Origin: an uncultured Actinomycetota bacterium
GTDB taxonomy: Bacteria; Actinomycetota; Actinomycetes; Prado026
Assembly: GCA_963711005.1 (NCBI GenBank)
Contig: CAVQCJ010000002.1
Location: 1,166,963 to 1,230,962 of the forward strand
Length of the DNA: 64,000 nucleotides
Direction: 5' to 3'
The notes under the pieces are model-generated. The model saw nothing but the letters and a program-made list of their open reading frames with translations, made no database searches and was not told the origin of the DNA. The position numbers and the translations under genes were made by a program. Position 1 is the stretch's first letter. The number at the start of each line of letters is the position of its first letter. This document shows, in pieces, positions 1 through 64,000 of this stretch.

Positions 1-326
1 TACACGTCGTTGGTCTCACCGCTGGCCATCGCGTTCATGGCCCTCGCCCTGCTGTGGCGCAACGACCGCGCGCGCCGCGGGGATCAGATCGGTCAGCCGC
101 CGCGCAGCGCCAGGTACCGCTCGCCGATCGTCGCGTAACTCGGCGTCGAACGAGCGGTCCCAGCAGAGGAACCCGCTGCTGGGATCGACCAGCCCAGCAT
201 CTCGACGTCGAGAGCCGAACCACGCCGTCGCCATGGGGGTCGGAATGGTCGGCCCTGGTGCCATCGCGACGGCAGTGCCAGACTCCCCCGGGGCCTCGCA
301 TCGTCCACGGCGACGGGAAGAAGAGC

Positions 327-842
327 ATGAGCGACGACAGCACCACCGCCGACGAGCCGGTTGCCGTCGAAGGGTCGCCGGAGCCGGCATCGACAGGCGA
401 GGTCGCCGCAGCCGCTGAGGACGCCACCGCGGACGAGGTCGCCGCCGCGCCGCCCCCGTCGGCGCCACCGCTGCGGCAGCAGAGCTCCGGGCGACTCGTC
501 GGGAAGGTCCGCAGCCCGATCGGCTGCTGGTTGCTGGCGATCATCACGCTCGGCATCTATGCGTTGGTCTGGTACCACCACACCAACAAGGAGCTGAAGG
601 AGTACGACCCGACGATCGTGGTGTCACCCGGAGTGGCGGTCGTCGCCCTGCTCGTCCCGGTCGTGAACTGGTTCTCGGTGTTCAACACCGGCAAGCGGAT
701 CCAGCAGGCGCAGCAGACCGCGGGGATCCCGGCGTCGGTCTCGCCCGGCCTCGGGGTCGTGCTGACGTTCGTCCTCGGTCTCTGGCTGCCGTACTACATC
801 TCGCAGACCAACGCCGTGTGGGAGTCCGCCGGCGCCCGCTGA
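327..842 (+). CDS. DUF4234-like small membrane protein with acidic N-terminal tail
   Basis: The C-terminal half of ORF 54..842 has two helix pairs around GIYALVWYHHTNKELKEY, as I recall for DUF4234. The in-frame ATG at 327 follows Arg-rich non-protein-like translation. Start uncertain. Confidence 0.6.
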   Translation: MSDDSTTADEPVAVEGSPEPASTGEVAAAAEDATADEVAAAPPPSAPPLRQQSSGRLVGKVRSPIGCWLLAIITLGIYALVWYHHTNKELKEYDPTIVVSPGVAVVALLVPVVNWFSVFNTGKRIQQAQQTAGIPASVSPGLGVVLTFVLGLWLPYYISQTNAVWESAGAR

Positions 843-855
843 GACGAAGGCCTGC

Positions 856-884
856 CGACGGACCGCACGTACGGTTGTCCGTCG
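856..884 (+). terminator. Hairpin downstream of the DUF4234 gene
   Basis: 8-bp stem CGACGGAC/GTCCGTCG with a 13-nt loop, 14 nt after the stop at 842. There is no T-tract, so function is uncertain. Confidence 0.3.
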
Positions 885-1055
885 TCCAGGACTACGGCTA
901 CGGCGTCAGGATGATGCTGGCCCCGAAACTGGCGTAGTAGGCGAGCTTCCCCGAGGGACGGGACCGCAGTTTGCCGTCCCTGTTAGCGTGATCGCGTGGG
1001 TGGACTCAGGGATGCCGTCCTCACCGGTTGTGCACCGGGAGCGGATTGCACGCAG

Positions 1056-1211
1056 ATGCCGACCGACGGTTGGGTCGGGTTCTGGTCGACCGTTCTCGGT
1101 CTGACTCTGCTCGTGGCTCTGGTCGTTGGTGGAGCGCTCGTTCTGGTCCGACGGCGGCGCAGCGTGACTCGCGGCGAACCGCAGCCCGCCGGCGGCGTCG
1201 CCGACGACTGA
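1056..1211 (+). CDS. Small single-pass membrane protein (51 aa), hypothetical
   Basis: In-frame ATG inside ORF 996..1211. One hydrophobic helix (FWSTVLGLTLLVALVVGGALVLV) is followed by RRRR. No family recognised. Confidence 0.3.
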   Translation: MPTDGWVGFWSTVLGLTLLVALVVGGALVLVRRRRSVTRGEPQPAGGVADD

Positions 1212-1703
1212 GCAGGTAAGCACTGTCGTAGGCACCAGTCTCGAAGACATGGAGTGAAGTACTCCCATCCGGAGGCACGCATCGGCTACGCCTCATCGCT
1301 GCGCGGGACGCCGAGCGTCGTCCGGTTGCGCAGCCGGCCCTGGTCTCAAACCGATTCGGCGGTCTTCCGGCGAACCACGCCGTGCCCACACCTCCCGGTC
1401 GCGCCGTCTACACCACCACCTCCGGGCTGGTATCCCGATCCGAGTGGGGCAGCCGCCCAGCGGTTGCCTGCCGGCCGCGCGGTTTGGGAGCGAAAACTGA
1501 TTGAAGTCACGTGCGGATCCCGGCACCATCGGTGCCATGAGGTGCCCAGCGCCCCGATTTCGCAGCCCCCGGATCACCGGTGGGCTGACCTGAGCATGCA
1601 CTGACTCAACTTCCAGCGCCTCGCAGCGCGGTTCTCGCCCCCGGTGTCCCCGGGGGCGATGTCGTTTCCGGACCCACCTTCAGACCGACTGCGAGGTACC
1701 AGC

Positions 1704-2900
1704 ATGTCCACCCTCGAACCCACCGGCACGCCCCCGTCGCTGCGGCAGGCGCTGGAGCTGCGTGACCTGACCGATCCTGCGGCGGGACCACACGCGGTCC
1801 AGCTCGTCGTGTCCTGGCTCGAGCAGGCACTGGCGCGCGCCTGGGCCGTTCCGGTGCGGCGCGACCCGGGTCCGCGGGTCGTGTCGGTCGCCGACAACTA
1901 CGACCGGCTCCGGTACTCCGCCGACGCAGCCACCCGGGACCGCCGGTACACCCGCTACGTCGGGGATGGGCTGATGCTGCGCTCGCACACCAGCGCCCGG
2001 ATCCCGGTCCTGCTGCGCGCGATCGCGACCACCGGCCCGGCCGAGCTGGTGCTCTCGGTGCCCGGCGTCTGCTACCGCCGAGACGTGATCGATCGCCAGC
2101 ATGTCGGCGAGCCGCACCAGCTCGACCTGTGGCTGGTCCGCCGCGACGGCCCGTTGCTGGGAGAGCCAGACCTGGAGGCGATGGTCGCCACGATTGTCGA
2201 CGCGGTTCTGCCGGGCCGGCACTGGCAGACCCCGCCCGCCGAGCACCCGTACACCCTGGCGGGCCGCGAGATCCACGTCGAGGCAGGTTCAGGGCCGGTC
2301 GAGGTCGGCGAGTGCGGCTTGGCACACCCCGAAGTGCTCGCCGACGCAGGCCTGCCGGCGGGTTCGTCCGGCCTAGCCATGGGTCTGGGTCTGGACCGGC
2401 TGGTCATGGTTGCCAAGGACGTGGACGACATCAGGCTGCTGCGCTCGACCGATCCCCGGGTCGCCACGCAGATGCTGGACCTGGCGCCGTACCGGCCGGT
2501 CTCGTCGATGCCGGCCGCACGACGTGACCTGTCGGTGGCGGTGCCCGCCGGCTGGGACGCGGAGCTGATCGGCGACCGGGTCCGTCACGTCCTCGGCCCG
2601 GACGCGGGCTGCGTGGAGGAGGTGCTGGTGCTGTCCGAGACCGTGTACGAGGACCTTCCCGACCCCGCTCGGGCCCGCATCGGCATAGCGCCGGGGCAGA
2701 AGAATGTGTTGGTGCGGCTGCTGCTGCGCGACCTGGCTCGAACGTTGTCGTCGGCGGATGCGAACCATCTGCGGGACCGGGTGTACGCCGGCCTGCATGA
2801 CGGCGAACGCAGCCAGTGGGCGGCAGCGTCGCCTTCAGGCCCGCCTCCCGGAGTGCTGGCGGCGGCTCCTGTCGAAGGTTGCGCCGGCTGGAAGCCCTAG
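1704..2900 (+). CDS. PheS-like class II aminoacyl-tRNA synthetase core fused to an FDX-ACB-like C-terminal domain (single-chain, mitochondrial-PheRS-like architecture)
   Basis: PheS-type motifs are present: LMLRSHTSA, motif 2 PGVCYRRDVIDRQHVGEPHQLDLW, motif 3 GLAMGLGLDRLVMVAKDVDDIRLL. The C-terminal about 110 aa begin PAARRDLSVAV and resemble a ferredoxin-fold anticodon-binding domain. ATG at 1704. No pheT-like gene is adjacent. Confidence 0.75.
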   Translation: MSTLEPTGTPPSLRQALELRDLTDPAAGPHAVQLVVSWLEQALARAWAVPVRRDPGPRVVSVADNYDRLRYSADAATRDRRYTRYVGDGLMLRSHTSARIPVLLRAIATTGPAELVLSVPGVCYRRDVIDRQHVGEPHQLDLWLVRRDGPLLGEPDLEAMVATIVDAVLPGRHWQTPPAEHPYTLAGREIHVEAGSGPVEVGECGLAHPEVLADAGLPAGSSGLAMGLGLDRLVMVAKDVDDIRLLRSTDPRVATQMLDLAPYRPVSSMPAARRDLSVAVPAGWDAELIGDRVRHVLGPDAGCVEEVLVLSETVYEDLPDPARARIGIAPGQKNVLVRLLLRDLARTLSSADANHLRDRVYAGLHDGERSQWAAASPSGPPPGVLAAAPVEGCAGWKP

Positions 2901-2984
2901 GGGTCTCACGGGAGGTCGGCACTCGACGCGGCAGCCGCGATGAACACACTCTGTACCGCGACAAGGCTCGAACGCGGGGCGGCC

Positions 2985-3818
2985 TCAGGCCTGTTCGACG
3001 TCCAGGGCGCCACGTGCCTGGACGTCGGCCTCGCTGATGGACAGGTAGCCGACGAGCGCGGCGATGACCAACCCGAACGCCAGCGCCACCCATCCACTGC
3101 CCAGGCCCAGGCCCTTGGCTGACGAGGGCTTGGCCAAGCCGTCGGCGATGGAAGCTCCCAGTGGGCGGGTGATGACGTAGGCGAACCAGAACGAGAACAC
3201 GGCGTTCCAGTGCGCCCAGCGGTAGCCGACCGCAGGTATCGCGATCACCACGGCGAAGATCACCGCCGACGGAAAGTACCCCAGGTGCAGGGTGTAGGCC
3301 GTGAAATCTCCCAATGCCGTGCCCATCGCGAAGGTGGCGACGACAGCGGCCCAGTAGAACAGCTCACGACGGGGCCGGTCGATGCTGTGAATCGACAGGG
3401 TGTGCTCGGTCCTCCGCCAGCTGATGAAGACAGCGGCCAGCACGACCGCATACAGGATGCTCGACCCGGTGTAAGGCACCCCGAAGCCCACATGCAGAAC
3501 GTCCGCCGCCATGGTCCCGAAGGTGCCCACCATGACCACTGCCAGCCAGTAGGTCCAGGCGACGTACCGCGCCATCCCGAACTGAAGCAGCAGCGCTACG
3601 ACGAACCCCGCGAAACCCAGCAGCACTGCGTCAACTGGGGGCATGGCGTGGACCAGGAAGTCCGACGTGGACTCACCCATCGCGGTCGACAAGCCCTTGA
3701 TCAGCCAGAACAGCGCCGTGATCTCAGGGACCCTCAGCGCGCCTCGGGTGGTCAACCAGCCCCTAATATCTGCTGCCGCCAACCGCGCCACCAGAGCACG
3801 ATACGACCGCCGGATCAA
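2985..3818 (-). CDS. Polytopic membrane protein with DUF347-type repeats (COG4705-like)
   Basis: Repeated helix-pair units carry G(E/D)xxxDF/ADG signatures (STAMGESTSDFL, GTALGDFTAY, RPLGASIADGL). Hydrophobic throughout. Confidence 0.7.
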   Translation of the reverse strand: MIRRSYRALVARLAAADIRGWLTTRGALRVPEITALFWLIKGLSTAMGESTSDFLVHAMPPVDAVLLGFAGFVVALLLQFGMARYVAWTYWLAVVMVGTFGTMAADVLHVGFGVPYTGSSILYAVVLAAVFISWRRTEHTLSIHSIDRPRRELFYWAAVVATFAMGTALGDFTAYTLHLGYFPSAVIFAVVIAIPAVGYRWAHWNAVFSFWFAYVITRPLGASIADGLAKPSSAKGLGLGSGWVALAFGLVIAALVGYLSISEADVQARGALDVEQA

Positions 3819-4048
3819 AGGACGGGGCCGCCCAAGTCAACGTTGAGTCAACACTGCAGGCCAGGCGACACCACCACGAACTCGCGGCCTGTCCATCTGC
3901 CCCCACGCCGACCTACTGCTGGTTCTCGGGCGTACAGCACGGCACATCTGAGCGGCTTGCAGGTGGACTTGGGTCGAACGGCCCTACCGCTGCCAACTCG
4001 CTTCCACTGGGCTGGTGGGGAACACCGTTCGGATGGAGGTGCGGTCCG

Positions 4049-4978
4049 ATGATTACCGACTCCACGCATACTCCGAGACGATCATTGGCCCTCTGGGCTG
4101 GATGGGTCGTCTTCGCGCTTCTCCTGATGCCGCTCATCGGACAGTGGGAGTGGCTCTTCCTGACCTGCGTGGCCGGCAGCGCCCTGCTGCTCAGCGTCGT
4201 GACCCGCCCGGCGCGACCAGAGGGCGACGGGTCATCACGCGACATCGCGATGATCGCTGTCTTCTACGTGGCGGTCGTCGCGCTGATGCGACTGGCGTTC
4301 GTCGTCTTCGGGACCGACCACATCCCAGGACTCTTCCTCAGCTTCGCGGGCGCACTGCTTGTCGGCGTCGTTGGCCCGGTTATCTACACCGTCTGGACCA
4401 GGGGCGGGTCACTGCATGACCTCGGGCTCCGGCGAGACAACTGGCAGACCACGGCGGTGCTGGCCGTGCTGTTCGCCGCCGTCCAGTTCGCGATCACCTT
4501 GCGGGGGTACGCGCTGCCGACCCCAGTCGACTGGGTGCCCCTGCTCGTGATGGCGCTCGTCGTCGGTGTTTTCGAGTCGATCTTCTTCCGCGGCTTCATC
4601 CAGAACCGGCTCGAGGCGAGCTTCGGCTCCCGTGTGGGTGTCGGTGGGGCCGCGCTGCTCTACGGCATCTACCACGTCGGGTACGGGATGGGGCTCACCG
4701 AGATCGCCTTCCTGACCGGTCTCGGCGTCACCTACGCCATCGCCTTCGCACTGGCCCGCAACGTGTTCGTGTTGTGGCCGTTGCTGACACCGCTCGGCTC
4801 GTTCTACGCCCAGCTCAAGGACGGGAACATTGAGCTGCCCTGGCCGTCGATCCTCGGCTTCGCCGATGTCACCGTGGTCATGATCGTGGCGTTCTGGATC
4901 GCCCACCGGCACGAGAAGAAGCGGGCGGCAGCACCGGCTCCATCGGAGCCTGTGAACTTGCACCACGTGCGCGCCTAA
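4049..4978 (+). CDS. CPBP (CAAX/Abi) family intramembrane metalloprotease
   Basis: Multi-TM protein with FESIFFRGFIQNRL (EExxxR-type motif 1 variant) and LLYGIYHVGYG (His motif). Confidence 0.75.
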   Translation: MITDSTHTPRRSLALWAGWVVFALLLMPLIGQWEWLFLTCVAGSALLLSVVTRPARPEGDGSSRDIAMIAVFYVAVVALMRLAFVVFGTDHIPGLFLSFAGALLVGVVGPVIYTVWTRGGSLHDLGLRRDNWQTTAVLAVLFAAVQFAITLRGYALPTPVDWVPLLVMALVVGVFESIFFRGFIQNRLEASFGSRVGVGGAALLYGIYHVGYGMGLTEIAFLTGLGVTYAIAFALARNVFVLWPLLTPLGSFYAQLKDGNIELPWPSILGFADVTVVMIVAFWIAHRHEKKRAAAPAPSEPVNLHHVRA

Positions 4979-5305
4979 TGCCGGATCGGGCGCTCGGGAC
5001 GGCCAAACAGAACGAAGCCTCTGTGTCTCAAGCGACCGCAAACCGGCGGGTGTCGCAGTCGTGCTGCGCTGTCTCCGACTGCCATCCCCTGCCGTCGCCA
5101 CTTCGAGCCGGCATTGGCAGCGGCACCGGTCTTAAGGATCTTGATCGCGAGGATCGCGCCACTTTCAGACCACCGCACAGCCCACCAGCGGCCTCGGTGC
5201 GCACTGCGAGGTCGGCGTTCACCTGCGCGACAGTGGGCCACTCAGTCACCATTGGCGCGCTCGCCCCGGTGGCCGGTATCCCCCGATCTAGCCATCGGGG
5301 CGGGT

Positions 5306-6265
5306 TCAGGCCACTGAGTCCTGAACTGCTCGGCTGAACTCCTCTCGGAACTGCAACGGCGCCAACCAGCGTGGGGGGATCGCATCCGCTCCGTGCAACG
5401 CGCCGAGCAGCCCACCAGCGATTGCCCCATTCGTGTCGGTGTCGTATCCAAGGCGGACGATGTCGATCAGGGCCGCCTCGAAACCCCTCTGGTCCTGCAG
5501 TGCGGAGACCGCAAGACTCAAAGAGTCAAGGACGTAGCCCGCTCCGGGGACATGCGTCACTCCTGTCTCCGCGGCGACGCTCAAAGTCAAGCTGGCGCCC
5601 ATGCGAAGCGCGTTGGCGACGCTGTTGCGCCCTGCCCTGGCTGCTGTGTCGATGCCTGCGTCGACAGCCTCGGCAACGGTCCTGCCTTCGATCAAGGCGG
5701 CGGCGACCTCGTTGTAGGCCGCGCACGCGATCGTGCACCGAGGGTCATCGTGCGTGATCGCAGAGATGGAGATGGACTCGGCAACCCGCCGCTCAGCGTT
5801 GCGGGTGAACACCGCCGTGGGGATGGCCCGCATCAAGGACCCGTTGCCCGCCTGCCCAACTCCAGCGCCGCAACTGTACGGGTCGCAGGTCCTGCCGTAT
5901 GTCCGCAGCGCTACGGCGGTGGCCCCGCCGACGTCATCCGGTCTGCTTCCCAGGACGCGACCTGGCCAGCTGCCCTCGAACCAGTCGAGCATGTAGTTGG
6001 CCGCATCCCGGACAAGGTCTCCGGTCATCGGCCGGGTGTAGGCCAGAACCACAGCGCGAGTCAGGTCGGTATCGTCGGTTGCATGACCAGCTGGCCAGCC
6101 AAAGGGGCCTCCCCCGACGATGTCGGTCAAGCCATGCGGGTACTGGTGCCTGATCGACGCCCAGTCACTGAACTCGAGGGTCGCTCCCAAGCAATCACCC
6201 ACGTGGACCCCAAGAAGAGCGCCTAACGCCCGATCCTCGCGCTCAGCCACACCACCTCCCGGCAC
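5306..6265 (-). CDS. ADP-ribosylglycohydrolase family protein (DraG/ARH-like)
   Basis: DRALGALLGVHVGDCLGATLEF, GHATDDTDLT, GNGSLMRAIP and YDTDTNGAIAGGLLGALHG are hallmark ARH metal-site motifs. Confidence 0.85.
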   Translation of the reverse strand: MPGGGVAEREDRALGALLGVHVGDCLGATLEFSDWASIRHQYPHGLTDIVGGGPFGWPAGHATDDTDLTRAVVLAYTRPMTGDLVRDAANYMLDWFEGSWPGRVLGSRPDDVGGATAVALRTYGRTCDPYSCGAGVGQAGNGSLMRAIPTAVFTRNAERRVAESISISAITHDDPRCTIACAAYNEVAAALIEGRTVAEAVDAGIDTAARAGRNSVANALRMGASLTLSVAAETGVTHVPGAGYVLDSLSLAVSALQDQRGFEAALIDIVRLGYDTDTNGAIAGGLLGALHGADAIPPRWLAPLQFREEFSRAVQDSVA

Positions 6266-6290
6266 ACCGACTCCTCACCGGCCCGCCCGC

Positions 6291-6836
6291 TCAGTCAGCA
6301 GTCTCGGCCCAGATCCCTTGGACGATCCCCTCCAGGTCCCACAGCATGCTCGGCTCCAGACCCCTGGCCCAATACTGATCTGGGGTGCGTTTGATGACCC
6401 CCGGTAGTAGATCCTGAACTCGTCGTCCGCCTCGGAACCGATCCGCTTCTGCGGCGGCCGGTCGTCGTCTTCACCGACCGCCGGGTCTACCCGACCGCCG
6501 TGCACGCCCGGAAGACTCCTCGAGGACGTTCACCGTGAATAGATAGTTGGGCGATCCGAACGGCGGCAACGCGGGCGAAGTGGTGATGGTCGAGTAGACG
6601 GAAAGGCCAGCGTCCCTGAACACACGCCCGTAAGCGAACCGCCCATCGAGGAGGTCGATCTGCACCACCTCACCGACGGACGGCTCGACTCGCTTCCGCG
6701 CCCGCAGACGCTGACGAGCGGGCTGCACACCCGTCAGCTGCTCGCGAACCTCGTCGAGCACGGCAACCCGCTTCGCAAGCAGCTTCGGATTCTCCCGCCA
6801 GCGATCCATGCCATCTCCGTCGTCGATCGCCGCCAA
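6291..6836 (-). pseudogene. Immunity-protein-like gene (Imm26-like by recollection) split over three frames
   Basis: Frame a (6836..6471) gives ...VGEVVQIDLLDGRFAYGRVFRD...NYLFTVNVLEESSG. Frame b (from 6505) gives VDPAVGEDDDRPPQKRIGSEADDEFRIYY. Frame c, read by hand, gives GVIKRTPDQYWARGLEPSMLWDLEGIVQGIWAETAD-stop at 6291. The second shift lies in the C5 run at 6398-6402. Confidence 0.5.
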
Positions 6837-6884
6837 CGCGCGTTCGCGAACACGCGGCCTCCTCGTCGCAGACCCCGTCTCCGA

Positions 6885-7007
6885 TCAGCTCCCGATAGTC
6901 CTGCCGAACATCACAGGCAAGGCCACTCCGGCTGCCACCAGCACGACAGCAAGGAACAGCCGAGACAGGGCAATCCTCGGGGCGAGGCGGTAGGTGGTCG
7001 ACTCCAT
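6885..7007 (-). CDS. Possible 40-aa membrane peptide
   Basis: Hand translation: MESTTYRLAPRIALSRLFLAVVLVAAGVALPVMFGRTIGS. It starts 20 nt after the stop of the opine dehydrogenase gene. Too short for the ORF track and has no homology support. Confidence 0.2.
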   Translation of the reverse strand: MESTTYRLAPRIALSRLFLAVVLVAAGVALPVMFGRTIGS

Positions 7008-7026
7008 AGCAGCCCCTAACTCGCGG

Positions 7027-8103
7027 TCAGTACACCGCGAGCTGTTCTCGCGTCAGGCCGGACAGGCCCATCTTGTCCATCGTGCGGGCACGCTGAGCGG
7101 CGAAGTCTTCGCCCGCGACGATCGAGGCGATGCGGATGACGGCGTCCATCGTGGGGGTCGGCACCGACAGGTGCTGAGCCAGGTCGGTGAGGAACACCAT
7201 CGAGTAGCCCACGTCCTCGGTCAGGTAGCGGTGATGGAGCTCGTCCTGCGCCTTGATGCCGCGAAAGCCTGGTGCGGTGGAGTAGCCGGTGGAGTAGTTG
7301 GACTCGGTCATGTAGCCCTGCCGAACCCCGAGATCCGGCTCGGTGAGGATTGTCACGCCCAAGGCTCGGGCGACGGAGAGCCGTTCGTCGTCGACCGCCT
7401 TCATGAAGCGACCGACCGCCTCGGTCACCCCTTCCTCATAGAACATGAAGTCACCACCCGTGCGTTCGATGAGGGCGGCGTTGAGCAAGGTGACGGCCGG
7501 ATGGATGACCGGGTTGCCGTTCTGCAGCGTGGTCTGGAAGATCCCCGCGGCTTCTTCGGCGTTGCGGTACACCTGCCGCAGGACCTCGAGCAGGCGAGGT
7601 GTGTTGCTGCGCGGGGCGGCAGCGGCCGAGAAGCCGGTGTCGAACCGGTGGAAGATCCGCACACTGGCGTGCATCGATGCGCGTGCGGCGTACGGCAGCG
7701 TGCTGGTCTCGCCCACGACGACACTCTCGTCATGGAGGTCCAACCCCGCGGCGTGCTTGAAGGCCAGACTGCCGACGCACGAGCTGGGGCAGACCACGAC
7801 GGTCATCCCGGGGCGAAGGTGACCGCGAGTGTCAAGGCCGAACGGCTCCGTGGCATAGGCGGGGCCGACGACGAAGACCGCGTCCACACCGTCCAGCGCC
7901 TCGGCGATGTTGGTGGTGACTGTCTCCAGGGGGACGAACCCCTCAAGCACGCCCTCGGCCTGGATACCGCCGCGTTCGCGGACCGGCGCCAGATGGTGCT
8001 CATGCGCATGTTGTGCGTACAGCGCGACCTCATGCCCCTGACTGGCCCACTCGTAGGCCAGCGCCAGCCCTCCACCGCCGGCCCCTAGCACGGCGATCCT
8101 CAT
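7027..8103 (-). CDS. NAD(P)-dependent opine (octopine/nopaline) dehydrogenase family protein
   Basis: N-terminal Rossmann motif MRIAVLGAGGGGLALA. Length and the C-terminal helical domain (LTEDVGYSMVFLTDLA..VPTPTMDAVI) are typical of the family. Confidence 0.8.
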   Translation of the reverse strand: MRIAVLGAGGGGLALAYEWASQGHEVALYAQHAHEHHLAPVRERGGIQAEGVLEGFVPLETVTTNIAEALDGVDAVFVVGPAYATEPFGLDTRGHLRPGMTVVVCPSSCVGSLAFKHAAGLDLHDESVVVGETSTLPYAARASMHASVRIFHRFDTGFSAAAAPRSNTPRLLEVLRQVYRNAEEAAGIFQTTLQNGNPVIHPAVTLLNAALIERTGGDFMFYEEGVTEAVGRFMKAVDDERLSVARALGVTILTEPDLGVRQGYMTESNYSTGYSTAPGFRGIKAQDELHHRYLTEDVGYSMVFLTDLAQHLSVPTPTMDAVIRIASIVAGEDFAAQRARTMDKMGLSGLTREQLAVY

Positions 8104-8144
8104 TCGGTTTGGCTCCCTTCGTCCGCGGCACGTGCAGCGTCATC

Positions 8145-8390
8145 GACCACCACCGTCTCACGCACCCCGCAGGCGCCTCGGCCAGTCTCGGTCTGGAGGC
8201 AGGCGAGACCCTGACGGAGGTCTCGGACCGGCTGGGACACAGCAGCATCGTGATCACCGCAGACACGTACAGCCACATCGCCCCGCAGGCGGCCCGCAAG
8301 GCCACCGGACGCCCGGCGAACCTGGTCAACGAGCAGCCCGCACCAGAGGTCGTGATCTTGCCCGTGGAGGGCACCGGGCCTCTGAGATGA
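8145..8390 (+). pseudogene. Tyrosine recombinase (phage integrase) C-terminal remnant
   Basis: ...ASLGLEAGETLTEVSDRLGHSSIVITADTYSHIAPQAARKA... carries the LGHSS..T.D.YSH catalytic-Tyr region. There is no N-terminal domain and no start; the 5' part is replaced by the opine dehydrogenase promoter region. Confidence 0.7.
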
Positions 8391-8461
8391 TCAAGGGATT
8401 CGCAGGTCAGAGGGTGCGCGCCCGAAGGGATTCGAACGCCTAACCTTCTGATCCGTAGTCA
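8387..8461. repeat. att-like direct repeat: partial copy of the tRNA-Arg 3' half plus flank
   Basis: 75 bp, identical to 10964..11038 except one mismatch (gaacGcc vs gaacCcc). Identity stops inside the anticodon loop (..ccgtagtca). Confidence 0.85.
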
Positions 8462-8673
8462 CTTGATCATGTCCGGGAAGAGTCCGGAGCCATCCAGCCT
8501 CATGCGGGTTCGTGCGTGCTCGCAACGACTTCCGACCCTCCCGGTCCAGGCCGGTCCGAGCCTGTCCGGCTCGGTTCGTGAGACAGCCGTTAGATCGATC
8601 ATGGTGGGAGACGTGCTGCGGAACCGGTCAGCTGCACTCGGAAGCTGGTGCCGACGGACTCCGCGGCGACCGG

Positions 8674-8950
8674 TTACTGGGCCAGTCGCACGTTGCCCGC
8701 GTTGTTGACCAACACGTCTATCCGTCCGAACCGCTCGACGGCAGCCTCGACCGCTGATTTGGCGGCGGCAGGGTCGGTACGTCCAGGCTGATCGCCAGAA
8801 GATCCTCATGCTGGCCAACGGTGGCCGTAACACTGTCGGCCCTGCGGGCGGTCCCTACAACGGCCTGTCCTGCGGCAAGCGCAGCCTTGGAGATGTCTAC
8901 CCCATGCCACGACCCGCACCGGTGACGAGCCACACCCGCTTGTCAGTCAT
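8674..8950 (-). pseudogene. Short-chain dehydrogenase/reductase remnant (two frameshifts, truncated after NNAG)
   Basis: Hand translation: MTDKRVWLVTGAGRGMG-stop. The next frame gives VDISKAALAAGQAVVGTARR...LAISLDV and the next TDPAAAKSAVEAAVERFGRIDVLVNNAGNVRLAQ-stop. The catalytic YxxxK region is absent. Confidence 0.65.
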
Positions 8951-9330
8951 TCGTTGATCCTCTCAGTGGTCGCCGGAGCGGTCCTACCGTGTCTCTTCAG
9001 TGCAAGCCTCAAGCGCTCGAGATTGCCGGATCGACCCGCCCGTGATCGGCACTATTAGTGCGTGTAGGGATCGCCGGATAGGCGCTGCGGTAAGGCGCCC
9101 TGGTCCGCCTCATGATCTGGCTCCCCACGTTCGTCGGTACGTGTCGAACCCACTCGACAACCCGACGTGATGCGTGGATAGGGACCAAGTACCCGAGGGG
9201 GGATCTTTGCCAGATGCGCCGATGTCTGCCGGCCTGGCGAGAGCCGGACGTCCCTGGCCGGATGGCTGCCGCGGCGCTAGGTTCCCGCCCAACGGAAAGT
9301 GCCGGCGCGGACCCCACATCGGAGCCGAAG

Positions 9331-10563
9331 ATGAACTCTCGCGCTCGACCGGGGTCGCGTGCCGTCCTGGCCTCGTACGTGCTCCTCGTCGCCACCAGCC
9401 ACGTGCTGTGGATCTCGTTCGCCTCGGTCACCGCGGACGCGGCCCGCACCTTCCACACAACCGAGCTGTCCATCGGTCTGCTCATCTCGGTCGGTCCGCT
9501 CTGCTCCGCGGCCTTGTCCATCCCGGGCGGGGCGCTGCCGGACCGGTTCGGCTACCGCACGCCGCTGCTCTGGGCCGGCGCCGCGACCGTCGTGTTCGCG
9601 TTCCTCCGCCCGCTCGCACCGGGCCTTCCGCTCCTCCTCCTGCTGACGATCGGTCTGTTGGTCCCGCAACCTTTCCTGATCAACGCTGTCGCCGACCTGG
9701 TCAACCGGCACTTCCCCGAGGAGGAGGCTGCGACGGCCACCGGCATCGGCACGATGTCTATCTTCCTGGGCATCACGGTCGGACTCGTGGCCACGCCACC
9801 GCTGGTCTCGGTGGTCGGAGTGCGCGGCTCGCAGGTCGTGTACGCCGGGTTGGCGCTCGTCGCGCTCGCGATCTTCTGGCTCGTGGCGCCCAAGCAGGTG
9901 CCGGCGCGGCTGGCGACATCCATCGAGCTCACGGTCCGCCAGGCGATCGCGCGCGTGCTGCACTCGTCGACGCTGTGGAAGATGTCCGCGGCCCTGTTCC
10001 TGGGGTTCGGCCTGTACCTGGGGATCACGACCTGGCTCGAGGAGCTGCTCAAGCCGAAGGGGATCGACACGACCGGGGCCGGGCTCGTCGCCGGCACGAT
10101 CACGATGGCCGGGATCGTCGGGTCGATCGTCCTGGGCGCGGTGAGCGACCGGATCCGCCGTCGCAAGCCCTTCCTCGTCCTGGCAGGGCTGGTGGCCGCT
10201 CCGTGCGTGTGGCTCATGGGCCACCTCAGCTCGATGCCCGCCCTGATCGTCACGGCGTTCGTGCTCGGGTTCTTCCTGCTCGCTGCGCTGCCGGTGTCGA
10301 TCGCGATCGCGTCCGAGGCGCGCGGTCTGGGGCCGCAGGTCGCGAGCACCGCGGTCGGCGTGATGCTGATGGCAGGCAACCTCGGCGGTGCCGCGATGGT
10401 CACCGTCATCGGCGTGCTGAAGGACGCGCAGGGGTCGTTCGCGGGCGGGGTCGTGCTGGCCACGGTGCTGGCGCTGGTCGTCACGGCCGTCGCCGCCACG
10501 GTCCCCGAACCGCTCGGAGGTTCTCGCGCGGCGGCCGCCACCGAGCCGTCACCGACGCACTGA
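9331..10563 (+). CDS. MFS transporter
   Basis: About 410 aa with about 12 hydrophobic segments and a GALPDRFGYR-type loop. The ATG at 9331 follows Arg-rich non-coding-like translation of ORF 9112..10563. Confidence 0.8.
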   Translation: MNSRARPGSRAVLASYVLLVATSHVLWISFASVTADAARTFHTTELSIGLLISVGPLCSAALSIPGGALPDRFGYRTPLLWAGAATVVFAFLRPLAPGLPLLLLLTIGLLVPQPFLINAVADLVNRHFPEEEAATATGIGTMSIFLGITVGLVATPPLVSVVGVRGSQVVYAGLALVALAIFWLVAPKQVPARLATSIELTVRQAIARVLHSSTLWKMSAALFLGFGLYLGITTWLEELLKPKGIDTTGAGLVAGTITMAGIVGSIVLGAVSDRIRRRKPFLVLAGLVAAPCVWLMGHLSSMPALIVTAFVLGFFLLAALPVSIAIASEARGLGPQVASTAVGVMLMAGNLGGAAMVTVIGVLKDAQGSFAGGVVLATVLALVVTAVAATVPEPLGGSRAAAATEPSPTH

Positions 10564-10700
10564 TCGACTTCCCCGACATCCGTCCCAGTCGCGCCACCCG
10601 GCCGGCCTGCGCTGACATCGTGAGGCGGACAGTGCCGCCGGGAGTCCTACCGTTGGAGCGTGCAAAGCATCGACGCCGAACCGGAGCCGAGCCGCAGTCC

Positions 10701-10820
10701 GTGCTCTCGACCATCCCGGCCTCTGGGGGCGCCCTGGTCAGGGACCGCAGAGGGCGGCTGCTCGTCCTCAAGCCGACATACAAGGCCGGCTGGACGATCC
10801 CCGGCGGGGTGGTCGAGGCG
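10701..10820 (+). pseudogene. Nudix hydrolase N-terminal fragment
   Basis: VLSTIPASGGALVRDRRGRLLVLKPTYKAGWTIPGGVVEA stops at the beginning of the Nudix box (GG..E) and runs directly into the integrase remnant. Confidence 0.4.
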
Positions 10821-10967
10821 GTGATCACGGCTGACACGTATAGCCACATCGCACCGGAAGTGGCCCGCAAGTCCGCCGAACGCCTGGCGAACCTGGTCAA
10901 CGAGCAGCCGACGTTGGACAGCCGTTGGATATGGCCGGTAGCGGCGCATCCAACGACCAACGAATGA
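10821..10967 (+). pseudogene. Second tyrosine recombinase C-terminal remnant
   Basis: VITADTYSHIAPEVARKSAERLANLVNEQP is paralogous, at DNA and protein level, to 8255..8350. It ends next to the tRNA-Arg 3' end. Confidence 0.7.
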
Positions 10968-11038
10968 TCAAGGGATTCGCAGGTCAGAGGGTGCGCGCCC
11001 GAAGGGATTCGAACCCCTAACCTTCTGATCCGTAGTCA
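10964..11038. repeat. att-like direct repeat, copy overlapping the intact tRNA-Arg
   Basis: Partner of 8387..8461, with one mismatch. Confidence 0.85.
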
Positions 11039-11066
11039 GATGCTCTATCCGTTGAGCTACGGGCGC
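10994..11066 (-). tRNA. tRNA-Arg (anticodon ACG)
   Basis: The reverse complement GCGCCCGTAGCTCAACGGATAGAGCATCTGACTACGGATCAGAAGGTTAGGGGTTCGAATCCCTTCGGGCGCG folds as a cloverleaf. Acceptor GCGCCCG/CGGGCGC, anticodon loop CTACGGA, T-loop TTCGAAT. CCA is not encoded. Confidence 0.9.
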
Positions 11067-11385
11067 TCGGCCCACAAGGGCCGGCGGCAAGTGTAGCCGG
11101 GGCCCGAGCCGCGTCGAAAACCGTCAACCGAGCAGCAGCTCGAGCTGGTCCCCGCAGCTCCCCAGTCGGGCGATGCCGACCGGCCCCCAGTCGGCGACCA
11201 GCCGGTCGGCCAGCCACGGCCGCTCGGCCGCGGTCAGCTCGCGCACCCGCACGGGTCGATCCTGGCATCGCGCTCGGGAAACTTCTGCCAACAAAGTTCG
11301 GCGGAGGTGTCGATCCGGGCAGGGTGTCTTCGTACAGAGGGTGAGACGCCGGATCGGCCGGTGGACCGCACAGAGGAGATCCGAG

Positions 11386-11739
11386 ATGACGCAGTACCTG
11401 CTGTCGGTGTGGGGCGTCGAAGGCACCCCGGCGCCGTCCGACGATGAGACACAGAAGATGTTCAAGGACGTCGGCGTCTTCAACGAGAAGCTCAAGGCGC
11501 AGGGTGCCTGGGTGTTCGCCGGCGGGCTGCACCCGGTGACAACGGCGACCGTGGTCCGGGTCCAGGACGGCGAGGTGCTGACCACCGACGGGCCGTTCGC
11601 GGAGAGCAAGGAGCAGCTGGGCGGGTTCTGGATCATCTCGGCCCCCGACCTGGACGCCGCGCTCGCGTTGGCTGCCGAGGGCACGGTCGCCTGCCAGGCG
11701 CCGGTCGAGGTGCGCCCGTTCGACCCTGCCGGAGACTGA
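11386..11739 (+). CDS. YCII-related (DGPF) domain protein
   Basis: MTQYLLSVWG...DGPFAESKEQLGGFWII, with a GAGGAG RBS 6-12 nt upstream. Confidence 0.85.
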   Translation: MTQYLLSVWGVEGTPAPSDDETQKMFKDVGVFNEKLKAQGAWVFAGGLHPVTTATVVRVQDGEVLTTDGPFAESKEQLGGFWIISAPDLDAALALAAEGTVACQAPVEVRPFDPAGD

Positions 11740-11745
11740 CGGACG

Positions 11746-13002
11746 TTGCCCGACGCACCCACCGGCCCGCACGCAGCGGGCGACGACCCCGGCCACCTCG
11801 CGACCCAGCAGGTCGAGCGTGTGTTCCGGCAGGACTCCGGACGCGCCGTGGCCACCCTGGTCCGCCTCTTCGGCGACATCGACATCGCGGAAGAGGCGGT
11901 CCAGGAGGCGTTCACGGTCGCCGTGCAGACGTGGCCGGACACCGGGGTTCCTCCCAGCCCGGCCGGCTGGATCGTCACGACGGCCCGCAACCGCGCGATC
12001 GACCGGCTCCGGCGCGAGTCCACGCGGCACGATCGGCACGTGCAGGCCGCCCTGCTGCACAGCACGGACGAACCCGAGGAGCGGGGTGCAGTGGACGACG
12101 ACCGCCTCCGCCTCGTCTTCACCTGCTGTCACCCCGCGCTGGCCCCCGCGGCCCAGGTGGCGCTGACACTTCGTCTCATCGCCGGGCTGCAGACGCCGCA
12201 GATCGCCCGGGCGTTCCTGGTGCCGGAGCCGACGATGGCGCAGCGCATCGTCCGGGCGAAGAACAAGATCCGGGCGGCGCGGATCCCGTTCCGGGTCCCG
12301 ACGCACGCGGAGCTGCCGGACCGGCTGCGACCGGTGCTGGCGGTCGTCTACCTCGTGTTCAACGAGGGGTACGTGGCGAGCAGCGGTGACTCGCTGGTCC
12401 GCACCGACCTGAGCGACGAGGCGATCCGGCTGGGTCGGCTGCTCGTCGAGCTGATGCCGGACGAGCCCGAGGTGGTCGGCCTGCTCGCGCTGATGCTGCT
12501 GACCGAGTCACGCCGCGCGGCGCGCGTCGGGCTCGACGGTTCGCTGGTCCCGCTGCCGGAGCAGGACCGCACGCAGTGGCGCCGCGACCTCGTCGACGAA
12601 GGGCAGGCGCTGGTCCGCGCCTGCTTGCGCCGCAACGCGCCGGGCCCGTACCAGGTGCAGGCGGCCATCGCGGCGGTGCACGGCGACGCGGCCACCGCGC
12701 AGGACACCGACTGGGCGCAGATCCTCGCGCTGTACGACCACCTCCTGCTGCTCGCCCCGACGCCGGTGGTGGCGCTGAACCGCGCGATCGCGGTGGGGGA
12801 GGTCGACGGCCCCGGGCCGGCGCTGGCGCTCATCGACGGGCTCGACCTGGACGGGTACTACCTCCTGCACGCGACCCGCGCGGACCTGTTGCAGCGACTG
12901 GGTCGCGAGGACGAGGCACGGTCTGCGTACGACCAGGCATTGGCCCGCACCGACAACGCCGCCGAGCGCGACCTGCTGGCCGCCCGCCGTGCGGCTCTGT
13001 GA
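11746..13002 (+). CDS. ECF-type RNA polymerase sigma factor with long TPR-like C-terminal extension (COG4941-like)
   Basis: Sigma-2 region ([39 protein letters not shown]), sigma-4 HTH ([28 protein letters not shown]), then about 230 aa of helical extension. TTG start 6 nt after the YCII stop. Confidence 0.85.
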
Positions 13003-13014
13003 CCGCAGCGGCGT

Positions 13015-13332
13015 CTAGGAGACCGGCTTGGCGGGGTGGTAGGCACCGATGATGTCGGCGGCTGTCGGGACCGGCTGGGTGTCGACCCGGGACCCGGAGT
13101 CGCGCCCGAACTCCTTGAACGACGACAGCCCCGTCAGCGGGTTCGAGCCGTCCGCGGTGTCCGCGGTCGACACGTGCACGAACGACACCCCGTCGTCGAG
13201 CCGCACCACCTTGTACTCCACGTTCTCCGGGTGCTCCGCCCGCAGCTGCTCGAACACCGCCTCGATCAGCCGGACGTGCTCGGCGACCGCCTCGGGCTTG
13301 ACCCGGTAGCTGACCACGACGCTGCTGATCAC
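13015..13332 (-). CDS. ABM (antibiotic-biosynthesis-monooxygenase-like) ferredoxin-fold protein
   Basis: VISSVVVSYRVKPEAVAEHVRLIEAVFEQLRAE... The GTG start overlaps the SDR stop (GTGA at 13329-13332). Paralogue of 15518..15811. Confidence 0.7.
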   Translation of the reverse strand: MISSVVVSYRVKPEAVAEHVRLIEAVFEQLRAEHPENVEYKVVRLDDGVSFVHVSTADTADGSNPLTGLSSFKEFGRDSGSRVDTQPVPTAADIIGAYHPAKPVS

Positions 13333-14186
13333 GCGGCACTCCCCTGCGGCTCGGTGTGGTCGTCCTTGCCGACCAGCTTGAAGCCCCGCCGCACGCCGGC
13401 CTCGAAGGCGCCGCCGGGAAGCAGCCACCTGAGCAGGGTGAACTGCGTGGCCTCCCTGGTGAACTTGTTGCGGAGGGCGGGGTGCGGGTCGTCGGCGATC
13501 GCGACGATCTTGCGGGCGACCAGATCCGGGCCGGGCGCCTTGCGGCCGAACTCGTCCATGGCCGCGAACGCCCGGCCGCGGGGGCCGGCATAGGCGTCCA
13601 TGCGGTCCGGGTGCGGGCGCGCGTACAGCTGCGTACGGATGTTGCCGGGCTCGACCATCGCGACCCGGATGCCGAACGGGCGCACCTCGTGCCGCAGCGT
13701 CTCCATGAGTCCCTCGACGGCGAACTTGCTCGCGTTGTAGTGACCCCAGAACGGGACCGGCACCAGCCCCGCCAGCGAGCTCAACGTGATGATGTGGCCG
13801 CCGCCCTGGGCGCGCATCCCGGGCAGCACCGCGTCGGTCGTCCGCACGACGCCGAAGTAGTTCGTCTCGAACTGGGCCTTCGCCTCGGCGAGGGTGACCT
13901 CCTCGACCGCACCCTCGCACAGGTACCCGGCATTGTTGACCAGCACGTCGATGCGCCCGGCCTCGCGCAGGACCCGCTCGACGCCGTCGCGCACCGATCG
14001 GTCGTCGTCCACGTCGACGGTCACCGGCTCGACCTCGTCGATCGGCCGGCCGGAAGTGCTGCGCGTCGCGCCGAACACCCGGAACCCGGCCGCAGCCAGC
14101 TCCCGCGCGACGGCCTCGCCGATCCCGGACGAGGTCCCGGTGACCAGAGCCACCCGCCGCTCACTGCCAGCCTTCTGGTCGGTCAC
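13329..14186 (-). CDS. SDR family oxidoreductase
   Basis: VALVTGTSSGIGEAVAREL (TGxxxGIG), NNAG and YNASKFAV catalytic motifs. Confidence 0.9.
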   Translation of the reverse strand: MTDQKAGSERRVALVTGTSSGIGEAVARELAAAGFRVFGATRSTSGRPIDEVEPVTVDVDDDRSVRDGVERVLREAGRIDVLVNNAGYLCEGAVEEVTLAEAKAQFETNYFGVVRTTDAVLPGMRAQGGGHIITLSSLAGLVPVPFWGHYNASKFAVEGLMETLRHEVRPFGIRVAMVEPGNIRTQLYARPHPDRMDAYAGPRGRAFAAMDEFGRKAPGPDLVARKIVAIADDPHPALRNKFTREATQFTLLRWLLPGGAFEAGVRRGFKLVGKDDHTEPQGSAA

Positions 14187-14247
14187 GTGTCCGTCGCCTC
14201 CGCGTGTCGTCGTCGTTCGACCGTAACCGAGTGAGTAGCATCATGCA

Positions 14248-14721
14248 ATGCACAGAGCCAACCTCGCGGAGCTGGAGTGCTCGCTGGCGCGGACCCTGCA
14301 GATCGTCGGCGAGTGGTGGGCGCTGCTCGTGCTGCGCGACATCTGCTTCGGCTGGAACCGCTTCGAGGAGATCCACGAGCACCTGGGGATCGCCCGCAAC
14401 ATCCTCAAGGCCCGGCTGGACACCCTGGTCGAGCAGGGGATGGTGGAGCGGCACCGGTACCAGCAGCGGCCGGACCGGTTCGAGTACGTACCGACCGACA
14501 AGGCGATCGACTTCGTCCCGGCGCTGCTCGCTCTCGTCGCCTGGGGCGACCGCTGGACGGCTCCGGACGGCCCGCCGCTGATCTTCACGCACCGTACGTG
14601 CGGGCACGACACGGACGCGACCGTCGTCTGCTCGGCCTGCTCCGCGCCGCTCGCACGCGCGGACATCGACTTCCGGCCCGGACCCGGGCTCTCCGAGCCG
14701 CTGACGCCGCCTTCAGCCTGA
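14248..14721 (+). CDS. HxlR family transcriptional regulator with Cys-rich tail
   Basis: CSLARTLQIVGEWWALLVLRDI..FEEI...IARNILKARLDTLVEQGMV winged-helix region. The C-terminus has TCGHD..VVCSACS. Divergent from the SDR/ABM pair. Confidence 0.85.
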   Translation: MHRANLAELECSLARTLQIVGEWWALLVLRDICFGWNRFEEIHEHLGIARNILKARLDTLVEQGMVERHRYQQRPDRFEYVPTDKAIDFVPALLALVAWGDRWTAPDGPPLIFTHRTCGHDTDATVVCSACSAPLARADIDFRPGPGLSEPLTPPSA

Positions 14722-14746
14722 CATCGCCCTCAGCCGGACATCCCCC

Positions 14747-15457
14747 TCAGCCGGACGCGGCCTGGTCCAGCGTGGGGAACGCGAACAGGTCGAGCAGGAC
14801 CGGCAGCGCTGCCGCGTCCCCGTCGAGTCCCACGTCGCCGCCGGCGACCGCGTCGGCCGGCGAGACCTGACGGGTGAGCAGCCGGTGCAGCTCGGTGTCG
14901 CTGGTGGTGACGACGAGGTCGGCCGAACCGGCCGGCGAGGGCGCGCCCGCCGCCACCGTCAGCACCGCACGCTCGGCCCGGACGGTGAACGGGCCGTCGT
15001 CCAGCCGCAGCTCCCAGGTCGTCGGCCGGGCGACCCGTCGCGACTCGTCGTGGAAGGCGAGCATCGCCGCGGCCAGCCACCGCGACCGGGTGGCGACGTC
15101 GGCCGGCAGTCGGCCCATGCTCTTGGTCCCCCAACGGCCCAGCGCCATCAGCACCGGCTCGAGCTCGCGGCCGTACGGCGTGAGCTCGTAGACCGTGCCG
15201 CGCTCAGGCAGCGGGAGCAGCCGGCGCGAGACGACGCCGCTGACTTCGAGATGCTTCAGTCGGGCGGCCAGCGTGTTGGTGCCGATCCCGGGCAGACCGT
15301 CGGCCAGGTCCCCGAACCGCAGCGGGCCCAGCAGCAGGTCCCGGACCACGAGGGCGCTCCAGCGGTCGCCGACCACGTCGAGCGCCGTCGCGATGCCGCA
15401 GAGCTGGTCGTAGCTGCGGCTGCTGGACACAGGCTCGGACACAGGGCGATCGTACAT
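14747..15457 (-). CDS. HxlR family regulator with C-terminal SCP2-like domain
   Basis: CGIATALDVVGDRWSALVVRDLLLGPLRFGDL...NTLAARLKHLEVSGVV, plus a 120-aa C-terminal extension. Confidence 0.8.
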   Translation of the reverse strand: MYDRPVSEPVSSSRSYDQLCGIATALDVVGDRWSALVVRDLLLGPLRFGDLADGLPGIGTNTLAARLKHLEVSGVVSRRLLPLPERGTVYELTPYGRELEPVLMALGRWGTKSMGRLPADVATRSRWLAAAMLAFHDESRRVARPTTWELRLDDGPFTVRAERAVLTVAAGAPSPAGSADLVVTTSDTELHRLLTRQVSPADAVAGGDVGLDGDAAALPVLLDLFAFPTLDQAASG

Positions 15458-15517
15458 GACACTTGCATTTCAAGATTTTACTTGTACTTCGCAAGTCACG
15501 CGGCTAGGGTCCGATCC
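15458..15517. promoter_or_regulatory. AT-rich divergent promoter/operator region
   Basis: 60-bp intergenic gap that is conspicuously AT-rich for this genome. It holds the inverted repeat ACTTGC(15461-66)...GCAAGT(15491-96) and repeated ACTTG units. It lies between the HxlR gene and the ABM-like gene. Confidence 0.35.
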
Positions 15518-15811
15518 ATGACCAGGACGGTGATCGTGCGGTACCGCACCAGGCCCGAAGCGGCCGACGAGAACGCGCGCCTCGTCGAGGCGGTGTACGG
15601 CTCGCTCGCCGAGCTCGCGCCGACCGGTTTCCAGTACACGACGTACCGGCTCGACGACGGCGCGACCTTCGTGCACGTCGCGGACTTCGCCGGGCCGGAC
15701 AACCCGCTCGCCGCCCTGCCGGCGTTCGCCGAGTTCCAGCGCGACCTCGCGCAGCGCTGCGTCGAGCAGCCGGACCCCACCGAGGCCAGCGTCGTGGGGT
15801 CGTACCGGTGA
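15518..15811 (+). CDS. ABM-like ferredoxin-fold protein (paralogue of 13015..13332)
   Basis: MTRTVIVRYRTRPEAADENARLVEAVYGSLAE...YRLDDGATFVHV aligns along its length with the other copy. Confidence 0.7.
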   Translation: MTRTVIVRYRTRPEAADENARLVEAVYGSLAELAPTGFQYTTYRLDDGATFVHVADFAGPDNPLAALPAFAEFQRDLAQRCVEQPDPTEASVVGSYR

Positions 15812-16212
15812 CCGGCAGCGGCACCCGCGACGACCCCTGGTTGCTGACGACGCCGCCGGGAAAGGCGCACTACCAGATGTGGCGCGACGACGAGGCGGAC
15901 CCGCCTGCGCTCGTCTGCCAGGTCGGCGGGACGCAGCTGCGCTACCACGTGGGCGCGATCGAGGACCTGCACGCGATGCTCGTCGCCGACGGTGGCTGGG
16001 TGCCGCTGGGCGGCGCGGACGAGCAGAAGCCGGCGCCCGACGGGACCGTCGAGGCGTGGGGACGCTCGCCGGACAACCCGGTCGGCGGGTGGTACGGGCT
16101 GAAGAAGGGGCTGCGCGGGCGGTTCGGCGTCTACCTGCCCCCGCTGCTGGAGACGCTCGGACTGGCCGAGGTCACCCACGAAGCGAAGAACAACACCATG
16201 CGGGCGGTCTGA
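15808..16212 (+). CDS. Conserved-looking hypothetical protein
   Basis: The GTG start overlaps the preceding stop (GTGA). Composition is protein-like (GWYGLKKGLRGRFGVYLPPLLETLGLAEV). No family recognised. Confidence 0.6.
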   Translation: MTGSGTRDDPWLLTTPPGKAHYQMWRDDEADPPALVCQVGGTQLRYHVGAIEDLHAMLVADGGWVPLGGADEQKPAPDGTVEAWGRSPDNPVGGWYGLKKGLRGRFGVYLPPLLETLGLAEVTHEAKNNTMRAV

Positions 16213-16227
16213 GCCACCGTCCGCCGC

Positions 16228-16246
16228 GAGCCCGGTTGCCGGGCTC
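16228..16246. terminator. Bidirectional terminator-like hairpin between convergent genes
   Basis: GAGCCCGG-TTG-CCGGGCTC, a perfect 8-bp GC-rich stem. It overlaps the stop codon of the hemerythrin gene. Confidence 0.45.
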
Positions 16247-16877
16247 AGCTCCGCCAGGCCGGCGCGATGTTCTGGCGGTAGCTGCGCCCGAACAGTCCGC
16301 CGATGATGGTGAGCACCGGGCCCGGGACCTGTCCGGTCACCGCCGCACGCTCGTCGACCGAGGCCCCGTCGAGCACCCACGCGAAGAACTGACCGCCCCG
16401 CGACGGGCTGACCTTCCCGAACTTCTTGCCCATCGCCTTGATCTCGGGCGAGTCGTGCTTGGCCTGGTACACCGGCTCGAGCTCGGCCTCCTCGTGCTCC
16501 AGGTGCGCGACCGTGACCGTGCGCAGCTGCTGGAAGGCCGCCAGCGCGGCCTGCGCCTCGGCCGAGCCCGCCGTGCGCGCGAGCGCACCCATCGCGGTGC
16601 GGGTCTGCGCCAGGGCCGCGGCCATGGTCTCGTGCTCGGCGTCCATCTGTGCCAGCAGCTCCTTGCTGACGCCGACCGCTTCGAGGGCCGGCCAGGCGAT
16701 CTCGTGCTCGCCCTCGTGGTGGAGCGTGAGCTGGTCGTCGAAGTTCGCCCACGCGGTCGCCAGCTGTGCCGCCCGCGCCCGGTCACCGTCGCGGAAGGAT
16801 CCGAGCGCGGCGACGAACCGGTCGAGGTCCCGCCGGAAGGCACCGTGGATGGCCTTGTTCATGCTGATCTCGGTCAT
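16245..16877 (-). CDS. Hemerythrin-domain protein
   Basis: His/Glu-rich helices: IHGAFRRDL, HHEGEHEIAWP, AEHETM, HLEHEEAELEP. Confidence 0.8.
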   Translation of the reverse strand: MTEISMNKAIHGAFRRDLDRFVAALGSFRDGDRARAAQLATAWANFDDQLTLHHEGEHEIAWPALEAVGVSKELLAQMDAEHETMAAALAQTRTAMGALARTAGSAEAQAALAAFQQLRTVTVAHLEHEEAELEPVYQAKHDSPEIKAMGKKFGKVSPSRGGQFFAWVLDGASVDERAAVTGQVPGPVLTIIGGLFGRSYRQNIAPAWRS

Positions 16878-16929
16878 GGCCCTGACTGTAGGCGACGGGC
16901 GACGGGCGACGGCCCGCGGGCCGCAGGAG

Positions 16930-17020
16930 CGGAGGCGGAGGGATTTGAACCCTCGAGGGGGTTGAAGCCCCCAACCGCATTAGCAGTGCGGCGCCATAGG
17001 CCGGGCTAGGCGACGCCTCC
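16930..17020 (-). tRNA. tRNA-Ser (anticodon GCT)
   Basis: The reverse complement is GGAGGCGTCGCCTAGCCCGGCCTATGGCGCCGCACTGCTAATGCGGTTGGGGGCTTCAACCCCCTCGAGGGTTCAAATCCCTCCGCCTCCG. Anticodon loop CTGCTAA, long variable arm, T-loop TTCAAAT. Confidence 0.9.
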
Positions 17021-17106
17021 AGTGCGGTCCTCGACCGCGGGCCTAGGCTACCGGCCGTCGGAAGGGACCGGCAAAGCGCCGCAGACCGCCGCGGAGGGAG
17101 CCACCG

Positions 17107-17847
17107 GTGACCGATCTGGACGCCCGCACCGCGGCCAAGCGCGCGGCTGGCGAGGCCGCCGTCGAGCGGTTCGTCCACGACGGGATGCGGGTCGGGCTCG
17201 GGACCGGGAGCACGGCGGTGTGGGCGCTGCGCCGGATCGGCGCGCTGCTGGCGGCGGGCGACCTGGGGGACATCGCCGGGGTGCCGACGTCGAGCGCGAG
17301 CGAGTCCGAGGCGCGGGCGTGCGGCATCCCGCTCACGACGCTCGACGCCCACCCGTTCCTGGACGTGACCATCGACGGCGCCGACGAGGTGTCCCCCACC
17401 CTCGACCTGGTCAAGGGCGGCGGCGGCGCGCACCTGCGCGAGAAGATCGTCGCGCAGGCGAGCGGCCGGCTGGTGATCGTGGTGGACGAGACGAAGCTGG
17501 TCCCCGCAGCTGGGCACCGGCTTCGCGGTGCCGGTCGAGGTGGTGCCGATGGGGCAGCGGCCCGAGCGCGAGTTCCTCGAACAGCTGGGGGCGCGGGTGA
17601 CGTTGCGCGCCGGCGTGGACGGCACGCCATTCGTCACCGACGAGGGCAACCACATCCTCGACGCCGACTTCGGCCCGCTGCCCGACCCGGCCGCGCTGCA
17701 GGAGGCGTTGCGCACCCGCGCGGGCGTGGTGGAGGTCGGGCTGTTCCTGGACATGGCGTCGTCGTCGTCGTGGCGGGCGACGTCGTGGCCGGCACCGGAC
17801 CCGGCGCCGCCGTACGGATGCTGGAGCGGGTCAGCCCAGAGTCGTGA
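17107..17847 (+). pseudogene. rpiA: Ribose-5-phosphate isomerase A, with the central 83 codons displaced into another frame by paired +1/-1 indels (or sequence errors)
   Basis: Frame 1 gives GLGTGSTAVW...DGADEV...VKGGGGAHLREKIVAQASGRLVIVVDETKLVP. Frame 2 then gives QLGTGFAVPVEVVPMG...FVTDEGNHILDADFG...GVVEVGLFLDMA. Frame 1 resumes with VVVVAGD...stop. The frame-1 translation of the middle part is Arg/Gly/Ala junk. Confidence 0.8.
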
Positions 17848-19466
17848 CGTCCAGCGCACCCTCGGCGTACCGCTGCCGCAGCACCTTCTTGTCGAACTTG
17901 CCGACCGACGTCTTCGGCACCGCGTCGATCACCGCCCACCGCTCCGGCAGCTGCCAGTGGGCGACGCGCTCGGCGAGGTAGGCGCGCAGGTCCTCCAGCG
18001 ACACGTCCGAGCCCTCGCGCAGCACCACGGTCGCCAGCGGTCGCTCGCCCCACTTCTCGTCGGGCACGCCGACGACGCTGGCCTCCGCGACGTCCGGGTG
18101 CGACATCAGGCAGTTCTCCAGCTCGACGGACGAGATCCACTCGCCGCCGGACTTGATCACGTCCTTGGACCGGTCCGTCAGCGTGAGGTAGCCGTCGGCG
18201 GTCAGCGTCCCGACGTCGCCGGTCCGCAGCCAGCCGTCGTCGAACTTCTCCGGGTCGGCGTCACGGTGGTACGCGCCGGTCACCCATGGCCCGCGCACCT
18301 CGAGCTCGCCGACCGACTCGCCGTCCCAGGGCAGCTCGGAGCCGTCCGGACCGATCAGCCGCGCCTCGACGGACGCCGGCACCCGGCCCTGGGTGACCCG
18401 GTAGCGCATCCGCGCGTCCGCATCCGTGGCCGTGGCCGGGGCCCGCGACACCGAGCCGAGCGGAGAGGTCTCGGTCATCCCCCACGCGTGCACGATCATG
18501 CACGCCGTACCGCTCCTCGTACGCGCGCATCAGCGACGGCGGGCAGGCCGAACCGCCGACCACCGCCTCTTTCATCGAGGAGATGTCGCCGCCGTTCGTG
18601 TCCAGGTAGTGCAGCAGGTCGTTCCAGATCGTCGGGACCGCACCGGCGAACGTCGGGCGCTCCTGCTCGATCATCTTCGCCAGCGGCTCGGCCTGCAGGA
18701 AGCGGTCGGGCATGAGCAACGACGCGCCCGACATGAACGCGGCGTAGACCAGCCCCCAGGACATCGCGTGGAACTGCGGCACGACCACCAGCACGCGGTC
18801 GGCGTCGCTCAGCCCGAACGACTCCTTGGTGCAGACCTGCATCGAGTGCAGCCAGATCGATCGGTGCGAGTACACGACGCCCTTGGGGTGGCCGGTGGTG
18901 CCGCTGGTGTAGCAGATGGCCGCCGCCGAGCGCTCGTCCACCTCCGGCCAGTCGTACGTGGTCGGCCGGCCGGCGATCAGCTCCTCGTACGAGTGCACGG
19001 CCACGCCCTCGGGCGCGTCGAGCGCGGCCGGGTCGGCGCCCGGACCGGCGACGACCACGTGCCGGACGGTCGTCATCTCCGGCAGCACCTTGGCGAAGAC
19101 CGGGACCAGGGCCGCGTCCACGACGACGACGTGGTCCTCCGCGTGGTTGACGATGTAGGCGACCTGCTCGGGGAACAGGCGGATGTTGACCGTGTGCAGC
19201 ACCGCGCCCATCGACGGCACGGCGTAGTAGACCTCGAGGTGCTCGGCGTTGTTGAACATGAACGTGCCGACGCGCTGGTCGCCGTCGACGCCGAGCTCGC
19301 GCAGGGCGTGCGCCAGCTGTGCGGCCCGCGCCCCCGCCTGGGCGAAGGTCTCGGTGCGGACCCCGTCCCCGGTCCAGGTGCTGACCGTGGACCGGCCGTG
19401 GACGCTGCTGCCGTACCGCAGGAGCCGGGCGACCGACAGCTGCACGTCCTGCATGGTGCTCTTCAC
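17831..19466 (-). pseudogene. Long-chain acyl-CoA synthetase (AMP-binding family) with one frameshift near 18500
   Basis: ORF 18261..19466 carries YTSGTTGHPKGV and ends ...RAYEERYGV before junk. ORF 17831..18499 continues MIVHAWGMTETSP...TGDVG...GEWISSVELE...PKTSVGKFDKK. One extra base joins them. Confidence 0.8.
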
Positions 19467-19497
19467 GGGCGTTCTCCAGGGTCGGCCGCCGGATGGT

Positions 19498-20737
19498 TCA
19501 CCAGTCGGGGCGCAGCGGCATCCCGCTGCGGTGGTCCGGTCCCAGGCGCACCCCGAGCAGCTGGTGCAGCTGCACCGTGTTGTTCTCGAACCCGACCTGG
19601 CAGGCGACCAGGTACAGCCGCCACACCCGGGCCTTGGCGAAGCCGACCTCGGCGACCGCCGCGTCCCAGTTCGCCTCGAGGTTGGCGGCCCACTCGCGCA
19701 GCGTGAAGGCGTAGTGCTCGCGCAGGTTCTCGCCGTGCCGGAGCTCGAAGCCGTTGTCGTTCATGGCGGACGCGATCGTCCCCGGCCCCTCCAGCTCCCC
19801 GTCGGGGAAGATGTACCGGTCGATGAACCCGCCGGTGCGCGCCGGGCCGATGCCGTCGGGGCGGGTGATGCAGTGGTTCAGCAGCCGCCCGCCCGGTTGC
19901 AGCCGGGACTGCAGGAACGTGAAGTACTTCGGCAGGTTGGCCAGCCCGATGTGCTCGGTGAGGCCGATCGACGACACCGCGTCGAACCCGGTCTCGGTGA
20001 CGTCGCGGTAGTCCTGGAAACGGACCTCGGCCACGTCCTGCATGCCGTGCTCGGCGACCAGCTTGGCGCCCCACTCGGCCTGCTGCCGCGAGAGCGTGAC
20101 CCCGATGGCTCGTACGCCGTAGTTCTCCACCGCGTGCCGGACCATGCCGCCCCAGCCGCAGCCGACGTCGAGCAGGCGCATGCCCCGCTCGAGCCCGAGC
20201 TTGCGGCAGACGAGGTCGAACTTCTCCGCCTGCGCCTCCTCGAGCGACGCGTCCGGCTTGGGGAAGACGGCACAGGTGTACGCCATCGACGGGCCGAGGA
20301 CGTAGGAGTAGAAGAGGTTCGAGACGTCGTAGTGGTGGCTGATCGCCGCGGCGTCGCGGGCCTTGGAGTGCCGGCGGCCGCGGCGCAGCGGCGGCGGCGC
20401 CTCCTGGGCCGGCCGCGGCGGACGGCGCAGGACGCCGGGACCGAGGGTGCGGAGCACGTCGGCCCGCTCGGCCCAGGTGAGGTCGGCCGCCGGTCCGGCC
20501 AGCAGCGTGGCCAGTGCGCCGTGCAGGTCGCCGGTCACGTCCAGGTTGCCGGTCACGTAGGCACGCGCCAGCCCGAGGTCGTTCGGCGCGGTCGCGAGGT
20601 AGCGCAGCGCGACCGGCGACCGGACGCTCGATCGTCGACGGCGCATCCTTCGGTCCGCACGAGCTGCCGTCGAAGGCGACGAACCGCAGCCGGTCGCCGG
20701 TGCCGACGAACCGCTCGAACATCTCCGCGAGCTTCAT
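19498..20737 (-). pseudogene. SAM-dependent CFA-synthase-family methyltransferase (BfaB/TmsB/UfaA1-like) with one frameshift near 20626
   Basis: The N-terminus MKLAEMFERFVGTGDRLRFVAFDGSSCGPKDAPSTIE lies in one frame. VRSPVALRYLATAPNDLGLARAYVTGNLDV...LLDVGCGWGG...stop lies in the ORF 19498..20646 frame. Confidence 0.8.
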
Positions 20738-20751
20738 ACCGCCCCCTTGCC

Positions 20752-22160
20752 TCAGCGCTGCCGGACAGTCTTGTCGTACAGGTCGGCGAACCGTCCATCC
20801 GGGTCGTAGGTCTTCTTCAGCGTCTGGTACGCCGCCCCGTTGTAGGTGGCCCAGAACGTGTCCTTGTCGTAGTACGCAGTGCTGTAGAGCGACTTGCGGC
20901 CGCCCAGCTCGGCGACGACCTCCTCGATCCGGCGGTTGTGGTCGCCGTCGTGCTGTCCCGGCGCGAGCTCGACGCTCGACCAGAAGCCGACGTTCACGTA
21001 GGTCTTCCGCGGGTCGAACGCGTAGAGCTCCCAGGTGACGTCCGGGTCGCGCTGGAGCAGCGGGCAGACCCAGACCGGCTCGATCCCGACCTCGCGGTGG
21101 AAGAAGTCGAGGAACTCGGTCGTGCGATCGATCGGCACCTCGACGTCCTGGACGATCACCTCGCGCGGCGGCCGGCCCCGCCAGCCGGTCGACCCGGCCG
21201 GCCACCTGGTGCCGGCGCTCGAAGCTGACGAGCTTCATGTAGACGTCCGAGCGCATGTACCGCCGCGGGACCAGCCGGCGGACCGCCGGATGCTGCACGC
21301 CCAGGGCCCGCGAGCACCAGAACCAGTCGGTGTCCCAGCGCCACAGGTAGTCGCGGACGGTGAGGAAGTCACGCCGACGCTGCTGCAGGGAGCGGTAGTA
21401 GATCCCCTGCCCGGTGTAGTCGCTGGTGTACGGCGCCTCGTCCACGAACGTGCCCAGGCGTCAGGTAGTGCTCGCCCGGGGAGAAGACCGTGCCGTCCAC
21501 GAAGTCCAGCTGCGCGCCGTCCGCCGACCGGGTCCGGCAGACCTCGTCCAGCCGGGCGACGAAGGACTCCGCGTCGTCGTGCCGCTCGTGCGTGAGCATC
21601 ACGTACGGCCGGACGGGCTGCAGCTCGATCCGCAGCCGCAGCGCGTACCCGAGCGAGCCGTACGAGTTGGGGAACCCGTAGAACAGCGCCGCGTGCTCGC
21701 CGTCCGGGGTGACGGTGAGCAGGCGTGCGTCGCCGGTGAGCACGTCCATCTCGAGCACCGACTCGTGCGGCAGCCCGTTGCGGAACGAGCTCGACTCGAT
21801 CCCCAGCCCGGTCACGGCGCCGCCGAGCGTGATCGTCTTCAGCTGCGGGACCACCAGCGGCATCAGCCCGTACGGCAACGTGGCGTCGACCAGGTCCTCG
21901 TACGTGGTCATCCCCAGCACGTCGGCGGTCCGCGCGTCCGGGTCGACCGACAGGACCCCGGCGAGCCCGGAGACGTCCAGCCCGGGGGCGGCGGCCCGGG
22001 CGCGGAAGACGTTGCTGGTGCGCTTCGCCAGCCGGACCGAGCCTGAGGGCGGGACGTCGGCGACCTGGGCGCGCATCCGCTCCGCCGCGACCGCGTAGCC
22101 GGCACGGTCGACCCCCGGCGCGCGGCCGGTGCTCCCGGCGACCAGGTTCGCCATGGGCAC
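20752..22160 (-). pseudogene. FAD-binding (PCMH-type) oxidoreductase (BfaA/TmsA-like) split over three frames
   Basis: 21458..22160: ...GLMPLVVPQLKTITLGGAVTGLGIESSSFRNG...SPGEHYLT. Then FVDEAPYTSDYTG..DYLWRWDTDWFWCSRA..KLVSFERRHQVAGRVDRLAG. Then (E)VIVQDVEVPIDRTTEFLDFF...YDPDGRFADLYDK. The shifts lie at about 21457 and in the C4 run at 21176-21179. Confidence 0.8.
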
Positions 22161-22224
22161 ACGCTAGCCACGCTCGGACCCGCTGGGAACCTTGATCGTT
22201 CAACTGGGCCCCCGCCCGCCCTCA

Positions 22225-22296
22225 CCCGCGTTGATCTTGAGCAAGTCACCGGCCCTGACGGCGTGTCTCAGGTGTGTTGCTCAAGATCAACGCGGG
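22225..22296. repeat. Perfect 20-bp inverted repeat (long hairpin) with complementary G/C-rich flanks
   Basis: cccgcgttgatcttgagcaa (22225-44) pairs with ttgctcaagatcaacgcggg (22277-96), with a 32-nt loop. The flanks ccccgcccgccctca / ggggatggggcagggttgggg are partly complementary. It lies between two minus-strand genes. Confidence 0.8.
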
Positions 22297-22314
22297 GATG
22301 GGGCAGGGTTGGGG

Positions 22315-22500
22315 TCAGCGGGAGCGGCGGCCGCGGGGGCGGAGGAAGTACGCGAGGGCGCCCGTGAGCAGGCCGACGACGAGGTAGACGGCCCCGATGT
22401 TGGCGTGGCCCCGGGAGAAGTTGAGCGCGGCCAGTACCAGCCACGCGAGGGCGATGACGACCAGCACGTAGTGCCGGTCGCGGGGGGTCACGCGCGGCAT
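22315..22500 (-). CDS. Small two-helix membrane protein (61 aa)
   Basis: MPRVTPRDRHYVLVVIALAWLVLAALNFSRGHANIGAVYLVVGLLTGALAYFLRPRGRRSR. No family recognised. Confidence 0.45.
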   Translation of the reverse strand: MPRVTPRDRHYVLVVIALAWLVLAALNFSRGHANIGAVYLVVGLLTGALAYFLRPRGRRSR

Positions 22501-22529
22501 GCTACGGGGACCGCATAGGTTCTCCGGCC

Positions 22530-23468
22530 ATGACACCCATGACAGACAGTGGCCGAGCCGAGGGTGCCGCGCCGAGGCCGCGGGTCGGCGTCGTCGGGCT
22601 GGGGATCATGGGCTCCGGGATGGCGCACAACCTGGTCGCCGCCGGCTTCCCGGTCACCGTCTTCAACCGCACCCCGGCCCGGACCGAGCCGCTCGCGGCG
22701 GTCGGCGCCGCGGTCGCGGACACCGCTGCCGGGCTGGCCGCGGCGAGCGACGTCGTCCTGGTCTGCGTGAGCGACACCCCCGACGTCGAGGCGGTGCTCT
22801 TCGGACCGGGCGGCGTCGCCGAGGGGGCCGCGGCGGGCACGCTCGTCATCGACGCCAGCACGATCGCCCCGGCGGCGACGCGGGCGCTCGCGGAACGGCT
22901 GGCCGGCCAAGGCGTCGCCCTCGTCGACGCACCGGTCTCCGGCGGGTCCGAGGGCGCCAAGAACGGTACGTTGTCGATCATGGTCGGCGGCGCGGAGCCC
23001 GACGTCGACCGCGCTCGCCCGGTGCTGGAGGCGATCGGCCGGACGATCACCCACGTGGGCCCGGTCGGCGCCGGGCAGACCTGCAAGCTGGTCAACCAGG
23101 TGCTGGTCGTGGTCAACATGCTCGCGGTCTCCGAGGCGCTGCTGCTGGCGGAGGCGGGCGGCCTGGACCTGGGGACCACGATCGCGGCGGTCCAGGGCGG
23201 GGCCGGTGGCTCGTGGATGCTCACCAACCGCGGCCCGCAGGTGGTGGCCGGCGACTGGCGGCCCGGCTTCACCATCGACCTGCAGCAGAAGGACCTGCGG
23301 CTGGTGCTCGAAGCCGCCGACGAGCTCGGCGTCCCACTGGTCGGCACGGCCGCGGTGTTCCAGCTGTACCGCACGCTGCAGGCGCGCGGTCTCGGCTCGG
23401 AGGGGAACCACGCCCTCGCCAAGGCCCTCGAGGCGCTGTCCGGTCACAGGATCGGCCGAACGTCGTGA
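22530..23468 (+). CDS. NAD(P)-dependent 3-hydroxyisobutyrate / 2-hydroxy-3-oxopropionate reductase family dehydrogenase
   Basis: VGVVGLGIMGSGMAHNL Rossmann motif, DAPVSGG, GAGQTCKLVNQ. Confidence 0.9.
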   Translation: MTPMTDSGRAEGAAPRPRVGVVGLGIMGSGMAHNLVAAGFPVTVFNRTPARTEPLAAVGAAVADTAAGLAAASDVVLVCVSDTPDVEAVLFGPGGVAEGAAAGTLVIDASTIAPAATRALAERLAGQGVALVDAPVSGGSEGAKNGTLSIMVGGAEPDVDRARPVLEAIGRTITHVGPVGAGQTCKLVNQVLVVVNMLAVSEALLLAEAGGLDLGTTIAAVQGGAGGSWMLTNRGPQVVAGDWRPGFTIDLQQKDLRLVLEAADELGVPLVGTAAVFQLYRTLQARGLGSEGNHALAKALEALSGHRIGRTS

Positions 23469-23527
23469 TCCCGCTGAACGCCGGGCCAACTGAACGCTGG
23501 GCCGATCTGAACGAACTGTCAGGATCT

Positions 23528-24016
23528 GGTGCGATCCCGGTCCGACGGGCCCTGGCGCTGCTCGCAACCGGGTACGACTACCTCATCCCGTACGTCGACC
23601 CGGCGCTGTTCGACTGGCGGCAGGGCCGGCCGGACCTGTTCGCCAACATCGCGCACCGCACGCTGGACGGGCTGTACGTCCTCGGCTTCGTCGAGTTCGC
23701 CGACGCCGCCTACCAGCGGTTCGACGAGATGGCCCAGGTCGTCGTCATGGACGCGCACGCGCACCGCACCGGCGAGCACCTCGACGAGATGCGGCGGTTG
23801 CGCCGCGAGGCGCACCCGGACCTCGCCGGCGGGCACCACTACGTGGACTCGGCGCGGCACGCCGGGTACGTCGACTCGCCGACGTACCAGCGCTACCTCG
23901 CCGACCTGCGGGACCGGTTCGGCTTCGCCGACCCAGACGACGACTTCTACGGACCGCCGACGCTGGACCTGACCGCGCAGCCCGACAGCGCGCCGGCCGG
24001 GACGGTGCACTCGTGA
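23528..24016 (+). pseudogene. C-terminal remnant of a flavin-containing monooxygenase-like gene
   Basis: ...ALALLATGYDYLIPYVDPALFDW...LYVLGFVE... matches the ATGY..FPF region and tail of FMO-type enzymes. There is no N-terminal FAD/NADPH domain and no start; it begins right after the preceding gene. Confidence 0.45.
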
Positions 24017-24978
24017 CCACCTCGCCGGTACCCGCGCTGGCCGACCTGCTGCCGTTGCCCGCCGCCCTCGACGGCGGGCTGGCCACCGAGCTGGAGGTGC
24101 GGGGCTACGACCTGGCTCACCACCTGTGGTCCGCGCAGCTGCTCGCCGACGACCCGGACGCGATTCGCCGGCTGCACCGGGACTACTACCTGGCCGGTGC
24201 ACGGGTCGCGATCTCCGCGTCGTACCAGGCCAGCCGGACCGGGTTCATCGCCAGCGGCATGGACGCCGACGAGGCCGACGCGCTGTTGCGACGCAGCGTG
24301 CGGATCGCCCAGCAGGCGCGCGACCAGGCCCTAGCCGAGGGCGTCCGCGGGCCGCTGCTCGTCGCGGCCAGCGTGGGCCCGTACGGGGCGATCCGGCACG
24401 ACGGCTCGGAGTACCGCGGCCGCTACGGCATCCCGCGGGCCAGGCTGCGGGCGTTCCACGAGGAACGGCTCGCCGTGCTGGTCGACGCGGCCCCCGACGT
24501 GCTGGCGGTCGAGACCATCCCGGACGTCGAGGAGGCCGAGGTCCTGGTCGAGCTGCTGGCCGGCTCCGACGTCCCGGCATGGATCTCGTTCTCGTGCACA
24601 GCGGGCGGGAAGACCTGCGCCGGGCAGCCGTTCGCGGAGGCGGTCGGCGTGGCCACCTCCACCGACCGCACCATCGCGGTCGGGGCCAACTGCACGGCCG
24701 CGGAGCACGTCGACGCGGTGCTCGCTGCTGCCCGGGCGGTCACCGAGCTGCCGCTGGTCGTCTACCCCAACGCCGGCGGCACCTGGGACGCGTCCACCGG
24801 CACCTGGACCGACGTCATGTCCAAGGACCTGCCCGCCGCCGTCGTCCGGCGCTGGGTGGACGCCGGCGCCGCGCTGGTCGGCGGCTGCTGCGGTCTCGGG
24901 CCGGAGGCCGTCGCGGGCATCGCCGGGGCCATCGCGACGTTGCCGGACAGCGTGGACGGGTCGGACGTCAGGCCCTGA
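24013..24978 (+). CDS. mmuM: Homocysteine S-methyltransferase
   Basis: LDGGLATELE, VGANC and VGGCCGLGPE Zn-ligand motifs. The GTG start overlaps the stop of the upstream remnant frame. Confidence 0.85.
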   Translation: MTTSPVPALADLLPLPAALDGGLATELEVRGYDLAHHLWSAQLLADDPDAIRRLHRDYYLAGARVAISASYQASRTGFIASGMDADEADALLRRSVRIAQQARDQALAEGVRGPLLVAASVGPYGAIRHDGSEYRGRYGIPRARLRAFHEERLAVLVDAAPDVLAVETIPDVEEAEVLVELLAGSDVPAWISFSCTAGGKTCAGQPFAEAVGVATSTDRTIAVGANCTAAEHVDAVLAAARAVTELPLVVYPNAGGTWDASTGTWTDVMSKDLPAAVVRRWVDAGAALVGGCCGLGPEAVAGIAGAIATLPDSVDGSDVRP

Positions 24979-27307
24979 ACTCCAGGTAGACCCACGAACC
25001 GGTGGTCGCGGCGTTGACGGCGTCGGTGGCGATCGACGCCCGCACCCGGTACTGCACCGAGAGCGCGTGCTTGGCCAGCGGAAGGCCGGCAGCGCCGCTC
25101 CCCGCGTCGACGGGTACGCAGGCCGTGGTCGCCACGGTCTTCCATGCTCCGCCGCTGAAGCCCTGCGCCGTGAAGGTCACGCAGCCGACCGCGCCGCGGG
25201 CCGGGGCCAGCACTGCGCGGAAGGCCGGGTCCGTGGCCGAGTGGAACAGCCGGTACGAGCCGGACGTGCCGTAGGCGCCGGCGACCGACGTCGTGATGCG
25301 CGCCAGGGCCGTGGTCGACGTGGCGTACGTCGCGGTCGCGTACCGCGCGTCGCCGGCGAAGCTCGCCTGGAAGGCGACGTGCCGGTAGAAGGTCGTGGAC
25401 AGCGCGTAGTTCCCGGCGCTGTTCACCGGTCCGGTGTGCACGAGAGTCCACACCGGGGCCGGTACGCCGTACACGTACTCGTAGAGGCTGATCGTGCGGT
25501 TGGTGTAGGTCGGGCCGAGGTGCACGGTCACCGTCCCCGCCCCGCCGTAGGCGAACACCCGGCCGTTCACGGCGACGGTGAGCGCTGGGGTGACGCGGTC
25601 CACCGGGACCGTGACCGTGGCCGTCGACCCGGAGTGCGTGCTGTCGCCGGCGAACCGGAACGTGTACGTCACCGTCCCGCCGGCCGGCGGGCTGTCGGTC
25701 GCGACGAAGCCGCCGGCGGAGTCCGTGGTGAGCGACGCGAGCTGCACGGTGCCGGTGAGGTCGGTGCGCGTCCAGGTCAGCGGTCGCAGGCCGGTCGCGG
25801 TGTCGCCGCCGGTCAGCGCTCCGGTGATGGTCAGCGGGACGCCGCGGGGGGCCGACGGCGGTCCGGACGCAGTCAGGAAGGTCTGCACCGCCACGGTGCT
25901 GACCGTCGTCGACGCGGTCGCGGCGGTCGTCGCCGCGTTCCCGCCGTACGCCACGGTGTACGCGCTGGCGCCGACCGCGGCGGGGGTGTCGGACACCTGG
26001 AAGCCGCCGCCGGAGTCAGTCGTGACGCCTGCCAACGGGGTGCTGCTGCCGTCCGGGTTCCGGCGGGTCAGCGTGAGCGGGACGCCCGGGGCCGGGACGC
26101 TCTGGACCAGCAACGTGCCGCTCAGCGTGGTGGCGGCACCGATCGTGAACCCGGAGCCGGCGGCGGCCAGGGTGAGCGACGCCGGCCGAGGCGCCTGCGC
26201 CGCGGCCATGGCGGCGGCGAAGTCGACACCCGGTCCGCTCGACGGGGTGCCGCAGTCGGTCGGCGCCCAGGTCCGATCGGCCATCAGCAGGGTGCCGATA
26301 CCGATGTCGGCGGACTGCCCGAGCACACCGATCCCGCGGGTCGCGAGGTACGAGAGGAACGCCGGGGCGAGATTCTGCGACGAGGTCCCGCACTTGGCGG
26401 TGCCGTAGTTCCACTCGGTGGCGAGAACCGGCACCTGCATGGCGGCGTCCCCGAACCGGTAGTCCCAGTCCAGGTAGCCCTTCGGGGACGTGTAGAAGTA
26501 CGGGTGCACGGCGTAGGCGATGTCCGGCGGCGTCAGCGTGTCCTGCAGCAGGGGCACGCCCTGCAGCTCGCCACCCTTGTTCAGCCCGTCCGCGACGAGA
26601 ACGTTGCGGGCGCCGAGCGCTCGGATGGCGTCGACCAGCTGCTGGTGCCCCACCGCAGGGTCGCCCAGGTTGGGCTCGGGGCTGGACCCGCCGTTCAGCC
26701 ACTCGTCCCACTGCCCCGGCCCGGGCGGCATCAGGAGCGGAGCCGCGGATCCGTCGATCGGTTCGTTGTAGAGCTCGAACGCGACGTCCGGGTCGGCGGC
26801 GAACATCGGCGCCAGGACGGTCCAGGCGGCGACCGTGGCCTGGCTGGGCATCGGGTGCTGGGCACCGCAGCCGGCCTGGTACTGGTCCTGCATGGACAGG
26901 ATCACTGCCAGCCCGGCGTCGTGGGCCTGGGTCACGGTGCCCGACAGGGCGGTGAGGTAGGCCGTGACGTTCGCCGGCACCGGGTCGGTCAGCGCCGTCT
27001 GCAGCACCTGCAGCCGCACGGTGTTCGCGTGCCAGGCGCCGGCCAGCGCCGCCATCTCCGGCTGCCCGAGTTGGGCGGCAGCCTTGACGATGTCCGTCTG
27101 GGTGCAGTCGGCCCCGGCCATCGCGCCGACGAGGTTGAACCCGCGCACGAGGAACGGCTGACCGTCCCGGGTCAGCTGGTTGCCGACCACCCGCAGGCCG
27201 GCCGGCGGCGCGGCCGTCGCGGGGGAGCTCGCCCCGGCGACCAGCGAACCCGCCGCCAGCGCGAGGCCGAGAACGAGCACGGCCGGGCGCCCCGCCGTCC
27301 GTCGCAT
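24968..27307 (-). CDS. Secreted GH5-family glycoside hydrolase with C-terminal Ig-like repeats
   Basis: Signal peptide MRRTAGRPAVLVLGLALAAGSLVAGASSPATA. FELYNEP (acid/base) and VLATEWNYG (nucleophile). Two related modules (GVTTDSGGGFQVSDTP / LTTDSAGGFVATDSPP) plus further beta-rich sequence. The 5' part of the 1178-aa ORF is a shadow. Confidence 0.8.
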   Translation of the reverse strand: MRRTAGRPAVLVLGLALAAGSLVAGASSPATAAPPAGLRVVGNQLTRDGQPFLVRGFNLVGAMAGADCTQTDIVKAAAQLGQPEMAALAGAWHANTVRLQVLQTALTDPVPANVTAYLTALSGTVTQAHDAGLAVILSMQDQYQAGCGAQHPMPSQATVAAWTVLAPMFAADPDVAFELYNEPIDGSAAPLLMPPGPGQWDEWLNGGSSPEPNLGDPAVGHQQLVDAIRALGARNVLVADGLNKGGELQGVPLLQDTLTPPDIAYAVHPYFYTSPKGYLDWDYRFGDAAMQVPVLATEWNYGTAKCGTSSQNLAPAFLSYLATRGIGVLGQSADIGIGTLLMADRTWAPTDCGTPSSGPGVDFAAAMAAAQAPRPASLTLAAAGSGFTIGAATTLSGTLLVQSVPAPGVPLTLTRRNPDGSSTPLAGVTTDSGGGFQVSDTPAAVGASAYTVAYGGNAATTAATASTTVSTVAVQTFLTASGPPSAPRGVPLTITGALTGGDTATGLRPLTWTRTDLTGTVQLASLTTDSAGGFVATDSPPAGGTVTYTFRFAGDSTHSGSTATVTVPVDRVTPALTVAVNGRVFAYGGAGTVTVHLGPTYTNRTISLYEYVYGVPAPVWTLVHTGPVNSAGNYALSTTFYRHVAFQASFAGDARYATATYATSTTALARITTSVAGAYGTSGSYRLFHSATDPAFRAVLAPARGAVGCVTFTAQGFSGGAWKTVATTACVPVDAGSGAAGLPLAKHALSVQYRVRASIATDAVNAATTGSWVYLEFRA

Positions 27308-27491
27308 GCTGCACCCCCGCCCAGGTCCCGCGGCGACCATCGCACAGCCGGCCCGATCGGCGCAGGCGAGCATCGAAGTTAGAGCGCAATCCAGGCCGAG
27401 AACCGGCCGGCTCATGGGCGGGGGCACCGGGTTTACCGGGTCCGAACACAGCCTGGGCCGGGGCCGGACATGCGGTTCCGATGCTCTGGCC

Positions 27492-27836
27492 ATGAACTCC
27501 AGAACGCTGAACCCGAGCACCCTGCGACGGGCGGCAGCCGCCGGGCTGGCCGTTGCCGCGCTCCTCACCACGGCGGCCTGCTCGCGCCACGTCGGCGCCC
27601 CGCCGGCCGCGCCCCAGCGCGGCGCCTCCGTCACGGCCACGGCGGGTCCTGGGACCGGCTCCGTTCCGGTCACCGACGCGACTCCCGGCCAGCCGGCCGG
27701 CGCCGCGCAGACCGCCGCCGCCCAGGCCGCCTCGGCGCTGGGTACCGCCATCGACCGGGCGGGCGCAGCAGCGTCCGACCAGAGCAGCGACCTGTCCGCA
27801 AGCACGGGCAGCACAGAAGGAGACCCGACCCAGTGA
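27492..27836 (+). CDS. Small lipoprotein, hypothetical
   Basis: Lipobox LLTTAAC after a basic N-terminus, followed by a low-complexity Ala/Gly/Ser body. Confidence 0.55.
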   Translation: MNSRTLNPSTLRRAAAAGLAVAALLTTAACSRHVGAPPAAPQRGASVTATAGPGTGSVPVTDATPGQPAGAAQTAAAQAASALGTAIDRAGAAASDQSSDLSASTGSTEGDPTQ

Positions 27837-28567
27837 ACATCCGACGCCTCGTCCCCATGCTCGCCGTGGCCGGCACCGGCCTGGTGCTCGTCACGGGAGC
27901 CACCGCGCCAGCGTTCGCGGACACGGCCCCGAGTCCCGCGCCCAGCACCAGGACGTGCTCCGCCGACAGGCTGGCATACGTCCAGGCGCGTGTCGACGCC
28001 GCCGTCAAGGCGCGTGAGCTCACCATCGACTCGCTGACGCGCCGGCTGGCCGCCCGCACCCACGTGACCGACGCCCATCGAGCGACCCTCACCGCGACCT
28101 ACACCGCGGACGCGAGCGGCCTGCGCACCGTCGACGCGACCGTGCATGCCGACACCACCTGTGCCCAGGCGGTCGTCGACGGGCGCACGGTGGTGACCAG
28201 CTACCGGGTGTACCGCCTGCTGGTCCCGCAGACGCGCCTGGTGTCGGCCGCGGATACGGGCACGTACGCGGCCGGCCAGCTGGCTGCCGCCGAAGCGAAG
28301 GCACAAGCGGCGATCGACGCGCTCACCGACGCGCAGAAGAAGGCGACCGCCCAGGCCGAGCTGGACGACATGAAGGCGCACGTCGACGCCGCGACGACAG
28401 CACTGTCCGGTGTGGCGGACGGGATGCTGGCGTTGGTCCCGGCTGACATCCCGGCCAAGCAGCCGGTGATCGACGGCTACCGCGCGAGCGTCGCCTCGGC
28501 GCACGCCGACCTGGCCAAGGCGCTCGCCGACGCCAAGTCGCTGAAGGCGTTGCTCGGCAACGGCTGA
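27833..28567 (+). CDS. Secreted Ala-rich helical protein, hypothetical
   Basis: The GTG start overlaps the upstream stop (GTGA), with a GAAGGAG RBS at 27817-23. Signal peptide ...TAPAFA. Two Cys, and long predicted helices. Confidence 0.65.
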   Translation: MNIRRLVPMLAVAGTGLVLVTGATAPAFADTAPSPAPSTRTCSADRLAYVQARVDAAVKARELTIDSLTRRLAARTHVTDAHRATLTATYTADASGLRTVDATVHADTTCAQAVVDGRTVVTSYRVYRLLVPQTRLVSAADTGTYAAGQLAAAEAKAQAAIDALTDAQKKATAQAELDDMKAHVDAATTALSGVADGMLALVPADIPAKQPVIDGYRASVASAHADLAKALADAKSLKALLGNG

Positions 28568-28803
28568 GGCCGTACACGAGGCTCGGCACCGACGCCATCA
28601 GGTCGACGAGCGACACGAACAGCGACTTGAGCCGGTTCGGGACGTACTGGCTGATGTACAGAGCCGCGAGCGTACGAAGTGGCCCACGATGGGGACCGTG
28701 CCCTCGAACGTGCGGTCGGACGTGCCCGCCCGGGGTCGATCTCCCGCGGCACCTCCGGGCCCGGCGCAGGAGGCGGCGCGGAGGTGTCGATGACGACCGT
28801 CAT
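28560..28803 (-). pseudogene. pstC: Phosphate ABC permease PstC remnant (internal deletion, frameshifts, 3' truncation)
   Basis: Pieces in three frames: [29 protein letters not shown] / DRTFEGTVPIVGH / LYISQYVPNRLKSLFVSLVDLMASVPSLVYGL. Each resembles PstC N-terminal or EAA-upstream regions. The rest of the gene is absent. Confidence 0.5.
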
Positions 28804-29378
28804 CGGCTCTGCTCCCTCCAGCCAGCCCGCAGACCCTGCAAGGACACCCCGCCACGACGTGGTGCAGGCAGCACATCCAAGCCAGGCGTCGAGGTGGCGG
28901 AGTCCTGGTGAACGTCCGACCAACGCTGGTCATCGGAACCGCCAACCGGCCCGGCAACGCCACTGCGCAGGATCGACGGCCGCATGGTGCGCGAGCCCCA
29001 CGGCATCACGGTCAGCGCGTCCCGCACCGACGCGTGCGGAGCCTGCTCGACGAACCGCACGCACGCCTCCTCGCAGCGGGGCCGGCGGTCGAACGCGTGC
29101 CCGGACCCGACGACGTCGCGGCTGTCCGCGCGCAGCCGCCACCCCCAGTGGCTGTGGTCCACGCGCATGACGGCCGGGACGAGCGAGGGCAGCTCGAGCA
29201 GCGTCCTGGCCAGACCGGCGCGGCACAGGTCCACGTCCGGGTACGCCAAGCAGCTGCGCCCCAGCTCGCGGTTGTTGGCGCCGAGCAGCCGCCACCGGAC
29301 CCCACCCGACGAGGGCGACGAGTACAGGTGGAAGAACAGCCCGTGGTGGCGGTCCGGGAGGTCAGCCGAAGCGGCCAT
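28800..29378 (-). CDS. Hypothetical protein, possibly tandem YegP/DUF1508-like repeats in its first 130 aa
   Basis: Two similar units ([18 protein letters not shown]...CRAGL / [30 protein letters not shown]). The C-terminal third looks less protein-like, so the true stop is uncertain. Confidence 0.4.
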
Positions 29379-29640
29379 GCACGTAGTCCGCGGTCCGGGG
29401 GTCGTGCGGGTTCTCGAAGATCTGCGCCGTGGCCCCCGACTCCACGATCCGCCCCGGCGTGCCCGCCTCGGACAGGAAGAACGCGCACTGCGAGGACACC
29501 CGCGCCGCCTGCTGCATGTTGTGCGTGACGATCACGATCGTCACCTGGTCGGCCAGCTCGCCGATCGTCTCCTCGATCCGGCGGGTGCTGTCGAGCACGG
29601 ACAGACCGGACACGGCGGTGCTCCTCGAGGGGGCGGCGGG
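29362..29640 (-). pseudogene. pstB: Phosphate ABC ATPase PstB C-terminal remnant
   Basis: ...[60 protein letters not shown] is the conserved PstB tail. Walker A, Q-loop and signature motif are missing. Confidence 0.7.
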
Positions 29641-29889
29641 TGCGCTCCTGCGACAGGAGCGGTGACCGGAACCTAGGGGCGCGCGTCAGCCCGCAGGTGA
29701 ACGGCGGGCATCGGGCCGGCGACCATCGGCGGTCGAAGCCGGTCCGTCGTCCACAGCCCCCACCCGAAACATACGGTCGGTGGGACGGCGGGTGGGGGAC
29801 GGGCCAGGGTCCGCCTCAGGGTGATCCCCGATCCGGCGGCGCCACCGGGCTGGCATGGTGTACGGCATGGATCTCACGACGGTGCACCC

Positions 29890-30846
29890 ATGATCGAGGT
29901 AGTCGGCCTGTCCAAGCGGTACGGCGACGTGCTGGCGGTCGACGACCTGTCCTTCTCGGTCGAGCCCGGTCGGGTGACCGGCTTCCTGGGCCCCAACGGC
30001 GCCGGCAAGTCGACGACGATGCGCGCCATCGTCGGGCTCGACCGCCCCAACGCCGGGACCGTCCGCATCGACGGTCACCGCTACTCCGACGACCGCGCCC
30101 CCCTGCAGCGCGTCGGCGCGCTGCTGGAGGCGAAGGCCGTGCACCCGGGCCGCAGCGCGTACAACCACCTGCTCTTCATGGCCCAGTCGAACGGCATCCC
30201 GCGCAAACGCGTGGGCGAGGTGCTCGCGCTGGTCGGGCTGGACAGCGTCGCGAAGAAGCGGACGAAGACGTACTCCCTCGGCATGGGCCAGCGCGTCGGC
30301 ATCGCCTGCGCCCTGCTCGGCGACCCCGGTGTGCTGCTGCTGGACGAGCCGGTCAACGGCCTGGACCCGGAGGGGATCATCTGGGTCCGCAACCTGCTCA
30401 AGGCGCTCGCCGCCGAGGGCCGCGCAGTGCTGGTGTCCAGCCACCTCATGGCCGAGATGGCGCTGACCGCCGACCACCTCGTCGTCATCGGCCGCGGCCG
30501 GCTGATCGCGGACACCACGGTCGCCGAGTTCGTCGAGCAGGCCGGGCAGCGGTCCGTGCTGGTGCGCACGCCGGACGGCACCGCCCTGCGCGCGGCGCTC
30601 GAGCAGCACGGCGCCGCCGTCACCGCGTCGGACGACGGAGGGCTGCTCGTCACCGGCCTGGAGGCGCCGGCCATCGGGCAGGCGGCCGCCGATACCGGCA
30701 CCGTGCTCCACGAGCTGACCCCGCAACGCGCCTCGCTCGAGGAGGCGTTCATGGAGCTGACCCGCGACAGCGTCGAGTACCACGCCGAGACCGCGCCGAC
30801 CACGCCCACCACGCCCGGTGGCGTGCCGTCCTACGAGGGAGCCTGA
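29890..30846 (+). CDS. ABC transporter ATP-binding protein (ABC-2 exporter type)
   Basis: GPNGAGKST, YSLGMGQRV, LLLDEP, SSHLM. Confidence 0.9.
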   Translation: MIEVVGLSKRYGDVLAVDDLSFSVEPGRVTGFLGPNGAGKSTTMRAIVGLDRPNAGTVRIDGHRYSDDRAPLQRVGALLEAKAVHPGRSAYNHLLFMAQSNGIPRKRVGEVLALVGLDSVAKKRTKTYSLGMGQRVGIACALLGDPGVLLLDEPVNGLDPEGIIWVRNLLKALAAEGRAVLVSSHLMAEMALTADHLVVIGRGRLIADTTVAEFVEQAGQRSVLVRTPDGTALRAALEQHGAAVTASDDGGLLVTGLEAPAIGQAAADTGTVLHELTPQRASLEEAFMELTRDSVEYHAETAPTTPTTPGGVPSYEGA

Positions 30847-30847
30847 C

Positions 30848-31672
30848 ATGTCGGCCACCACCGCGTCCCCGGCAGCCGCACCCGTCCGCGCGCACAAGGT
30901 CGGCCCGACCGGCCAGTTCGCCCGCGTGCTCACGTCCGAGTGGACCAAGCTGCGCACGGTGCGTTCCACCGTGTGGACGCTGGTGTTCACGCTGCTGGTC
31001 TGCATCGGCCTGCCGGTGCTGATCTCGACCGCGATCATCAACCAGCCCGCGGGCGACTTCAACCGGTCAGACGCCGCCGGCTTCAGCCTCTTCGGGGTCT
31101 TCCTCGGTCAGCTGATCGTCGGCTCGCTCGGCGTGCTCGTCATGAGCGCCGAGTACTCGACGGGCACGATCAGGGCGACCCTGTCGGCCACCCCGCAACG
31201 GTTGCTGATGCTCGTCGCGAAGACCCTGACGTTCGCGGTCATCATCGCCGTCGTCTCGTTCGTGACCACGTTCGTGGCGTTCTTCTCGGTGCAGGCCATC
31301 CTGAACACCCATGACCTCGGGGTCACCCTCGGCGAGGGCTCCTCGCTGCGGATGGTGATCGGCGGCGCGCTGTACCTGACCATCGTCGGGCTGCTCGGGC
31401 TCGGCATCGGCACGATCCTGCGGCACAGCGCTGCCGGGATCAGCACGGTCCTCGGCCTGCTGTTCGTCCTGCCAATCCTGGCGAGCTTCCTGCCGCACAG
31501 CTGGCAGGAGCACATCGTCAAGTACCTGCCGGGACAGGCGGGACAGGCGATCTTCCAGGACCACCCGGACCCGGTGACGCTCGCGCCCTGGACCGGGCTC
31601 GCCGTGTTCGCCGGGTACGCGCTGCTCGCGCTGGTCATCGGCGGGGTGCTGCTGCGCCGTCGCGACGCCTGA
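30848..31672 (+). CDS. ABC-2 family transporter permease
   Basis: Starts 1 nt after the ATPase stop. EWTKLRTVRST motif and 6 hydrophobic segments. Confidence 0.85.
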   Translation: MSATTASPAAAPVRAHKVGPTGQFARVLTSEWTKLRTVRSTVWTLVFTLLVCIGLPVLISTAIINQPAGDFNRSDAAGFSLFGVFLGQLIVGSLGVLVMSAEYSTGTIRATLSATPQRLLMLVAKTLTFAVIIAVVSFVTTFVAFFSVQAILNTHDLGVTLGEGSSLRMVIGGALYLTIVGLLGLGIGTILRHSAAGISTVLGLLFVLPILASFLPHSWQEHIVKYLPGQAGQAIFQDHPDPVTLAPWTGLAVFAGYALLALVIGGVLLRRRDA

Positions 31673-31728
31673 CCCTGCTCCGGACGCCGGTTCTACGGAC
31701 GGCGGTCTGGCCGGCCGATACCTCTGGC

Positions 31729-32547
31729 ATGGCCGCCGCCCGTCCGCTCGGTCGCACGGGCGCGCTCGTCATCGTCACCGTGGCCTCGGTCGCACTGGCG
31801 GCCTGCGGCCGCGGGCCGGCGCCGGGCAGCGCTGCCCGCGACCCGGTCGTGCCGTCCGTCCCGTCCGGAGTGGTGAGCGGGCCGGCCGTGCCGACGGCGG
31901 GCGCGTCGCTGCCGTCCGGACTGCCCAGCGACCCGGGGGCAGCCGACCCGGTCACCCCGCTGCCGGCCGGCAGCACCCTTTCGCCGGAGGCGGCCGCAGG
32001 AGACCTGGACACGGTGATCCTCGCCGCTGGGGTCCGCCAGCACCTGCGGTGCGCCGGCACCGGCGCGCCGACTGTGGTCGTCGTCCCCGGGCTCGGGGTC
32101 GCCGCTGCAGACTGGTCGGCACCCGTCGACACGCTCGCGCAGCGCACCCGGACCTGCGTCTACGAGCGGCCCGGGCTCGGCCTGTCACCCGCACGGACCA
32201 GCCCGCTCCAGGTGGTCGACGCCGGGGTCAACGCCCGGGAGCTGGCGACGCTGCTGTCCGTCGCCGGGCAACAGGGCCCCTTCACCCTCGTCGGCCAGGG
32301 CTACGGAGCCCTGGTCGCCCGGGCGTTCACCCGCCTCTACCCCGCGAGCGTGCGGTCGCTGGTCCTGGCCGGGACGGCGCCGGCCCGGACCGCCACGCAG
32401 GTGTTCTGGACCGAGGCGGGCCACCGCGTCGACATCGCGGCGAGCCTGCGCACGGCGGGCCGGACGCCGACCGGTACCGCATCGCTCGACGTCGTGGTGC
32501 TGCGCACCGACGACCCGGCTTCGGTGACCGCCGCCGTGCCGACCTGA
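31729..32547 (+). CDS. Alpha/beta-hydrolase-fold lipoprotein lacking the nucleophile serine
   Basis: Lipobox VALAAC. The fold signature VVVVPGLG... and nucleophile-elbow context FTLVGQGYGALVARAF has Gly where GxSxG would have Ser. Confidence 0.7.
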   Translation: MAAARPLGRTGALVIVTVASVALAACGRGPAPGSAARDPVVPSVPSGVVSGPAVPTAGASLPSGLPSDPGAADPVTPLPAGSTLSPEAAAGDLDTVILAAGVRQHLRCAGTGAPTVVVVPGLGVAAADWSAPVDTLAQRTRTCVYERPGLGLSPARTSPLQVVDAGVNARELATLLSVAGQQGPFTLVGQGYGALVARAFTRLYPASVRSLVLAGTAPARTATQVFWTEAGHRVDIAASLRTAGRTPTGTASLDVVVLRTDDPASVTAAVPT

Positions 32548-32556
32548 CCGGCCCGG

Positions 32557-34050
32557 TCACCCGGCGGGGACCGATGTCCTGGCGGCCAGGGCGTCGACGT
32601 CGAGCTCGTGCACCTGGCGCGGGATCACCAGCACCGCGGCGGCCAGGAGCAGCGCCACCACGATGAGCCCGAGGAACACATCGTGCGTCGCGTCGAAGAC
32701 CGCGGCCGGCGACAGGTGCCCGCCCTCGCCGGCGGCCGGCGGCGCGGTCCCGGAGCTGGCCGCGTACGCCGCGTTCGCGATCGCTCCGAAGACGGCGACC
32801 CCGACGGCGCTCCCCATCGAGCGGCTGAACATGTTCGTCGCGGTCACCACGCCGCGGTGCCGCCAGCCCACCACCGACTGCACGGCGACCAGCGACGGGA
32901 CGTTCGTGAGGCCGAGCCCGACGCCGACGACGAAGCACGCCGCGGCCACCTCCCACACGAACGAGGTCGGGTGCAGAAGGGCGCACAGCACCGTCCCGGC
33001 CAGCACGACCGCGGAGCCGATGAGTGCGGTGTCGCGGAAGCCCAGCCTGATGTAGACGCGGCCGGCGCAGGCGGCCGCGATCGGCCATCCGATGGTCAGC
33101 GCGGCCAGGGCGAGACCGGCCACCAGCGCACCCGTGCCGAGCACCTCCTGGACGTACGTCGGGACGTACGAGCTCAGCACGATCAGCAGCGCGCCCACGC
33201 CCGCGGCGGTCAGGTTGCCGCCGACCAGCACCCGGGGGCGGAACACCCACAGGGGCAGGACGGGTTCGGTCGCCCGCCTCTCCACCAGCACGAACCCGAC
33301 GAGCAGCACGGAGCCGACGCCGAACACCGTTGCGCTCGGCCAGGAGGTCCAGCTCCAGGACACCCCGCCCTCCAGCAGGCCGAGGATGACCAGCGAGCAG
33401 CCGGCGGTGAGCGTGACCGCTCCGGCGACGTCGATCGCGTGCCGGGTGCGGGTCACCTGCTCGGAGAAGTGGCGGGCCAGCATCCAGACCGCGAGCGCGC
33501 CGATCGGCAGGTTCACGAAGAAGATCCAGCGCCAGGTCAGGTACTGGGCGAAGAGCCCGCCCAGCGTCGGCCCGACCACGGACGAGATGCCCCAGACGCT
33601 CGCGATGTACCCCTGCACCTTGGCTCGCTCGGCGACGCTGTACTGGTCGCCGACGATCGTCGTCGTCATCGGCAGGACCGCGCCGGCGCCGATGCCCTGC
33701 AGCCCGCGGAACACGATCAGCGTCGGCATGCTCCAGGCGACGCCGCACAGCACCGAGCCGAGCAGGAAGACGCCGATCCCGAAGAAGAGCACCGGCCGCC
33801 GACCCCGCAGGTCGGCGAACTTGCCGTACAGCGGCACGGTGACGGCCTGGGTGAGCAGGTAGATCGAGAACAGCCACGGGAACTGGTTGAAGCCACCCAG
33901 CTGGCGGACGATGGACGGCACCGCGGTCGCGATGATCGTGCTGTCCAGGGCGACCAGCGCCACCGACAGCATGAGAGCGATCAGGACCGGACCGCGGCCC
34001 GAGCGCAGCCCGACACCCGCCGTAGTCGCCCGGGTGGGTGTCGAAGTCAC
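32557..34050 (-). CDS. MFS transporter, DHA2 (EmrB/QacA, 14-TMS) type
   Basis: 497 aa. LDSTIIATAVPSI, GKFADLRGRRP, about 14 hydrophobic segments. Confidence 0.9.
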   Translation of the reverse strand: MTSTPTRATTAGVGLRSGRGPVLIALMLSVALVALDSTIIATAVPSIVRQLGGFNQFPWLFSIYLLTQAVTVPLYGKFADLRGRRPVLFFGIGVFLLGSVLCGVAWSMPTLIVFRGLQGIGAGAVLPMTTTIVGDQYSVAERAKVQGYIASVWGISSVVGPTLGGLFAQYLTWRWIFFVNLPIGALAVWMLARHFSEQVTRTRHAIDVAGAVTLTAGCSLVILGLLEGGVSWSWTSWPSATVFGVGSVLLVGFVLVERRATEPVLPLWVFRPRVLVGGNLTAAGVGALLIVLSSYVPTYVQEVLGTGALVAGLALAALTIGWPIAAACAGRVYIRLGFRDTALIGSAVVLAGTVLCALLHPTSFVWEVAAACFVVGVGLGLTNVPSLVAVQSVVGWRHRGVVTATNMFSRSMGSAVGVAVFGAIANAAYAASSGTAPPAAGEGGHLSPAAVFDATHDVFLGLIVVALLLAAAVLVIPRQVHELDVDALAARTSVPAG

Positions 34051-34101
34051 CCCTCCATCCTGCCCCGCCTGCTGACAGCATGCTTTCGGGAGGGGGTCGT
34101 C

Positions 34102-36132
34102 ATGAACCTCGCAGTCCGCCGGCTGGTGCTGGCGCCGGCCGTGGCCGGGCTGGTCGCGGCAGGGCTGGCCGTGCTCGGCGCCCCGACCACGACCGCTTCA
34201 GCCGCCGACGGCCTTCGGGTCGGGGCCGCCGCCCTGCACAGCTGCGACCTCGGCGTCGCCCCGGCTGCGGCCTGGTGCGGCAGCGTCCGGGTGCCGCTCG
34301 ACTACGCCGACACCACCAGCGGGACCATCACCGTCGGGTTCGGCTGGGTGCCCGCCGCCGGGCGCTCGGTGGGGACCGTCGCCGCGATGGAGGGCGGGCC
34401 CGGCTACCCGTCCACCGGCACCACCCCGGACTTCCTCGCGATGCTCGGGCCGCTGCACGCCGACCACGACCTGCTCGTGGTGGACGCGCGCGGGACCGGG
34501 CGGTCGACGCTGCTCGACTGCGCGCCGCTCCAGTCGTACACGGGGAGCACGGCGACCGACCACTTCCGCTCGCTGGTGCGCGCGTGCGCCGACCAGCTGG
34601 ACCACACATGGCGGCACACCGACGGGACCTGGGTGCACGCGGCGGACCTGTTCGGCACCGCGAACATCGCGCGCGACCTCGCCGGCGTGATCGGACGCCT
34701 CGGGCTGGGACGCGTCGACCTGTACGGCGACTCGTACGGGAGCTGGTTCGCGCAGGTGTTCAGCGCGCGCTACCCGGTGCTGCTGCGCTCGGTGACGCTC
34801 GACTCGTCGTACGAGGTGCGCGACCTCGACCCGTGGTACCTCACATCGGTCCAGACCGCACGCACCGCGTTCGACGCCGCGTGCGCGCGGAGCGTGGACT
34901 GTACCGCCCAGGCCCCGGGGTCGGTGTGGGACCGGATCGGCGGGCTCGCGACGTACCTGCGCGCGCACCCGGTTTCCGGGTGGACGACCGGGACCGACGC
35001 GGCACCGGAGCACGTCACGGTCGACATCCGCGCGCTCGTCGACCTGGTCAACGACGCCGGCTACGACTACGCGCAGTACCGCACGCTGGACGCAGCCGGC
35101 CGGGCCCTGCTCGAGCACGGCGACGCGAAGCCACTGCTGCGCCAGTGGGCCCAGGACCTCGGCTGGGACGACGGCGACTACTACGGCCCGGTCGACGTCT
35201 ACACCGACGGGATCTACTACGCGGTCGCGTGCACCGACTACCCGCAGCTGTTCGACATGCACTCCACACCGGCCATCCGCCGCACCCAGCTGGCCGCGGC
35301 GGTCGCCGCGCTGCCGGCAGGCACGTTCGCCCCGTTCAGCACCGCGGAGTGGCTGCAGGTGAACCAGTACACCGAGGCGTACACAGCCTGTCTGGACTGG
35401 CCCTCCCCGGTGCACGACGACCCGCCGCTGCCGTCAGCCACTGCACCGCTCGACCCGGGCGGCGTACCGGTGCTGCTGCTGAACGGCGACCTGGACTCGT
35501 TGACGCCGGCGACGGGCGGGGCGCACGTCGCCGCGCAGATCGGACCGGCCGCGCGTGCTGTCGTGGCGCCCAACATGGTCCACCTGGTGGCGCTCGACGA
35601 CCGGTACGGGTGCGGCTCTTCGATCTACCGGCAGTTCGTGGCCCGGCCGGAGCGGTTGCGGTCCCTGGACGTCTCCTGCCTGCCGTCGATCCCCGAGGTG
35701 CACGTCGTCGGCTCGTACGCCTCGACCGTTCAGCAGGTGTTCCCGGCGGGCCCGGCGACGGCGGGCGGTACCGCGCGGGAGCGACGGCTGGCGGCAGTCG
35801 CGGTCGCGGCCGCCGGGGACGCGGCGTTCCGCTACACGTATGTCGACGCGTACGCCGACCGCGGGATGCGCGGCGGCAGCACCGGCTACCGACCGGGTCC
35901 GCAGGGCGTGTGGATCAGGGCCACCCTGCGGCACTACCGGTGGGTGGGCGACGCAACTGTCGACGGCATCGTCAGCGTCCGCTCCGACGGGCTGGCCGCG
36001 CACGGCACCCTGACCGTGGCCGACGGCGCGGGCCAGCCGGTCGTCGTCGTGCTGACGTGGACCACCACCGGCCCGCACGCGACCGCGACGGCTCGGGTCG
36101 GAGCCGTGACGTTCACGCTGCCGGCGCCGTGA
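34102..36132 (+). CDS. Secreted alpha/beta hydrolase, tripeptidyl-aminopeptidase (TAP)-like
   Basis: Signal peptide ...TTASA, GGPGYPS, DARGTGRS, nucleophile LYGDSYGS, and a C-terminal TAP-like region (LLLNGDLDSLTP). GGGAGGGGG RBS. Confidence 0.85.
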   Translation: MNLAVRRLVLAPAVAGLVAAGLAVLGAPTTTASAADGLRVGAAALHSCDLGVAPAAAWCGSVRVPLDYADTTSGTITVGFGWVPAAGRSVGTVAAMEGGPGYPSTGTTPDFLAMLGPLHADHDLLVVDARGTGRSTLLDCAPLQSYTGSTATDHFRSLVRACADQLDHTWRHTDGTWVHAADLFGTANIARDLAGVIGRLGLGRVDLYGDSYGSWFAQVFSARYPVLLRSVTLDSSYEVRDLDPWYLTSVQTARTAFDAACARSVDCTAQAPGSVWDRIGGLATYLRAHPVSGWTTGTDAAPEHVTVDIRALVDLVNDAGYDYAQYRTLDAAGRALLEHGDAKPLLRQWAQDLGWDDGDYYGPVDVYTDGIYYAVACTDYPQLFDMHSTPAIRRTQLAAAVAALPAGTFAPFSTAEWLQVNQYTEAYTACLDWPSPVHDDPPLPSATAPLDPGGVPVLLLNGDLDSLTPATGGAHVAAQIGPAARAVVAPNMVHLVALDDRYGCGSSIYRQFVARPERLRSLDVSCLPSIPEVHVVGSYASTVQQVFPAGPATAGGTARERRLAAVAVAAAGDAAFRYTYVDAYADRGMRGGSTGYRPGPQGVWIRATLRHYRWVGDATVDGIVSVRSDGLAAHGTLTVADGAGQPVVVVLTWTTTGPHATATARVGAVTFTLPAP

Positions 36133-36142
36133 CCGCCCAACG

Positions 36143-37402
36143 ATGACCAACTGGGCCGGCAACGTCGCCTTCGGCGCGGCCGAGGTGCGCCGGCCCGCCA
36201 CCGTGGCTCAGGTGCGCGAGCTCGTGACGTCGCGCCGGCACGTCCGGGTGCTCGGCGCCGGCCACTCGTTCAGCTCGCTCGCGGACACCGACGGTCTGCA
36301 GCTCTCGATGGCCGGCCTGCCACCACTCGTCGAGATCGACACCGCACGCCGGCGGGCCCGGGTCGCGGCCGGGCTCCGCTACGGCGACATCGTCGAGCCG
36401 CTCGACGCGGCCGGGTTGGCGCTGCCGAACCTGGCCTCGCTCCCGCACCTGTCGGTGGCCGGCGCGGTGGCCACCGGCACGCACGGCTCCGGTCCCGGCA
36501 ACCAGAACCTCGCGGCCGCGGTCTCCGGTCTCGAGCTGGTCACCGGGGACGGCGACCTGGTCGAGCTCCGCCGCGGTGGACCGGGCTTCGACGGCGCCGT
36601 CGTGTCGCTCGGCTGCGTCGGCGCCGTCGTGTTCGTGACGCTCGACCTCGTGCCGAGTTTCGTCGTCCGCCAGGTGGTCTACGAGCAGGTGCCGCGCGCA
36701 GCCGTGGTGGCCGACCTGGCGGGCGTGCTCGGGCGGGCGTACAGCGTCAGCGTGTTCACCCGCTGGGACGCCGCGGCCGCAGACCAGGTCTGGGTCAAGG
36801 CGCGGGTCGGGTCGGACGTCGCCGACGCCGAGGCGTTCCCGGCGCAGTGGCTCGGCGGCCGGCTCGCGGACCGGCCGGTGCACATGATCGCCGGCGCGCC
36901 CGCCGAGCGCTGCACCGAGCAGCTCGGCGTCCCCGGACCGTGGTACGACCGGCTGCCGCACTTCCGCCTCGACCACACGCCGAGCAGCGGCGACGAGCTG
37001 CAGACGGAGTACCTCCTCCCGGTGGCGCGCGGGGTCGAAGCGGTCGAGGCGGTCGAGGCGATGGCGCGGGCCGGACCGCTGCTGTCGTCCGTGCTGCAGG
37101 TGTCGGAGATCCGGACGGTCGCCGCCGACGAGCTGTGGCTCAGCCCGGCGTACCGGCAGGACTCGCTCGCCCTCCACTTCACCTGGGTCCGCGATGTCGC
37201 GCGGGTGCTGCCGGCGGTGCGCGCCGTCGAGGCGGCGCTGCTGCCGCTCGGCGCCCGGCCGCACTGGGGCAAGGTCTACGCCGCCGACCCCGCCGCCGTC
37301 GCAGCCCGCTACGAGCGGCTGCCCGACTTCGTCGCACTCGCGCAGTCCTTGGACCCCGCCGGCCGCTTCCGCAACGACTCCCTCTTCGAAACCTACGGTT
37401 GA
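36143..37402 (+). CDS. FAD-linked sugar-alcohol / aldonolactone oxidase family protein
   Basis: TNWAGNVAF, VLGAGHSFS, GTHGSG, HWGK near the C-terminus. Confidence 0.85.
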   Translation: MTNWAGNVAFGAAEVRRPATVAQVRELVTSRRHVRVLGAGHSFSSLADTDGLQLSMAGLPPLVEIDTARRRARVAAGLRYGDIVEPLDAAGLALPNLASLPHLSVAGAVATGTHGSGPGNQNLAAAVSGLELVTGDGDLVELRRGGPGFDGAVVSLGCVGAVVFVTLDLVPSFVVRQVVYEQVPRAAVVADLAGVLGRAYSVSVFTRWDAAAADQVWVKARVGSDVADAEAFPAQWLGGRLADRPVHMIAGAPAERCTEQLGVPGPWYDRLPHFRLDHTPSSGDELQTEYLLPVARGVEAVEAVEAMARAGPLLSSVLQVSEIRTVAADELWLSPAYRQDSLALHFTWVRDVARVLPAVRAVEAALLPLGARPHWGKVYAADPAAVAARYERLPDFVALAQSLDPAGRFRNDSLFETYG

Positions 37403-37442
37403 GTACGCCGGTCCCGCTGCCCTACTGAACCGTAGGTTTCGA
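37386..37442. terminator. Perfect 15-bp inverted repeat between convergent genes
   Basis: tcgaaacctacggtt (37386-400) pairs with aaccgtaggtttcga (37428-42), with a 27-nt loop. The left arm covers the last codons of the oxidase. Confidence 0.45.
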
Positions 37443-37449
37443 CGGGGGG

Positions 37450-37716
37450 CTACTTCCAGCGGAAGTGGACGAAGATGCGGCCCCAGTTGTCGGAGTCCTT
37501 CTCCACCCGGTGGTACAGCGCCTTGATGTCTTTGCGGTCGAGGAAGCGCAGCACGTGCTTCTTGAGAGCGCCGCTGCCCTTGCCGGGGATGATCTCGACC
37601 AGCTTGGCCTTCTTGGCCACGGCCTCGTCCATGATCGCCTGCAGCGCCCGGTCGATCTCGCCGCCGTGGTTGTAGATGTCGTGCAGGTCGAGCTTGAGCT
37701 TCACGGGGCCCATCAT
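37450..37716 (-). CDS. Stand-alone Smr-domain protein (88 aa)
   Basis: KLDLHDIY...AKLVEIIPGKGSGALKKHVLRFL matches the Smr layout (DLH ... xGKG). Pro replaces the usual His of HGKG. Confidence 0.8.
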   Translation of the reverse strand: MMGPVKLKLDLHDIYNHGGEIDRALQAIMDEAVAKKAKLVEIIPGKGSGALKKHVLRFLDRKDIKALYHRVEKDSDNWGRIFVHFRWK

Positions 37717-37741
37717 TGCCGACGCTCGCTAGGGTCGAGGC

Positions 37742-37960
37742 ATGTGCCGGAGCATCAAGACCCTGCGCGAGCCGTACACCGAGGACGTCACCGACGAGGA
37801 CGTCCGCGCGGCTGCGCTGCAGTACGTCCGCAAGATCAGCGGCTTCCGCAAGCCGGCGGCCCACAACGCCGAGGCGTTCGACGAGGCGGTCCAGGCGGTC
37901 GCAGCGGCCACCTCGCACCTGCTCGACCACCTCGAGGTCCGGGGCGCGGCCGCCCGTTGA
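37742..37960 (+). CDS. DUF2277-like small protein
   Basis: MCRSIKTLREPYTEDVTDEDVRAAALQYVRKISGFRKP...AFDEAV matches my recollection of the DUF2277 consensus. Confidence 0.75.
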   Translation: MCRSIKTLREPYTEDVTDEDVRAAALQYVRKISGFRKPAAHNAEAFDEAVQAVAAATSHLLDHLEVRGAAAR

Positions 37961-39603
37961 GTGCTGTCCTCGTCGCGCGTGGCCTGTCGGTCGGCCACGG
38001 CGACCGCGTGCTGTTCTCCGGGCTCGACCTGACCGTCGGCCCCGGAGACGTCGTCGGGCTGGTCGGCGCGAACGGCGCCGGGAAGTCCACGCTCCTGCGC
38101 GTGCTGGCCGGCGAGCTGGCCGCGGACAGCGGCAGCGTGGACCTGTCCCCGCGCACCGCCCACGTCGGCTTCCGCACCCAGGAGCCGGGCCGCCACCCCG
38201 GCGAGACTGTGCGGGCGTGGCTGCACCGCCGTACCGGGGTCGGCGCGGCGACGGTGGAGATGGAGGCGGCCGCGCACGACCTCGTGACCGAGACCGGCGA
38301 CGCCGCAGACCGCTACGCGCACGCCCTCGAGGCGTGGCTGGCGATGGGCGGCGCCGACCTCGACGAGCGCATCCCGGCCGTGGCCGCGGACCTCGGGCTG
38401 ACGGTCGACCTCGACCTGCCGCTCGCCGTGCTGTCCGGTGGCCAGGCGGCGCGCGTCGGGCTGGCCGCGCTGCTGCTGTCACGGTACGACCTGTACCTGC
38501 TGGACGAGCCCACCAACGACCTCGACGTCGACGGGCTGGACCTGCTCGAGGAGTTCGTCGACGGCGTCGAGGCAGGGATCGTCGTGGTCAGCCACGACCG
38601 CGAGTTCCTGTCCAGGACGGTCACCACCGTGCTCGAGCTGGACCGGAGCCTGCAGCGGGCCGCCGTGTACGGGGGCGGGTACGACGCCTACCTCGAGGAG
38701 CGCTCGGTCGCGCGGCTGCAGGCCAGGCAGGCGTACGACGACTTCGCGACCCGCCGCTCCGAGCTGGCGGCGCGGGCCCGCACCCAGCGGGCCTGGATGG
38801 AGAAGGGCGTACGCAACGCCCGGCGCAAGTCCCGCGACAACGACAAGATCGGCCGCAAGTTCCGGGCCGAGTCGAGCGAGAAGCAGGCGGCCAAGGCCCG
38901 GCAGACCGACCGGATGATCGAACGGCTCGCCGTCGTCGAGGAACCCCGCAAGGAGTGGTCCCTGCAGTTCGCGATCGCCGAGGGACCTCGCTCCGGCGAC
39001 GTGGTCGCGACCCTGCGCGACACGCAGGTGCAGCTGGGCGGGTTCCGGCTCGGGCCGGTGAGCCTGCAGCTGGACCGGACCGACCGGGTCGCGGTCACCG
39101 GCCCCAACGGCGGCGGCAAGTCGACGCTGCTGGCCGCGATGCTCGGCCGGGTCCCGCTCACCGCCGGCGACCGGCACCTCGGCCCGGGGACCGTGGTCGG
39201 GGAGGTGGACCAGGCCCGCGGGCTCTTCCTGGGGTCGCAGCCCCTGGGCCGGGCGTTCGAGGACCTCGTCCCGGACTGGCCGGGCGCGGACGTCCGGACG
39301 CTGCTGGCCAAGTTCGGGCTCGGCGCAGACCACGTGCTGCGGCCGGCCGCCGGGCTCTCGCCGGGTGAGCGCACGCGGGCTGCGCTGGCGCTGCTGCAGG
39401 CCCGCGGCGTGAACCTGCTGGTCCTCGACGAACCGACCAACCACCTCGACCTGCCCGCGATCGAGCAGCTCGAGCAGGCGCTCGACGCCTTCGGCGGGAC
39501 GTTCCTGCTCGTCACGCACGACCGGCGGATGCTCGACACGGTCCGGCTCACCCGCCGCTGGGAGGTGGCCGACGGCCAGGTCACGGAGATCGCGCCGGAC
39601 TGA
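37957..39603 (+). CDS. ABC-F family ATPase (two ATPase cassettes, no membrane domain)
   Basis: GANGAGKST / LSGGQ / LLDEPTNDLD, then an Arg/Lys-rich linker, then GPNGGGKST / LSPGE / VLDEPTNHLD. The TTG start overlaps the DUF2277 stop. Confidence 0.85.
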   Translation: MSAVLVARGLSVGHGDRVLFSGLDLTVGPGDVVGLVGANGAGKSTLLRVLAGELAADSGSVDLSPRTAHVGFRTQEPGRHPGETVRAWLHRRTGVGAATVEMEAAAHDLVTETGDAADRYAHALEAWLAMGGADLDERIPAVAADLGLTVDLDLPLAVLSGGQAARVGLAALLLSRYDLYLLDEPTNDLDVDGLDLLEEFVDGVEAGIVVVSHDREFLSRTVTTVLELDRSLQRAAVYGGGYDAYLEERSVARLQARQAYDDFATRRSELAARARTQRAWMEKGVRNARRKSRDNDKIGRKFRAESSEKQAAKARQTDRMIERLAVVEEPRKEWSLQFAIAEGPRSGDVVATLRDTQVQLGGFRLGPVSLQLDRTDRVAVTGPNGGGKSTLLAAMLGRVPLTAGDRHLGPGTVVGEVDQARGLFLGSQPLGRAFEDLVPDWPGADVRTLLAKFGLGADHVLRPAAGLSPGERTRAALALLQARGVNLLVLDEPTNHLDLPAIEQLEQALDAFGGTFLLVTHDRRMLDTVRLTRRWEVADGQVTEIAPD

Positions 39604-39617
39604 CGTACGTTGGGGCC

Positions 39618-39992
39618 GTGGACGAGAACCGGGCCCGACGCGTGGTGGACGCCCTGCGCGAGCGTGGGGTGGACGCGCACATGGAGAAGGCCGGTGTCTA
39701 CCAGTTCGGCGTGCGGGTCGACCTGCACGACGGCCGGCAGGCGGTCTGGGACAGCGACGGCACCGCCGAGCTCGAGGCGCAGGTGATGCTCGACGGCGTG
39801 CTCGTCGGGTTCGTTCCGGTGATCGACGGTTCGGAGGACTTCGACGAGGCCCAGGTGGTCGACGCGATCAGCCGTACCGACTACGACCAGCCCATCGCCA
39901 CCCGGCTCCCGTCCGCCCCGGCTCCCGCGCCCGCGCTGACCCGCGAGGGCGGCCTCTTCCGGCGGTTCCTGGACGGTTTCCGCTACCGCTGA
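39618..39992 (+). CDS. Hypothetical protein
   Basis: Protein-like composition, 14 nt after the ABC-F stop. No family recognised. Confidence 0.55.
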   Translation: MDENRARRVVDALRERGVDAHMEKAGVYQFGVRVDLHDGRQAVWDSDGTAELEAQVMLDGVLVGFVPVIDGSEDFDEAQVVDAISRTDYDQPIATRLPSAPAPAPALTREGGLFRRFLDGFRYR

Positions 39993-40129
39993 CGGTCCGT
40001 CCCCGCTGACGGAGCGTGATCGGCCCTCAGGTTCCCGCCGGTCCGCGTCGAAGCCTCCAGGACGGACCGGCGCCCCGCCGGTCCGGCCGAATCCGGACGG
40101 GGTTGTACGCACCGGGGAGTGCGAGGGTC

Positions 40130-42106
40130 ATGGGACGGTTCAGTACTGGTCTGCGGGTGCACGCCGCGAGTCGCATCGCGAGCGTCGTGCTCGGGGTGAC
40201 GCTGGCCGCGATCTGCGCCGTGGCCCTCACCGCCAGCGTCGGGCTGCACCGCGCAGCCCAGACCGCCCAGGCCAGCGTGACCGCGTCCAACCTCTCCCAG
40301 CAGGCGCGCTTCTTCTCCGTCGCCGAGTCGGACGCGCTCGGCTCCTTCCTGCTCACCCAGGGACCGGAGCTGCGCGACAGCTACGAGACGCTCTCCAGCG
40401 GCCTCGACGACACGCTGACCGCGCTCGAGGCCGAACCGTCGGTGCAGACTGCCGGCGAGCAGCAGACCCTGACCGACCTGCTGATCGCTCAGACCCAGTA
40501 CGAGACCCTTGCCAGACGGACGTTCACGTTGAGCGTGCGCGGCCACCTCGACGAGGCGCGGACGCTCTACCGGACCGAGATGACCCCGCTCACGGAGCGA
40601 GTGCAGACCACGCTGCGCGCGCTCGAGACCCGGCACACCGACGACGCGGTGCGCGACCTCGGCACGGTCGCGCACCAGGGCGAGATCCTGCGGGTCGGCA
40701 CGCCGGCGGTACTCGCCGTCGCGCTGCTCGCCCTCGGACTGCTCGGCCTGGTGAAGCGGCGACACCGGCTCGCCATCGAGAGCCAGGCCGTGCACGACGC
40801 GCTGACCGGGCTGCCCAACCGCACCTTGTTCCTCGACCGTGCCCGGCAGACGCTGGCGTCGGCGGCCCGGTCCGGCGCCCAGCCGGTGGTCATGGTGCTG
40901 GACCTGGACCAGTTCAAAGAGGTCAACGACACGCTCGGTCACCACTTCGGCGACCAGCTGCTCGTGGAGATGGCCGAACGCCTTTCCGCGGTGATGCGCC
41001 CCGGCGACACCATCTCCCGGTTCGGCGGAGACGAGTTCGCGGTGCTGCTCACCTCCGGCGGTCGCGACGCCGGCGGGCGCGTCGCCCAGCGGATCGCCTT
41101 GGCCCTCGAGCCCCCGTTCGAGCTCGATGGCGTCAGCGTCGGCATCGAGGCGAGCATCGGCATCGCCACGTACGCTCCGCCGGCTCCGGACGGCGACGGC
41201 GTCGGGCGCGACATTCCAACGCAGGTCGTCGACATGGTCCGCCGCGCCGACACCGCCATGTACGTGGCCAAGTCCGAGCGCAGCGGGTTCGTCCACTACG
41301 CCGACGGTCGCCAGGACGCCAGCCCGAACCGGCTTGCGGTCCTCGGCGAGCTGCGCCAGGCGCTCGACCGCGACCAGCTCATCGCCTACTTCCAGCCGAA
41401 GGTCGCGGCCGACACCGGTGAGCTCGTCGGCGTCGAGGCGCTGGTGCGCTGGCAGCACCCGACCCGCGGCCTGCTGCTGCCCGCCGACTTCATCCGGCTC
41501 GCCGAGGGCACGACGCTCATCCACCGCATCACCACGGTCGTCATCGACCAGTCGCTGGCGTTCGCGCGCGACCGGCTCGACCACGGCCTGCGCCTGCCGG
41601 TGGCGGTGAACGTGAGCACGCGGTGTCTGCTCGACGCCGCTTTCCCGTCGTCGGTGGCGCGGCAGCTGGCGGAAGCCGACGTGCCGGCGGACATGCTCTG
41701 CCTGGAGATCACCGAGAGCACGATCATGGTCGACCCGGACCGCGCGCTGGCAGTGCTCCGGGACCTGCACACCATGGGCGTACGCCTGTCGGTCGACGAC
41801 TTCGGCACCGGCTACTCGTCGATGGCGTACCTCAAGATCCTGCCGGTGGACGAGCTGAAGGTGGACCGCACGTTCATCCGCGACATGGCGACCAACGACA
41901 GCAACACCGCGCTGGTGCAGAGCGCCGTGGACCTCGGTCACAACCTCGGCCTCGCGGTCGTCGCCGAGGGCGTCGAGGACGGCATCACGCTGGTGGCGCT
42001 GCAGGCGGTCGGCGCGGATGTGATCCAGGGCTACTACACCGGCCGCCCGATGGCCCCGGACACGCTGCGCGAATGGCTCAGCACCCGCACCCTCACCCCC
42101 AGCTGA
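40130..42106 (+). CDS. Membrane-anchored GGDEF/EAL signalling protein
   Basis: N-terminal TM helix, helical sensor region and a second TM. RFGGDEFAVLL (GGDEF), VGVEALVRW (EAL) and DDFGTGYSS are all intact. Confidence 0.9.
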   Translation: MGRFSTGLRVHAASRIASVVLGVTLAAICAVALTASVGLHRAAQTAQASVTASNLSQQARFFSVAESDALGSFLLTQGPELRDSYETLSSGLDDTLTALEAEPSVQTAGEQQTLTDLLIAQTQYETLARRTFTLSVRGHLDEARTLYRTEMTPLTERVQTTLRALETRHTDDAVRDLGTVAHQGEILRVGTPAVLAVALLALGLLGLVKRRHRLAIESQAVHDALTGLPNRTLFLDRARQTLASAARSGAQPVVMVLDLDQFKEVNDTLGHHFGDQLLVEMAERLSAVMRPGDTISRFGGDEFAVLLTSGGRDAGGRVAQRIALALEPPFELDGVSVGIEASIGIATYAPPAPDGDGVGRDIPTQVVDMVRRADTAMYVAKSERSGFVHYADGRQDASPNRLAVLGELRQALDRDQLIAYFQPKVAADTGELVGVEALVRWQHPTRGLLLPADFIRLAEGTTLIHRITTVVIDQSLAFARDRLDHGLRLPVAVNVSTRCLLDAAFPSSVARQLAEADVPADMLCLEITESTIMVDPDRALAVLRDLHTMGVRLSVDDFGTGYSSMAYLKILPVDELKVDRTFIRDMATNDSNTALVQSAVDLGHNLGLAVVAEGVEDGITLVALQAVGADVIQGYYTGRPMAPDTLREWLSTRTLTPS

Positions 42107-42182
42107 TCGGCTTCACCTCGCAGACCGCTGCATGGGAGCGCGCCCCAACGCCGCATCTGCAGCATTCCGCCGGGTGAAGCGG

Positions 42183-42737
42183 TCAGTCCATGGTGCGGGC
42201 GTGCGCGCGAAGGATGCGCCGGCGCTGCAACAGCGAGAGCCGGTCGATGTACAAGCCGCCGTCGAGGTGGTCGACCTCGTGCTGCAGGCAGCGCGCGAGC
42301 ATGCCCGTCCCGACGACGGCGACCGGCGCGCCGGTGGCGTCGAAACCGGTGACCACGGCCCGGTCGGGGCGAGCCAGGTCCGCGCTCTCGCCAAGGATCG
42401 ACAGGCAGCCCTCGGCGTCCTCGTCGAGCACCCGCTCCGGGACGTCCGGCAGGGCGAGCCTCGGGTTGACGACGACGCCGCGATGGCGGACCCCGTCCTC
42501 GTCGGCGCAGTCGTAGACGAACACCCGCACGGCGCGGCCGACCTGGTTCGCGGCCAGCCCCACGCCGTCGGCCGCGTACATGCTCGCGAACAGGTCGTCG
42601 ACCAGCTCGGCGAGTGCGGCGTCGAACTCCGTGACCTCGGTGCACGTGACCCGTAGCACCGGGTCGCCGACCTGAACGATCGGCCGTACCGTCCCGCCGC
42701 CGTCCTCGACCGCATCTGCGTGGGACACGACGAGCAC
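42183..42737 (-). CDS. def: Peptide deformylase
   Basis: GVGLAANQVG, EGCLSI, HEVDHLDG. Confidence 0.9.
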   Translation of the reverse strand: MLVVSHADAVEDGGGTVRPIVQVGDPVLRVTCTEVTEFDAALAELVDDLFASMYAADGVGLAANQVGRAVRVFVYDCADEDGVRHRGVVVNPRLALPDVPERVLDEDAEGCLSILGESADLARPDRAVVTGFDATGAPVAVVGTGMLARCLQHEVDHLDGGLYIDRLSLLQRRRILRAHARTMD

Positions 42738-42774
42738 GGTACTGAATGCGGCGACCCGGGCCGCGGGCTTCGGG

Positions 42775-43965
42775 TCAGATCGGGTCGGCGGCCAGCTCCT
42801 GGTCGAGGGTGAGGTCGAGCTCGCGCTCCAGCGCCAGCTCGCTCTCCCGGTCGATGCCGGCCAGCCCTGCCTCCCACTTCTGCTCGATCCGGCCGAAGTG
42901 CCAGACGGCCAGGGCCACGGCCCACGCGAGCACGAACAGCCCGACGATCGCGAAGCCGACGAAGTTCAGGTCCAGGCCGGCCACCCAGGCGACCGGGCCG
43001 GTAGTGACGCCGAGCTTGTCGGCGACGACCGAGAGCACCTCGATGGTCCCGATGATCAGCGCGACCGCGACGCTCAGCCCGGTGATCGCGATGTTGTAGT
43101 AGACCTTTCGCACCGGCTTGGAGAAGGCCCATCCGTACGCGAAGTTCATGAAGCACCCGTCGATCGAGTCGAGCAGGCTCATGCCGGCCGCGAACAGCAC
43201 CGGCAGCGTGAGGATCGCGTACCAGGGCAGCGAGAAGGCCGCGGCGCCGCCGGCGAGCACGAGCAGACCGACCTCGGTCGCGGTGTCGAAGCCCAGCCCG
43301 AACAGGACCCCGACCGGGTACATGTGCCAGGGCTTGGTGACCGCCTTGGTGGCGCCGCCGAGGAAGCGGTTCATGAAGCCGCGGTTGCTCAGGTGCTCGT
43401 CCAGCTCGGCCTCGTCGTACTCGCCGTGCCGCATCGCCCGGAACACCCCGAGGATCTGGCGCAGCACGATCAGGTTCAGCACGCCGATGACGAGCAGGAA
43501 GAAGCCGGAGACGGCGGTGCCGATGAGACCGGTGACGCTGTGCAGGGTGGAGGAGTCGTTCTCGACCTGGCCGGCCAGGGCCCGCACGCCGGCGGCGAGC
43601 AGCACGCACAGGACGAACACGATGGTGGAGTGGCCGAGGGAGAACCAGAAGCCGACCGAGACCGGGCGCTTGCCGTCGGCCATGAGCTTGCGGGTGGTGT
43701 TGTCGATGGCGGCGATGTGGTCGGCGTCGAAGGCGTGCCGCATGCCGAGGGTGTACGCGGTCAGCCCCAGCCCGACGCCGAACAGCTGGGTCGACGTCAC
43801 GTGGTAGTGGTGCGGGACGACCAGGGCGAGCAGCACGCCCCAGCCGAGCACGGTGAGGAACAGGACGAACAGGGCCATCCCGACGACCGCGACCCACTCG
43901 GACCGGGTCAGGCTGGCGGCCGCGCGCCGGCGCAGCGACGGGGTCGCGGACCGGGCGGTTGTCAT
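42775..43965 (-). CDS. HoxN/HupN/NixA family nickel/cobalt transporter (NiCoT)
   Basis: Signature RHAFDADHIAAIDNTTRK, LGFDTATEV, 8 hydrophobic segments. The ATG at 43965 is preferred over 44001. Confidence 0.9.
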   Translation of the reverse strand: MTTARSATPSLRRRAAASLTRSEWVAVVGMALFVLFLTVLGWGVLLALVVPHHYHVTSTQLFGVGLGLTAYTLGMRHAFDADHIAAIDNTTRKLMADGKRPVSVGFWFSLGHSTIVFVLCVLLAAGVRALAGQVENDSSTLHSVTGLIGTAVSGFFLLVIGVLNLIVLRQILGVFRAMRHGEYDEAELDEHLSNRGFMNRFLGGATKAVTKPWHMYPVGVLFGLGFDTATEVGLLVLAGGAAAFSLPWYAILTLPVLFAAGMSLLDSIDGCFMNFAYGWAFSKPVRKVYYNIAITGLSVAVALIIGTIEVLSVVADKLGVTTGPVAWVAGLDLNFVGFAIVGLFVLAWAVALAVWHFGRIEQKWEAGLAGIDRESELALERELDLTLDQELAADPI

Positions 43966-44045
43966 GACTGGGACGCTAACGCCCCCGACTTGCTGTTGCA
44001 ACCAGTAGGCAATAAGGACGGCCGCGGGCTCTAGAGTCCCGGGCC

Positions 44046-44762
44046 ATGGAGCTGACCGACTTCGAGGCGCTGAGCTTCGACTGCTACGGCACCCTCATCG
44101 ACTGGGAGGCCGGGATCGGCGCCGTGCTCGCCCCCTGGGCCGGCGAGAACGGGCTCGACCTCGACCGGGACGCTCTGCTCGCGGCGTACGCCGGCCACGA
44201 GGCGGCCACCGAGTCGGCCCAGCCGGGGGCGCTCTACCCGCACGTGCTGGCGAGCAGCTTCTGCGCGCTGGGCGCCGAGATCGGGGTGCCGGTGACGAAC
44301 GAGTGGGCCGCCGCGCTGGGCAACTCCGTCCCGGACTGGCCGGCCTTCCCCGACTCGCACGAGGCGCTGGCCGCGCTCGCCGCCACGTACAAGCTGATCA
44401 GCGTGTCCAACGTGCACCGGGCCGGGTTCGCGGCCAGCAACGAGCGGCTGGGCGTGCGGTTCGACCGCATCGTCACCGCTCAGGACGTCGGCTCGTACAA
44501 GCCGGCACCCGGGCACTTCGACGCCCTGGACGAGGCGCTCGCCGACCTCGGCGTGGCGCCCGGACGGCTGCTGCACGTCGCGCAGAGCCTCTTCCACGAC
44601 CACGCGCCGGCTCAGCGGCGGGGGCTGCCAACGGTGTGGATCGACCGGCGGCACGACCGGCCCGGCTGGGGCGCCACCCCGGCGCCGCCCGACGGCATCG
44701 CGCCGGACTGGACGTTCCCGTCCATGAAGGCGTTCGCCGCCGCCGCGACCGGATCAGGCTGA
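44046..44762 (+). CDS. HAD-superfamily hydrolase (haloacid dehalogenase type II-like)
   Basis: FDCYGTLIDWE motif I, ISVSN (motif II region), GSYKP. Confidence 0.85.
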   Translation: MELTDFEALSFDCYGTLIDWEAGIGAVLAPWAGENGLDLDRDALLAAYAGHEAATESAQPGALYPHVLASSFCALGAEIGVPVTNEWAAALGNSVPDWPAFPDSHEALAALAATYKLISVSNVHRAGFAASNERLGVRFDRIVTAQDVGSYKPAPGHFDALDEALADLGVAPGRLLHVAQSLFHDHAPAQRRGLPTVWIDRRHDRPGWGATPAPPDGIAPDWTFPSMKAFAAAATGSG

Positions 44763-45809
44763 CAGCTCCGCGGCAGCCGGGTTGCGGCGCCGCCAAACCA
44801 GCAGCGTGCCGAGCCCCAGCACCAGCGGACCGAGGATCGTGACGCTGCGCCAGACCACGAGACCGGCGACGATCTCCGGCTCGAGCGCGGTACCGCAGAT
44901 CTCGGTGAACGCGGCGATCAGCGCGGCGTCCAGCACGCCCAGACCGGCCAGCGGCATCAGCGTCAGCGGGTACGCGAGCAGGAACGTGCCGATGATCTGG
45001 TCGACGGTCAGGGCCGAGGCGCCCAGCCCGACGAAGCGCAGCGAGAGCGTGAGCACCACCGCGTCGGCGAGCACCATCGCGACCAGCGCCAGCAGCGAGC
45101 GGGCCAGCCCGGCCCGGACGTTCCCGGCCATCCGGCCGCGGAACTGCACAACCGAGCCCGCCCACGCGTCCGGGTCGACCGAGGAGCGGAACCGGTGCGC
45201 CACCCGACCGGCGCTGCGCCCGACTACACGGGCCAGGCCGTCGCCACGGACGACCAGTGCCAGCCCGACGAGGATCGCCGCGGCGAGCAGTGCGGAGCTG
45301 AGCGCGGCCACCAGCTGACCGCTCTCGAACCCGTGCACCGACAGCGCGATCAGGCCGAGGGCAGGAGCGAGGAACCGCACGCTGTAGAAGGCGAGCATGT
45401 TGAGCGTGACGCCGGCCATCCCGTCGACGGGGTCCAGGCCCCAGGACTTGAACATCGACACCCGCAGCACGACGTCGGCGGGCGGCGGCGCCATCGTCCC
45501 GACGAGGTTGGCGGTCAGGTCGTTCTGCAGGGACCGCCACCACGACAGGCCGGGCACGAACTGGGTGAGCGGGACGGCGTTGAACGACTGCCGCACCAGC
45601 AGGCCGACCAGCAGCAGCGCGATCTGCGCGATGCTGAGGCGGTGCAGGGCGTCCAGCACGGCCGCCCAGTCGATCGCGCCGACGAACTGGATGATGATCC
45701 AGCCGACCGCGATCGAGATGGCCAGCAGGATCGCCGGACGTACGAAGATCCGCAGCCGGCGCCACCCCGCCGGCGCCGGTCCTGCGGCGGACGTGTCCGG
45801 CCCGCTCAC
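44754..45809 (-). CDS. UPF0104 / lysylphosphatidylglycerol-synthase-TM-region family membrane protein
   Basis: Polytopic, with P(L/A)xxG(L/G)G-type motif LMPLAGLGVLDAAL near the C-terminus. GTG at 45809 is chosen because upstream translation is Arg-rich junk. Confidence 0.7.
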   Translation of the reverse strand: MSGPDTSAAGPAPAGWRRLRIFVRPAILLAISIAVGWIIIQFVGAIDWAAVLDALHRLSIAQIALLLVGLLVRQSFNAVPLTQFVPGLSWWRSLQNDLTANLVGTMAPPPADVVLRVSMFKSWGLDPVDGMAGVTLNMLAFYSVRFLAPALGLIALSVHGFESGQLVAALSSALLAAAILVGLALVVRGDGLARVVGRSAGRVAHRFRSSVDPDAWAGSVVQFRGRMAGNVRAGLARSLLALVAMVLADAVVLTLSLRFVGLGASALTVDQIIGTFLLAYPLTLMPLAGLGVLDAALIAAFTEICGTALEPEIVAGLVVWRSVTILGPLVLGLGTLLVWRRRNPAAAELSA

Positions 45810-45939
45810 CCGACGTGCACCGGCGCACCGGGACCCAAGACGGCGGCCGGGAGGGGGCACGGGGTGATGTCCACGGGCGCAGGCTACCGCTGCGGGGTGT
45901 CCGGCTCGGAGACGTCGGCGGCGCGCTGGGCGCAGGGTG

Positions 45940-47040
45940 CTAGTGCATCGCCCCGCGGGCCGCGACCGGCCAGAGCGACTCGACCTGTCCGCCACGCACG
46001 CCCACATACCAGTCGTAACGGTCGACCGTGGGGTCGCAGTGGCCGGGCACCAGCAGCAGCTTCTCGCCGAGCCGGGCAGCGACGACGCCCGGACCCGCGC
46101 CGACCGCGAGCGTCCCGTGCTCGTCGGACGCGCCGACGTACTCGACCCCGGGGCGCGCGTGCACCAGCGGCAGACCGGAGTCGACGGCGAGCGCCTTGTG
46201 CCCCGCGTCGACGACGGCGGCGCCAGGGCGGGCCGCACTCATCACGGTGGCGAGCACGAACAACGACTGGTCGAACTCGCGTACCGGCGCACCGTCGTCG
46301 CCGAGGTTGCGGGCGTAGTCGGCGTCCATGAACGCGTAGCTGCCGGCCTGCACCTCCGTGTAGACACCGCTGCGCGCGTCGAGCCGGAACGTCCCGGTGC
46401 CGCCGCCGGTCACGACCGCGCACCGCAGCCCCGCACCGGCCAGGAGATCGACCGTGCCGGCGAGCAGGTCGGTGGCGTGCCCCACGGCGGCCTCGCGCTC
46501 CGCCGGCGTGCGCAGGTGCTGCGCCGCGGCCTGGTAACCCTGCAGGCCGCCGAAGCCCAGGTGCGCGGCCGCCTCGACAGCCAGGGCCAGGACCACAGCC
46601 GGCTCGCCCGGCGCGACCCCGCACCGATGCGCGCCGACGTCGACCTCGACGAGGACACGCAGCACGACTCCCGCACGGTCGGCGGCCGCGTCGAGCGCAT
46701 GCACCTGCGTGAGGTCGTCGACGCAGACCCCGACGGTCGCCTGCCGGGCCAGCACCGCCAGCCGGTCGACCTTGGACCGGCCGACCACCTCGTTGCTGAC
46801 CAGGACGTCGCCGACCCCGCCGGCGACCATGGCCTCGGCCTCGGCGACCTTCTGGACGCAGACGCCGACGGCCCCACGGGCGACCTGCTGCGCTGCGACG
46901 GCCGGTGACTTGTGCGTCTTGGCGTGCGGCCGCAGCGCCACCCCCGACGTGCCGATGAACGCCGCCATCCGGTCCAGGTTGGCCTCGAAGGCGTCCAGGT
47001 CGAGGACCAGCGCCGGCGTGTCCACCTCGTCCAGCGCCAT
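45940..47040 (-). CDS. PLP-dependent D-threonine aldolase / D-serine dehydratase-like (alanine racemase N-terminal fold) enzyme
   Basis: DTPALVLDLDAFEANL, PLP-lysine motif LRPHAKTHK, C-terminal GHCDPTV. Confidence 0.8.
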   Translation of the reverse strand: MALDEVDTPALVLDLDAFEANLDRMAAFIGTSGVALRPHAKTHKSPAVAAQQVARGAVGVCVQKVAEAEAMVAGGVGDVLVSNEVVGRSKVDRLAVLARQATVGVCVDDLTQVHALDAAADRAGVVLRVLVEVDVGAHRCGVAPGEPAVVLALAVEAAAHLGFGGLQGYQAAAQHLRTPAEREAAVGHATDLLAGTVDLLAGAGLRCAVVTGGGTGTFRLDARSGVYTEVQAGSYAFMDADYARNLGDDGAPVREFDQSLFVLATVMSAARPGAAVVDAGHKALAVDSGLPLVHARPGVEYVGASDEHGTLAVGAGPGVVAARLGEKLLLVPGHCDPTVDRYDWYVGVRGGQVESLWPVAARGAMH

Positions 47041-47260
47041 GCCCGGGGCCGCCGGAGCCGGCTGCTGCACGTCGACCCTCCCTCGCCTCGCCACCCTGCC
47101 AGTCGGCAGGCTAGGCGACTTCGGTCGTCGGGGTCAGGCCCGGGTGAAGTGGGCGAAGCCGCTGACGGTGTCGGTGAGCCGCGGGGTGCCGGGGCACCAG
47201 CTTCGCGTTGCCGCTCACGTCGGCGGACAGCAGCTGACCGGCGGTCAGCTCGGCGCTGGC

Positions 47261-49744
47261 TCAGCTGACCGGAGCGGTGGCCAGGTCGTTGGTGCAGCGC
47301 AGCACGGGGGGGGTCAACGCCTCGCCGTCCAGCGTGAGGCCGGTCTCGACCCGCAGCGTCACGGTCTCCCCGGGCAGCACCGTCAGCAGCGCGTCGCTGA
47401 CGGTGCTGCCCGGGTCCAGCCGGTCGACGAACAGGCACAGGTCGCGCAGCAGGCTCCGCGCGCGGATGCGCACGTCGCAGCCACCCTCGCGGGGCACCAC
47501 CTCGACGTCGTACCGAGGCCCGGGCAGCGCCAGGTCCAGGTCTTCGACGTACCACCAGAAAGCCGTGCGCTCGTCGCACACCGCCCGCAGCAGCTCGCGG
47601 GTGGGATCGCCGGGCTGCGTGAGCCGCTCGGGCAGCTCGATCCGCACGGCGCCGAACGCCGGGCACTGCACCGGTTCGTTGTGGGACGCCAGGCAGCGGC
47701 CGTCCATGCCGAGGCGGTCCACCCGGAGCACGCCGGACCACGCAGCCCTGGTGTCGTTGACGAGCACCGCGCCGAGACGGCCGTCCTGCGGCTGCACGGT
47801 CAGCAGCCGATCGGCGTAGGAACGCCGCAGCGCGTACCACGCCGGCTTGGGGCGGCCGCCGGAGTCGACGAGCGACCAGGAGACCGCCGGCCAGCAGTCG
47901 TTCAGCTGCCACCACACAGTGCCCATGCACCGCGGGCGCTGGGACCGGAAGTGCTCGACCCCCACGGTCAGCGCCCTGGCCTGGTTGACCTGGGTCAGGT
48001 ACAGCCAGTCGTCGAACGAGCTGATGACCCCGAAGTGCGTACGCAGGCCGCGGCGCAGCTTCGCGTCGCCGTCGAGGGCCTTCTGATGGGCCGCCAGCCC
48101 GGTCGAGCTCGCGGTCAACGGGTCGTCGTGGATCGAACCGGCCAGCGTCGCCCACGCAGCCGGCGCCTGGTAGCCGAACTCCGCGACGAAGCGGGGACGA
48201 TAGCTGCGGTAGTGCAGGTAGTCCACGTCGTTCCACACGTCCCAGATGTGCAGCGGGCCGTGGTCGGGGTCGTTGGCCCGCAGGTCCGGCGACCCGGAGT
48301 AGGGACTGCCGGGCCAGTAGGGCCGGGTCGGGTCCACCCGCGCGACCACGTCGGGCAGGACGTCCAGGTAGAAACCGCGGCCCCAGGTCCGCGACCCGAC
48401 CTGCTCGCGCCAGCCCCAGTCGTCCCACCCCCACCAGTTCTCGTTGTTGCCGTTCCAGAGCACCAGGCTCGGATGGGGCATGAGCCGCGCGACGTTCTCG
48501 GCTGCCTCCGCGGCCACCTCCCGGTCGTACGGCGGCTCCTGCGGGTACGCCGCGCAGGCGAACAGGAAGTCCTGCCAGACCAGCACGCCGAGCTCGTCGC
48601 AGACGTCGTAGAAATCGTCGTCCTCGTAGATCCCGCCGCCCCAGACCCGGACCAGGTTCGCGCCGGCATCCACCGCGCGCCGGACCCGCAGCTCGTAGCG
48701 GGGCCGGTCGACCCGGTGCGGGAAGGGATCGTCCGGGATCCAGTTCACCCCGCGGGCGAACACCGGCTGGTCGTTGACCACGAGCGTGAACGCGCGACCG
48801 GTGCCGTCGCCGGACGTGTCCAGGCGGACGTCGCGCAGGCCGATCCGGCGAGACCACGAGTCGAGCACCTCGTTGTCGCGCAGCAGGCAGACGGCCAGGT
48901 CGTAGCGGGCCGGCTCGCCCAGGTCGTGCGGCCACCACAGCACCGCGTCCGGGACGTCGAGCTCGACCGATGCCACGTCGCCGGTGGTGTCCACGCTGAC
49001 GCGCGAGTCGTGCCCGTGGCCGTGCACGCGGGCGTGCAGGGTCAGCGGCGCCCCGTCGAGCGGCCCGGCCCGCTGCAGGTCGACGTGCACCGTGACCCGG
49101 CCCCGGCCGGCCTCGACTCCCACGAGCGGGCGGACCCGGTCCATCCGCGCGACCGACCAGCTCTCCAGCGCCACTGGCCGCCAGATCCCGCACGTGACCG
49201 TGGCCGGCCCCCAGTCCCACCCGAAGCTGCACGCCATCTTCCGGATCAGGTTGAACGGGCTGCCCGCGTACGCGCTCGGGAGCCCGCCGTGGTCGGCTGC
49301 GGCGGCCGCGGTGTACGACCAGGCCGACGTGAAGTCGACCGTCAGCTCGTGCGGGCCGGGCGTGAGCAGGTCGGTGACGTCGTAGCGGTAGCTGCGGTGC
49401 ATGTTGGCGGAGGTGCCCAGCACGGTGCCGTCCAGGGCCACCTCGGCCACGGTGTCGAGGCCGGCGAAGACCAGGTCGTGCCGCACGTCGGACGGGAAGT
49501 CGGCCCGCTCCGGACCCTGGACCGAGGTGCGGTAGCGCCAGTCGGTCCGGCCCACCCACGCCGTCGCGGGCTCGTTCTCGTCGACGAGCGGGTCGGCGAG
49601 CAGCCCCGCGGCCATCAGGTCGGTGTGCACGCAGCCGGGCACCGAAGCCGGGACCCACCGCCGGTCCACCTCCGCCGGCGTCTGCCCCTGGCCGGGCCGG
49701 GCCTGCACGGTCCAGCCGTCGTGCAGCAGTCGCCGTGAGGTCAC
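47261..49744 (-). CDS. GH2 beta-mannosidase (no signal peptide)
   Basis: LWNGNNENWWGWDDWGW (acid/base), FVAEFGYQA (nucleophile). The GTG start overlaps the upstream permease stop. Confidence 0.9.
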   Translation of the reverse strand: MTSRRLLHDGWTVQARPGQGQTPAEVDRRWVPASVPGCVHTDLMAAGLLADPLVDENEPATAWVGRTDWRYRTSVQGPERADFPSDVRHDLVFAGLDTVAEVALDGTVLGTSANMHRSYRYDVTDLLTPGPHELTVDFTSAWSYTAAAAADHGGLPSAYAGSPFNLIRKMACSFGWDWGPATVTCGIWRPVALESWSVARMDRVRPLVGVEAGRGRVTVHVDLQRAGPLDGAPLTLHARVHGHGHDSRVSVDTTGDVASVELDVPDAVLWWPHDLGEPARYDLAVCLLRDNEVLDSWSRRIGLRDVRLDTSGDGTGRAFTLVVNDQPVFARGVNWIPDDPFPHRVDRPRYELRVRRAVDAGANLVRVWGGGIYEDDDFYDVCDELGVLVWQDFLFACAAYPQEPPYDREVAAEAAENVARLMPHPSLVLWNGNNENWWGWDDWGWREQVGSRTWGRGFYLDVLPDVVARVDPTRPYWPGSPYSGSPDLRANDPDHGPLHIWDVWNDVDYLHYRSYRPRFVAEFGYQAPAAWATLAGSIHDDPLTASSTGLAAHQKALDGDAKLRRGLRTHFGVISSFDDWLYLTQVNQARALTVGVEHFRSQRPRCMGTVWWQLNDCWPAVSWSLVDSGGRPKPAWYALRRSYADRLLTVQPQDGRLGAVLVNDTRAAWSGVLRVDRLGMDGRCLASHNEPVQCPAFGAVRIELPERLTQPGDPTRELLRAVCDERTAFWWYVEDLDLALPGPRYDVEVVPREGGCDVRIRARSLLRDLCLFVDRLDPGSTVSDALLTVLPGETVTLRVETGLTLDGEALTPPVLRCTNDLATAPVS

Positions 49745-50613
49745 TGCTTCACGGCGCCCTCCATGATGCCGGTGACCAGCTGCTTGCCAGCGATGAAGAA
49801 CAGGACCACCAGCGGGATCGTCGCGAGCAGCGCGCCCGCGAGCACGTGCGAGTACACGATGAACTGGCCCGAGGCCAGGTTGCTGAGCGCGACCTGGACG
49901 GTGGGCTGGCTGCCCTGGCTCAACGTGACCAGCGGCCACTGGAAGTCGTTCCAGGTCGCCAGGAACGTGAGCAGACCGAGCACGCCGAGCGCCGGACGGA
50001 TGGCCGGCAGGACGATGCTCGCGTAGATCCGCACGGTCGACGCCCCGTCGACCCGCCCGGACTCGATCAGCTCGTCCGGCACGGCGCCGATGATGTACTG
50101 GCGCATGTAGAACACGCCGAACGCCGTGACCAGACCGGGCACGATCACCGAGACCAGCTGGCCCGTCCAGCCCAGCTTGGTCATCAGGATGAACAGCGGC
50201 ACGATGCCCAGCTGCGGCGGCACGGCGAGCGTCGCGAGCAGGACGACCAGCAGCACGTTGCGGCCCTTGAACCGCAGCTTGGCGAACGCGAAGCCGGCCA
50301 GCGAGCAGAAGAACAGCACGGACGCGCTGACCACCGTGGCGACGATCACCGTGTTGACCAGCGACTGGATGAAGTAGATGTTGTCCTGGGAGAAGACGTT
50401 CTTGATGTTGTCCATCAGGTGCGAGCTCGGCAGCAGGCTCGGTGGGATGTTGGCGAGCTCCTCGTCGGTGCTGGTGGCGACGATGAACATCCAGTAGAGC
50501 GGGAACGCGAACAGCAGCAGCGTCACCACCAGGACGGCGTACGTGAGCCAGCCGGCGGGGGTGTCGGACGGCGCCCGGCCCATGCGCTTGGCCACGCTGT
50601 GCTTCGCGGTCAT
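49741..50613 (-). CDS. Carbohydrate ABC transporter permease
   Basis: MalG-like, 6 TMS. ATGA overlap with the upstream permease. Confidence 0.9.
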   Translation of the reverse strand: MTAKHSVAKRMGRAPSDTPAGWLTYAVLVVTLLLFAFPLYWMFIVATSTDEELANIPPSLLPSSHLMDNIKNVFSQDNIYFIQSLVNTVIVATVVSASVLFFCSLAGFAFAKLRFKGRNVLLVVLLATLAVPPQLGIVPLFILMTKLGWTGQLVSVIVPGLVTAFGVFYMRQYIIGAVPDELIESGRVDGASTVRIYASIVLPAIRPALGVLGLLTFLATWNDFQWPLVTLSQGSQPTVQVALSNLASGQFIVYSHVLAGALLATIPLVVLFFIAGKQLVTGIMEGAVKQ

Positions 50614-51617
50614 TCGCGGTTCCCCACCCGGCTCGACAGGAGCCCGTTGAAGGCCGCGACCAGCACGATGATGAGGAACAGGATCCAGGCCATCGCGGAC
50701 GCGTAGCCCAGGTTGAGGTCCTTCCACGCCACCTTGTAGATCAGCATGGCGACTGTCTGGAACTGACCGTCCGACCCGCCGGTCGCGGTGGCCGGGTTCT
50801 CGTCGAACAGCAACGGCTCGGTGAACAGCTGCAGGCCCCCGATCGTGCTCAGCACGATCGTGAACAGGATGGCCGGCCGGATCAACGGCACCGTGATGCT
50901 CCGGAACTGTCGCCAGTACCCGGCGCCGTCCAGGGCGGCGGCCTCGTAGAGATCGCGTGGCACGGTCTGCATCGCCGCCAGGTAGATCAACGTGTTGTAG
51001 CCGATCCAGCGCCAGTTGACCATCGCGGAGATCGCCAGCCAGGACGACCAGCGGTCGGCGTGCCAGTCCACCGGGCCCAGGTGCACCAGCGACAGGACGT
51101 AGTTGGCCAGGCCGGTGTCCCGGGCGAACACGAAACCGAACACCAGCGTCGAGGCGGCGATCGGCGTGACGTACGGCAGCAGCACACCCATCCGGAACGT
51201 GGTCTGGGCTCGCAGCCTGCGGTTGAGCAGCCCGGCGAGGACCAGCGCCACCAGCAGCTGCGGGCCGCTGGAGAGGACGAAGATCCCGAACGTGTTGACC
51301 AGAGCCTTGACGAAGTCGCCGTCGGCGATGACGCGTCGGTAGTTGTCGAGCCCGGCCCAGCCGTCTGCCGTGGGGTCGTCCAGCTTCCAGGTGCGGAGGG
51401 AGACCACGAGGTTGTACGCGAGCGGGAAGATCCCGAACACCGCGAACAGCACGAAGAACGGGGAGATGAGCAGGTAGGGCGTGTACTTGATGTCGAAGCG
51501 GCTCAGCCGCGACCGCCAGGCAGAACGCTGGGGCGGCCGCGAGCGGGCTGGGCCGGCGGGGAGGTCGTCGCTCGAGAGCTGCTCGGTCGGCAGGCCCGCC
51601 CCCTGATCGAGCGACAT
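50610..51617 (-). CDS. Carbohydrate ABC transporter permease
   Basis: MalF-like, with EAA loop LYEAAALDGAGYWRQFRSITVPL. Confidence 0.9.
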   Translation of the reverse strand: MSLDQGAGLPTEQLSSDDLPAGPARSRPPQRSAWRSRLSRFDIKYTPYLLISPFFVLFAVFGIFPLAYNLVVSLRTWKLDDPTADGWAGLDNYRRVIADGDFVKALVNTFGIFVLSSGPQLLVALVLAGLLNRRLRAQTTFRMGVLLPYVTPIAASTLVFGFVFARDTGLANYVLSLVHLGPVDWHADRWSSWLAISAMVNWRWIGYNTLIYLAAMQTVPRDLYEAAALDGAGYWRQFRSITVPLIRPAILFTIVLSTIGGLQLFTEPLLFDENPATATGGSDGQFQTVAMLIYKVAWKDLNLGYASAMAWILFLIIVLVAAFNGLLSSRVGNRE

Positions 51618-51732
51618 GCGAACTCCCTGCGGTTCGTCGCGGTGGCGCCGGGACTGTGCAGATGCCCGGTCCGTGCCCCGCCTGGCTTCCTGCGGGGCAC
51701 GGACCGGCGTCGCCGGAGGTTAGTCCAGACCG

Positions 51733-53025
51733 TTACGAGCTCGCTGCCTTGGCAGCGTCGACCTGGGCCTTGGCCCATCCCGCATCGGCGCTGATCTTCC
51801 CTTGCTGGACGAGGGTCAGGTCGTTCTCGACAGCGACCCTGACCGCCCCGCTCTTACGTCCCAGGTACTGCGGCTTCAGGTTCTGCGCGGTCTTCGGGAA
51901 GATCACGCCCACCGGCGCGTTGCTGAAGAACGGGTTCTTGAAGTCGAGCATGGCCGGGTCGGTCCACAGTGCGGGCTGCGAGGGCAGGTTGCCCACGGCC
52001 TTGAAGATCGCGATCTGCTGCTCGGGCTGCACCAGCCACTGCACGAAGGCGTAGGCCGCTGCGATGTTCTTGCCCTGCTTGGGGATCGTCCAGAACGAGC
52101 CGCCCCAGTTGCCGCCGCCGCCCGGGATCTGGGCGATGTCCCACTTGCCGCTGGTGTTGGGCGCCTGGCCCTGGATGTAGCCCTGCATCCATGCGGGGCA
52201 GGCCAGCACGGCGAACGCACCGTTCTTGAACGCGGCGTTCCACTGCGGGGTGAAGGCGTTCAGGTTCGCCGAGAGACCGTCCGAGACCGTCTGCGTGGAG
52301 ACGCCCCAGGCGACCTTGGGCCCACCGTCCATCGCGAGCTGCTCGTTCGTGTCGATGTAGCCGACGGGCTGCTGCGCGAGCACCGGGTTCATGATGTTGG
52401 TCGCAGAGTCGACGAACTTCTTGCCGCCCGCCTTGGCCACGTACTGCTTGCCCACGTTGATGAAGTCGTCCCAGGTCGGCCACAGTGCCGAGACCGCGTC
52501 CCGGTCCGTCGGCAGGCCGGCCGCCTTGAACAGGTCGGCGCGGTAGCACATCGCCAGGCCGCCGACATCGGTGCCCAGACCGATCTGCTCGCCCTTCGGG
52601 CCGAGGGTCTCCGCCCACTTCCAGTCCAGGTACTTGCTCTGGTACGAGCCGGCGCCCAGGGACTTCAGGTCGACGAACTTGTCGGCCTGGTTGCGGAACT
52701 GGACCGCGAAGCCCTCGTCGATGGCCGAGATGTCGGGGGCTCCCGACCCGGCCACCAGGAACTTCTGCAGGTTCTGGTGCTGCTGGTTGTAGTCGCCGGA
52801 GTTCTCGACGATCGTGACGTTCGGGTGCGCCTTCTCGTAGATCGGGATCAGGGCCTTCAGCCCGAAGTCACCCCAGTCGTTGATCTTCAGGGTGACCGGC
52901 CCGGTCGGCGCGGCGGTGGATGAGCTGGAGCTGCTGGTTGTGCCACTGCAAGCAGCCAGCAGCACGAGGCTGGTGACAGCCCCGACGGCAGCCACGCAGA
53001 TCGAGCGAGACCGAGACCGATTCAT
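51733..53025 (-). CDS. Carbohydrate ABC transporter substrate-binding lipoprotein
   Basis: Lipobox LLAACSG. Family-1 SBP length and composition. Confidence 0.85.
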   Translation of the reverse strand: MNRSRSRSICVAAVGAVTSLVLLAACSGTTSSSSSSTAAPTGPVTLKINDWGDFGLKALIPIYEKAHPNVTIVENSGDYNQQHQNLQKFLVAGSGAPDISAIDEGFAVQFRNQADKFVDLKSLGAGSYQSKYLDWKWAETLGPKGEQIGLGTDVGGLAMCYRADLFKAAGLPTDRDAVSALWPTWDDFINVGKQYVAKAGGKKFVDSATNIMNPVLAQQPVGYIDTNEQLAMDGGPKVAWGVSTQTVSDGLSANLNAFTPQWNAAFKNGAFAVLACPAWMQGYIQGQAPNTSGKWDIAQIPGGGGNWGGSFWTIPKQGKNIAAAYAFVQWLVQPEQQIAIFKAVGNLPSQPALWTDPAMLDFKNPFFSNAPVGVIFPKTAQNLKPQYLGRKSGAVRVAVENDLTLVQQGKISADAGWAKAQVDAAKAASS

Positions 53026-53317
53026 AGCCCGTCTTCCCTCCGGGTCCGTGGAAGCGCTCCCAAGGATGGGTGCCCGCTTAAAATGGCCCACCCTGCTGAG
53101 GCTGTCAATCATCTGATTGTCACGATGTGGTCACGCTCTCACGAAGTACGCTCGTCCGGGGGTCGGAACGGAGCCTCGGCCCGATTGTGCTGCTCCGGCC
53201 CGGTTCGAGCGTCCCGTGAACCCGCGGCGGTCGGAATCGGTACCGTGGCGATACACGGCTGTCACACTCGTCGACTCGGCCCGCCGAGGCTGGCCGCCCG
53301 ACCGGGAGGGACCGACT

Positions 53318-54346
53318 GTGCCAGCAGAACGCGAGGCCACGCAGGTCGCGACCCTGGAGCTCGTGGCAGCCCGGGCCGGGGTCTCCCGGGCAACGGCGAG
53401 CCGCGTGCTGAACGGTTCCCCCAAAGTCAGCCCGAGCGCGTTCGAGGCGGTCACCCGGGCCGCGGGCGAGCTGCGCTACCGGCCCAACCGGGCCGCCCGC
53501 TCCCTGGTCACCCGGCGGACCGACTCCATCGCCATCGTCGTGACCGAGCCGGACGAGCGGCTGTTCAACGACCCGTACTTCGCGACCATCCTGCGCGGTG
53601 CCCACGACGAGCTGGCCGCCCGGGACATCCAGCTGGTCCTGGTGTTCGCGTCCGACCAGCGGGACCGGCAGCGGCTCGAGCAGTTCGCCACCGGCCACCA
53701 CGTCGACGGCGTGGTGCTGATCTCGCTGCACGGCTCCGACCCGTTGCCGATGCACCTCGAGAAGCTCGGGGTTGCGGTGGTGGTACAGGGGAAACCGGTC
53801 AAGGACGCCGACACGGTGCACTACGTGGACACCGACAACCGCGGCGGCGCCGCCGCGGCCACCCAGCTGCTCATCGACCGGGGCTGCCGCAAGGTCGCCA
53901 CCATCACCGGGCCCCAGGACATGTCGGCCGGACGCGAGCGGCTGGCCGGCTACCGGGCCGCCATGCAGGCATCCGGACGTGGGGTCGACAAGGACTTGGT
54001 GGTCCGCGGCGACTTCACCCGGACCGGCGGCTCACGGGCCATGCGCGCGCTGCTGGACACCGCGCCCGACCTGGACGGGGTCTTCGCAGCCAGCGACATG
54101 ATGGCGCTCGGGGCGCTCAGCGTCCTGCACGGCGCCGGCCGCCGGGTGCCCGAGGACGTCGCCATCGTCGGGTTCGACGACGCGCCGGACTCCGCCACCT
54201 CGGACCCGCCGTTGACGACCGTGCGCCAGCCCATCGCCGAGATGGGCCGTCAGGCGACCCACATGCTGATCGAGCGGTTGGACGGACAGGTGACCCCGCG
54301 CACGATCGTCCTGCCCACCGAGCTGGTGGTCCGCGCCAGCGCCTAG
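53318..54346 (+). CDS. LacI family transcriptional regulator
   Basis: HTH ATLELVAARAGVSRATASRVLNG, followed by a periplasmic-binding-fold domain. GGGAGGG RBS before the GTG. Confidence 0.85.
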   Translation: MPAEREATQVATLELVAARAGVSRATASRVLNGSPKVSPSAFEAVTRAAGELRYRPNRAARSLVTRRTDSIAIVVTEPDERLFNDPYFATILRGAHDELAARDIQLVLVFASDQRDRQRLEQFATGHHVDGVVLISLHGSDPLPMHLEKLGVAVVVQGKPVKDADTVHYVDTDNRGGAAAATQLLIDRGCRKVATITGPQDMSAGRERLAGYRAAMQASGRGVDKDLVVRGDFTRTGGSRAMRALLDTAPDLDGVFAASDMMALGALSVLHGAGRRVPEDVAIVGFDDAPDSATSDPPLTTVRQPIAEMGRQATHMLIERLDGQVTPRTIVLPTELVVRASA

Positions 54347-54514
54347 ACGGTCCCGGCGCGGTGCTTGACAGAGGGACGACCCATTGGTCATCCTCTATCC
54401 GGCTGAGAGCGCTCCCACAGTTGCAGGTCGCGCCCCCGGCCAGGGTCGTCGCAGCAGTCGCCTCCCCGGGTTCTCGCCGAGGACGGAGCCCGAGGAGGTT
54501 CTGGTGGTCACGGC

Positions 54515-55966
54515 ATGAGCAGCACGAGCGTCGACAGCAGCACCGCCCAGGTGCCCGAGCTGCTGCGTTTCCCGACCGGCTTCGTCTGGGGGACCGCGAC
54601 CTCCGCCTACCAGATCGAGGGTGCCGTCGCCGAGGGCGGCCGCACCCCCTCGATCTGGGACACCTTCTCGCACACTCCGGGGGCGATCAGCGCCGGCGAC
54701 ACCGGCGACGTGGCGACCGACCACTACCACCGGTACGCCGAAGACGTCGCGCTGATGGCCGACTTCGGACTGACGGGCTACCGGTTCTCGATGTCCTGGT
54801 CACGCCTGCTGCCGGGGGGCGGCAGCACGGTCAACCGTGCCGGCGCGGACTTCTACTCCCGGCTGGTCGACCGGCTCCTGGAGCGCGGGATCGCCCCGCG
54901 CGTCACGCTCTACCACTGGGACCTGCCGCAGGAGATCGAGGACGCGGGCGGCTGGCCGCACCGCGACACGGCCGACCGCTTCGCCGAGTACGCAGCGGCC
55001 GCGGCCGACCTGCTCGGCGACCGCGTGGTCGACTGGTGCACCCTGAACGAGCCGTGGTGCTCGGCGTTCCTCGGGTACGCCGCCGGCGTGCACGCACCGG
55101 GCCGGCACGACGCCGCCGAGAGCCTGGCCGCCGCCCACCACCTGCTGGTGGGCCACGGGCTGGCCGCGAAGGTCCTTCGTGAGAGCGTTCCCGCGGCCCA
55201 GGTCTCGCTGGCGCTCAACCTGGCCGTGGTCCGGCCCGCGCGCAGCAGCGAGGCCGCCGACCACGAAGCGGTCCGGCGCATCGACGCGCTCGCCAACCGG
55301 CTCTTCCTGGATCCCCTGTTCCGCGGCGAGTACCCCGCGGACCTCATCGAGGACACCTCGGCGGTCACCGACTGGGCGTTCGTCCGGCCCGGCGACCTCG
55401 ACGCCCTCCCGGGGAGCCTGGACGCCCTCGGCGTCAACTACTACCAGCCCACGATCGTCAGCGGCTTCGACGGCGGCACGGCGCGGCTCGAGTTCGACGG
55501 CCACGGCCGTGGCGCCGGCTCGCCCTGGCCGGGAGCGCACAACGTCCAGTTCCCCGAACCGCCTGCGCCGCACACCGCGATGGGGTGGGGGGTGGACGCG
55601 AGCGGGCTGAGCGACCTGCTCCTGCGCCTGCACCGCGAGTACCCCCCGGTCCCGCTCTACATCACCGAGAACGGCGCCAGCTTCGAGGACCGGGTGCTGG
55701 CCGACGGTTCGGTGGACGACAGCCGGCGCACGCAGTACGTGCACCAGCACCTGGCGGCCGTGCACAGCGCGATCGAGCAGGGGGTAGACGTCCGCGGCTA
55801 CTACCTGTGGTCGCTGCTGGACAACTTCGAGTGGGCCTGGGGCTACAAGCAGCGGTTCGGCATCGTGCACGTGGACTTCCCGACCGGCCGGCGGACGCCG
55901 AAGCACAGCGCCGGCTGGTACGCCTCCGTCGCCCGCGCCAACGCAGTACCCGCCTTGAGCAGCTAG
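54515..55966 (+). CDS. GH1 beta-glucosidase
   Basis: [21 protein letters not shown] (acid/base), YITENGA (nucleophile). Confidence 0.9.
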
Positions 55967-56062
55967 CGCCTCGTTCTGGCTCAAGCCGTTCGGGCGCTTC
56001 GAGGAGAACCCGTCGATCGACGTGCCGCCGTCGCGCTGACGCCGCCGGCTGGGCTACCCCTG

Positions 56063-56380
56063 CTACCCCTGCACGTCGAGCTGCACCGAGAACTCCGTGC
56101 TTGCGGGACCGCTCTCCCAGCTGCGTCGCTCGGCCAGCCGCAGTGCCGTCGACCCGGCCACCAGCACTTCGAAGCCGAGCACGCGCTCACCCGCGCCACC
56201 GCGCGCCTGCTGCTGCGCCGGCTCGTACCGGTCCTCGGCCGCCCGCAGCCGGGTCGCGTCGACGTCGGGCTGCCAGCGGTACCCGGTCGTCGGGCTCTCC
56301 GGCAGGCGCACCGACACGACGTCGCCGACGTGGACGGTGACCGTCCGGCCCGAGTCCGCGGCGGTCAGCTCGGTCGTCAT
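56063..56380 (-). CDS. Chagasin/ICP family (I42) cysteine-peptidase inhibitor, no signal peptide
   Basis: All three chagasin loop motifs are present: ESPTTGYRWQ (NPTTG-like), ARGGAGER (GxGG) and ERRSWES (RPW-like). 105 aa from the ATG at 56380. Confidence 0.75.
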   Translation of the reverse strand: MTTELTAADSGRTVTVHVGDVVSVRLPESPTTGYRWQPDVDATRLRAAEDRYEPAQQQARGGAGERVLGFEVLVAGSTALRLAERRSWESGPASTEFSVQLDVQG

Positions 56381-56521
56381 CTCGGCGCTCACCCCTTCCG
56401 GTCCGGCGCCCGCGGGACGGGCTTGCGGGACACCAAGGAAACCGGCCCACCGATCCGGGTGAAAGCCCCAACTGCGGGATAGGCAGGCCCGTTCACGGAG
56501 AGTACGCTCTCGCAACAGTCA

Positions 56522-57337
56522 GTGACCACGCTGGCGGGGCGTCCTTCGGAGAAGGAGGCGATCGGGGTGACTCGCACTCTGCTCGAGAGCGGTTTCCTGT
56601 ACGAGAAGTACGAAGAGAACCACAGCGCCGGCGTGCGTCTGGGCCGTAACCGATGGCTCGACGGCCGCAGTCTCGCCCACATGGTCGAGAACGACGCTCG
56701 GGAGATGGGCCAGGCCATCGAGAGCAAGCAGTGGCAGCGCATCCTCCCCATCCTCGACCAGGCGAAGCTCGGCTCCTGCACGGGGAACGCCGGCACCGGC
56801 GCCCTCGGCACCGAGCCGCTGTACAGCGCGGTCGGGAAGAGCGTCCTCCCGAAGAGCGGCACGGCCGCGGACGCCGAGGAGTTCGCGATCAAGCTGTACG
56901 AGGACGCCACCGCTGCCGACGGCTACCCGGGCACGTACCCGCCGGAGGACACCGGCTCGTCCGGCCTGGCGATCTGCAAGGTGCTCAAGACGCGCGGGAC
57001 CGTCACCCGCTACCGATGGGCACGTACCCCGCACGGCCTGCTGCGGCTGCTGCAGACGGGCGTGGTCCTGCAGGGCATGCCCTGGTACAACGCGTTCTTC
57101 GACCCCGACCACGACGGGTTCATCGACTCCGACCCCCGGTGGTCCGGAAGCGGCCTCGCCGGCGGCCACGAGGTGGAGTGCGTCGGCGTGGAGGTCGACT
57201 TCACGAACGCGTTCGACAGCGTGCTCCTCTACGCCAACAGCTGGAACACCTCGTGGGGCGACAACGGGTACTTCCGGATGCGCCTGCACACCTACGAACA
57301 GCTCAGCGGCGTCGACCTCAAGCAGCTCATCGCCTGA
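56522..57337 (+). CDS. Papain-like (C1 family) cysteine peptidase, no signal peptide or obvious prodomain
   Basis: Catalytic-triad contexts: QAKLGSCTGNAG (Cys), GGHEVECVG (His), ANSWNTSWGDNGYFRM (Asn-Ser-Trp). Confidence 0.75.
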   Translation: MTTLAGRPSEKEAIGVTRTLLESGFLYEKYEENHSAGVRLGRNRWLDGRSLAHMVENDAREMGQAIESKQWQRILPILDQAKLGSCTGNAGTGALGTEPLYSAVGKSVLPKSGTAADAEEFAIKLYEDATAADGYPGTYPPEDTGSSGLAICKVLKTRGTVTRYRWARTPHGLLRLLQTGVVLQGMPWYNAFFDPDHDGFIDSDPRWSGSGLAGGHEVECVGVEVDFTNAFDSVLLYANSWNTSWGDNGYFRMRLHTYEQLSGVDLKQLIA

Positions 57338-57339
57338 CG

Positions 57340-58791
57340 TCACCCGCCGGTCGGGTCGCCGCGGCGCCAGAGCAGGCTCGTCGCCTCGCCGACCGCCTTC
57401 GCGCGGTCGGCGAGGTCGTGCGCCCCGGACGGCTCGACGGCCGCGACGAACTCGGCCGCGTCGCGCAGCCGCATCCGCAGCCCGCCCAGGCTGTGTTCAG
57501 CGTGGGCACCGTCGCGGACGTCCATCCGGCTGAAGCTGTTCCACGCGTCCAGCCCCGCCGACCCGCGCATCGACTTCACGCCGAGCAGCGTGGTCGGCCG
57601 GCCGTCCACGCGCAGCTGCAGGCGGTACCGCACCTCCTCGTCGACGACCGACAGCTCGCCGGCGTCGAGCAGGAGGCGGGCGTCGCCGTGGTCGAGCAGG
57701 TCCAGGTGGCCGACCACCGGTACGGGCACCGTCGGGTCCGCGCTGAACGCGGCGAGGTCGCGCAGCTCGCTGACCACCTCGAGCTCGACCTCGCCGAGGC
57801 CGTCGAGGGCGCCGTGCAGCCGTTCGCGCATCCGTACGCCGAGCGGGAGGTCCACCATCGCGGTGGCGGACTCGTCCAGCGCGACGCCGTCGGGCGTGGC
57901 GGCTACGAGGTAGGCGCACGCGTCCCGGTGACCCATGTCGACGAGGGTCGCGGCCGAGATCCGCCCGGCGAAGAAGTCCGGGTCCAGCGGGAGGGGCACC
58001 GCCGGCTTCACCACGTGCAGGACGACCGGGACGGTCGAGCCCAGGACGGCCTCGCCGGCCCGTCGTCGCGCGTTGATGTCGGCCACGACGGCCAGCTCCG
58101 CGAACAGCCCACCGCTGGCGCTCATCTCGATCATGTGCACGTACTGCTCGAGCGGGCCGGCGCCGTAGCGCGGCGTGTTGCCGATGCACCAGACCAGCCA
58201 CACCTCCTCGGCGCCACGACGCACCGCCTCGAGCACGTTCGCGTCCTTGATCCATACCGCGTCGGTGTACGTCCGGCCGGCGTGCGTGACGGCCGGCATC
58301 ACCAGCGGCAGCGACACCGCCGCCACCAGCAGGTCGAGCGTCATCTCGTCGTTGGGCATCGCCACGCAGGTCTTCGCCGTGAAGTCGCAGACGTTGAACG
58401 TGCCCACCGTGCCAGTCCGGCCGGTGGCCGACCGGACCGCGTCCAGATCGATGCCCAGGTGCGGGAACACCTTGTCCCGCACGCCCGACGCGTCGCCCAG
58501 CGCCGGCAGCTGGGCCGGGCCGCGCAGGTAGTCGGTCAGCGGCAGCAGAGCCGAGAAGTCGTGCACGTCCAGCGTCGTCCAGCGCTGCACCATCTGCGCC
58601 GGGCTCAGACCCGACAGCAGCATCCCCGTCGTCATGGTGCCGCCGGAGGCGCTGTCCACGTGGGCGAACTGCAGCCCGGCGTCCGCGAGGGCGCTCACCA
58701 CCCCGGCCTGCCAGGCGACCCGCATCCCGCCGCCGGCCAGCACCAGGGACCGCCGCGGGCGGGCGTCGGCACCGGTGAGGAGACCGGTCAT
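57340..58791 (-). CDS. Patatin-like phospholipase with about 200-aa C-terminal extension
   Basis: LVLAGGGMRVAWQAGV (GGGxR oxyanion motif) and VDSASGG (variant of GxSxG). The ATG overlaps the upstream stop (ATGA). Confidence 0.8.
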   Translation of the reverse strand: MTGLLTGADARPRRSLVLAGGGMRVAWQAGVVSALADAGLQFAHVDSASGGTMTTGMLLSGLSPAQMVQRWTTLDVHDFSALLPLTDYLRGPAQLPALGDASGVRDKVFPHLGIDLDAVRSATGRTGTVGTFNVCDFTAKTCVAMPNDEMTLDLLVAAVSLPLVMPAVTHAGRTYTDAVWIKDANVLEAVRRGAEEVWLVWCIGNTPRYGAGPLEQYVHMIEMSASGGLFAELAVVADINARRRAGEAVLGSTVPVVLHVVKPAVPLPLDPDFFAGRISAATLVDMGHRDACAYLVAATPDGVALDESATAMVDLPLGVRMRERLHGALDGLGEVELEVVSELRDLAAFSADPTVPVPVVGHLDLLDHGDARLLLDAGELSVVDEEVRYRLQLRVDGRPTTLLGVKSMRGSAGLDAWNSFSRMDVRDGAHAEHSLGGLRMRLRDAAEFVAAVEPSGAHDLADRAKAVGEATSLLWRRGDPTGG

Positions 58792-59174
58792 CGGTTCCGC
58801 GCCCACCAGCCCAGCGCGAGCAGCCCGGACCCCAGGTCGTTGGCCGCGACCAGCACCGCCGGCTTGCCGAACACCCCGCGGCGGACGCCGACGCCCACTG
58901 CGGCGGCGGCGCCGAGCTTCTGCAGCCCGGTCCAGAACACCCACCGCGACGCCTCGTCCCGCGGCGCCGTCACCAGCGCCTGCAGCGTGCCCCCGCCCAC
59001 GATCGTCATGAACATCCCGACCGTGGCGAACCCCTGCCGGGTGGCGGCCGAGTCCTCGCAGCCGAGGGCACGCAGCACCGGACCGGGCGCGCTCGCCTGG
59101 ACCAGCCCGCTGACCGCGGTGAGCGCGCTGACCGCGACGAGCAGCCGGCCGACCGGGTCGTCCGTGGCCTTCAC
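58788..59174 (-). CDS. Small 4-helix membrane protein, hypothetical
   Basis: 128 aa and hydrophobic. GTGA overlap upstream and ATGA overlap downstream. Confidence 0.6.
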   Translation of the reverse strand: MKATDDPVGRLLVAVSALTAVSGLVQASAPGPVLRALGCEDSAATRQGFATVGMFMTIVGGGTLQALVTAPRDEASRWVFWTGLQKLGAAAAVGVGVRRGVFGKPAVLVAANDLGSGLLALGWWARNR

Positions 59175-59653
59175 GACAGCGCCGCGTGGATGTTCCCGAC
59201 CGCGAGCACGTACCAGACCGCCGCTGCCCACATGACGCTGGTGGTCACCCAGCGGATGTCGTTGAGCAGCATCCAGCGCTTGAGCAGCACGGTCAGCTCC
59301 GGGGCGTCGACGCCGGCGGTGATCTGCTTGTTCACCGGGATGATGAAGCCGGTGCCGACGATCGTGGACACCACGATGCCCAGCACAGCCAGCAGGGCCG
59401 GCCACACAGGGCCGGTCCCCCACGAGTGCACGACCAGGACCACGCCGGCCACCAGCATCAGCGGGACCACGACCGTGAAGAACCGGGTGGCCGCCTGGGT
59501 CGGGTGCACGAAGTGCACGCCGACGTTGTCCGGAGACAGCCCGACCCAGCTGGGGTACAGGAAGAGGTGCAGGCACCACAGCGTGCCCGTGTAGACCGTC
59601 GCGCCGAACAAGAAGTACACCCAGCAGATCTCGACCAGGGTCGCCCCCATCAC
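59171..59653 (-). CDS. DUF1772 (anthrone-oxygenase-like) membrane protein
   Basis: Four TM helices with W/H-rich loops (LHLFLYPSW, RWMLLNDIRW), typical of DUF1772 as I recall it. Confidence 0.65.
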   Translation of the reverse strand: MMGATLVEICWVYFLFGATVYTGTLWCLHLFLYPSWVGLSPDNVGVHFVHPTQAATRFFTVVVPLMLVAGVVLVVHSWGTGPVWPALLAVLGIVVSTIVGTGFIIPVNKQITAGVDAPELTVLLKRWMLLNDIRWVTTSVMWAAAVWYVLAVGNIHAALS

Positions 59654-60546
59654 GGCACCAGCTCCCCGGCGCCGTACGGGGCCGTCGGCGGGCCGAGCCA
59701 GACCTGCGTGGGCTCCAGACCGACGACGCTGGCGAGCCCCTCCGGCACGGTCTCTATGGGCTCCTCCTCGGTCACGAACCAGCTCTCGATGTGGTCGTCG
59801 AGCACACCGTGGCTGTCTTCGAGGAACGCCACCACCAGCGGGCGGCCGCCGATGTCCAGCGTGCGCAGCTGGTCCGCGTACGGGCTGCTCCCCAGGTACA
59901 GGCGGGCGCCGGCGGCGCTTCCCAGCGACACCTGCACGGGCGAGGCGAATCGCACCGCCGACCGGACCAGCATCCCGCGGAACGCGCAGTAGTTGATCCC
60001 GCTCGCCCGCAGCGGGATGCGCCAGCCGGTGGGCCGGGTGATCTCGATCCGCACCGCCAGCTCCCCGTCGACGTCGTACTGCGAGCTGACCTGGCTGTCG
60101 CCGACGGTGAAGTCGAGGTTCGCCTGGTGCTTGGGCATCCCCCAGATCCCCTTGCCGCCCTTGACCGACACCAGGGTGCTGACCGGAAGGTCGATGACGT
60201 ACTGACCGGTGCCGTACGGACCGAGCAGCAGCATCGGCAGCAGTGGGGGTGCGGGCCGCACGCCGTGCGTACAGGCGATCGCGACCGAGAACTCGATGTA
60301 GCTGCCGATGTCGGTCTCGCGGTAGTCGATGACGGTGACGACGAGCGCACCGCGCCCGTTCGGCAGGCGCAGCGGGTGCACCTCGCCACCGGGGAGCAGC
60401 GCGGCGGCGGCCGCCCGGTCGACCGAGAAGACGGCCATCAACGCCGGGCTCCGCTCGGAGTTCACCGGCATGGTGAACGGGATGCCGTCGACGAGCGCGT
60501 GCCGGCCGGTCAGCCGGCGTTGGCGTAGCAGGTCGCGGATGATCAC
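59650..60546 (-). CDS. Acetoacetate decarboxylase (ADC) family protein
   Basis: VTVIDYRETDIGSYIEFSVAI and GKGIWGMPKH resemble the ADC beta-cone fold. GTG start in a GTGA overlap. Confidence 0.7.
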   Translation of the reverse strand: MIIRDLLRQRRLTGRHALVDGIPFTMPVNSERSPALMAVFSVDRAAAAALLPGGEVHPLRLPNGRGALVVTVIDYRETDIGSYIEFSVAIACTHGVRPAPPLLPMLLLGPYGTGQYVIDLPVSTLVSVKGGKGIWGMPKHQANLDFTVGDSQVSSQYDVDGELAVRIEITRPTGWRIPLRASGINYCAFRGMLVRSAVRFASPVQVSLGSAAGARLYLGSSPYADQLRTLDIGGRPLVVAFLEDSHGVLDDHIESWFVTEEEPIETVPEGLASVVGLEPTQVWLGPPTAPYGAGELVP

Positions 60547-61574
60547 GGCTCCAGCTCCTCGAGGATCGTCGGGAAGATGTCCACGGCCGCGTCCCTACCC
60601 ATGAAGACGTCGAGATGGCCGTAGGCGGGGAACGTGTGCAGGGCGTGCCGACCCGGCTGGTGGGCCTGGAAGAACTCGAACGTGCTCTCCATCGACTCCG
60701 GCAGGAAGCAGCGGTTCTTCGACCCGCGCAGGAACACGAACCGGGCGTCCGTCTGCGGCGGCTGGGCGACGAAGCTGGCCGGCAGCGCCGGGTCGCCGTC
60801 CACGGACACCAGGTGGCCGCGCTGGACGCACCGCGCCATCTGCGCGAAGAACGTCATCGGGACGCGGCCGAACTCGTCGGACAGCCAGGCGTGCGTGGCG
60901 TCGTTGAGGTTCTCGTGCCGCCACAGGGCCGGGAAGCCGCTCCCGTAGGTGAAGCTGACCATGCGGCAGACGCGGTTGTCGCACTCGCGGTGCACGGCGA
61001 GGACGCCCAGGACCATCGCGCGGTCGAACAGGTTCGGCGCGTAGTCGCCCCAGTCCGGGTCGATGCCCCTGGTCAGGTGCGCGACCACCGGTGCGACCCG
61101 GCTGATCTTGAACTTCGACCAGGGCGGGACCCTGGGGTGCAGTGCGACCGCGTTGCTCACGATCGTCGTGACCTCCGGCACCAGGCCGGCGACCGCCGAC
61201 ATCATGAAGCTGGTCGACCCCTGGCAGTGGATCATCGCCTGGCAGGTGTCCCGCCCGGTCTGCTCCAGGACTGCGTGGACCAGCGCCGGGTGGTCGTGCA
61301 CCGCGGCCTGGTCGAGCGTCCAGTCGCACGGCGGCAGGTCGATGCTGGCCCGCCAGTTCGCCAGCCAGACGTCGTACCCGGCGTCCAGGAGCGCGTCGAC
61401 GAGTGTGGTCCGGACCGGAGCGCGGAAGATGTTGCCGCGGACACCGGCGCCGTGCACGAGCAGTACCGGGCCACGGGTGGGCGCGGTCTCGCGCTGCACG
61501 TGCACCAGCGAGAGCGGCCGCCCGTCACCGGCGGTCACCGGGACGACCGTGTCGAACGTGGGGGTGGCGGTCAC
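60543..61574 (-). CDS. Alpha/beta hydrolase with unusual nucleophile elbow IHCQGST
   Basis: VLLVHGAGV oxyanion region, the elbow AMIHCQGSTSF, and C-terminal YGHLD. GTGA overlap with the upstream gene. Confidence 0.75.
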   Translation of the reverse strand: MTATPTFDTVVPVTAGDGRPLSLVHVQRETAPTRGPVLLVHGAGVRGNIFRAPVRTTLVDALLDAGYDVWLANWRASIDLPPCDWTLDQAAVHDHPALVHAVLEQTGRDTCQAMIHCQGSTSFMMSAVAGLVPEVTTIVSNAVALHPRVPPWSKFKISRVAPVVAHLTRGIDPDWGDYAPNLFDRAMVLGVLAVHRECDNRVCRMVSFTYGSGFPALWRHENLNDATHAWLSDEFGRVPMTFFAQMARCVQRGHLVSVDGDPALPASFVAQPPQTDARFVFLRGSKNRCFLPESMESTFEFFQAHQPGRHALHTFPAYGHLDVFMGRDAAVDIFPTILEELEP

Positions 61575-63340
61575 CGGGCCGCGCCTGCGCCCGGCTCGCG
61601 CTGCGGGACCTGCAGCGGTGGCTCGATCAGGTCGAACGTCAGGGCGCGGTCGGTCGGGGCGAACCAGGGGTCGGTCGTCGCCCCGCCGGGTACCAGCCGC
61701 CACCGGCGGGGCACCCGCTCCACCTTGACCGGGTAGATGGTCAGGACGCCGTCGGGACCCAGGTGCAGGCGCAGGAGGTTCTTGTAGTCCGGGCGGGCCT
61801 GCGCGGCGAAGAGCTCGTTGGCGTTCAGGTCGAGCAGCCGGTCGGCCAGCAGCAGGTAGCCGGCCACCAGCTCCGTCCCGACCAGGCCGCCCACGACCAC
61901 CAGGACCGCCGCGAACACCAGAGCCAGCCACAGTCCGTGCAGGTCGTGCACGACCGCGAGCAGCCCGGCCAGCACCAGGACGGCCGCGACCAGCTGCGCC
62001 GCACCGTGCACCAGCCCGACGACGATGCCCTTCGGCGAGCGGCTCGCCTTGGTGAACGCGACCGCGCTGCCCAGGAACAGCAGGCACAGCAGCAGCGCGG
62101 GGAAGCTGCGGCCGAGCCCGGCGAACAGGTCGCCGATGCTCGAGGCACGCAGCGCCGCGGCCATGTCCCGCAAGTGGTCGCCCACCGCGCGACCGCGCGG
62201 CGCCGCCGAGCCGCCGATGGCCAGCGCAAGCGCCAGGTACAGCCCGCCGAACAGCGCCGCCAGCCCGCGGGTCTGGAACGGGAGCCGGAAGATCCCCAGG
62301 CCGAGCCGCCGGGAGGTCGGCGCGTCGGGGAAGGTCTGCTGCAGCGTGTACGTCGCCGGCGGGCTCGTCTTGCCGATCGCGCGGGACGCGGCCGGCGGCA
62401 GCACCAGGGTCGGCGGGAGGTGGTGCGTCGGCGACAGGTAGGCGCCGCCGCCGCCGGCGGTGAGTTTCTGGCCGGTGCCGCCCTGCTCGGCGTAGCGCGC
62501 GTAGTGGTGCCGGTCCCCCGACAGCGAGACGCGCACCGAGGCGCCGGTCGAGCGAATGATCGTGCGCTCGAAGTAGTCCAGGACGGCGTACGTCTCGGGG
62601 CTCTCGTCGGTCCCGCCGATCCAGCTCGGCTTGGCCGAGCACAGGATCACCGCGTCGTCGGGCCCGAGCTGCTCGGCCACCTTCGCGAAGTACCGGCGCT
62701 GGGCGTCGTCGATGTACGAGTCGAACTGGATGTCGATGCCGAGCAGCCACCAGTGGTGCGGAAGCCGGACCGCGAAGTAGCTGCGCGTCTGCTCGGTGCG
62801 CCAGCCGCCGACGCTCGAGCCCTGGCAGAACATCCGCATGAACGAGGTGAGGCCGTCGTACCAGTCGTGGTTGCCAGGCAGCACGTACAGGCCGGGCTGC
62901 TCGCCGTCCACCCACGGCAGCGCCGCGCGGTAGGGGCCGACGGCCTTGTCCTCGTACCCCGTGGTGCTCGCGGTGGGGTAGCACTGGTCGCCACCCATCA
63001 CCAGGAACGTCCCGCGCTTCGTCGGCCCGCCCAGGTTCAGCTCCGGACGGGCCAGCAGCGACGCCATCGAGTACGTCGCGGCGAACCCGTCCCCGAAGTC
63101 GCTCACGTAGTCGAACCAGAGCTCGTCGGCCTGCGAGTAGTCGTGCACGGCCGGCTCGGGCAGCGCGGCCATCTGCTCGCGCTTGTCCGTGTACTCGCCG
63201 AGCACGCTGCTGATCACCACCCGCAGGGCCGCGTGCAGCAGCAGGCTCGGCGACAGCCACAGCGACATCCCCCGCTGCGGCGCGAAGCCGAGCGACTGCT
63301 CGTCGTCGCTCATCGGCCGCGGCGGCGGGGTGCTGGTCAC
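61571..63340 (-). CDS. Calcineurin-like metallophosphoesterase fused to a polytopic membrane domain
   Basis: VSDFGDG, VMGGDQCYP, VLPGNHDW, LSGDRHHY. Residues about 355-500 form 4-5 hydrophobic helices, followed by a soluble tail. Confidence 0.75.
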   Translation of the reverse strand: MTSTPPPRPMSDDEQSLGFAPQRGMSLWLSPSLLLHAALRVVISSVLGEYTDKREQMAALPEPAVHDYSQADELWFDYVSDFGDGFAATYSMASLLARPELNLGGPTKRGTFLVMGGDQCYPTASTTGYEDKAVGPYRAALPWVDGEQPGLYVLPGNHDWYDGLTSFMRMFCQGSSVGGWRTEQTRSYFAVRLPHHWWLLGIDIQFDSYIDDAQRRYFAKVAEQLGPDDAVILCSAKPSWIGGTDESPETYAVLDYFERTIIRSTGASVRVSLSGDRHHYARYAEQGGTGQKLTAGGGGAYLSPTHHLPPTLVLPPAASRAIGKTSPPATYTLQQTFPDAPTSRRLGLGIFRLPFQTRGLAALFGGLYLALALAIGGSAAPRGRAVGDHLRDMAAALRASSIGDLFAGLGRSFPALLLCLLFLGSAVAFTKASRSPKGIVVGLVHGAAQLVAAVLVLAGLLAVVHDLHGLWLALVFAAVLVVVGGLVGTELVAGYLLLADRLLDLNANELFAAQARPDYKNLLRLHLGPDGVLTIYPVKVERVPRRWRLVPGGATTDPWFAPTDRALTFDLIEPPLQVPQREPGAGAAR

Positions 63341-63975
63341 GGCTCGGGGTCCGCCGCGGCGGCCAGGTGCCGCCCGTACACCGCCCAGAGCTGTCCGAGG
63401 AACAGCCGGCCGAACTTCTCCAGCCCGCCGGGGATGGCGCCGGCACCGGGTCCGGAGACCCGGAACGTCGTCAGCTGCTTGGCGAAGTCCGGGATGTGGA
63501 TCGTGATGATGCCCGCCGCCACCACCCGCGCGGACGCCTCGTCGGCCGGCTGCACGTGGCCGCCGTAGATCGTGGTGAACAGCGTCGACGTGTCCCGCCA
63601 GACGTCGAACCCCGGGTCGTCGCGGACGTCTTTGAAGCCGCTCAGCGTCAGCGGGTGCCCGACCGAGTCCGTGAAGAACAGGCGGTACAGCATCTTCCGG
63701 CGGTCCGGCCGGTCGCCGACGAACAGGTTGAACACGCCCTGCTCGACCGGACGTTGCCCGCCGAACGTGTCGCAGTCGACGTAACCCGTCGCCGCGGCCT
63801 CGTGCTCGGGCTGCGCGACGAACGTGTCCACGTCCTCGGTCCGGATCGTCAGGTGGAACATCAACCCGGTGCCGTCCCGGCGCCCCTGGTCGTAGCCGCG
63901 CTGGGCGTCGCCCTCGTCGAGGGTGACGAAGCCCTTCATCTCCTCGGTGAACTCCAGGCTGGTCGTCCCGGTCAT
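63337..63975 (-). CDS. Hypothetical soluble protein (212 aa)
   Basis: Protein-like composition (LEFTEEMKGFVT...LFFTDSVGHPLTLSGFK). 4-nt overlaps at both ends. No family confidently recognised. Confidence 0.65.
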   Translation of the reverse strand: MTGTTSLEFTEEMKGFVTLDEGDAQRGYDQGRRDGTGLMFHLTIRTEDVDTFVAQPEHEAAATGYVDCDTFGGQRPVEQGVFNLFVGDRPDRRKMLYRLFFTDSVGHPLTLSGFKDVRDDPGFDVWRDTSTLFTTIYGGHVQPADEASARVVAAGIITIHIPDFAKQLTTFRVSGPGAGAIPGGLEKFGRLFLGQLWAVYGRHLAAAADPEP

Positions 63976-64000
63976 GACGCGCCCTCCAGGACGTGCTCGG
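63972..64000 (-). CDS. 3' end of a further upstream gene (partial, runs off the window)
   Basis: The frame ending ...EHVLEGAS-TGA overlaps the ATG at 63975 (ATGA). Only 9 codons are visible. Confidence 0.3.

Follow-up and report, generated by a model that had tools for sequence, protein, structure and literature searches.

A phenylalanine-free PheS-related ligase behind a predicted phenylalanine-codon attenuator in an uncultured actinomycete

We analyzed a 64,000-nucleotide stretch of DNA (the window) from an uncultured Actinomycetota bacterium, in which srmL encodes a single-chain relative of phenylalanyl-tRNA synthetase (PheRS). The protein contains no Phe, and the gene follows a leader whose computed structures resemble a Phe-codon attenuator. 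The reading we favor, at slightly better than even chances, is that SrmL is an auxiliary PheRS which charges tRNA-Phe and is induced through the attenuator when charged tRNA-Phe is scarce.

Results

The longest open frame at srmL extends from 1644 to 2900 on the forward strand, on which all features described below lie. The likely start is the ATG at 1704, because a GAGG ribosome-binding site (RBS) at 1693 to 1696 and a terminator-like hairpin at 1635 to 1659 are located 5' of this ATG. The coding sequence (1704 to 2900) then specifies 398 amino acids, and its GC3 of 0.86 is consistent with a coding frame. Against the NCBIfam model NF051887, SrmL scored 489.4 bits (cut-off 300) over the entire profile (1 to 349 of 349), and the match was reproduced from whole-genome DNA. 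The protein is a member of this curated, uncharacterised family, the "PheS-related mystery ligase SrmL" (an equivalog model). The model assigns no function, and neither the lack of Phe nor a Phe-codon attenuator is mentioned in its name or description as displayed. A search of the literature on SrmL, PheS/PheRS paralogues and monomeric or mitochondrial-type bacterial PheRS found nothing relevant.

The window protein has the family signature YRRD, PHQxDxW, HPYT and GLAMGLGLDRL, and its only structural difference from the family is a 21-residue C-terminal read-through tail (2835 to 2897), which is found in this genome only. Alignment A4 shows TCA at 2835 to 2837 where the congener has a TGA stop codon; the congener protein (P0002) is 377 residues long. 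In the AlphaFold model, the pLDDT is below 50 at residues 384 to 398.

SrmL residues 56 to 256 (nt 1869 to 2471) match the PheS catalytic core in Pfam (tRNA-synt_2d, E 3.7e-28), while residues 267 to 364 (nt 2502 to 2795) match Pfam FDX-ACB below threshold (22.6 bits vs 31.1). Among 59 members of the family, 44 match FDX-ACB at E<1e-3. SrmL has motif 2 (YRRD...HQLD) and motif 3 (GLAMGLGLDRL), including both ATP-binding arginines, R125 and R232, which are invariant in alignment A2. The sequence-only reading had described a single-chain PheS-like protein with class II motifs 2 and 3 and an FDX-ACB-like tail beginning at PAARRDLSVAV, which lacks the PheS N-terminal coiled coil and has no neighbouring PheT. 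The Pfam matches and the AlphaFold2 fold agree with this description, and no pheT was found in the first 10 kb of neighbours.

The AlphaFold2 model of SrmL has a pLDDT of 92.5 and a pTM of 0.89. The structures closest to it are entries for human mitochondrial PheRS (3CMQ, TM 0.71 over 393 columns), on which it superposes end to end, whereas bacterial PheS alpha chains cover only its core. The mitochondrial layout proposed earlier was thus recovered in the structural match. Like mitochondrial PheRS (FARS2; 3CMQ, 3TUP; TIGR00469 pheS_mito), SrmL joins a class II PheS core and a C-terminal FDX-ACB domain in one chain, and no solved structure matches its sequence better than mitochondrial PheRS does (E 5e-14). 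However, the identity is only 22%, and unlike FARS2, SrmL is bacterial, Phe-free and, by prediction from computed structures, attenuator-controlled. With the bacterial PheS alpha subunit (TIGR00468), SrmL shares the catalytic fold and motifs 2 and 3, but not the N-terminal coiled coil, the adjacent beta subunit or the editing module. The SrmL scores fall below the cut-offs of both models: 96.5 bits against 258 for pheS_mito, and 83.9 bits against 237 for pheS, where the alignment starts at profile position 150.

Homology alone could suggest that SrmL is the housekeeping PheRS of the cell, a reading to which we give a negligible chance. The genome has an intact canonical pheS-pheT pair on a contig other than that of srmL (G000:C6:303234-306520), as the view of srmL as a paralogue had anticipated. 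The pair scores 323 and 597 bits, and the pheT, which adjoins the canonical pheS, is the only one in the genome. The sub-threshold scores of SrmL also stand against a housekeeping role. Furthermore, srmL was not found in G002 (82% complete), one of two other same-genus genomes searched, and it was not found in any of the nine same-family genomes searched. The pheS-pheT pair on C6 and the searches of these relatives refute the housekeeping identity.

We then compared amino acid compositions. SrmL of the window has 0 Phe in 398 residues, where about 10.7 are expected; Phe accounts for 2.7% of the residues in the proteins of this genome, and the canonical PheS has 16. Among 120 close SrmL homologues, 94 have no Phe and 22 have one. 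Members encoded on contigs of 27 to 37% GC are also Phe-free over about 366 residues. Tyr appears in SrmL proteins where relatives have Phe.

The srmL gene and its leader form a portable 1.4-kb cassette by computational comparison. Only 1464 to 2868 is common to the same-genus locus (L009 in G001), with 95% nucleotide identity from 1464, and the flanks in that congener are unrelated; in congeners the flanks are scattered or missing. The earlier impression of an accessory-looking block is in keeping with this variable region. Seven of 401 Actinomycetota genomes have the cassette. Within a set of 8,000 candidates, 5,586 cluster representatives match SrmL at E<=1e-10, a lower bound for the family. 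Mobile-element repeats were sought around the cassette, and none was convincing.

The patchy distribution, the copies that look split in two of the seven genomes (G118 and G133) and the loss of the ancestral stop codon in the window copy could indicate that srmL is a decaying or non-catalytic remnant, with the Phe-free composition and the upstream structures being incidental. We consider this very improbable. Close relatives from several actinobacterial families are 61 to 72% identical at the protein level, the catalytic motifs are all conserved, the structural model is confident, and the GC3 is that of a coding frame. Phe avoidance and the leader also recur in distant lineages.

The upstream part of the cassette (1464 to 1536) is presumed to contain the promoter as well as a weak RBS for a leader open reading frame (ORF). 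Homology to the same-genus locus begins at 1464 with nothing shared further upstream, and no sigma-70-type consensus site was found. The predicted leader ORF (1537 to 1593) has 18 codons (MRCPAPRFRSPRITGGLT, then a stop), with a single Phe codon. Related loci have equivalents: 17 of 23 yielded a short ORF with the consensus ..RF(x)xPRxTGG.. ahead of a stop. In alignment A1, the start codon is located 21 nt 5' of the Phe codon in 20 of 21 loci, with variable sequence in between. The putative sensor codon itself (TTT at 1558 to 1560, leader codon 8) is invariant in A1 and is TTT in 23/23 genome loci. TTT makes up 0.76% of the Phe codons in the genome (152 vs 19,917), which has one tRNA-Phe, with anticodon GAA.

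Four segments with alternative computed pairings follow the sensor codon. Segment 1 (GCCCCCGG, 1565 to 1572), which a ribosome stalled at TTT would cover, pairs with segment 2 (CCGGTGGGC, 1577 to 1585) in a duplex of -21.0 kcal/mol, and the free nascent transcript folds this way in 21/21 loci; in helix 1, 86.6% of cells are paired. Segment 2 can instead pair with segment 3 as an antiterminator, in a duplex of -24.4 kcal/mol. When the ribosome footprint was masked, segment 3 paired with segment 2 at 7 to 8 of its 7 to 9 bases in 19 of 21 loci, and 84.1% of cells in this pairing are paired, compared with at most 57% when it was slid. The terminator-like site (1635 to 1669) consists of segment 3 (1635 to 1644), segment 4 (1650 to 1659) and the tail TGTCGTTTCC. 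Its stem has 10 bp, nine of them G-C, with a computed energy of -22.7 kcal/mol; the T tail in the window is weak. The arrangement GCCCCCGG-loop-CCGGGGGC with a T-rich tail was found again in 21 loci. Between the leader ORF and the terminator lies an anti-Shine-Dalgarno (anti-SD) segment (CCTCGCAG, 1619 to 1626), complementary to the srmL RBS region (CTGCGAGG, 1689 to 1696). The two pair in the minimum-energy fold, so that the RBS is masked in the terminator-state fold. In helix 2, 84.7% of cells are paired, and both sides change in four of nine pairs. GCGAGG is found 4 to 13 nt 5' of the start codon in most loci.

All 23 loci have the TTT leader codon together with segments 1 and 2, and 21 have a GC-rich terminator. 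Folding with the ribosome free, stalled or at the stop codon agreed with the attenuator model in 21/21 loci. For each of the two alternative structures, paired cells amount to about 84%, compared with 35 to 57% when slid. The helices are nearly invariant, and true covariation is therefore modest. A short leader ORF with a regulating codon thus precedes srmL by prediction, and the terminator and antiterminator are, computationally, mutually exclusive and set by ribosome position. With the full leader and a stalled ribosome at equilibrium, the terminator was still preferred, so the attenuator model works only co-transcriptionally; co-transcriptional folding was tested on transcripts ending before segment 4. 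The leader motif has no second occurrence in the genome, and a search of window positions 1 to 6000 against Rfam gave no match at E<=1, not even to Phe_leader. Judged by this search, the predicted srmL attenuator is a new leader RNA. The leaders of low-GC Phe-free srmL loci are Phe-rich, for example MNKYFTYFFFTSFR and MNNLSFNFFSFFMGEKS, each followed by a stop.

The Phe- and ATP-binding residues singled out by the sequence-only reading are conserved in part: the ATP-binding arginines are kept, while the Phe-binding wall residues are replaced across the SrmL family. The aromatic walls change from FPFT to HPYT, and the amino-group ligand from HQxE to HQxD; FARS2 retains FPFT and HQLE, whereas SrmL has HPYT and HQLD. 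HPYT and HQxD also occur in Phe-containing members which branch basally in a quick tree whose root depends on one long outgroup branch, and because of these members we rejected Phe avoidance as the source of the pocket changes. The adenine-stacking position of motif 2, a Phe in class II enzymes, is the only one that tracks Phe content, being Pro in Phe-free members and Phe in several Phe-containing ones. SrmL also retains HTS, the Tyr of the FDX-ACB domain, and the Thr and Ala of the pocket floor. We take the Thr and Ala to be the equivalents of E. coli T251 and A294; in E. coli PheRS, this pocket floor (Thr of xPxT, Ala of GxAxG) limits para-substituents. At two positions that contact G34 in canonical PheT, SrmL has different residues (Asp to Thr, Ser to Asn).

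The family-wide pocket change could mean a different amino acid substrate. It was considered that SrmL, once induced by Phe-tRNA shortage, loads tRNA-Phe with another amino acid, for which Tyr is the obvious candidate, and frees stalled ribosomes by deliberate substitution. Such substitution would suit pocket walls that are more polar throughout the family, Phe-containing members included (His and Tyr for the two Phe, Asp for Glu), the lack of an editing domain in SrmL, and the use of Tyr where relatives have Phe. On the other hand, the pocket-floor Thr and Ala are kept, and mis-incorporation across the proteome would be costly. We regard this explanation as unlikely.

It was also considered that SrmL places an aminoacyl-adenylate on a non-tRNA acceptor (a protein, a carrier protein or a small molecule) in a Phe-starvation response. 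EpmA/PoxA applies such chemistry to a protein acceptor, EF-P. The SrmL pocket and presumed anticodon-contact residues differ from those of PheRS, and many synthetase paralogues have such roles (PMC9437257). However, clustering of the ORFs from 23 srmL loci revealed neither an operon partner nor a carrier protein or biosynthetic cluster, and only close relatives had neighbour genes in common. SrmL keeps its FDX-ACB domain, and its entire model superposes on mitochondrial PheRS. EpmA models match SrmL only at E 0.16 to 0.26. Moreover, srmL stands next to tRNA-Phe gene arrays in several lineages, adjoining arrays with tRNA-Phe(GAA) genes in four non-redundant loci. Transfer to a non-tRNA acceptor appears improbable on this evidence.

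Discussion

The Phe-purged protein and the predicted Phe-codon attenuator point to tRNA-Phe as the substrate of SrmL. Among the roles that the sequence-only reading had listed, a spare or resistant synthetase is favored because a predicted Phe-codon attenuator precedes the gene and the protein is Phe-free. Roles as an amino-acid:carrier ligase or in secondary metabolism found no support: no neighbour is conserved across the 23 loci, and an enzyme induced by scarcity of Phe-tRNA would hardly consume Phe for a product.

For the auxiliary PheRS, we propose the following mechanism. The short leader ORF would be translated. With ample charged tRNA-Phe, the ribosome would pass TTT, reach the leader stop codon and cover segment 2; the 3:4 terminator would then form, and the anti-SD segment would mask the srmL RBS. 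Under a shortage of charged tRNA-Phe, the ribosome would stall at TTT and cover segment 1, leaving segment 2 to pair with segment 3. The terminator would be unable to form, and srmL would be transcribed and translated. Because SrmL contains no Phe, it could still be produced while charged tRNA-Phe is short. We infer that the attenuation operates and that the product is Phe-tRNA-Phe. SrmL might be insensitive to whichever agent, for instance a Phe analogue or a natural inhibitor, disables the canonical alpha2-beta2 PheRS. Alternatively, it might scavenge Phe better than the canonical enzyme. Several observations count against an auxiliary PheRS: the altered Phe pocket and presumed G34-contact residues, the lack of an editing domain, the single regulatory codon and weak T tail of the window leader, the modest covariation, and the rarity of the gene, with apparently split copies in two genomes.

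TrpRS1 of Streptomyces coelicolor is a second, indolmycin-resistant TrpRS (Table 1 of a review, PMC9437257). Published in 2022 and devoted to duplicated synthetases, that review makes no mention of PheRS and hence lists no PheRS paralogue (PMC9437257). Like TrpRS1, SrmL would be a second synthetase in an actinomycete, induced through a leader peptide with one or more codons for its own amino acid, but the amino acid and the synthetase class differ. To judge by its title, a 2010 study by Vecchione and Sello (reference 57 in PMC4787780) reportedly places TrpRS1 under ribosome-mediated attenuation. We know of no description of TrpRS1 as lacking Trp. In enterobacteria, Phe attenuators include the pheM leader of pheST and the pheL leader of pheA (Rfam Phe_leader). 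Both resemble the srmL leader in having a Phe-codon leader peptide and a terminator/antiterminator 5' of a PheRS or Phe-pathway gene. Unlike them, the srmL leader has a single rare TTT instead of a run of Phe codons, and an anti-SD helix is added.

A more speculative extension, which we hold only tentatively and think doubtful, is that the unit is a portable "bootstrap" cassette: the Phe-purged SrmL would remain translatable after Phe-tRNA-Phe has collapsed, and its rebuilt pocket would be insensitive to the agent that caused the collapse, for example a natural PheRS inhibitor or a toxic Phe analogue acting on the canonical enzyme. If so, it would be a new, self-inducing form of tolerance to synthetase-targeted antibiotics which spreads horizontally among soil bacteria, and no clearer example would be known of a protein that avoids its cognate amino acid completely.

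The SrmL family is widespread and is labelled a mystery by NCBI; the Phe-purged proteins and the predicted attenuator now give it a concrete and testable physiological setting, the shortage of charged tRNA-Phe. If the auxiliary PheRS is confirmed, a bacterial monomeric PheRS would join the auxiliary synthetases, and its composition would represent an extreme form of cognate-amino-acid avoidance. SrmL may also reveal a natural route of tolerance to PheRS-targeting compounds.

A known family of PheS-like proteins

The assembly (3.9 Mb in 7 contigs, 89% complete) contains a canonical pheS with pheT immediately downstream at G000:C6:303234-306520, with scores of 323 and 597 bits, respectively. The srmL gene of the window (1704 to 2900, +) is therefore an extra copy, and the pair on contig C6 bears out the expectation of the sequence-only reading that canonical genes lie elsewhere in the genome and that the window gene is a paralogue. 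The window protein matched the NCBIfam model NF051887 (PheS-related mystery ligase SrmL) over the full profile at 489 bits (cut-off, 300), and scored 96.5 bits against pheS_mito and 83.9 bits against pheS, far under the respective cut-offs of 258 and 237. The gene is thus not itself new, being typical of a family already known but uncharacterised. Literature searches turned up no publication dealing with SrmL or with a single-chain PheRS from any bacterium. PheRS does not appear in a 2022 review of synthetase duplication (PMC9437257), which therefore lists no PheRS paralogue.

The locus has its longest open frame at 1644 to 2900 (+), and the third-position GC of the srmL frame (0.86) is typical for genes of this 69% GC genome. 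ATG 1704 is the likely start codon, with GAGG 8 nt before it and a strong hairpin (1635 to 1659) preceding it. The PheS core (Pfam tRNA-synt_2d, E 3.7e-28) covers residues 56 to 256. The FDX-ACB match at residues 267 to 364, which begins at PAARRDLSVAV, is below threshold in the window protein; the domain was found in 44 of 59 family members at E<1e-3. An AlphaFold2 model built from the 59-sequence alignment was confident (pLDDT 92.5, pTM 0.89). Its top structural matches were human mitochondrial PheRS entries (3CMQ, TM 0.71 over 393 columns), and alignment to bacterial PheS alpha chains was limited to the core. The Pfam match, the 59-member test and the model together show that the domain layout first described, a PheS core with an FDX-ACB-like tail, was correct. 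At the C terminus, TCA (Ser, 2835 to 2837, +) replaces the TGA stop of the same-genus homologue, and the frame runs on to TAG (2898 to 2900, +); the 21 added residues have low model confidence.

Depletion of phenylalanine in SrmL

The window SrmL has no Phe in 398 residues, against about 10.7 predicted from the 2.7% Phe average of the genome's long ORFs; the genome's own PheS has 16. Among 120 close homologues, 94 have no Phe and 22 have one. For 60 full-length representatives of clusters at 50% identity, the Phe count was bimodal: 0 to 2 in about half, including Lys-rich, low-GC members, and 8 to 24 in the others. A metagenome scan showed that SrmL members on contigs of 27 to 37% GC, for which frequent Phe codons are expected, also have 0 Phe in about 366 residues. 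When the genome's PheS, whose long branch leaves the root uncertain, was used to root a quick tree, the Phe-containing members branched first; in one large derived clade, 34 of 38 rows are without Phe. The tree requires at least 5 changes of state, compared with 18 for shuffled labels.

A predicted Phe-codon attenuator upstream of srmL

An 18-codon leader ORF, MRCPAPRFRSPRITGGLT (1537 to 1593, +), precedes srmL and has a single Phe codon, TTT (1558 to 1560, +). TTT followed by GCCCCCGG...CCGGTGGGC was present in 23/23 genome loci; a start codon 21 nt ahead of TTT is shared by 20 of 21 aligned loci, with varying sequence in between. TTC replaces TTT in the matching leader of three more Actinomycetota loci. 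The R-F-R-x-P leader context is kept in L032, L033 and L038, loci of one actinobacterial family whose single Phe codon is TTC. In the window genome, which has a single tRNA-Phe(GAA), TTT makes up 0.76% of Phe codons (152 against 19,917). The leader motif was found nowhere else in this genome, and no Rfam family matched at E<=1 in window 1 to 6000.

Four segments on the plus strand could pair alternatively: segment 1, GCCCCCGG (1565 to 1572); segment 2, CCGGTGGGC (1577 to 1585); segment 3, TCGCCCCCGG (1635 to 1644); and segment 4, CCGGGGGCGA (1650 to 1659), followed by a T-containing tail. The calculated duplex energies were -21.0 (1:2), -24.4 (2:3) and -24.3 (3:4) kcal/mol. When nascent transcripts ending after segment 3 were folded for the 21 loci, 1:2 was paired in all 21 without a ribosome, leaving segment 3 free for the terminator. 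When the stretch covered by a TTT-stalled ribosome was masked, segment 3 paired with segment 2, through 7 to 8 of its 7 to 9 bases in 19 loci and through 4 in the two remaining loci. The 3:4 terminator of the window formed when the ribosome was placed at the leader stop. In the terminator state, an anti-SD segment, CCTCGCAG (1619 to 1626, +), pairs with the srmL ribosome-binding site, CTGCGAGG (1689 to 1696).

Helix support was measured on an alignment made without fitting to a structure. Pairing was seen in 83.7% of cells for the terminator-state helices (38 to 56% when slid) and in 84.1% for the antiterminator (35 to 57% when slid). The terminator-state covariation score of 0.115, compared with 0.071 for shuffles, was reached by 0 of 500 shuffles; compensatory changes are few because the stems are nearly invariant. 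The strongest argument for the predicted attenuator is the conservation of its four-part logic within otherwise diverged sequence. In two Hamadaea loci (L022:9864-9994 and L024:1392-1522) the TTT leader is retained together with segments 1 and 2, and the GC-rich terminator is absent; the GGAGG ribosome-binding site there seems to be occluded by a different hairpin, which suggests that control in Hamadaea may be purely translational.

Phe-rich leaders and tRNA-Phe genes in other lineages

Upstream sequences of the low-GC Phe-free srmL loci are unrelated, yet they contain short Phe-rich ORFs followed by hairpins: MNKYFTYFFFTSFR, MNNLSFNFFSFFMGEKS, MESDFTHFRSFTT and an ORF of 32 codons with 8 Phe. 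Since some could have arisen by chance in AT-rich DNA, these ORFs are supporting evidence only. No Phe-rich leader was found upstream of two members that contain Phe (11 and 8 residues).

In four non-redundant loci, all on metagenome contigs, srmL directly adjoins tRNA arrays with tRNA-Phe(GAA) genes, of which 2 to 5 annotated copies lie upstream in three loci. The arrays comprise alternating tRNA-Asp(GTC) and tRNA-Phe(GAA) copies (L049:1230-2380 and L056:1341-2382), Tyr, Glu and Phe tRNAs (L055:51-738), and mixed tRNAs with one tRNA-Phe copy on each side of srmL (L079:103-3955).

Sporadic occurrence of a leader-srmL cassette

SrmL proteins form a large, well-conserved family, with at least 5,586 cluster representatives at E<=1e-10 among 8,000 candidates examined, and close relatives in Micromonosporaceae, Pseudonocardiaceae and Sporichthyaceae are 61 to 72% identical to the window protein. 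Its occurrence is sporadic. Only 1 of 40 relatives searched, a same-genus genome, had an above-cut-off match, and srmL was found in 7 of 401 Actinomycetota genomes, the window's own included. Two of the 7 copies look split (G118:C318:11812-12848 and G133:C9:83119-84184, within L036-L039), one with an internal TGA; they are possibly frameshifted or decaying.

No conserved neighbour gene was found across the 23 srmL loci. Similarity between the window and the same-genus genome G001 (L009) is limited to 1464 to 2868, at 95% nucleotide identity, with unrelated flanks; the third congener, G002, lacks any match to srmL, and parts of the flanks seen in the window are scattered over different contigs there. 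The leader and srmL therefore act together as a 1.4-kb cassette within a variable region. No transposon-like repeats were found around it.

The surroundings (window 1 to 8000) are a mosaic among congeners. The DUF4234 (251 to 917) and DUF347 (2975 to 3860) genes share 91% identity with genes on two separate G002 contigs and had no match in G001, whose similarity there is limited to part of a CAAX-protease-like gene (4256 to 4914, 71 to 75% identity). An ADP-ribosylglycohydrolase gene (5306 to 6265, -; PF03747, E 2e-65) and an opine/octopine dehydrogenase-like gene (7027 to 8103, -; PF02317, E 2e-41) are not linked to srmL in other loci.

Active site and predicted role

SrmL keeps the motif 2 and 3 arginines for ATP binding, HTS, and the pocket-floor Thr and Ala, which we take to be E. 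coli PheS T251 and A294. Both Phe walls of the pocket are changed to His and Tyr (FPFT to HPYT), and HQxE, whose Glu is presumably the amino-group binder, has become HQxD; both changes also occur in Phe-containing members. At the motif 2 position where a Phe presumably stacks on adenine, Phe-free members have Pro, and several others have Phe. The FDX-ACB domain keeps the Tyr of canonical FDVY; the Asp of that motif is Thr, and the Ser of KSLA is Asn. A pocket rebuilt in this way would leave open more than one candidate amino acid.

The regulation, composition and tRNA-Phe neighbours all suggest that tRNA-Phe is the probable acceptor and that a shortage of its charged form is the probable setting. 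We favour the prediction that SrmL is an auxiliary PheRS. It may well be inhibitor- or analogue-resistant, because a second enzyme is of greatest benefit while the main one is disabled; in that state, synthesis would be possible only for proteins free of Phe, such as SrmL. The closest precedent is Streptomyces coelicolor TrpRS1, which, from the 2010 work of Vecchione and Sello, is reportedly under ribosome-mediated attenuation. TrpRS1 is an indolmycin-resistant second TrpRS (PMC9437257). All mechanistic steps of the SrmL model remain computational; together, the Phe-free composition and the Phe-codon attenuator supply a specific, experimentally testable hypothesis for this "mystery ligase".
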